Shown here in pieces: positions 1-30,905 of a stretch of DNA of 30,905 bases (the first letter of the stretch is position 1; the number at the start of each line of letters is the position of its first letter). Location of the stretch: NCBI GenBank assembly GCA_048885525.1, contig JBHLLP010000040.1, positions 1 to 30,905 of the forward strand, given 5' to 3'. A model generated the notes under the pieces. That model was not told the DNA's origin, did not search any database, and saw nothing but the letters and a program-made list of their open reading frames with translations. The position numbers and the translations under genes are program-made. The stretch comes from Candidatus Hermodarchaeota archaeon (GTDB lineage Archaea > Asgardarchaeota > Lokiarchaeia > Sigyniarchaeales > SOKP01).

Positions 1-219
1 ATCCAATTCACCGCCACATCACTTAATAAAAGGCAAATTAAACATTTTGTTAAAAAAGAGAACTTCAAAACTTTATCAAATACTCGGTTCATTGACCCAT
101 TAATCCATGGTATTTCTCCAACAATATAATTATACCCAATTTCCTGCTTTCTCGATATGAAAGCCTCGAAACAATTGATCAGAAATTATTAAATTCATAA
201 AAAATTTGGTGAAATTAGC

Positions 220-882
220 ATGGATTTTATCGAGAGAAACTATAAAATTTTAGAGGAAAGAATGATTAAGCAAACGGATGTTTCTCTTAACTTCGGGAAG
301 TCTATAATTGAATCAGAGTTAGATACAGGGATCCTAAACGTCTTAGTTAAACCAATCATAAAATCTTTTTATAAATATTGGAGTGATAAAGATGCTCGTG
401 TTGGTACTTTAGAACAGATAAGAATAACTCTCAATTCTGCTAAAGAATTTATTACAAGTGGGGATGGATCAAAGGAACAATTTGATATGATTATTAATAA
501 GAATTTCACTATATATTTAGAAAATGACCAAACAGATAGAGGGTGTAAAAAAAAACATCGAAATTACAAAAGACTAAGAGAAGTGACAAAAAAGTGCTTT
601 ATAACACAGGTCGAAGAAAGTGTATTACTTTTAAAGGTTGATGAGGATATTCAGAATTATAATGATTTGTCAAGAGCAACATATAAAACAAAAGAAAAAG
701 CATATTTTGCTTTAAAACGTCAATTAGACTTTAAAGAAGAAGGAATATCCATTGTAGAACAAGATGATTCAATATTAAATGTCCCTATAGGGAAAAATAT
801 CATGTTAATGGTACTGCGTCAGGCATTTGAACTTACAAAAGTAAAATTACTTGAAGAACTTGATAAAATTTTCAATTTTTAA
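220..882 (+). CDS. Hypothetical helical protein (220 aa)
   Basis: Long ORF with GGTGA SD 7 nt upstream of ATG; no recognised motif. Confidence 0.8.
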   Translation: MDFIERNYKILEERMIKQTDVSLNFGKSIIESELDTGILNVLVKPIIKSFYKYWSDKDARVGTLEQIRITLNSAKEFITSGDGSKEQFDMIINKNFTIYLENDQTDRGCKKKHRNYKRLREVTKKCFITQVEESVLLLKVDEDIQNYNDLSRATYKTKEKAYFALKRQLDFKEEGISIVEQDDSILNVPIGKNIMLMVLRQAFELTKVKLLEELDKIFNF

Positions 883-920
883 TTAAGATAAAGATTAATT
901 GTCATGCTGAATAAAAGTCT

Positions 921-1250
921 CTAACGAAATCGATTACCTATATGTCCATAAAAGATGATTTTTGAGTTATAATCGCCCTTAGCATCTGCAAGTATGATTT
1001 TTTCAAAAATCCGAAATTTCCACTCTGTTACTTCACGTTTTTTTTGGTATATAACTTGTCTCTCTATTTTTTCCTCACTATCATCGCTAAATGCAACCAA
1101 ATAAATCTTAATACACATAATTGTTGTCTTAATAGTAGTTTTTTGATGCGTACGTTTGTTTAATTTATTTAATTTTTCAAAGGAATTTTCATTGAAATTA
1201 GACTCTGAATTTACCTTTCGGGAATTTTGACACTTTTTAAGTTTTATCAA
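921..1250 (-). CDS. Doubtful hypothetical ORF or gene remnant (109 aa)
   Basis: TTG-started ORF in an otherwise unexplained gap; no motif, no clear SD. Confidence 0.25.
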   Translation of the reverse strand: MIKLKKCQNSRKVNSESNFNENSFEKLNKLNKRTHQKTTIKTTIMCIKIYLVAFSDDSEEKIERQVIYQKKREVTEWKFRIFEKIILADAKGDYNSKIIFYGHIGNRFR

Positions 1251-1407
1251 TTGGCTATAGTTTTAGTACACCCGCAAATATCTTTCTATTAATGCATACT
1301 TCCATGATCAATCACTAAAGATTTCCAATAGAAATGTATAGCAGAAATTTAGGAATAGCTAAGGATTTAATAGAAAAATTTGATTATTATTAGATTTATT
1401 TATTTCT

Positions 1408-2058
1408 TTAAAAGGAAGTAAGTGTTGCGGCGGGATTGCTTCGGTTAACTCTGTCTTTAGCAATTAAAGTAGTAACTGGTGCTTCTGAAAGATGGGTAAA
1501 TGTAACATCATGTCCTATACATAAACCAATTATTATATTCATATCAGTTTTAGCTTTGTTTAATAATAAAGCTTGAGCTACAGGATTACATGAGACATAA
1601 TTAAAATTGCATCCAGTCCTAGAATAAACTGCCATTTCTTCCGGAATACTGATATCAATCTTTTTATTTGCTCCAGTTGGGCAACTTACCGAACTAACTT
1701 CAAAACCATAATTATTAAGAATATCTGCTGTTATTTTAGTTTCTTTCTGAAATGCACCACACGATGCAATTCCTAGCTTTACAAATCCCATTACTTTCGC
1801 ATACTCTATAGTATCCTTTAAACGAGGTACATGGTCTTGATATTTTGCAATTGTTGCGGCGATATTAGATTTTTTTATAAACTCATCCGTTTCGTATAAT
1901 ATAATCGCTTTTTTTTGAATTTCGGGACTAACTTTTATAGGGCAATTTTCTAATTCTTTATTAGGTTTTCCTAATGCGCAATGGTAAGAACAATCACATT
2001 CATAACAAGTTGGATCCATTTTAATCATCTTATTGGGATTGTCTGAATTACTATTCAT
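1408..2058 (-). CDS. DUF1847 family Cys-rich putative metal-binding protein
   Basis: Motifs CNPVAQALLLN and GLCIGHD plus N-terminal Cys cluster; ATG 2058 follows GTGA SD (track start 2082 is likely too long). Confidence 0.85.
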   Translation of the reverse strand: MNSNSDNPNKMIKMDPTCYECDCSYHCALGKPNKELENCPIKVSPEIQKKAIILYETDEFIKKSNIAATIAKYQDHVPRLKDTIEYAKVMGFVKLGIASCGAFQKETKITADILNNYGFEVSSVSCPTGANKKIDISIPEEMAVYSRTGCNFNYVSCNPVAQALLLNKAKTDMNIIIGLCIGHDVTFTHLSEAPVTTLIAKDRVNRSNPAATLTSF

Positions 2059-2385
2059 TGGAATCACTATAATTATAAACAAATTTAATATTATTTTATC
2101 AATTAATATTTTTTATATTCAAATTAAATAAAAATAATATATTTTATCTGGATTTTCAATAAAAAATTACATATCTTGACAATTTAAATTGAATTAATTG
2201 AATTTAAAAAGCAATGGATATTATCGTATATTTTAAAATCGAAAACTTCTCTTTTTTTTTTAATAATCTATTAATTTGTTCTTTATTATATACAGACTTT
2301 TGTTAGATTTATATACAATGTGAACTAATATAATAAACAAAATCTATAAAAAAAATCAAAAAGAAAAAGAAGAGGTTATTAAGAT

Positions 2386-3555
2386 ATGAAAAAAACAAGA
2401 AGATTAAGTCTGCTTTTAATAGGATTTCTACTTTTTCTTCCATTCATTAGATTTTCTAGAGCACAAGGTGCTTATGTAGGAATACAAGACACAGATGCAT
2501 TTTTATGGGAATTGAGATTATATCCAACTAATTGGGTAACATACTTTGCGGATGATTTAGAAACTATGTTAGAGACATTCTTTCCTTTAGGAGTAGAATA
2601 TAATATGACTAAAATTTTCGGTGACTGGAGCTGGACTGGACCACCACAATCATATTGGCCTTTAACAGTTAGTACTATAGGTATTGAAGGATCTGGACAA
2701 ATTCTTTTACCATATGATCCTACAATTATCACATATTCACCTGTTAATGGAACAGCAGGATATGAAATTCCCATATATCCCGTACTTAATGATTATTGGG
2801 ATAGTACTTGGTATATAGTGAATGATAGCTCAAGTTTCTTACGCCAAACACTAGGTTTAACGTTAGCATTCAGTGCATATGGTATTATGGGTGCTCCATT
2901 TGTACCAACAACTATTAATTGGACAGCATTTGCAGCAGAAGCTAATTCATGGATGGCTTTTTATGGAGGGTTTTATGCTAACGTCTCTGTCACCTCCCTA
3001 GGTAATGGATATTCAATATATGTGCCAACGTTCGGATTTGAAAACAATACTGCTCTTATTAACATAGATGTTGCATTTGATACTAATGGCGTTCTTACAT
3101 ATTATCAATTTACATATGGATCAGATATGCTTATTGATTATATTTTAGTCGAACCAACTGATCCTGTTATAACAAGCGCTCCGAGTGATCTTACTATTGA
3201 AGAGGGTTACACAGGTCAATATATTTCTTGGATAGCAACAGATTTGAGCCCAAACACTTACAGTATTGATCGTCAAGACATTGGAAATGTAGCAGGTCCA
3301 AGCGCATGGTTAAGTGGTACGGCAATTACATATAATATTCCAACAGGCCTTACTGAAGGAAATTATACCTATACAATCACCATTACAGATGATTACGGTG
3401 GTTCTGTTACTGATTCTGTTACTGTAACTGTTGAAAAACCAGAACCAGAACCAGAAACCCCACCGATCCCTGGATTTGAACTTTCAATAGTGATTGGTGT
3501 ATCCGCTATTGTTGTTATCGGTTTAATCGTTTTAATGAAGAAAAAAAATAGATAA
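2386..3555 (+). CDS. Secreted cell-surface glycoprotein with Ig-like domain and Loki-CTERM/PGF-like C-terminal anchor
   Basis: Signal peptide (MKKTRR + hydrophobic + SRA), many N-x-S/T sequons, Ig-like GNYTYTITITDDYG, PE linker, IPGF + TM + KKKNR tail. Confidence 0.85.
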   Translation: MKKTRRLSLLLIGFLLFLPFIRFSRAQGAYVGIQDTDAFLWELRLYPTNWVTYFADDLETMLETFFPLGVEYNMTKIFGDWSWTGPPQSYWPLTVSTIGIEGSGQILLPYDPTIITYSPVNGTAGYEIPIYPVLNDYWDSTWYIVNDSSSFLRQTLGLTLAFSAYGIMGAPFVPTTINWTAFAAEANSWMAFYGGFYANVSVTSLGNGYSIYVPTFGFENNTALINIDVAFDTNGVLTYYQFTYGSDMLIDYILVEPTDPVITSAPSDLTIEEGYTGQYISWIATDLSPNTYSIDRQDIGNVAGPSAWLSGTAITYNIPTGLTEGNYTYTITITDDYGGSVTDSVTVTVEKPEPEPETPPIPGFELSIVIGVSAIVVIGLIVLMKKKNR

Positions 3556-3575
3556 AAACTTTAAAAATAAATTCC

Positions 3576-3592
3576 TTTTTTTTCCCTTTTTT
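3576..3592 (+). terminator. Oligo-T archaeal terminator
   Basis: T-runs directly after the stop codon at 3555. Confidence 0.5.
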
Positions 3593-3772
3593 AAAGATTC
3601 AGGATTTTCGCAATTCTTTATTAATATTTTGAAATCCAATTAAAAATCATATCAATTGAGGGTTATTTTTGGTTGGATGGCACTAATTTTAGAATTTTAA
3701 TTCAAAATAAGTTTTAATTTTTCTATTTAAAATATTAATAATTTTTTTTAAAATAGTGAATAAATATTATAT

Positions 3773-4294
3773 ATGATTGAGTATATTCCTATTGATTTGA
3801 GCATACATAAATCATTACTAATAGATTTAAATGAGGAATACTTGTCTTGGATCGGCGATGAAGTTAAGAAACATTATAAATTAGATTTGATTTCAATATT
3901 GGGACAATCGATTCGAGCTTACACAGAAAATAGTATCAAGGAACTTATTTCTTATAAGCCAGATGAGGGGTTATTTTATATATTACAAATCAATGATGAA
4001 ATAATAGGGATGGATGCTTTTAGAAAACTAGAAGATAATAAGGGTGAATTAAAGCGAATGTATATTAGGCAAGAATTTCGAGGGAATGGATATGGAAAAG
4101 CGCTTCTTAAAAAACTTTTAGATAAGGGGAAAGAATTTGGATGTTCAAAAATTCTACTTGATACTGGGCGATTCATGGCTGCTGCACAACATGTTTATCG
4201 TTCAGCAGGATTCAGAGAGATCGTTAAATATCCTGAAACTGAGGTTCCGTTAGAGATGCAACCTTATTGGATTTATATGGAAAAAATCCTTTAA
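3773..4294 (+). CDS. GNAT family N-acetyltransferase
   Basis: ELKRMYIRQEFRGNGYGKALL acetyl-CoA motif A; AQHVYRSAGF. Confidence 0.9.
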   Translation: MIEYIPIDLSIHKSLLIDLNEEYLSWIGDEVKKHYKLDLISILGQSIRAYTENSIKELISYKPDEGLFYILQINDEIIGMDAFRKLEDNKGELKRMYIRQEFRGNGYGKALLKKLLDKGKEFGCSKILLDTGRFMAAAQHVYRSAGFREIVKYPETEVPLEMQPYWIYMEKIL

Positions 4295-4338
4295 ATTAAA
4301 TTAATTATATTCAAATTTTAAGTTAAAATTGATACAAA

Positions 4339-5250
4339 ATGTCTGACAAAATTGTTAGGAATAAATATCCTCTCTTTATGAGCAAATTTGCTGAAATAAA
4401 CAAGATTAAACTTCATTATGTTAAAGCAGGTCCAGATGAAGGAAAATTAATTGTATTTTTACATGGGTTTCCCCAATTTTGGTATATGTGGAGAGATCAA
4501 CTTATAGAATTTTCAAAAGACTATTTAGCAGTTGCTCCTGATATGAGAGGATATAATCTCTCATCTAAACCAAAAGGTGTTGAACAATATCAACTCCATC
4601 ATATGGTTGAAGATCTAAGAGCATTGGTTGAAGAGCATTTTGATCGTAAAAAATTCATTCTTGTTGGGCATGATTGGGGAGGTGCTGTTGCTTTTCCATT
4701 CGCAAGTAGGTATCCAGAATTAGTTGAAAAGTTAATAATCATAAACGCTCCACATCCAAACGTGTTTGCAAGACTTTTAGCAAGAAATAAAGATCAGCAA
4801 TCTTCAAGTCAATATATGTTACTTTTAAGAACACAAGGGGCAGAGGGGATTATATCTGCAAATAATTACAAAACTTTATTTGAGGCAATTATCACCCCTG
4901 AAATGGAATTTAATGAAGATGACCGCCAAATGTACTTAGAAGCGTGGTCCCAACATGGTGCTCTAACTGGTGGGTTAAATTATTATCGTGCCGGTGGACT
5001 TCGTCCTCCATCAAATGGAGAAAGAATATCAGAATTAGCAAATAAACAAATAGAGATAAATAATATTATGATAAATGTTCCAACGTTAATAATCTGGGGG
5101 GAGAAAGATACTGCTTTAACAGTTCATAATCTTGAAGGATTAGAGGAATTTATAACAGATCTAAGAATTAAAAGGATTCCTGAGGGGTCTCATTGGGTAA
5201 TAAATGAGCAACCAAATAAGGTAAATTCATTAATTCGAGATTTTATCTAA
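4339..5250 (+). CDS. Alpha/beta hydrolase, epoxide hydrolase-like
   Basis: HGFP oxyanion motif, GHDWGG nucleophile Asp, NYYRA, WGEKD, C-terminal HW catalytic His. Confidence 0.9.
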   Translation: MSDKIVRNKYPLFMSKFAEINKIKLHYVKAGPDEGKLIVFLHGFPQFWYMWRDQLIEFSKDYLAVAPDMRGYNLSSKPKGVEQYQLHHMVEDLRALVEEHFDRKKFILVGHDWGGAVAFPFASRYPELVEKLIIINAPHPNVFARLLARNKDQQSSSQYMLLLRTQGAEGIISANNYKTLFEAIITPEMEFNEDDRQMYLEAWSQHGALTGGLNYYRAGGLRPPSNGERISELANKQIEINNIMINVPTLIIWGEKDTALTVHNLEGLEEFITDLRIKRIPEGSHWVINEQPNKVNSLIRDFI

Positions 5251-5364
5251 TTTTCTTAACTTAGTAGGAGAATTTTCAATAAAATTTATTGACTAATATA
5301 AACTTTTTTTACTTCCGCTTTTCTAATAACCTTATAAAAATTCAATTTAAAGTTGAAATAAATT

Positions 5365-6744
5365 TTGAATTTTCGGATTGAAAAAGATGTTTTAGGTGAG
5401 GTTAAAGTCCCCGAAGAGGTATATTGGGGTATTAATACACAACGAGCAATACAGAATTTTAAAATAAGTGGTAAGAGATTTCCAGAGATTTTTATTCTGT
5501 CATTAGCTCAAATGAAAAAAGCGTGTTTAATGGCAAATATTGAATTAGGATTAATTGGAGAAAGTAACGGTAATGCAATTCTCGATGCTATAAATGAGAT
5601 TTTAGAAGAGAATAAGTACTTAGACCAATTTCCTATTGATATCTATCAAACGGGGTCTGGAACTCAAACTAATATGAATATGAATGAGGTCTTAGCAAAT
5701 CGTGCTAATGAAATTTTAGGACATCCAATAGGTAAAAAACATCCAATACACCCTAATGATCATGTAAATAAAGGTCAGTCTTCTAATGATGTGATTCCAA
5801 GTACGATGCATTTATCTGCTTTACTTATGATTCAAAGATTATTTCCTGTATTAGAAAGATTAAGAGAAAATTTAGATAATAAAATTAAAGAGTTTAAAGA
5901 TATTTTTAAAGTAGGAAGGACACATCTACAGGATGCTGTTCCTATCCCTCTTTCTTTAGAATTTGAGGTTTATAAAAAGCAAATCGAAACTAATTTGGAG
6001 CGATTGAAAGAAACATGCAATGAATTATATTATATCCCAATTGGGGGAACAGTTTTAGGAACGGGTTTGAATACACATAAAGATTTTGCTAAACTTACTG
6101 TTTCTCATCTCTCAAAAATAACTAATATACCCTTTAAAGAAAATCCAGTGAAAGCAGAGGGAATTGCTTCACATAATACAATTGTTAAAGCTAGCAGTAA
6201 TTTACGTTTGTTAGCTTTATCATTATTAAAGATGGCTAATGACATTCGCTGGATGGGGAGTGGACCAAGAGCAGGATTTGCAGAGTTAATATTACCACAA
6301 AATGAACCTGGATCTTCAATAATGCCAGGTAAAATAAATCCAACTCAATCAGAAGCATTAATCCAAGTATGTCTTCAAGTTTTTGGAAATGATTCAGTAA
6401 TATCATTTGGAGAAACATACGGAAGTATTTTGGATTTGAATGTCTGTAAACCTATTATAATTATTAATTTAATTGAATCTATAGAGATATTAATTGGAGG
6501 GATAAATTCATTTATCGATAACTGTTTATTAAATTTAAAAGCCAATATTAAACAAATGAATAAACAACTAGACCAAATGCTTATGCTAGTCACAAACCTA
6601 ACTCCTATCGTTGGATATGATAAATGCTCCGAGATAGTACAGAGAGCATATAAAGAAGAAAAGAGTGTTAAAGCAGTTATAAAAGAGATGGGTTTAAAAA
6701 TAGATAACCTCGATGAGTTATTGGATCCAAGAAAAATGGTTTAA
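5365..6744 (+). CDS. fumC: Class II fumarate hydratase
   Basis: QTGSGTQTNMNMNEV, HPNDHVN, QSSND, GRTHLQDA, GSSIMPGKINPTQSE signature; TTG start. Confidence 0.92.
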   Translation: MNFRIEKDVLGEVKVPEEVYWGINTQRAIQNFKISGKRFPEIFILSLAQMKKACLMANIELGLIGESNGNAILDAINEILEENKYLDQFPIDIYQTGSGTQTNMNMNEVLANRANEILGHPIGKKHPIHPNDHVNKGQSSNDVIPSTMHLSALLMIQRLFPVLERLRENLDNKIKEFKDIFKVGRTHLQDAVPIPLSLEFEVYKKQIETNLERLKETCNELYYIPIGGTVLGTGLNTHKDFAKLTVSHLSKITNIPFKENPVKAEGIASHNTIVKASSNLRLLALSLLKMANDIRWMGSGPRAGFAELILPQNEPGSSIMPGKINPTQSEALIQVCLQVFGNDSVISFGETYGSILDLNVCKPIIIINLIESIEILIGGINSFIDNCLLNLKANIKQMNKQLDQMLMLVTNLTPIVGYDKCSEIVQRAYKEEKSVKAVIKEMGLKIDNLDELLDPRKMV

Positions 6745-6880
6745 TTGAAAATGTGAAATTAGGACTAGCTTGCTTCTTAGGCTCTTTGATCCTAATTTAA
6801 TATTCATAAATTTTATATTTTAATCGCGTGTAACATCAAATAATAAAGATTGAGTGTTTTTTTTACAAAGTTGACTACTT

Positions 6881-8878
6881 ATGAGAGAGATCTCAAAATT
6901 GGTTGAGGATGTTCTGAAAGAAGTGAGCGGTAAAAAGGCTTGGAATTGGGTTGCTAAAATAACCCAATATAATCGACTTAAAGGAACACAAGAATATCAT
7001 GAAATTGTAGAACATATAATAAATGAATTGAATAATTTCAATCTTGATGAAGTAAAGCTTTTAAAATACCCTGCAAATGGAAAAACAAAGTCATGGGCAT
7101 TTACAACTTCACGTTGCTGGGATGTTAAATCCGGTGAACTATGGTTAATAGAGCCAAATAAAGAATTATTGTGTAGATTTGATGAAATTCCAATGTGTAT
7201 CGTAACAAATTCTAAAAGTTGTAACATTATTACTGAATTAGTTGATGTAGGAGAAGGAATTAGTGAAGAAAATTTTAAGGGAAAAGATGTAAAAGGAAAA
7301 TTTGTTTTAATGTCAGCACCAAAATTAGCAATATCACCTTTATATGTCGATAAAGGAGCAGTGGGGGTTATTATATATCCCGATTCGAAAAGGGCAAATG
7401 GGTATCGCGACATGACAATTTACAAAGCGTTCCAGTCAAAAAATGAAATTTTAGAAAAAACCACATTTGGTTTTAGTATAACATATGAGCAAGCAATGTA
7501 CTTAAAAGAGCTTTTAAAAGAAGGAATTGTGAAAATTCATGGTAAAATAGATGCTCACCTTTTTGATGGAGATATAGAAGTTATATCAGCGGCTATTAAC
7601 GGTACAGAAATTTCACATGAAGAAATCATACTGACTGCACATCTTTGTCATCCAAAAGAAGGAGCAAATGACAATGCTAGTGGTTCAGCAGGTTTAATAG
7701 AATTAGTACGTTCTCTTATAACTCTTATTAAAAATAAGATAATTAATCCTCCTAAACGTACTATAAGGTTCCTATGGGTTCCTGAATTTGAAGGTACGTG
7801 GCCATGGGCAAAAGAAAATGAAACAAAAGTTAAAAATGCCTTGTGCAACCTTAACTTAGATATGATAGGAGAACATCCAATTAAGATTGGGAAGCCATGT
7901 GATATTTGTCAAGCTCCATATTCAAGACCATCAATTTTAAATGATTTAATCAGATATTTCACCCAAGAAATTGCAGATCATCCAAATGGAACTGCTGTTA
8001 ACGGAACTAATGTGCCTATGAGATATCGTATAACTCCATTTACAGGAGGAAGTGATCAACATGTATTTGTCGACACTGTTATTGGAATTCCTGGAATGAT
8101 GTTTGGGCATACAGATCCTCTCTGGCACACATCTCTTGATACAATTGAAAATGTAGATTCAACAGAGATGCAACGTGTTATTAGTATTGCACTTTGTACA
8201 AGTTATATTTTTGCAACTTTAGATGCTGAATCTTTAATCGAAATATGGCCTATTCTAGAGGAAGGATTTTATCAAAGATTAGGTAAAGTAAAAAAAGTGC
8301 TTCTAACTCTTTATAAAGAAATACTCGATAATTCTAATTCCATTCGATCTATTGAGATTAAAGTTTCTAAAGAAGAAAAAGCATTTTTAGGATTAGCTTT
8401 ATTAGAAGCTATTATTCATTTTGAAAAAGAAATCTTAAATTCAATAAAAAGATTTAACCCATCCGTATTGCTTGAAAAAGGGTTGATCTCGATAAGGTTT
8501 AATGAATTAAATCAATGGTTTGAGTATCAAAAATCTCAATGGATAACTATATGTAAAGATGCTGGCGTTGACTTAAATATAATCGATGAACCCTTATTTT
8601 TGAATAATAAATGGGAATTGTTAGTTTTAGGAATTAGGAGTTTTATAGATTTCTTCTCTCTTTATTTTTCAAAACCTTTTGAAAAAATAAAATCTCCTGA
8701 ACCACCAGAACTATATTTAGGAGATATTCATGAGATTTTTAATCTTATTGGATGTTCTTTCAATCTTAAAATGATTTGTGCTATGCTAACAATTGAATAT
8801 AACCACATATTTCTTCCTACAGAAGTTCAGGAATATTTGAAATTTTTGGAAGAGAAAAAGTATATAAAAAGAATTTAA
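6881..8878 (+). CDS. M28-family Zn aminopeptidase-like protein with PA domain (DUF4910-like)
   Basis: AHLCH, GANDNASG, WVPE, NLDM, GGSD, WHTSLD metal-ligand motifs; PA-like insert. Confidence 0.8.
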   Translation: MREISKLVEDVLKEVSGKKAWNWVAKITQYNRLKGTQEYHEIVEHIINELNNFNLDEVKLLKYPANGKTKSWAFTTSRCWDVKSGELWLIEPNKELLCRFDEIPMCIVTNSKSCNIITELVDVGEGISEENFKGKDVKGKFVLMSAPKLAISPLYVDKGAVGVIIYPDSKRANGYRDMTIYKAFQSKNEILEKTTFGFSITYEQAMYLKELLKEGIVKIHGKIDAHLFDGDIEVISAAINGTEISHEEIILTAHLCHPKEGANDNASGSAGLIELVRSLITLIKNKIINPPKRTIRFLWVPEFEGTWPWAKENETKVKNALCNLNLDMIGEHPIKIGKPCDICQAPYSRPSILNDLIRYFTQEIADHPNGTAVNGTNVPMRYRITPFTGGSDQHVFVDTVIGIPGMMFGHTDPLWHTSLDTIENVDSTEMQRVISIALCTSYIFATLDAESLIEIWPILEEGFYQRLGKVKKVLLTLYKEILDNSNSIRSIEIKVSKEEKAFLGLALLEAIIHFEKEILNSIKRFNPSVLLEKGLISIRFNELNQWFEYQKSQWITICKDAGVDLNIIDEPLFLNNKWELLVLGIRSFIDFFSLYFSKPFEKIKSPEPPELYLGDIHEIFNLIGCSFNLKMICAMLTIEYNHIFLPTEVQEYLKFLEEKKYIKRI

Positions 8879-9042
8879 GATTCGAATTAATGCAAGATCT
8901 TTAGTAATCTATGAAACAGTTAAATAAAGAAGGTTTAAATTCATCAAAATAAAACGGGAACTTTTACCTTTATTTAAAAAATTTAAAAGATTCGAGGGAT
9001 AAATAAAAAATTATCTAAAAGAACGTAAAATCTCCTTGAAAT

Positions 9043-9813
9043 TTATAAAAGTTGACCGTAAATGACTTCAGTATCATATTCGAATTTAATCAATTCATTT
9101 TCTTGATACTTTTTAAATAATCGCTTTAAATCAAGCAGCATATTGTTAAATTTAGGATTATCATCTAATGGTATGTATGAAGTAGAAAGTAATCGCCCTT
9201 CTAAACCGGTGTAATCAAATATTTGATGGTTATCAAATGTTACTCTTTTATAAATATTCTCTCCAAAAAATTTATTAAAATCAAGTTTACTTTTCTCAAT
9301 AGCCTTATAATCTGTTCCATACTTCAAAAGAAATTTTTCATATTCCTTTAAAAACTCATTTGTATTTTTTCTTCGACGATTCCAAATCAGAATAATCCAA
9401 CCATTAGGTTTAAGAATACGTTGAAATTCTAATTTAGTTTTTTCTAGATTAAACCAATGAAACGCTTGTCCCGCTGTTACAATATCAATAATTTTATTAT
9501 CTAGTGTTGTACTTTCTGCAGAACCATTAATACTAATAAAGTTTGAAAATTCTCTCAAAAATACCTTTCCAGCATTTCTCATATCAGTATTTGGCTCAAC
9601 ACCATAAACTAAATTTCCTTCTTTTAAAAAAAGTTTACTTAAAATTCCTGTTCCTGATCCTATGTCCGCAATTACAGAATTAGTAGAGAAAATTTCCTCC
9701 TCTTTCAAGAATTCAATTATTTCTTGAGGATAACTAGGCCTATATTTGATATAGTTTTCTACTCTTGAAGAGAATCGCTTTTTCGGGTCTAGTTTGAATT
9801 TTTTATCAAACAT
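9043..9813 (-). CDS. Class I SAM-dependent methyltransferase
   Basis: IADIGSGTG motif I, GVEPN, AGQAFHWF, N-terminal YRPSYP. Confidence 0.9.
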   Translation of the reverse strand: MFDKKFKLDPKKRFSSRVENYIKYRPSYPQEIIEFLKEEEIFSTNSVIADIGSGTGILSKLFLKEGNLVYGVEPNTDMRNAGKVFLREFSNFISINGSAESTTLDNKIIDIVTAGQAFHWFNLEKTKLEFQRILKPNGWIILIWNRRRKNTNEFLKEYEKFLLKYGTDYKAIEKSKLDFNKFFGENIYKRVTFDNHQIFDYTGLEGRLLSTSYIPLDDNPKFNNMLLDLKRLFKKYQENELIKFEYDTEVIYGQLL

Positions 9814-9861
9814 GATAATTTTAAATATAAAAAAAGTAAAAAATTTGTTTAATATCTTTAA

Positions 9862-11787
9862 TTAAGCATGTTTTTGCTTTATAAGGGTTAATTTTCCACC
9901 CGCCATTAATTCTTCTAAATCTTGCTTACTAAGAGAATGAGTTAATTCGATATCAAGATTTTTTGAAATATTTTTTAATGAGACTTTGCCAGATTTAATC
10001 GTAGTTAAATCAATCTCAAACTTATCTCCAGGTTCTATTCTATTATAATCTTCTTTATTTACAAAAGTTAAAGGTACAATTCCAAAATTTACAAGGTTTG
10101 CTAAATGTATACGAGCAAAGCTCTTCACTATAACAGCCTTGATTCCAAGATACTTAGGGGCAATTGCTGCATGTTCACGACTTGAACCTTGTCCATAGTT
10201 ATCTCCTCCAACAATAAATCCTCCTCCTTTTTCAAGGGACCGATGATGGAATGATTCATCAACAACATTGAAAACAAATTTACTAATTTCAGGAATATTA
10301 CTTCTCAAAGGTAAAATTTTAGCTCCAGCAGGCATAATATGGTCTGTTGTGATATCATCCTCAACCTTCAGTAGAACTTCTCCTTCTAATTTATTGGGTA
10401 GGGGATTAAATTCTGGTAAGGGCTTGATATTCGGACCTCTCACTATTTCTACCTTTTTAGCTTCTTCAGGAGGTAATGGAGGGATGATTAAATTATCATT
10501 AACATTGAACCATTCAGGCATTTCAATTTTGGGTAAATCACCAAACTTTCTTGGATCTGTAATTTTACCCTCAATAGCAGCCATTGCAGCAGTCTCAGGG
10601 CTAACTAAATAAGCATTAGCATCCTTAGTCCCTGTTCTTCCAAGAAAATTCCTGTTGAATGTTCTTAAAGAAACAGCTCCACTTTTTGGGGCTAATCCCA
10701 TTCCAATACATGGACCACATGCATTTTCTAATATCCTTGCTCCAGCTTTGACCAAATAACCCATTTCTCCGGATTCTATCATATGATCTACAACTTGTCG
10801 AGAACCAGGAGATACAGTTAAAACAGTATTTAGATTAATTGTCTTCCCTTTTAGCATATTTGCTACAATTTTAAGATCTCTTAATGATGAATTAGTACAA
10901 CTTCCGATGCAGACTTGATCTACATTTAATCCTTCTAATTCTTTAATAGTTTTAACATTACCAGGACTATGAGGTTCAGCTATTAAGGGTTCAATTTCGT
11001 TTAAATTAATTTCGATTGTCTCGTCATATTCAGCATCTTCATCTGGTTCTAATGAAATCCATTGATCTCCTCTTGCTTGGCCGTTTAAAAATTCTTTAGT
11101 AATCTCATCAGAAGGAAAAATTGATGTTGTAGCTCCGGTTTCAGTTCCCATATTAGTTATTGTTCCTCTTTCAGGAACCGTTAGAGTCTTTATTCCTGGA
11201 CCTAAATACTCTAGAACTTTATTTACGCCACCCTTGACTCCAATTCTCCTTAACACTTCTAATATTACATCTTTTGCAGATACAAAATCTGGTAGCTTTC
11301 CTGTTAAGTATACTTTTACAATCTTAGGCATTTTTAAGCGGAATGGTTCACCAGCCATTGCAGCGGCTACATCAAGTCCTCCTGCTCCAATTGCTATTGA
11401 TCCAACACCCCCACCAGTAGGTGTGTGACTATCACTGCCTAATAATGTTCTGCCTGGTCGAGCAAACCGTTCGAGATGGACTTGATGGCAAATACCATTT
11501 CCCGGCCGTGAAAAATATAAACCATATTTAGCGGCTATACTTTGAAGATAGCGATGATCATCGGGATTTTTAAAGTCAGTCTGCAATGTATTATGATCAA
11601 CGTAACTTACGGATAATTCAGTTTGAACTCGAGAGACACCCATTGCTTCAAATTGTAAATATGCCATTGTACCAGTAGCATCTTGTGTTAATGTTTGATC
11701 AATTTTTATAGCAATATCAGTATCCTTTTCTAATTTACCTTCAACTAAATGTTGCTCCAAGATTTTTTCAGTTAAGGTTTTTCCCAT
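9862..11787 (-). CDS. Aconitate hydratase (compact ~640-aa type)
   Basis: QDATG, VDHN, GICHQ, GSDSHT, IGSCTN and CGPCIG [4Fe-4S] cysteines, ITTDHI, NYGQGSSREHAA swivel domain; alternative TTG starts at 11793/11796. Confidence 0.9.
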   Translation of the reverse strand: MGKTLTEKILEQHLVEGKLEKDTDIAIKIDQTLTQDATGTMAYLQFEAMGVSRVQTELSVSYVDHNTLQTDFKNPDDHRYLQSIAAKYGLYFSRPGNGICHQVHLERFARPGRTLLGSDSHTPTGGGVGSIAIGAGGLDVAAAMAGEPFRLKMPKIVKVYLTGKLPDFVSAKDVILEVLRRIGVKGGVNKVLEYLGPGIKTLTVPERGTITNMGTETGATTSIFPSDEITKEFLNGQARGDQWISLEPDEDAEYDETIEINLNEIEPLIAEPHSPGNVKTIKELEGLNVDQVCIGSCTNSSLRDLKIVANMLKGKTINLNTVLTVSPGSRQVVDHMIESGEMGYLVKAGARILENACGPCIGMGLAPKSGAVSLRTFNRNFLGRTGTKDANAYLVSPETAAMAAIEGKITDPRKFGDLPKIEMPEWFNVNDNLIIPPLPPEEAKKVEIVRGPNIKPLPEFNPLPNKLEGEVLLKVEDDITTDHIMPAGAKILPLRSNIPEISKFVFNVVDESFHHRSLEKGGGFIVGGDNYGQGSSREHAAIAPKYLGIKAVIVKSFARIHLANLVNFGIVPLTFVNKEDYNRIEPGDKFEIDLTTIKSGKVSLKNISKNLDIELTHSLSKQDLEELMAGGKLTLIKQKHA

Positions 11788-11994
11788 TTTCAACAACTAT
11801 AGTTAATATTTTTAATATTTCTGGATAAAATTTATGCTAAAATTATTAAAATTAAAATATTATTAAATTTTTCTTTTCATTTTCACCCATCTTTATCCCC
11901 ATTTCTATAATATTTAGAGAATTTATTATTCAATTAGGTTTAACTATTTAAATTTTAGATAATTCTCAAAATCATATTTTTTATATTTAAATTA

Positions 11995-12516
11995 TTGATT
12001 AAAATGAGGCAAGATTTAGAATCACTCACCAGAGAGGAATTATTAGATTATATAGAAGATCTTTCTAAAAATTGGTTAGCTATTGATGGTACATGGTTTC
12101 AAACTGTTGAACACGAATATGGACTTGATAAGGCGATAGAGTTAGATGTTAAACAATGGGAAAGGTTTACTGTTATTGAAGCTAAAAGAATAATGAAACG
12201 ATTTAAAATTGCTGAAAATGGTGGTATTCCTGCTCTTATTAAAGCTTTAAAATATCGAGTTTACGCGAATATCAATATTCAGGAAGTCATTGAAGTTTCG
12301 GAAAATAAATGTGTGTTTAGGATGAATGATTGTCGTGTGCAATCTGCTAGAAAATTAAGAGGTCTTCCAGATTTTCCTTGTAAACAAGTTGGAATGACAG
12401 AGTATGGTTTATTTGCCAAAACTATAGATCCTCGAATAAAAACAAAATGTATTGCATGTCCTCCCGGTAAACACCCAGATAATTATTGGTGTGCTTGGGA
12501 GTTTACTATAGTATAA
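11995..12516 (+). CDS. DUF6125 family protein
   Basis: WLAIDGTWF, CRVQSAR, FPCK, IDPRI, CPP..H...WCAWEF; ATG 12004 is an alternative start. Confidence 0.8.
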   Translation: MIKMRQDLESLTREELLDYIEDLSKNWLAIDGTWFQTVEHEYGLDKAIELDVKQWERFTVIEAKRIMKRFKIAENGGIPALIKALKYRVYANINIQEVIEVSENKCVFRMNDCRVQSARKLRGLPDFPCKQVGMTEYGLFAKTIDPRIKTKCIACPPGKHPDNYWCAWEFTIV

Positions 12517-12712
12517 ATAAATTTTCTTTACTTTTTTTTTAATTAAATGCGAAGAAAATCGTTTAACTCGCCTTTTAACATGCGCTATAAAAAGTTTAAA
12601 AAGTTAATTAACTTAAAACTACTATAACAAGCTTAAAATTTAAAAGATTTGCATATTTTACAAAAATATTAAATATAAAAAATAAACCAAAATTATTAAA
12701 AATTGATGATAT

Positions 12713-13147
12713 ATGTCTATTGAAAATATTAGAGGCCAAATTAGCGCCAAAGAAGATGAAATAACCCGAATAGAGGAAGACGCTTCAAAAAGAGAAGGAT
12801 CAGCAGAAGCTGAAATCGAAGAAGAATATGATCCTAAAATTCAAGAAGCAGAAACAAAAGTTAAAGAGGAAGAAAGTTTACGTGATGAAGCAATTCAAAA
12901 AGCGGAAGAATGGACAAATAAGAAGAAAGAGAAGATAGCATCTGCTAAAGCTGCTAATAAAACCCTTTCTCAATTAAAAAGTGAGAAAGAAAAAGCTTTA
13001 AATGGTAAATTAAAAGAGATTGCGAATGAGAAAAAGGCTAAAATCAAGCAAATTCAAGGAGAAATAAAAAGTTTACAGAAACAAATAGCTGCCATAGAAA
13101 AAGAGGAAGCCAAAGCTGCTGCCGCAGCTGCAGCTGCTGAAGAATAA
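12713..13147 (+). CDS. Coiled-coil hypothetical protein with poly-Ala tail
   Basis: E/K/A-rich heptad pattern, acidic N-half and basic C-half. Confidence 0.8.
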   Translation: MSIENIRGQISAKEDEITRIEEDASKREGSAEAEIEEEYDPKIQEAETKVKEEESLRDEAIQKAEEWTNKKKEKIASAKAANKTLSQLKSEKEKALNGKLKEIANEKKAKIKQIQGEIKSLQKQIAAIEKEEAKAAAAAAAAEE

Positions 13148-13226
13148 GTGTATTTATTACTAATGTATAATCTTATTTATTAATTTTTTTAATTTTTTAT
13201 TAAGAATCAATTCATATGATTTAGAT

Positions 13227-13793
13227 TTGATAATTTTAACTGGTTTTGGACCATATGGAAAATTTAAATCGAATTTAAGCGGTGATATTGCAAAAGAGTT
13301 CTCTTTTAAAATTCAAAATTTCCAATTAAAAAAAGAGATAATTCCAGTAAGTTGGATGCAAAGCATTAATTTGTATAAGGATTTGCTTATAAATTTAAAC
13401 TGTAAACCTGATCTAGTAGTACTTCTAGGCATTCATTCTAGTAAGAATTATCATCTTGAAAGATATGGATGGAATTTTAATATGGGTAAGGATATTGAAA
13501 AAAAAGTCAAATTTGGACTTATAAAAGTATGTCCACACTTATGGATTAGAACAACTATAAATTTACTTAAAATTTTTTCAGTTATTAAAGATAAATCATA
13601 TTTTTCTATCTCTAATTATGCTGGTTCATATCTATGCAATTATCTATACTATTGGGCACTCTATATTTCTAATAAAGACTATCCTGTAATTTTCATTCAT
13701 ATTCCTTCTAATGGTAATATAATTGAAAGTTCTAAGAAAATTGAAATAATTTTAGAAGCTATATTAAAAACACATTTGAAAGAGGATTTATAA
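13227..13793 (+). CDS. pcp: Pyroglutamyl-peptidase I (peptidase C15)
   Basis: LTGFGPY; LER (Glu), AGSYLCN (Cys) and FIHIP (His) catalytic triad. Confidence 0.8.
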   Translation: MIILTGFGPYGKFKSNLSGDIAKEFSFKIQNFQLKKEIIPVSWMQSINLYKDLLINLNCKPDLVVLLGIHSSKNYHLERYGWNFNMGKDIEKKVKFGLIKVCPHLWIRTTINLLKIFSVIKDKSYFSISNYAGSYLCNYLYYWALYISNKDYPVIFIHIPSNGNIIESSKKIEIILEAILKTHLKEDL

Positions 13794-13931
13794 GTTTAAA
13801 GGTAATTTTTGACCTTTTTCGTTGATTAAGTCTTTCAGAACCTCAGGTTGGATTCTCAATTCATCGTAAAGCCAATTTAATTGCCTCATCTTAGAGTTGT
13901 ATATTTCTACTTCCTCTTCGAATAGTTCCAT
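13788..13931 (-). CDS. Small hypothetical protein, 47 aa (MELFEEEVEIYNSKMRQLNWLYDELRIQPEVLKDLINEKGQKLPLNL)
   Basis: Hand-translated ATG-to-TAA ORF below the track cutoff; fills the gap and overlaps the pcp stop tail-to-tail. Confidence 0.6.
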   Translation of the reverse strand: MELFEEEVEIYNSKMRQLNWLYDELRIQPEVLKDLINEKGQKLPLNL

Positions 13932-14077
13932 AATAAATTACTTTAGTTATAGTTATACTATAATCCAAGAGATTCAATAATACATATTTATCTAAGTAAT
14001 ATCTATATGTTACTTCAAAAAATAATAGAGAAGTGGCTTTTGTAAAACCATTAAAAAGATTTTAAAGTTAATAAAAT

Positions 14078-14491
14078 CTAAGATTTTAAATATTTATTTT
14101 GAATATCTTCAAGTTCATACATAATACTTTCAATTGGTTCTCCATTTATTACTTTATGTAATTTATTAACTAATTCTTCAGGGAAGATATCAAATTCAGT
14201 AATAAATTGTCGATACTCCTTAAATTCATCTGATACTTCATACATATCTGAACTTCTTTTTAGATCGAATTCTCTTGTAACAATCTGAACAAAGGATTTA
14301 ATTAGATCGTTATAAAATTCATTTTCTAATTGTTCAACTGTATAATTGACGTCATAAATCAGATGATCATATTTTTTATTTATATTTTGAATTTCTTCTT
14401 CTCTTTTTGTATTAATTTCATCGATTTTAGGCTGCAGTTCCTTTTTCTTAGCATCCAACTCTTTAAGTCTGGACTTTAATTGATTACTCAT
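14078..14491 (-). CDS. Hypothetical protein with N-terminal coiled coil
   Basis: Clean ORF, heptad-rich N-terminus. Confidence 0.75.
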   Translation of the reverse strand: MSNQLKSRLKELDAKKKELQPKIDEINTKREEEIQNINKKYDHLIYDVNYTVEQLENEFYNDLIKSFVQIVTREFDLKRSSDMYEVSDEFKEYRQFITEFDIFPEELVNKLHKVINGEPIESIMYELEDIQNKYLKS

Positions 14492-14636
14492 AATAGTTTT
14501 TAATAAAGGAAATTATTTAAAGAATTAGTTGAAAAAGTATGGTGTGTTTTTCAATTAATAAAATCTTAATACAACAATTCATTTAGAAATTTAACTCATC
14601 AAATTACTTGATATTTTATTTAACTTCAATTTTAAT

Positions 14637-15545
14637 ATGCCAAAAGAAATCGTTATTCCAGAACCAGAAAGTGGCTTAAAATTTATTGATGTTCATTGTC
14701 ATTTACCTTTTCATCGTCTTAAGAATGACCAGTTACCCTCTGATGAAGAGCAATATTTTAATTACTTCAAAATGGGAGGAATTTTTTTAATTACAAGCAC
14801 TATAGATATGCAAACTTTGAATTTAACAATCGATTTTATGAAAAAATTTAATAAAAACTTTGGTTTTACTTGTGGTTGGGCTCCCCAAACAGTAACCTAT
14901 ACTCCCAAAGATAGATATGATTTGGAATGGAAGAATTGGGTTGAGTTTATTCAAAAAAATCAAGAAAGTTATCTAGCAATTGGAGAAATTGGTTTAGATT
15001 TTCATCATGCTAAGACTTTAGAAAAAAGAAATAAACAAATAGAAGTATTTAAAAAAATATTAGAGCTAACTAATGATTTTGATAAGCCTTACATTTTACA
15101 TGTTAGGAATGCCGGTCAACATGAGTTTGATAGACAAAATCCAAAACATAGATTTAATAAAAGTGATGGTGTTAACAAGGAGATTCTCAATATATTAAAG
15201 GAATTTAAAATAAAACCTCAAAGAGTTCTATGGCATTGTTTTGCTGGACCTGAAGAATATGGGAGAACTTTGCCAAATCAAGGATTTATACTATCTGTTC
15301 CTAGTTCCGCATATGGATTTGAAAGATGGCGCAAGGTTTCGAAATTATCACCATTAGAATCGCTAGTAACTGAAACAGATTCTTACTATCAGCATCCCTA
15401 TAAAAGAGGTCCGTTAAATGTTCCTTCAAATGTGCGATATTCAATAGCAGCAATTGCTTATTCTCATAATGTTTCACAAAAACTGGTAAGTGAGAAAACA
15501 CTAGAAAATGCAATAAAATTCTTTAATCTAAAAATTGAGAATTAA
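14637..15545 (+). CDS. TatD family metal-dependent hydrolase/DNase
   Basis: IDVHCHL, AIGEIGLDF, LHVR, WHCF, ETDS motifs. Confidence 0.9.
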   Translation: MPKEIVIPEPESGLKFIDVHCHLPFHRLKNDQLPSDEEQYFNYFKMGGIFLITSTIDMQTLNLTIDFMKKFNKNFGFTCGWAPQTVTYTPKDRYDLEWKNWVEFIQKNQESYLAIGEIGLDFHHAKTLEKRNKQIEVFKKILELTNDFDKPYILHVRNAGQHEFDRQNPKHRFNKSDGVNKEILNILKEFKIKPQRVLWHCFAGPEEYGRTLPNQGFILSVPSSAYGFERWRKVSKLSPLESLVTETDSYYQHPYKRGPLNVPSNVRYSIAAIAYSHNVSQKLVSEKTLENAIKFFNLKIEN

Positions 15546-15611
15546 AACCTTATTTATTAATAACAATTCATTATTCCATAGAAAAAATAAATTTAGAAAA
15601 TGAAGTAAATT

Positions 15612-16127
15612 ATGAAAATTTTAGTAACATATTTTTCCAAAACTGGAAATTCAGAAAAAGTTGCTTATAGTATCAAAAAAGGTTTAGAAGGTCAAGAAGT
15701 TGATATAATGCCAACAAAAGATGTTAATCCAATTAATTTAAATAAATATGATTTAATTTTTTTAGGATCTGGTATTTATGCCAGTCGTGTTAATAAAGCA
15801 CTACCAGATTTAGTAAATGCTGCTCAAGAATTGCCTCAAAATTTTGTATTCTTTTGTACTCATGCTAGTGCTGAAAGTTATCAAGATGGTTTTAAATTAG
15901 TTAAAAGAACCCTTAATAAATTCAATGTTAATATTATAGATGAATTTGATTGCATGGGAGAAAATATAGGTATCCCTAAAGCAACAATTTTATCAATGTT
16001 AAAAAAATTACCTCCTGAAAAAAGAAAAGAAGCTGAAGAGCATCAAAAAAGGCTTAAAGGTCGTCCAAATGATGAAGATCTTGAGAATGCTAGAAAGTTT
16101 GCTCAATCTATAATTGAGAAGTTATAA
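15612..16127 (+). CDS. Flavodoxin family protein
   Basis: YFSKTGNSEKVA FMN phosphate loop, YDLIFLGSGIY, RPNDEDLENARKFA. Confidence 0.9.
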   Translation: MKILVTYFSKTGNSEKVAYSIKKGLEGQEVDIMPTKDVNPINLNKYDLIFLGSGIYASRVNKALPDLVNAAQELPQNFVFFCTHASAESYQDGFKLVKRTLNKFNVNIIDEFDCMGENIGIPKATILSMLKKLPPEKRKEAEEHQKRLKGRPNDEDLENARKFAQSIIEKL

Positions 16128-16256
16128 CTAATAATTTTAGCAACATCTATCTTTTTTTTTTTATAAAAAATAACAATTAGTCTAAAATTCATTTAAATAT
16201 TTGATATTTTAGTTTTAGAATATAGAATATTTTAAATCTAAAAAAAGGTGTTTTAA

Positions 16257-17351
16257 TTGAAAAGAAGCGCAAGAATTGTTTTAATTGTTGTTGCTGCTTG
16301 TATAGTTACTGGAGGTACAGCATTTGGGGTTTTAATAGCTACTACATGGGGAGAATATAGATACTCAAATACTTATTATTATACACCTGGAGCTCCTTCA
16401 CCAATAGAAGAGCTGGGTGTTTTATGTGATGTAGGGAAAATAAATATAAACTATAATAGCACTCCAACAGATTATTATACTAAAATTGAACTAAATATTA
16501 GAATTATTGGAGGATTTGTAGAAGGAAAAACTTTTTCCGACTTTTTTTATCCACTTCAATGGTTAAATGGATCTTCCCCTATAACATTTGATCTTGATAC
16601 TAAACCAACAACATGGTTTATTTTTGGAATATCATACAACATAACTATCGATGTTACATTAAGAACAGATATAATATATGATATTTCTGCGATTTCTAGT
16701 ACTGGTTCGATAAAAATGAACACACCAGATAATTCTATTGTTAATAATGCAATTTTAGAAACGTCTACAGGATCAATTTCTCTAAATACTGCTGAAAATA
16801 CTACATTTCAAGGAAGTCTTGAAATGACTACAAGTACTGGTAGTATTACAATGTTCGCTAAAAAAACAGATTTTAGTCATGGATTAAAAACATCCACTTC
16901 TACCAGTCATTTAATATTAAATTTTACAAGCTGCGTTATTGGTGGTAATTTAAAAGGAATGAGTTCAACAGGATCAATAGTTATAAATAGCTATAATATG
17001 ATATATACAACTAACAGTATCTGGGATTTTGACACATCTACAGGAAGTATTGATGTTAATATTTTTCAGTATATCGAAATGGGAGCTAATGTCACTGGTT
17101 CGGTAATGACATCAACAGCTAGTATTGATGTGTATTATAAAGATAACTCAGCAAATATTGGTACTAAATTTACATGTTCTACTTCTACGGGTTCAATAGG
17201 ATATTCTAGTATAGGAACTGGTGGTTTTACTGAGACTGGAGTTGATCCAATAATTATTACATCAGATGATTATAATATTGCATCTAATAAGTACACTCTT
17301 AGTATAGCCACATCTACAGGCAGTATAGGAATACAAGGTGAAAGTTTATAA
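16257..17351 (+). CDS. Membrane-anchored beta-strand repeat protein (DUF4097/adhesin-like)
   Basis: N-terminal TM; about nine (T/S)STGSI-like repeats; AGGTG SD 6 nt before TTG. Confidence 0.7.
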   Translation: MKRSARIVLIVVAACIVTGGTAFGVLIATTWGEYRYSNTYYYTPGAPSPIEELGVLCDVGKININYNSTPTDYYTKIELNIRIIGGFVEGKTFSDFFYPLQWLNGSSPITFDLDTKPTTWFIFGISYNITIDVTLRTDIIYDISAISSTGSIKMNTPDNSIVNNAILETSTGSISLNTAENTTFQGSLEMTTSTGSITMFAKKTDFSHGLKTSTSTSHLILNFTSCVIGGNLKGMSSTGSIVINSYNMIYTTNSIWDFDTSTGSIDVNIFQYIEMGANVTGSVMTSTASIDVYYKDNSANIGTKFTCSTSTGSIGYSSIGTGGFTETGVDPIIITSDDYNIASNKYTLSIATSTGSIGIQGESL

Positions 17352-17568
17352 TATTAGGAGTTTAATTTTTCTTTTTTTTCTTTTAATCTTCTTCTTATTT
17401 CAAATCATTTAATAAATCAATTAAATTTTAAACTTTAATCATCCTTTAATATTGATTAAAACAATTGGAATACTGACGATCAAATAAAACCTTTTAAAAT
17501 ATACAATATATACTTAATTATCTTTTAATCAAAGATGGAAGTAAAAACAGAAAGGAAGTGTTATACAA

Positions 17569-18000
17569 ATGGTTAGTGAAGATTTACTAAAAAAGTTAAA
17601 AGATATGAGAGATGGAGTTGGTGAGAGAAAACCATCTGATGCTCTTTTACTATGTGAAGCTTTTAAGCAACTTGCGGCTGAAAATGAAGATATAAAAGAA
17701 GAAGTAGAAGACATGGACCTTACAGTTGTTCAATTTGAATGGACTGATGTAGGTTATAAATATTGGGTAAAATTTGGAGAAGGACAAGTAGACTATGCCG
17801 AGGGTGAAGCTGAAGATCCAAGTTGTACCATGAAGGCAACAAGTACAACTTGGGCTGGTTTAGGTTCTGGCGAAATAGATGCTACTAGCGCTTATATGAG
17901 TGGAGATCTGCAGATTGAGGGTAATCTTCAAGATGCAATAGCATATGGGGAAATTAATGGAATGGTTGGAGATGTATTAAAAGAACTTGGAGGAGAATAA
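17569..18000 (+). CDS. SCP2 sterol/lipid-binding domain protein
   Basis: GEIDATSAYMSGDLQIEGN SCP2 signature. Confidence 0.85.
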   Translation: MVSEDLLKKLKDMRDGVGERKPSDALLLCEAFKQLAAENEDIKEEVEDMDLTVVQFEWTDVGYKYWVKFGEGQVDYAEGEAEDPSCTMKATSTTWAGLGSGEIDATSAYMSGDLQIEGNLQDAIAYGEINGMVGDVLKELGGE

Positions 18001-18258
18001 TCCACTAAAATTAAAAGTAATTTTAGTAAACAATAAATTCTAACTTTTTTTATTACTTTTTCTATTTTTAAATCTAACTAATAGAGATATAAATACATAG
18101 TTTATTAAAAAAACCATAAATCTCTAAACGAGATTATATATATTAAAATTTGATCTTTAATATTCTTTTTAACACATAGAACAGCATTTTGTTGTATTCA
18201 ATAGAAAAAAAATCAAGACACCCTTTTTTTAAAATTCCTCCTGCTCGATATTTACCAT

Positions 18259-19734
18259 TTATGTATTCCACCGTCCAGGGTTGAATATGTTATTAGGATC
18301 CATAAATTTTTTCACTTTATCAAATAATTTAAGCCACCCTGGATTAATTTTATTTCGTAATTTTGCTGTTATCCAAGAAGGCGTTTTATAGGGGATACAT
18401 CCCAGATCAATACAAACATCAGCTATTTCCTCCATTACTTTTAATATTTTATCTCTTTCAGAAAATCGTTTAAATCTAAATATTGGGCGAAAGATACCGT
18501 AATGACCACTTTTCATAATTTTAATGTAATTAAAAGGAGGGACATCATATTTTTGATAAATCTTATCCGTTTTTTCTATTAATTCCTCAAATTTATGAGA
18601 AGGAGCATAAGCACCAAACCATGTAAGACCGCTATATTCATGGAGAGAAAGAATCTGTGATGGTAAATCATAAATATTTCGGGCTTTTAAATTGAAGAGT
18701 TTGGCAAATTCGTTATAGTTAATGAGATGAATTTTAGTTCCTTGATTGTTTAAATCATCGATTATATTATTTAAGATTTCTAACTTAGCTTCCATTTGCT
18801 TTTCGGTTTTTGCTGAAATAGGCATTACACCAGTATAAGGAGGTTCACCAGGATATCTTTTAGGTTCCGGAATTCCAACTTCCATTTTTGCTACTTCAAC
18901 TGAAAATGCAGCAATATCATTAATAATTTCTGCTCTACCAACTTCTCTTAAAAAAGGACCTATATCAGTTAACCCAAAACAGACAACAAGCTGAGGTTTT
19001 TCAATAGGCTCTTTTGGCCATAATTGAATAGAGCACTTAGTTACAAGCCCAGTCATCCCCTGCCAATTCACAAATAACCCTAATAGATCTGGCATTGGAT
19101 ATCGACACCACCAACTATCTGGATCTGCTGCCTCTTTACCATAAAAACATGAACCAATACGAACAATTTCTCCATCTGCAGTTATAACTTCTAGGCCGTT
19201 GATTGAATCTGCCATTGATCCAATTTTAGCCCCTAAATTTGTCATACCACTAAGAAGTGCATTCCCAGCAATTCCTGCATATGGAGGTGCATTAGGATAA
19301 CTATATCTAAGATTAGGATAGTTATCATCTAAATATTTTTTCAATTGACCGAAGGTTACACCTGGCTCCACTATTACGTACATCATATTCTCATTAATGT
19401 GAAGAATTTTATTCATTTTTTTTCCAAAATCAACAATAATTCCACCATAATTTGGAATTGTCAAACCTCCTACATTATTTCCAGTTGCATATGGAATAAT
19501 TGGAATTATGTAATGATTACAGAATTTAACAAGTTGAACTAATTGTTCTACATTTTCAGGAATAACAACAAAATCTGGCATGTGTGGTTCGTTTTCCGTC
19601 ATATCATAAGAATAAGGATAAAGATCAACTTGTTTGCTGCTAACATATGTGGCACCAAACATTTCTACTAATTTAGTATAGACATCTTGCTTGGTAATCT
19701 TTTCAAATATATTTCTTTGATTTACTTTTGTAAT
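18259..19734 (-). CDS. FAD-binding oxidoreductase, VAO/PCMH (GlcD/PchF-like) family
   Basis: PDFVVIPEN, VEPGVT, GLEVITADG, PDLLGLF..QG.TGLVTK, DPNNIFNPG; frame is open above ATG 19662 and a start at ATT 19734 is proposed. Confidence 0.85.
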   Translation of the reverse strand: MTKVNQRNIFEKITKQDVYTKLVEMFGATYVSSKQVDLYPYSYDMTENEPHMPDFVVIPENVEQLVQLVKFCNHYIIPIIPYATGNNVGGLTIPNYGGIIVDFGKKMNKILHINENMMYVIVEPGVTFGQLKKYLDDNYPNLRYSYPNAPPYAGIAGNALLSGMTNLGAKIGSMADSINGLEVITADGEIVRIGSCFYGKEAADPDSWWCRYPMPDLLGLFVNWQGMTGLVTKCSIQLWPKEPIEKPQLVVCFGLTDIGPFLREVGRAEIINDIAAFSVEVAKMEVGIPEPKRYPGEPPYTGVMPISAKTEKQMEAKLEILNNIIDDLNNQGTKIHLINYNEFAKLFNLKARNIYDLPSQILSLHEYSGLTWFGAYAPSHKFEELIEKTDKIYQKYDVPPFNYIKIMKSGHYGIFRPIFRFKRFSERDKILKVMEEIADVCIDLGCIPYKTPSWITAKLRNKINPGWLKLFDKVKKFMDPNNIFNPGRWNT

Positions 19735-19740
19735 TTCATT

Positions 19741-19746
19741 CCACCT
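19741..19746 (-). promoter_or_regulatory. Shine-Dalgarno-like AGGTGG for the FAD oxidoreductase
   Basis: Same motif as SD sites of genes at 220 and 16257; 6 nt upstream of in-frame ATT. Confidence 0.55.
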
Positions 19747-19747
19747 T

Positions 19748-20170
19748 TTATCTAGTTTCTTTATTCAATTCAAAAAAGTTAAGATTAGGTTCAGCAGCAA
19801 CCATACTCATTGATGTTACAAAAATGTTAAAGAATTTGAGCATTAATTTTGGATCCTTTTCCAATCCTATTAGTTCCATTTTATTTTCTTCAATAGCTTT
19901 AGTAGGACTTAATCTACCGTAAGCAATATCGAGCATAACGTTTATTTTAATATTTAACCTTAAATCAAAATCTTCTACTACTTTTCTTTCAAATTTGATA
20001 TTCATTCCATTAAAAATTACAGTTACAGGGTAAAAAGGTTCAATATAAAGCACTATTTTTTTATTCCAGTTCTTTACACTTTTAATAAATTTCTTATCAT
20101 ACTTCCGAAATGTAAATATATTGTGTAAAGATAAAGAGATTAAATCATCAGGGTGTTCTATGTTCAGCAT
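19748..20170 (-). CDS. Divergent SCP2-like domain protein
   Basis: DFDLRLNI..MLDIAYGRLSPTKAIEENKMELIG resembles the SCP2 C-terminal half; tightly coupled to the FAD oxidoreductase. Confidence 0.6.
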   Translation of the reverse strand: MLNIEHPDDLISLSLHNIFTFRKYDKKFIKSVKNWNKKIVLYIEPFYPVTVIFNGMNIKFERKVVEDFDLRLNIKINVMLDIAYGRLSPTKAIEENKMELIGLEKDPKLMLKFFNIFVTSMSMVAAEPNLNFFELNKETR

Positions 20171-20293
20171 AATTTATTCTCAAATTTTTTTAATTATTTA
20201 AACTAATGATATTTTAATTATTAAATTATAAACATTTGAAATAGAGAATTATTTTAAAATTACTTCAAACTAAAAAGAACTAGAAAATTTAAA

Positions 20294-21544
20294 TTAAGGG
20301 AAAATTCCTCTTAGTTCTATTGCTCTAGCGATTCTAGAAACGGCAATAATGTAAGCAGCTGTACGAAGAGAGATTTTTCTTTCTTTTGAAAGTATATATA
20401 CTTCCTCAAAAGCTCTTAAAATTATTTTTTTTAATTCCTTGTTAATCCGATCTAATTCCCAGAAATAAGCACGAATATCTTGGACATATTCGAAATATGA
20501 AACACAAACACCACCACCATTAGCTAGAATATCTGGTATTATATGTACTCCTTTTCCAAATAATATTCTATCTGCTTCAGGAGTGACCGGACCATTCGCA
20601 CCTTCCAAAATAATTTTACATTTGACATTATGTGCATTTTTATTCGTTATCTGATTTTCAAGAGCTGCTGGAATTAAAATATCACATTCTAAAACAAGAA
20701 GTTCTTCATTTGTAATTTGTGTATATCTCTCATCTTTATAATCTTTTAAATAATTACCTTGATGACACCATTCCAATAATTTATCAATAGCCAATCCATC
20801 AGAAAAATAAAGAGCACCTGATATATCTGAAACCGCCATTATTTTGCAACCTTCTTTAAAGAGTAAATCAGAAATTGTACCACCTACATTTCCAAAACCT
20901 TGGACTACTATTTTTTGTGATTTTAAGTCTAGATTTAATTTTTCGCACATAGCTTCTAATACATAAAATAATCCCATTCCAGTAGCGGGTTCTCTCCCTA
21001 CGGATCCTCCAATTTCAATAGGTTTACCAGTAACTACTCCCGGAATTGACCTTCCTTTATTCATTGAATAGGTATCCATAATCCAAGCCATAACTTGAGC
21101 ATTTGTATTAACATCCGGAGCAGGGATGTCAATATCAGGTCCAATTATATTAATTATTTCAGAAGTATACCTCCTCGTAAGTCGTTCTAATTCGCTCTTA
21201 GATAACTTTCTTGGATCTACACATACACCTCCTTTAGCACCTCCTAATGGTAAATTTAAAAGGCTACACTTCCAAGTCATCCAAGTCGCCAATGCTTTAA
21301 CTTCATCTAAATTGACTTCTGGAGAATATCTTATACCTCCTTTCCCCGGACCTCTTACTGTGCTATGATGAACTCTATAACCTTCGAAAATCTGAAGAGA
21401 TCCATCATCCATTTTTATAGGAATAGTAACAATTAATGCCCTTTCAACTCTCTTAAGATATCTTGTTAAATTAGGATCTAATCCCATTACTTCAGCAACA
21501 ATATCAATTTGCTTCTTTGCTACTTCAAATGGAGACAATGCCAT
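20294..21544 (-). CDS. gdhA: Glutamate dehydrogenase (Glu/Leu/Phe/Val family)
   Basis: GPGKGGIRY, GGAKGG, DIPAPDV, VTGKP, QGFGNVG, EGANGP, PDILANGGGV. Confidence 0.93.
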   Translation of the reverse strand: MALSPFEVAKKQIDIVAEVMGLDPNLTRYLKRVERALIVTIPIKMDDGSLQIFEGYRVHHSTVRGPGKGGIRYSPEVNLDEVKALATWMTWKCSLLNLPLGGAKGGVCVDPRKLSKSELERLTRRYTSEIINIIGPDIDIPAPDVNTNAQVMAWIMDTYSMNKGRSIPGVVTGKPIEIGGSVGREPATGMGLFYVLEAMCEKLNLDLKSQKIVVQGFGNVGGTISDLLFKEGCKIMAVSDISGALYFSDGLAIDKLLEWCHQGNYLKDYKDERYTQITNEELLVLECDILIPAALENQITNKNAHNVKCKIILEGANGPVTPEADRILFGKGVHIIPDILANGGGVCVSYFEYVQDIRAYFWELDRINKELKKIILRAFEEVYILSKERKISLRTAAYIIAVSRIARAIELRGIFP

Positions 21545-21646
21545 AATAATTAACCTTTTTAAAAGTGTTATTTCAATTTAAATTTGATTAATATATATAA
21601 TTTGTATTATTATTTTTAATATCTAAAAAATTTTACAAAGGGAGTA

Positions 21647-22684
21647 TTATAGATTAACAAGACTATACTGAACAAATTTTAAAGGAGCGTTAGCACAGCC
21701 TCCCGAATCTAATCCTCCTAATTGATCTAATATCTTTTGAGGGATAAAATTATCTGCTAACCATAAATCTTTTAGATTCATTAGAGATTCTAATCCTTTA
21801 ACCTGAATTATACGATTTTGGTTCAGATCAAGTGTTTCTAATTTAGTTAATGTTTCCAGTCCTTTAATTTCACCAATACTATTCTCTGAAAGAAAGAGGC
21901 TTTGTAATTCATTTAAAGAATATAAACCTCTTATCTGAGTAATATTATTCTGCTTTAAGTTTAGAATCCTTAAAGCTTTACTATTATCAAGACCCCTAAT
22001 TTGTGAAATTTGATTAGTATTGAGCCATAAAGTTTCTAAGTTTTCTAAAGCATCTAAACCACTAATATCTTGAATTAAATTGTTATTTAAATAAAGACTC
22101 TTTAGATTCTTTAGTTTATCTAACCCCTTAATACTTTTAATTTGATTTCCTGCAAGATTCAATACCTCTAGGTTATCTAAATTATCCAAATATTTTATTT
22201 CTTCCAATTTATTTCCTGCAATCCATAAAACTTCAAGATTTTTTAATGCTTCAACCCCTTTGATTTCAGTGATTTCATTCCAAGAGAGATCTAGCCTTAT
22301 TAACGAGGTCAAATTTTCTAAACCCTTTAATTCATTTATTTGATTTCCTCTTAAGTATAACTCTTCTAAATTTGTTAAATTCTCCAATCCTTTTATTTCA
22401 GTTAATTGATTACTTATTAGATGTAAAATCTTGAGATTTTTTAAATTTTCTAACCCTTTTATTTCGAGAATCTTATTGCTTCCCAAATTTAAAACTTCTA
22501 ACTCAGTTAAGCTGTCTAATCCTCTTATTACCCCGATATCGTTTGCATTTAATTCTAGATTCTTTAAACCCTTTACTTTTGATAAACCTTGTATTTCATC
22601 GATATCCTTTATTTCTAGAAGACTTAAATCGAGAAATCCATTTCTTATTTCAAATTTAGTACCTCCTATGTCAACAGATTTCAT
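21647..22684 (-). CDS. Leucine-rich repeat protein (SDS22-like 22-aa repeats)
   Basis: About 13 tandem LxxLxLxxNxIxxIxGL repeats plus a C-terminal cap. Confidence 0.92.
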   Translation of the reverse strand: MKSVDIGGTKFEIRNGFLDLSLLEIKDIDEIQGLSKVKGLKNLELNANDIGVIRGLDSLTELEVLNLGSNKILEIKGLENLKNLKILHLISNQLTEIKGLENLTNLEELYLRGNQINELKGLENLTSLIRLDLSWNEITEIKGVEALKNLEVLWIAGNKLEEIKYLDNLDNLEVLNLAGNQIKSIKGLDKLKNLKSLYLNNNLIQDISGLDALENLETLWLNTNQISQIRGLDNSKALRILNLKQNNITQIRGLYSLNELQSLFLSENSIGEIKGLETLTKLETLDLNQNRIIQVKGLESLMNLKDLWLADNFIPQKILDQLGGLDSGGCANAPLKFVQYSLVNL

Positions 22685-22843
22685 ATATTATCCCTTATTT
22701 CACTTTCTAAATTAATAAAGTTATACTAAATCCGTATGTATAATTATATAAGACTTATTATTTATTTATAATTCTTAAAATCCACTTTTATATCATAACT
22801 CAAATATTTTAAATCTTGTTTCTCATTAACCATTTGATGCAGA

Positions 22844-22954
22844 ATGATTTTCTGTTTGAAATGTGGGAATCAAGCGAGTGGAAATAAAGATGGATATTAT
22901 TTCTGTTCGACTTGTGGAAAGGTAACATATTTTATGCTCTTAAGCTTTAAGTGA
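22844..22954 (+). CDS. Zinc-ribbon microprotein 1, 36 aa (MIFCLKCGNQASGNKDGYYFCSTCGKVTYFMLLSFK)
   Basis: Hand translation; CxxC-x13-CxxC, same spacing as the two downstream paralogs; ends TGA TAA. Confidence 0.65.
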   Translation: MIFCLKCGNQASGNKDGYYFCSTCGKVTYFMLLSFK

Positions 22955-23172
22955 TAACCAATATAAAAAAAATGATGGAACCCATTATGAATGACTCCTT
23001 CAAATAAATGATTGTTGTAGGATGACAACCTGCAATGGTATAGGGAATCATCAATTTATCTTTATTTTATTCATTAATTTTATTAAAAACTTATCTTAGG
23101 TTTTATGTTGTTATTAATTCTTTCTAAATCATAATAAGAATTTGTTAAAATTCAAAATAGGATTAATAAAGT

Positions 23173-23325
23173 ATGAACATTGTAGTCTGCAAAAATTGCG
23201 GTTATTCTTTTGAAAATAAAGGACCAGTTAAATATCATTGTCCTAATTGTTCCAAAGAAATGAAGTTTCTTAAATTAGAAGCATTTTGCGGTGCTAAACC
23301 TAATGAACTCAATGAAATAAATTAA
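23173..23325 (+). CDS. Zinc-ribbon microprotein 2, 50 aa (MNIVVCKNCGYSFENKGPVKYHCPNCSKEMKFLKLEAFCGAKPNELNEIN)
   Basis: Hand translation; CxxCG..FE..CPxC; ungapped paralog of the next ORF. Confidence 0.85.
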   Translation: MNIVVCKNCGYSFENKGPVKYHCPNCSKEMKFLKLEAFCGAKPNELNEIN

Positions 23326-23350
23326 ATACTTATATACTTTTTCTTTATAT

Positions 23351-23503
23351 ATGTTTTACGCGGTTTGCAAGGAATGTGGTTTCCACTTTGAAAATAAAGA
23401 ACCTGGATTTTATTATTGTCCTCAATGCCAAAAGGAAGTTAAATTTTTGAAATTAGAATTGTTTGATGGCGTAAAACCATCTGAAATCCATGAAAAGGAT
23501 TAA
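23351..23503 (+). CDS. Zinc-ribbon microprotein 3, 50 aa (MFYAVCKECGFHFENKEPGFYYCPQCQKEVKFLKLELFDGVKPSEIHEKD)
   Basis: Hand translation; shares VCKxCG, FENK, CPxC, KFLKLE and GxKP with microprotein 2. Confidence 0.85.
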   Translation: MFYAVCKECGFHFENKEPGFYYCPQCQKEVKFLKLELFDGVKPSEIHEKD

Positions 23504-23534
23504 AGTTATAAGGTAAAGTATTATTTTTCTCTTT

Positions 23535-24242
23535 ATGGCTAGAGCACTCTATATGGATAATTCTTACCTTAAAAGCTGGAATGCGAAAGTTGTAAGCGTA
23601 TCAGATGATAAATATGTCGTTCTTGATAAAACTGCTTTCTATCCTAAAGGAGGTGGACAACCTTGGGATGAAGGATTTATTATAAAAGATGAAGATAAAT
23701 TTCGAGTAGTTTACGTTGGTAAATTCTCAGGGAAAATCAGTCATGAAGTAGATAAACCGGGGTTAAAGGAAGGTGATGAAGTAAGTTGTGAACTTGATTG
23801 GGATCGAAGATACACTTTTATGCGGTATCATACGGCTTCTCATCTAATCAGTAATATCCTTTATAACAGAGCTGAGGCTAAAATTACAGGAAATCAAATT
23901 GAGATGGATAAAACGAGAATGGATTTCTCAATGCTGGATTATTCTCCTGAAAAATTAAAGGCTTTTGTTGATGAGGCTAATAATATCATTGAGAAAGACT
24001 TATCTATAACAATTGATTATATAACCAGAGACGAGGTCTTAGGAAAACCTGAATTAGCACGCTTAGCTATAGGATTACCTAAGAACATTAAAGAATTTCG
24101 CATAGTTAAGATAGGAGATATTGACGAACAAGTCGACGGGGGTACTCATATCAATCATCTAAAAGAGATTGGTAAGATTGAAGTGATTAAGACAGTAAAT
24201 AAAGGAAAAAATAACAGAAGAATGTATTTCGTCCTTGTTTAA
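23535..24242 (+). CDS. alaX: Alanyl-tRNA editing protein AlaX (AlaX-M type)
   Basis: TAFYPKGGGQPWD, LDWDRRY..MRYHTASH, DGGTH, NKGKNNRR. Confidence 0.9.
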   Translation: MARALYMDNSYLKSWNAKVVSVSDDKYVVLDKTAFYPKGGGQPWDEGFIIKDEDKFRVVYVGKFSGKISHEVDKPGLKEGDEVSCELDWDRRYTFMRYHTASHLISNILYNRAEAKITGNQIEMDKTRMDFSMLDYSPEKLKAFVDEANNIIEKDLSITIDYITRDEVLGKPELARLAIGLPKNIKEFRIVKIGDIDEQVDGGTHINHLKEIGKIEVIKTVNKGKNNRRMYFVLV

Positions 24243-24307
24243 TATTGCATAAAAATGTCCTATAAAGCTTTACAAAACTATTAAATATTAACTTGATTTA
24301 CATAGTA

Positions 24308-24327
24308 TTTGATCACTTTTGATCAAA
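24308..24327. promoter_or_regulatory. Inverted repeat TTTGATCA-CTTT-TGATCAAA, candidate operator
   Basis: Perfect 8-bp arms, about 20 nt downstream of a BRE/TATA-like AAAACTATTAAATA and upstream of the GTPase gene. Confidence 0.45.
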
Positions 24328-24369
24328 GATTTATTAGAAGACGATCAATGAGAATAAATATTCAATTCT

Positions 24370-24918
24370 ATGACTATCTCGGGAAAAAAATTAAAATATA
24401 AGATTACTGTCATTGGTGATGGAAGAGTCGGGAAAACGTCACTAATTAAAAAGTTCACGTTAGGTGCCTTTAAAACTGATTATGTTGAAACTATAGGCGC
24501 CCAATTTTCTAAATATGATAAGGAAATCGATGGTGACAACATTCGATTAATATTCTGGGATATTGCGGGGCAGAGGGATTTCGATTTTCTACGCCCTTCA
24601 TTTTATCGAGAGAGTGACGCGGCTATTATTGTATACAGCCTTGAAGAGAACGACCTTGGAAGTAGTAGTTTTGAACATATATCGAATTGGAATGAAGACC
24701 TCAAAAGGTTTTGTGGAGATATCCCAATTGTGGTGTTTGCGAATAAATCTGATTTAATTAATGAGGATGAGCTAGAACTATCTGAAATTCAAAAAATTGT
24801 TAGTGAACATAATTTCCTTGGATACTATATTACTTCAGCAAAAACTGGACAAGGAGTTTATAAAGCCTTTAACGACATTATTGAAAAACTATATTATACC
24901 CTTATAAAATCAATTTAG
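24370..24918 (+). CDS. Rab-like small GTPase (Ras superfamily, eukaryotic signature protein)
   Basis: G1 GDGRVGKTS, G2 TIG, G3 WDIAGQ, G4 NKSD, G5 TSAK; no C-terminal prenylation Cys. Confidence 0.92.
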   Translation: MTISGKKLKYKITVIGDGRVGKTSLIKKFTLGAFKTDYVETIGAQFSKYDKEIDGDNIRLIFWDIAGQRDFDFLRPSFYRESDAAIIVYSLEENDLGSSSFEHISNWNEDLKRFCGDIPIVVFANKSDLINEDELELSEIQKIVSEHNFLGYYITSAKTGQGVYKAFNDIIEKLYYTLIKSI

Positions 24919-25126
24919 TCAAAAATTAAACTTTTTTTATAAAAAGAAAGATTTTATGAGAATTACGTTAAGAGAAGTTGTAGATCTATAGACATTTAAT
25001 CCCACAGACATTCGAAACTACCGTGGGACTACGAGGATAAAAACTATTTATGAAATTAAAAGATCATATTCTATAATCATCAAGATGGTGATTTTCACAA
25101 TATATAACAAAAACGAGGTAGTTAAT

Positions 25127-26821
25127 ATGAAAAAATTAAAAACAAAATTGATTATTCTAACTACGGTTGTAATGTGTCTTTTCAGTTTTACTTTATTTTC
25201 GATAATTAATAATAATTTGGATAACAATGATAAATACAACAAAAATCTGAAATCGTCAAAAGTTTCGAATCCAATCTATATAGATGATAATAATCCAAGT
25301 CATAATTGGTCTGTTGCTAAAGCTGCAGGAAAATGTACTGGAGAGGGAACATATTCGAATCCTTATATCATCGAAGATTTAGTAATTGAAGGTGCCGGAA
25401 CGGATTGCATAAGGATTGAAAATTCAACTGTATACTTTAGGATTGAAAATTGTACTGTCCATAGTTCAAATTTGGGAATCCTATTAATAAATGTTAATAA
25501 TTCTCAAATAATTGATAATGATTGTGATTCTTTTTCAAATTATGGAATATTTTTAGATAATAGTCATAATAACAGTATTACAGGTAACACAGTGGATGAT
25601 ACTTGGTTTGGGATACAACTTAGTGATAGTACTATTAACATCGTGTCGGGAAATATTATAGGTACTCAGAGTTGGAACGGAAATGGGATTTGGTTATCTG
25701 AATGCAATGAAAACGTCATTTCGGGAAATTTTATAACTGAGTGTGGTGTGTACGGCGGTACTGCAATAAATTTAGTCCAAAGTAATAACAATACAATTTC
25801 GGGAAATACCTTAAATAACAACCGTCACGATGGGATAAAATTAGCTTTTAGTAATGATAATACAATTTCGGGAAATACCGCGGATGGCAATGATGATACA
25901 GGGATATATTTCGAATATCAAAGCCATAATAATACTATTTTAGATAATACTTGTAATAATAATGATGCAGGGATATTTTTAGATTTAGACTGCTATGAAA
26001 ACACAATTTCAGGAAATACTGTAAATTACAATGATGGTGGGGGTATATACTTATCTAAGAATGGACGCAATAACGTTTCGGGAAATACAGCAAGTTATAA
26101 CACTAATGATGGGATAAATTTAGATAGTAGTAATGATAACACCATTTCAGGAAACACCATAAATAATAACGGTAATGATGGGATACATTTAGAAAGCAGT
26201 GATGACAATATCATTACAGGAAATGGTTTGAATAATAATGATTTAGCTATTTATTTAGAGAATAGTCAACGAATCGAAATGTCTGGAAATACAATAGACC
26301 AATTTGCTTTACATCTTGTTGGGAATCTTCAAATGCTAGCTTCACATGACATTGATACTACGAATCTAGTGGGTGGCAAACCGATATATTACTATGCAAA
26401 TGAAGTAAATTTAGGATCAAGCGATTTTACGAATGCCGGACAAGTTATATTAGTTAATTGTAATGATTCCTCAATATCAAACTTAGATGTTTCTTATTGT
26501 CCCATTGGAATCGCGTTATACTATTGTAATAACAACAATGTTTCTGGAAACACTGCTAATGATAACACTCTGTACGGGATATTATTACATGAAAGTAGTT
26601 ATAACACCATTTCAGGTAATACCTTGCTAAGAAATGGTGAATGCATCGATGAAGTAGGAAATTGCGTAGGAAATGTATTCAGTGATAATGGTGAATGTAC
26701 ATATGGAGTTGTTAGTTCAGATGGTATCCCAGGATTCAGTCTTAATATTCTAATTGGTACTCTATTAGTAGCAGTAATTTTCATAAGCTTCAATATTACG
26801 AAAAAGTGGAAAATCAAGTAG
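25127..26821 (+). CDS. Secreted right-handed beta-helix (NosD/CASH repeat) surface protein with Loki-CTERM-like anchor
   Basis: GAGGT SD before ATG 25127, signal/TM, many GIxLxxSxxNxISGN repeats, IPGF + TM + KKWKIK. Confidence 0.85.
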   Translation: MKKLKTKLIILTTVVMCLFSFTLFSIINNNLDNNDKYNKNLKSSKVSNPIYIDDNNPSHNWSVAKAAGKCTGEGTYSNPYIIEDLVIEGAGTDCIRIENSTVYFRIENCTVHSSNLGILLINVNNSQIIDNDCDSFSNYGIFLDNSHNNSITGNTVDDTWFGIQLSDSTINIVSGNIIGTQSWNGNGIWLSECNENVISGNFITECGVYGGTAINLVQSNNNTISGNTLNNNRHDGIKLAFSNDNTISGNTADGNDDTGIYFEYQSHNNTILDNTCNNNDAGIFLDLDCYENTISGNTVNYNDGGGIYLSKNGRNNVSGNTASYNTNDGINLDSSNDNTISGNTINNNGNDGIHLESSDDNIITGNGLNNNDLAIYLENSQRIEMSGNTIDQFALHLVGNLQMLASHDIDTTNLVGGKPIYYYANEVNLGSSDFTNAGQVILVNCNDSSISNLDVSYCPIGIALYYCNNNNVSGNTANDNTLYGILLHESSYNTISGNTLLRNGECIDEVGNCVGNVFSDNGECTYGVVSSDGIPGFSLNILIGTLLVAVIFISFNITKKWKIK

Positions 26822-26858
26822 AGGAATTAAGAATTCCTCTTTTCAAAAATTTTTTTTC
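26821..26858 (+). terminator. Hairpin plus T-tract terminator
   Basis: GAGGAATT-AAG-AATTCCTC stem followed by TTTT and a longer T-run. Confidence 0.55.
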
Positions 26859-27079
26859 TTTGTTTAAGCTATTTGAACTCTTTCCTTTTTCATGACTCTA
26901 ACTCATTACCATGTCAAGGTAATTAGATTAACAAAAAAGAGCATTCTATAATATTTGCATATATAGCCTTTCTCGTAAGATTTAATAATAGCCATGAACC
27001 AATATTAATACATACAAAATCGTTAAAACCAATTTTTTTTTGAAAATTCAAATAAAAATTCACCTTAAGGAGAGTTATA

Positions 27080-28891
27080 ATGGGTGTAGAATCCAAAAAT
27101 GAAAGTACTAAAAAAAAAAAGCCAAAAAAGAAAAGAATATTTGCTGAGCATAAACCATTGGTTGTTGGAAGTATAATTGGTGTTGTAGCAATCGCGGGTA
27201 TTGTGGGCGGTATTGTTTTATTTTTAGGAGAAGAACAATATGGAGGTACTCTTACGAAAGCATACTGTGGGCTTTGGTGTAATGATACACTTTGGAGTTG
27301 GGAAGATTGGTCTGTTGGTGGTTGGAATGGTATGGGTAGCTCCGTAGACATAATAGATCAAATTGCAGAAGGGCTTTTTGAATATGAGATAACCGATGAT
27401 TATAGCGCTATTGTGCCAAATCTAGCAACAGGATTCGAATGGAGCGATGATTATTTAAATTTTACATGTCCTCTTAGAAAGGGGGTTAAATTCCACGATG
27501 GAACCCCATTTAATGCTACAGCAGTGAAACGGACTTTTGAACGGCTCCATAATTTAATAGACAATATAACATATTTCTATAGCCCTTACGTTTGGTATGA
27601 TGATGGGGAATTGATTATAAATAGAACTGAAGTCATAGACGACTACACTGTAAGGTTTGTATTGAACAAACCATTTCCTCGATTCATGTCATTGTTAGTT
27701 AGGCGTGATACATATATATTATCACCTAGAGCTGCTCCATTAAATGCTTTTATCGATACTGATACTGCCCTTATTGGAACTGGACCTTTTAAATACGATT
27801 CCTCTACGTTTCTATATGACCCACCTTCTGAGACTTATTATACGGCAAATACTACTTTACTTGCTAATCTTGATTATTGGAATGGAAGGCCAAAACTTGA
27901 TAAATTGGTTTTTAAAAATTATGAGGAACTAGTAATTTTTGATAATTGGAACCCCCAAAAGTTTGAAGATTTGGTATCCGGGAAGATACAATTAGCAAAT
28001 ATTTTTCCATTCACTATCCATAATGAAAATTACACTCAATATCCAGGAATTACCCTACATCCCTTTGATAGCTTATATATACAATTTATTACTATAAATA
28101 ACAATTTAATTAACACTACAATGAGGAAGACACTCTCTTACGCTATTAATTATAGTAAGATACTGAATTGGGAAAACATTCGGTATGAAGGGGGTGTTAT
28201 AAGATGTCGATCACCGGTTTCAAAAGGATTGCCCTACTCTAACTGGGAAGATTTTGACGTTCCAGATTATAATCTTACATATGCGCGACAAGTATTAAAA
28301 GATGTGAATTGGAATGGAACCGCTGGAGCCTTGACTGCGAATGATAATATCACTGCTGGAAATGAATGGGAAAGCCTTGTAACTAATGGAACACCTCTCG
28401 CAATATACAATTATACATATAAAGTTACTTCGGCCCCCCAATTTTATTATAGGTATATACTTGTCGAAAATTTTAAGCAAATTGGAGTTGAGGTAAATCT
28501 AATTCCAATTGTGCAAGGTGAGGAGTGGAAGTATGCATGGTCTCATTTTCGCTATGCTGGTTGGGGACCAGATTATTTTGATCCTTGTAGTAATATTAAC
28601 ACGTTGTTTTCAAGTAAAGCAGATGGAGATGGTAATTTGGGAAATGTAAATGATTCTTTAGTCCAACAATGGATGGAAATGGCCTTTTTAGAAACGAATG
28701 AAACTGCAAGAGCAAAATATTATTATGATATTCAAAAACGTCTTATCGAAGTTGTCTACCCATGTTTATGGACCTATACGGAAAGATATTGCATCGTTCA
28801 GGGTTTTTACCATGTAACTAGTAAAACTTTAAAGGGCATTAACTATAATCTTGTTCCTTTAAAATTATCATTAAAGGATGCCCATTTCTGA
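27080..28891 (+). CDS. ABC transporter substrate-binding protein, family 5 (DppA/OppA-like)
   Basis: PNLA, LRKGVKFHDGTPFNATAV, IGTGPF, GWGPDYFDP; N-terminal basic stretch plus TM anchor. Confidence 0.9.
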   Translation: MGVESKNESTKKKKPKKKRIFAEHKPLVVGSIIGVVAIAGIVGGIVLFLGEEQYGGTLTKAYCGLWCNDTLWSWEDWSVGGWNGMGSSVDIIDQIAEGLFEYEITDDYSAIVPNLATGFEWSDDYLNFTCPLRKGVKFHDGTPFNATAVKRTFERLHNLIDNITYFYSPYVWYDDGELIINRTEVIDDYTVRFVLNKPFPRFMSLLVRRDTYILSPRAAPLNAFIDTDTALIGTGPFKYDSSTFLYDPPSETYYTANTTLLANLDYWNGRPKLDKLVFKNYEELVIFDNWNPQKFEDLVSGKIQLANIFPFTIHNENYTQYPGITLHPFDSLYIQFITINNNLINTTMRKTLSYAINYSKILNWENIRYEGGVIRCRSPVSKGLPYSNWEDFDVPDYNLTYARQVLKDVNWNGTAGALTANDNITAGNEWESLVTNGTPLAIYNYTYKVTSAPQFYYRYILVENFKQIGVEVNLIPIVQGEEWKYAWSHFRYAGWGPDYFDPCSNINTLFSSKADGDGNLGNVNDSLVQQWMEMAFLETNETARAKYYYDIQKRLIEVVYPCLWTYTERYCIVQGFYHVTSKTLKGINYNLVPLKLSLKDAHF

Positions 28892-28958
28892 TAAATTAAA
28901 AATAACAATTAATTTTTTTAAATACTTTTAGAGTGTGAAATCTGAAAAAGCCTCTTTC

Positions 28959-30008
28959 TTACCCATTCGTGAACTTTATAAAATAACTACTTCCTGAATA
29001 TATATATGTTCTGTAAAATGAGATATTATAATTTCCTATTCCAGGAAAATTATCAGAAATGCAGATCACTCGCGCTTGCCAATACTCTTTTTCATTAATT
29101 TCTGGATAAGAAGTAAAGCCTTCAAAAACTGCATCTTCAGGAACATTTCCCATTCCATGAAAAGTAAATGCTGCTTCCACATCAGGCGTGTTGTCAGTAT
29201 AAGAAGCATAAATATTTTCAGTTTGTACAATAGCTGTACCTGTTATATTAAACCTTATTGCGGTATCCTGTTTTATATCAATTAATATATTTCCGTTGGA
29301 AGCAGCACCATTACTCGCTAGGTCTTCAGGTGTAAAGAAATAATTATTTGTAAGATTCCAAATACTATTCTTAGTATAATTCACGTTATATAAGCTTAAT
29401 TCAATATATCCCTTATTTACAATTCCTGTTATATCACCTCCAATACTACAGTATTTGAAATCAAAAAAAATGTTCCCTTTTTTACTATACGCTTCTAGAT
29501 TATTAATAGTTGCCTCCCCTTCTACTAGTAGAGAAATATCACCTTCCTTCATTATCGAAGTGTCAATATTGAATAGTATCGTGGGATTGAGAGTAAGAAT
29601 CACTTCAATATCTTTTTCTTTCCATATCATTTCATTAAAATCGTTTTCTGCTATTAACTCCATTGTTAAGGTGAGCGAGTTGCTTGTAGAATCATTTTCA
29701 ATATTGAAGTAATCATTATAATTGTTGCTGGGGATATTTTGACCAATCATCTCAATATTAAGATCTACTCTCGCATGATAATCAACTGGGTCATAAGTGT
29801 ACTTTATATCGACATTACCGACATCAATTTCAAGCTTTAAATCTATAACTGTTGAAGAATTGAAAATAAATTCTTGATAATCTTTATAATCAACGGTAAT
29901 GTAAGGTGAGAATCCTATTGTTATGAGAATGATAGGTATTGAAATAATAGTACTGAATCCAAAAATAATCATTAAGCCAATCGTTAAAATGCTTTTATTC
30001 GCTATCAT
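28959..30008 (-). CDS. Membrane-anchored adhesin-like beta-repeat protein, distant paralog of 16257..17351
   Basis: N-terminal TM; IDVGNVDIKY vs CDVGKININY, shared YNxxYTxNSIW and N(I/V)TG segments. Confidence 0.65.
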   Translation of the reverse strand: MIANKSILTIGLMIIFGFSTIISIPIILITIGFSPYITVDYKDYQEFIFNSSTVIDLKLEIDVGNVDIKYTYDPVDYHARVDLNIEMIGQNIPSNNYNDYFNIENDSTSNSLTLTMELIAENDFNEMIWKEKDIEVILTLNPTILFNIDTSIMKEGDISLLVEGEATINNLEAYSKKGNIFFDFKYCSIGGDITGIVNKGYIELSLYNVNYTKNSIWNLTNNYFFTPEDLASNGAASNGNILIDIKQDTAIRFNITGTAIVQTENIYASYTDNTPDVEAAFTFHGMGNVPEDAVFEGFTSYPEINEKEYWQARVICISDNFPGIGNYNISFYRTYIYSGSSYFIKFTNG

Positions 30009-30165
30009 TAAATCAGTAAATAGAAAATTTGATCATTAACTTATAAGAGATTTCAATATAAAAAATTTAGTTTCACATAAGGATCTAGGCTTAATTTAAA
30101 TAAAAGTATCTCTTATCTAATTAATTGTATAAATATTATAAAATTCAATTTTTTGGTGAATCTTA

Positions 30166-30905
30166 ATAGTAATATTCATCACTTTCGATCCGATCGAGCG
30201 CTTTCTTTCAAGTTTAACAATTTCTGCCCTAATTATTTGTAGTATATTTTTTTTATACCAAGGTAGAAAAAAGGATATTTATCATGAAAAAATACTAATG
30301 TATGGTTTCTCTAGTTTATGGTTTAGTATTGGATTGACAAGAATCTTTTTTTACTTTAGCGATTATTTATTAGAAGGCACATATACAGGCGATATAGAAA
30401 GTATTTTTCAATCAAATAATCTTTTATTTATTCTAATTTATTATTTCTACGTATACCTTTATATTTATCTGTTTGTAAATATAATAATTCTATGTTTTAT
30501 TTTTATCTGGTTTTCTATTAAATTAAAAGCGGAGTTTAAAGCAATCTCTTCGATGATGGCAATCGGATTTACAACATTTTTAATTGGATGGATTTTTGAA
30601 GCAACACCACTAAAAAGTTTAAATCTAATGGTACCCGGAATATCATCATTACTCATTTTTTTTGGGGTAATAATCGCTGCTTCTCCGTTAATTCTTAATC
30701 TTGAATTCTTTTATAGACCCTTAGCTAATTGGACAGTTATAACCTTAATTAGTTGTATTTTGATATTTTTAGGTTTAACAATTTTTACTAATGTAGCTTT
30801 ATCTGTTATAAGTTTAATAATAATTTGGATTTCAGCTTCCGTACTTGTTTTGGTTATAGTTTATGTAATAATGAACATGGTTAAGAGGGCTAGAGCTCAA
30901 GAAAT
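30166..30905 (+). CDS. Polytopic membrane protein, runs off the window end
   Basis: Frame open from 30160 to the end with about 7 hydrophobic segments; GGTGA SD at 30155-30159; first ATG only at 30298, ATA 30166 start proposed. Confidence 0.75.
   Translation, partial: MVIFITFDPIERFLSSLTISALIICSIFFLYQGRKKDIYHEKILMYGFSSLWFSIGLTRIFFYFSDYLLEGTYTGDIESIFQSNNLLFILIYYFYVYLYIYLFVNIIILCFIFIWFSIKLKAEFKAISSMMAIGFTTFLIGWIFEATPLKSLNLMVPGISSLLIFFGVIIAASPLILNLEFFYRPLANWTVITLISCILIFLGLTIFTNVALSVISLIIIWISASVLVLVIVYVIMNMVKRARAQE

Follow-up and report, generated by a model that had tools for sequence, protein, structure and literature searches.

Introduction

Published surveys recognise seven families of selenoproteins in Asgard archaea and a total of eleven across the archaea, and the archaeal families given in a 2026 review include SelD, FrhA, HdrA, FrhD, PrxL and the AhpF-N-like and DsbA-like proteins. 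The Asgard element known as lokiSECIS consists of an AUGA motif, a 9-bp stem, an 11-nt loop that begins with A's and ends in G, and a following GA (PMC4989117). Selenocysteine (Sec) at or next to the C-terminus is found in thioredoxin reductase (GCUG) and in UXX-star and SaoC, two bacterial families mentioned in PMC13188914, and in these proteins it serves as an exposed redox or metal-binding group. Small archaeal proteins with two CxxC knuckles are known from Haloferax volcanii as C(P)XCG micro-proteins (<70 aa; for example HVO_2753 and HVO_0758); their roles are mostly unknown and they are often non-essential (PMC11241148, PMC10716476). No selenoprotein was found among the papers listed on these halophile micro-proteins.

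The window analysed here, that is the whole 30,905-nt stretch of DNA, contains at 22844-23503 (+) three paralogous genes, designated ORF1, ORF2 and ORF3, for microproteins with the pattern CxxC-x13-CxxC. The encoded proteins resemble the Haloferax micro-proteins in being archaeal, shorter than 70 aa and provided with two CxxC knuckles. However, they belong to an Asgard and not to a haloarchaeal lineage, they have a conserved C-terminal tail and a fifth position at which Sec, Cys or Asp is found or predicted, and they are not sequence members of the Haloferax group (17.7 bits with the HVO_2753 model vs a cutoff of 80). ORF1 is also unlike any known Asgard or archaeal selenoprotein in its predicted form, a Cys4 ribbon of 37 residues that terminates in Sec. 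The predicted Sec has the same C-terminal location as in thioredoxin reductase, UXX-star and SaoC, but ORF1 has no homology to these proteins and the likeness would be a functional analogy only. The surveys could not have found the ORF1 family because their searches relied on homology to known families, and a search of the full-text literature found no paper joining selenoprotein, zinc ribbon and archaea.

Considered as a whole, the locus is best explained by a family of Cys4 microproteins in which ORF1 is a selenoprotein with a C-terminal Sec and the fifth position has a redox role, a reading to which we give a probability of about 0.6. If ORF1 does end in Sec, it would represent a further, lineage-specific selenoprotein family, and a SECIS-first search in Asgard genomes would be expected to uncover new selenoproteins.

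Results and Discussion

The array consists of three genes under purifying selection

The features of the array and its flanks are given in Table 1. As the preliminary description had stated, the three ORFs lie on one strand, all with the CxxC-x13-CxxC pattern in their translations, and the spacers of 25 nt between ORF2 and ORF3 and 31 nt between ORF3 and the AlaXM gene were confirmed on recheck. ORF2 and ORF3 align without gaps at 60% identity (BLASTP, E 7e-21), in agreement with the about half identity first reported. ORF1 shares 32% identity with ORF3 across 31 aa, which exceeds chance, and is a more distant paralog.

Table 1. Features of the microprotein array and its flanking genes (positions in the window)
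Feature	Position	Strand	Remarks
LRR-only protein gene, 345 aa	21647-22684	-	Divergent; syntenic neighbour in several genera, context only
ORF1, short-type Cys4 ribbon microprotein	22844-22957	+	36 codons up to the TGA (22844-22954 including the TGA); TGA (predicted Sec) 22952-22954; stop TAA 22955-22957
Putative SECIS, lokiSECIS (eukaryote-like) type	22974-23052	+	Covariation, VhuD cross-matches and tracking of Sec forms
AT-rich promoter-like motif (…CATAATAAGAA…TTAAAA)	23121-23150	+	Kept upstream of ORF2-type genes in both genera
ORF2, long type, 50 aa	23173-23325	+	Fifth Cys (…AFCGAKP…) aligned with the predicted ORF1 Sec
ORF3, long-type paralog, 50 aa	23351-23503	+	Asp replaces the fifth Cys (…LFDGVKP…); tail highly conserved
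AlaXM trans-editing protein gene	23535-24242	+	Syntenic neighbour in g1 and g22, context only

Pairwise Nei-Gojobori comparisons gave a median dN/dS of ~0.10 in each of the three groups (short, n = 15; ORF2 type, n = 32; ORF3 type, n = 15), synonymous sites being often saturated in the ortholog comparisons of all three. Between the ORF3 of the window and that of L019 there are 14 synonymous and 2 non-synonymous differences. ORF1, ORF2 and ORF3 are real genes under purifying selection, and the selection on protein that had been proposed at the outset is borne out by these ratios and by the orthologs present in many related genomes.

The family is restricted to Asgard archaea

The family has a short form of 36-43 aa and a long form of ~50-60 aa with a conserved tail (…F-C/D-G-x-K-P-x-E…). 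At the fifth position, 13 residues past the last ribbon Cys, short forms have Cys or the predicted Sec, ORF2-type proteins have Cys and ORF3-type proteins have Asp. The window, many relatives and two distant Asgard genomes (L035 and L037) have a short form directly upstream of a long form.

When 400 genomes of the phylum were searched, strong matches were found only in the window's own taxonomic family (100 of 134 genomes), and single matches outside it, with E around 1e-5, were too weak for interpretation. In the same genus, 19 of the 24 species in the first sample had a match. A profile search of 1.84 billion representatives returned only 17 proteins at E <= 1e-3, of which 15 are 33-61 aa long; the ten that were looked up are metagenomic, and all organism names given are Promethearchaeota or Lokiarchaeia. 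Relatives of ORF3 form 23 clusters (71-90% identity, 49-57 aa). All of them come from Asgard MAGs, where they are called 'hypothetical' or bear haphazard pipeline labels. The exact ORF2 sequence is present, unnamed, in public protein collections, where long forms are found; a collection comprising 15 billion predicted proteins lacks all four short-form sequences tested. The array thus belongs to an Asgard-restricted microprotein family without described relatives, and its initial designation as an undescribed family stands, no characterised family in Pfam, NCBIfam or the PDB reaching threshold.

Several copies within the genus have internal stops or persist as remnants only, which shows recurrent loss of the long forms inside one genus. 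As the long forms are lost or pseudogenised in several species, the microproteins are dispensable. Five species (L025, L027, L031, L032 and L033) retain intact LRR and AlaXM genes, and their long-form genes are broken by stops or have decayed to remnants. An ORF2-type copy at L030:1220-1405 lacks the fourth ribbon Cys (C-E-N-Y) and keeps the fifth Cys; it carries a His/Asp-rich C-terminal extension that is shared by L075 and L076, in which the ribbon is intact.

The array proteins fall below the cutoffs of known zinc-ribbon families

Comparison of ORF1, ORF2 and ORF3 with Pfam and NCBIfam gave generic ribbon matches only, all below the curated cutoffs; Pfam ribbon models scored 13-21 bits on the array proteins, and the generic sub-threshold matches include Zn_ribbon_RPAB4 and PRK14890. 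The preliminary description had pointed to the Cys spacing of Rpo12/RPB12 and to FmdB-type ribbons. Both are similar in length to the array proteins and have a single CxxC...CxxC ribbon, but the scores do not place the array in either family (PF03604, 17.2 and 14.1 bits vs a cutoff of 24; TIGR02605, 14.5 bits vs 31.3), so that the resemblance is a sub-threshold one. AlphaFold models of ORF1 and ORF2 have moderate pLDDT values of 62-66 and a beta-rich fold consistent with a generic ribbon. No PDB entry was matched at E <= 1e-3 in the Foldseek search of the AlphaFold model, where only weak matches to generic ribbon or rubredoxin-like chains came up.

These weak matches would be accounted for if the proteins were nucleic-acid- or polymerase-binding ribbons with a modulating role in transcription or translation, either similar to Rpo12, TFIIB or TFS or associated with ribosomes, and Rpo12 and ribosomal ribbons are indeed among the weak Foldseek matches, in addition to the generic ribbon models named above. 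However, every score is under the curated cutoff, and the genome search found a bona fide Rpo12 elsewhere (G000:C32:20102-20212, 36.4 bits). Moreover, a patchy presence with pseudogenes in one genus is atypical of core machinery, and a C-terminal Sec is without precedent in such factors. A role of this kind is therefore regarded as unlikely.

A second possibility is that the proteins are rubredoxin-like iron electron carriers, in which the Cys4 site would bind Fe and shuttle electrons and the fifth Sec or Cys would be secondary. The CxxCG and CPxC knuckles, the weak matches to rubredoxin and rubrerythrin ribbon domains, the labels 'rubredoxin' or 'rubrerythrin' that public pipelines sometimes give to members and the Prx-like redox enzyme in the neighbourhood (see below) are consistent with it. 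On the other hand, the array is absent from the genome's matches to rubredoxin (PF00301), and canonical rubredoxins sit elsewhere in the genome, on contig C20. In rubredoxins the knuckle spacing is longer than the 13 residues of the array. The rubredoxin-like carrier first suggested is thus the redox option closest to the evidence, but the rubredoxin assignment itself is not upheld, and we consider an iron carrier of this type doubtful.

Two other resemblances were rejected. The profile search of PDB sequences yielded only a spurious knuckle match, 13 residues long, to the C2H2 repeats of PRDM9. A kinship with Spt4, LysW or Nop10 was dropped, as no such Pfam or NCBIfam model scored above noise and the tails differ.

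The codon after the last sense codon of ORF1 is predicted to encode selenocysteine

A TGA follows ...FK (in three cases ...YK or ...SK) in 23 distinct orthologs of ORF1 (14 collected first and 9 later), and in all 23 the next codon is TAA or TAG, the second stop varying between the two. In five orthologs (L030 and L075-L078), the same codon is TGT and the protein ends in Cys. The alignment column of the ORF1 TGA is occupied by Cys in the ORF2-type paralogs and by Asp in the ORF3-type paralogs.

The genome encodes SepSecS (385.5 bits), a tRNA-Sec that adjoins it (63.6 bits vs the Rfam gathering score of 47) and a SelD with an in-frame TGA. The features expected of a selenoprotein gene are thus found together: a conserved in-frame UGA, aligned Cys homologs, a SECIS at the appropriate position and Sec machinery in the genome. 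Given the TGA/Cys pattern, the SECIS and the Sec machinery, ORF1 is predicted to be a 37-residue selenoprotein ending ...SFK-U, and on this sequence evidence it most likely founds a new selenoprotein family ending in Sec. Of the 36-aa ORF that had been reported, the start and frame stand and the end does not, as the TGA most likely encodes Sec. Sec as the very last residue, right before the stop, is unusual.

The Sec genes lie at G000:C8:64962-66434 and G000:C16:19043-21411, with tRNA-Sec beside SepSecS and with two adjacent selD-like genes, one of which has an in-frame TGA. Multiple selD genes have been reported in Thorarchaeia (PMC11227280), in agreement with the two selD-like genes here.

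A lokiSECIS-type element follows the Sec-form genes

A structured RNA element is found 31-39 nt 3' of the second stop in the Sec-form orthologs. In the window, its outer helix pairs 22974-78 with 23048-52 and 22981-83 with 23043-45. The AUGA (22991-94) is followed by a 9-bp stem (22995-23003 / 23015-23023; seven of the nine pairs are Watson-Crick) with an 11-nt apical loop (23004-14, AUAAAUGAUUG), and then by GA (23024-25) and by CAACC and a mini-hairpin (23026-39). Across the orthologs the element comprises AAUGA, the 9-bp stem, a loop of 11-12 nt with an A-rich start and a G at its end (AAAAA...AG in the g22 orthologs), GA, the CAACC/mini-hairpin part and the closing helix. The window element agrees with the published description of the AUGA, stem, loop and GA of lokiSECIS (Mariotti et al., 2016; PMC4989117) and has the same shape as the type I eSECIS-like class (Huang et al., 2024; PMC11227280). 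In the alignment of the elements (A5), this structure pairs 88% of the cells compared to 29-48% in slid controls; nine pairs show compensatory changes, and the covariation score was not attained by any of 500 shuffles.

A covariance model (R1), built solely from the elements downstream of short forms, was run on the whole genome. It matched four further sites at E <= 1.5e-6. Two of them coincide exactly with the 3' ends of genes of the MvhD/VhuD type (PF02662, 139.7 bits), and each of these genes contains two in-frame TGA codons. On 20-22 further loci, R1 matched after every Sec-form short gene and after every PrxL gene; no match was found between Cys-form short genes and the next gene. Of six loci with acidic-tail short forms and without a PrxL gene, five gave no match, and in the sixth (L084) the only match lies right after a partial PrxL gene at the edge of the locus. 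The same RNA class thus stands behind VhuD and PrxL, which are known Asgard selenoprotein genes, and an interchange of Sec and Cys as seen here is typical of such genes.

Alternatively, the TGA of ORF1 could be the first stop of an ordinary tandem pair, ORF1 a plain 36-aa protein and the downstream RNA a terminator or an unrelated structure. TGA does end 13% of the long ORFs of this genome (29% GC), and the Rfam covariance models gave no meaningful match in 22700-23600, with no SECIS family up to E 10. Such a low share of TGA stops, however, also speaks for Sec, as does the finding of TGA with an adjacent second stop in only 14 of 2061 long ORFs (0.7%). Against an ordinary stop, the TGA is invariant among the Sec-form orthologs despite synonymous saturation whereas the next stop varies between TAA and TAG, the five orthologs with TGT are exactly those without the RNA element, and the element has the published lokiSECIS features and yields a model that finds the 3' ends of VhuD selenoprotein genes. 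An ordinary stop is therefore highly improbable. Because Asgard SECIS elements are seen as a link between archaeal and eukaryotic Sec decoding, more covarying Asgard examples are useful.

The remaining two R1 sites, G000:C70:459-545 (L073; E 5.7e-7) and G000:C1:79760-79852 (L074; E 1.5e-6), each follow an ORF with an in-frame TGA and no Pfam family. One of these ORFs encodes a membrane-like protein of 76 aa (…LAUGN…) and the other has an adjacent pair of TGA codons (…HADUUADV…); both are possible further selenoprotein candidates.

AlaXM and LRR neighbours probably reflect lineage-specific synteny

The gene downstream of ORF3 encodes an AlaXM protein with tRNA_SAD and tRNA-synt_2c domains (NF040865, 293 bits vs a cutoff of 300). 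Two genera of a single Thorarchaeia-like Asgard family share the layout LRR gene, short form, long form, long form, AlaXM. AlaXM follows a long form in g1 and g22, with another gene or genes inserted between the two in some g22 genomes; no AlaXM adjacency was found in the stretches fetched from other genera or at the four distant loci L034-L037. In several genera the short form retains the LRR gene as its neighbour.

The preliminary description had listed a Zn buffer or chaperone among the possible functions and had noted that AlaX is Zn-dependent. In an alaX-centred reading the microproteins would be accessory proteins, co-transcribed with alaXM, that supply or buffer zinc for the Zn-dependent editing enzyme or bind it, and the common strand, the two short spacers and the conserved order of a long type followed by AlaXM in g1 and g22 speak for it. 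In the stretches examined, however, AlaXM adjacency was confined to those two genera, members in other Asgard lineages being located away from alaX. In addition, some g22 genomes have further genes separating AlaXM from the long type, L031-L033 retain the LRR and AlaXM genes without intact microproteins, and the Sec/Cys position is left unexplained. The short spacers need not mean an operon, since each gene may have its own TATA-like box ~25-30 nt upstream. In both genera, the AT-rich motif has its end ~25 nt upstream of the ORF2 start codon, suggesting that ORF2 has its own transcription start, and TATA-like strings are similarly placed before ORF3 and alaXM; the short gaps may reflect leaderless promoters as much as an operon. 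Taken together, an AlaX accessory role is improbable, and the alaX and LRR neighbours probably represent lineage-specific synteny and not the functional core.

The family is associated with a Prx-like selenoenzyme

The broadest neighbourhood association of the family is with PrxL, a member of the AhpC/TSA family (80.8 bits) with an in-frame TGA in W-U-x-x-C and a SECIS of its own. PrxL directly adjoins family members at 11 loci (four in g1, three in g21, one each in g14, g17 and g18, and one in a Lokiarchaeota MAG); examples are L030:490-1029, L075:689-1258 and L037:455-973. All five Cys-form short genes lie ~30 nt upstream of PrxL. No PrxL was found in the window's own genome (99% complete), either with a relative's protein or by tblastn with three PrxL proteins. 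As this genome has the microproteins and no PrxL, the enzyme is not an obligatory partner.

The PrxL adjacency favours a role in thiol/selenol redox over zinc supply to AlaX. The Sec/Cys pattern and the gene neighbourhood suggest that the fifth position serves in thiol/selenol redox chemistry or in metal binding. The Sec or Cys at this position would be the working residue, a redox-active or metal-binding selenol or thiol, and the Cys4 site would provide a small metal-stabilised scaffold that holds it. The microproteins may then be partners or substrates of a thiol/selenol redox exchange, for which the adjacent Sec-containing PrxL (W-U-x-x-C) would be the likely counterpart in many relatives. 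In the window's genome, another thioredoxin-fold protein would take this place, because PrxL is absent. ORF3, with its Asp, would be a non-redox paralog.

A more specific proposal, which is put forward tentatively, is that ORF1 and its Cys and Asp paralogs form a new Asgard-specific family that could function as a thiol/selenol relay serving PrxL or another thioredoxin-fold enzyme. To our knowledge, no redox partner of this kind is on record for any organism. The locus would also offer a family of microproteins tied to a Prx-like selenoenzyme and a natural Sec/Cys/Asp paralog series for study of the role of the selenol.

Other genes near the array

A Ras-family small GTPase gene lies downstream of AlaXM in the window (24370-24918, 137.7 bits), and a small GTPase also adjoins a family member in L036. 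Small GTPases are very abundant in Asgard genomes, and a functional link was dropped because the adjacency is probably due to chance. L038 and L036 each encode a 323-aa protein beside a family member, but the two proteins are not related. The short and long microprotein genes of one relative (G008) are separated by a gene for a secreted-looking protein of 433 aa. The window also contains, at 25085-28891, two large ORFs of 578 and 603 aa, the first of which has Asn/Gly-rich repeats typical of beta-helix surface proteins.
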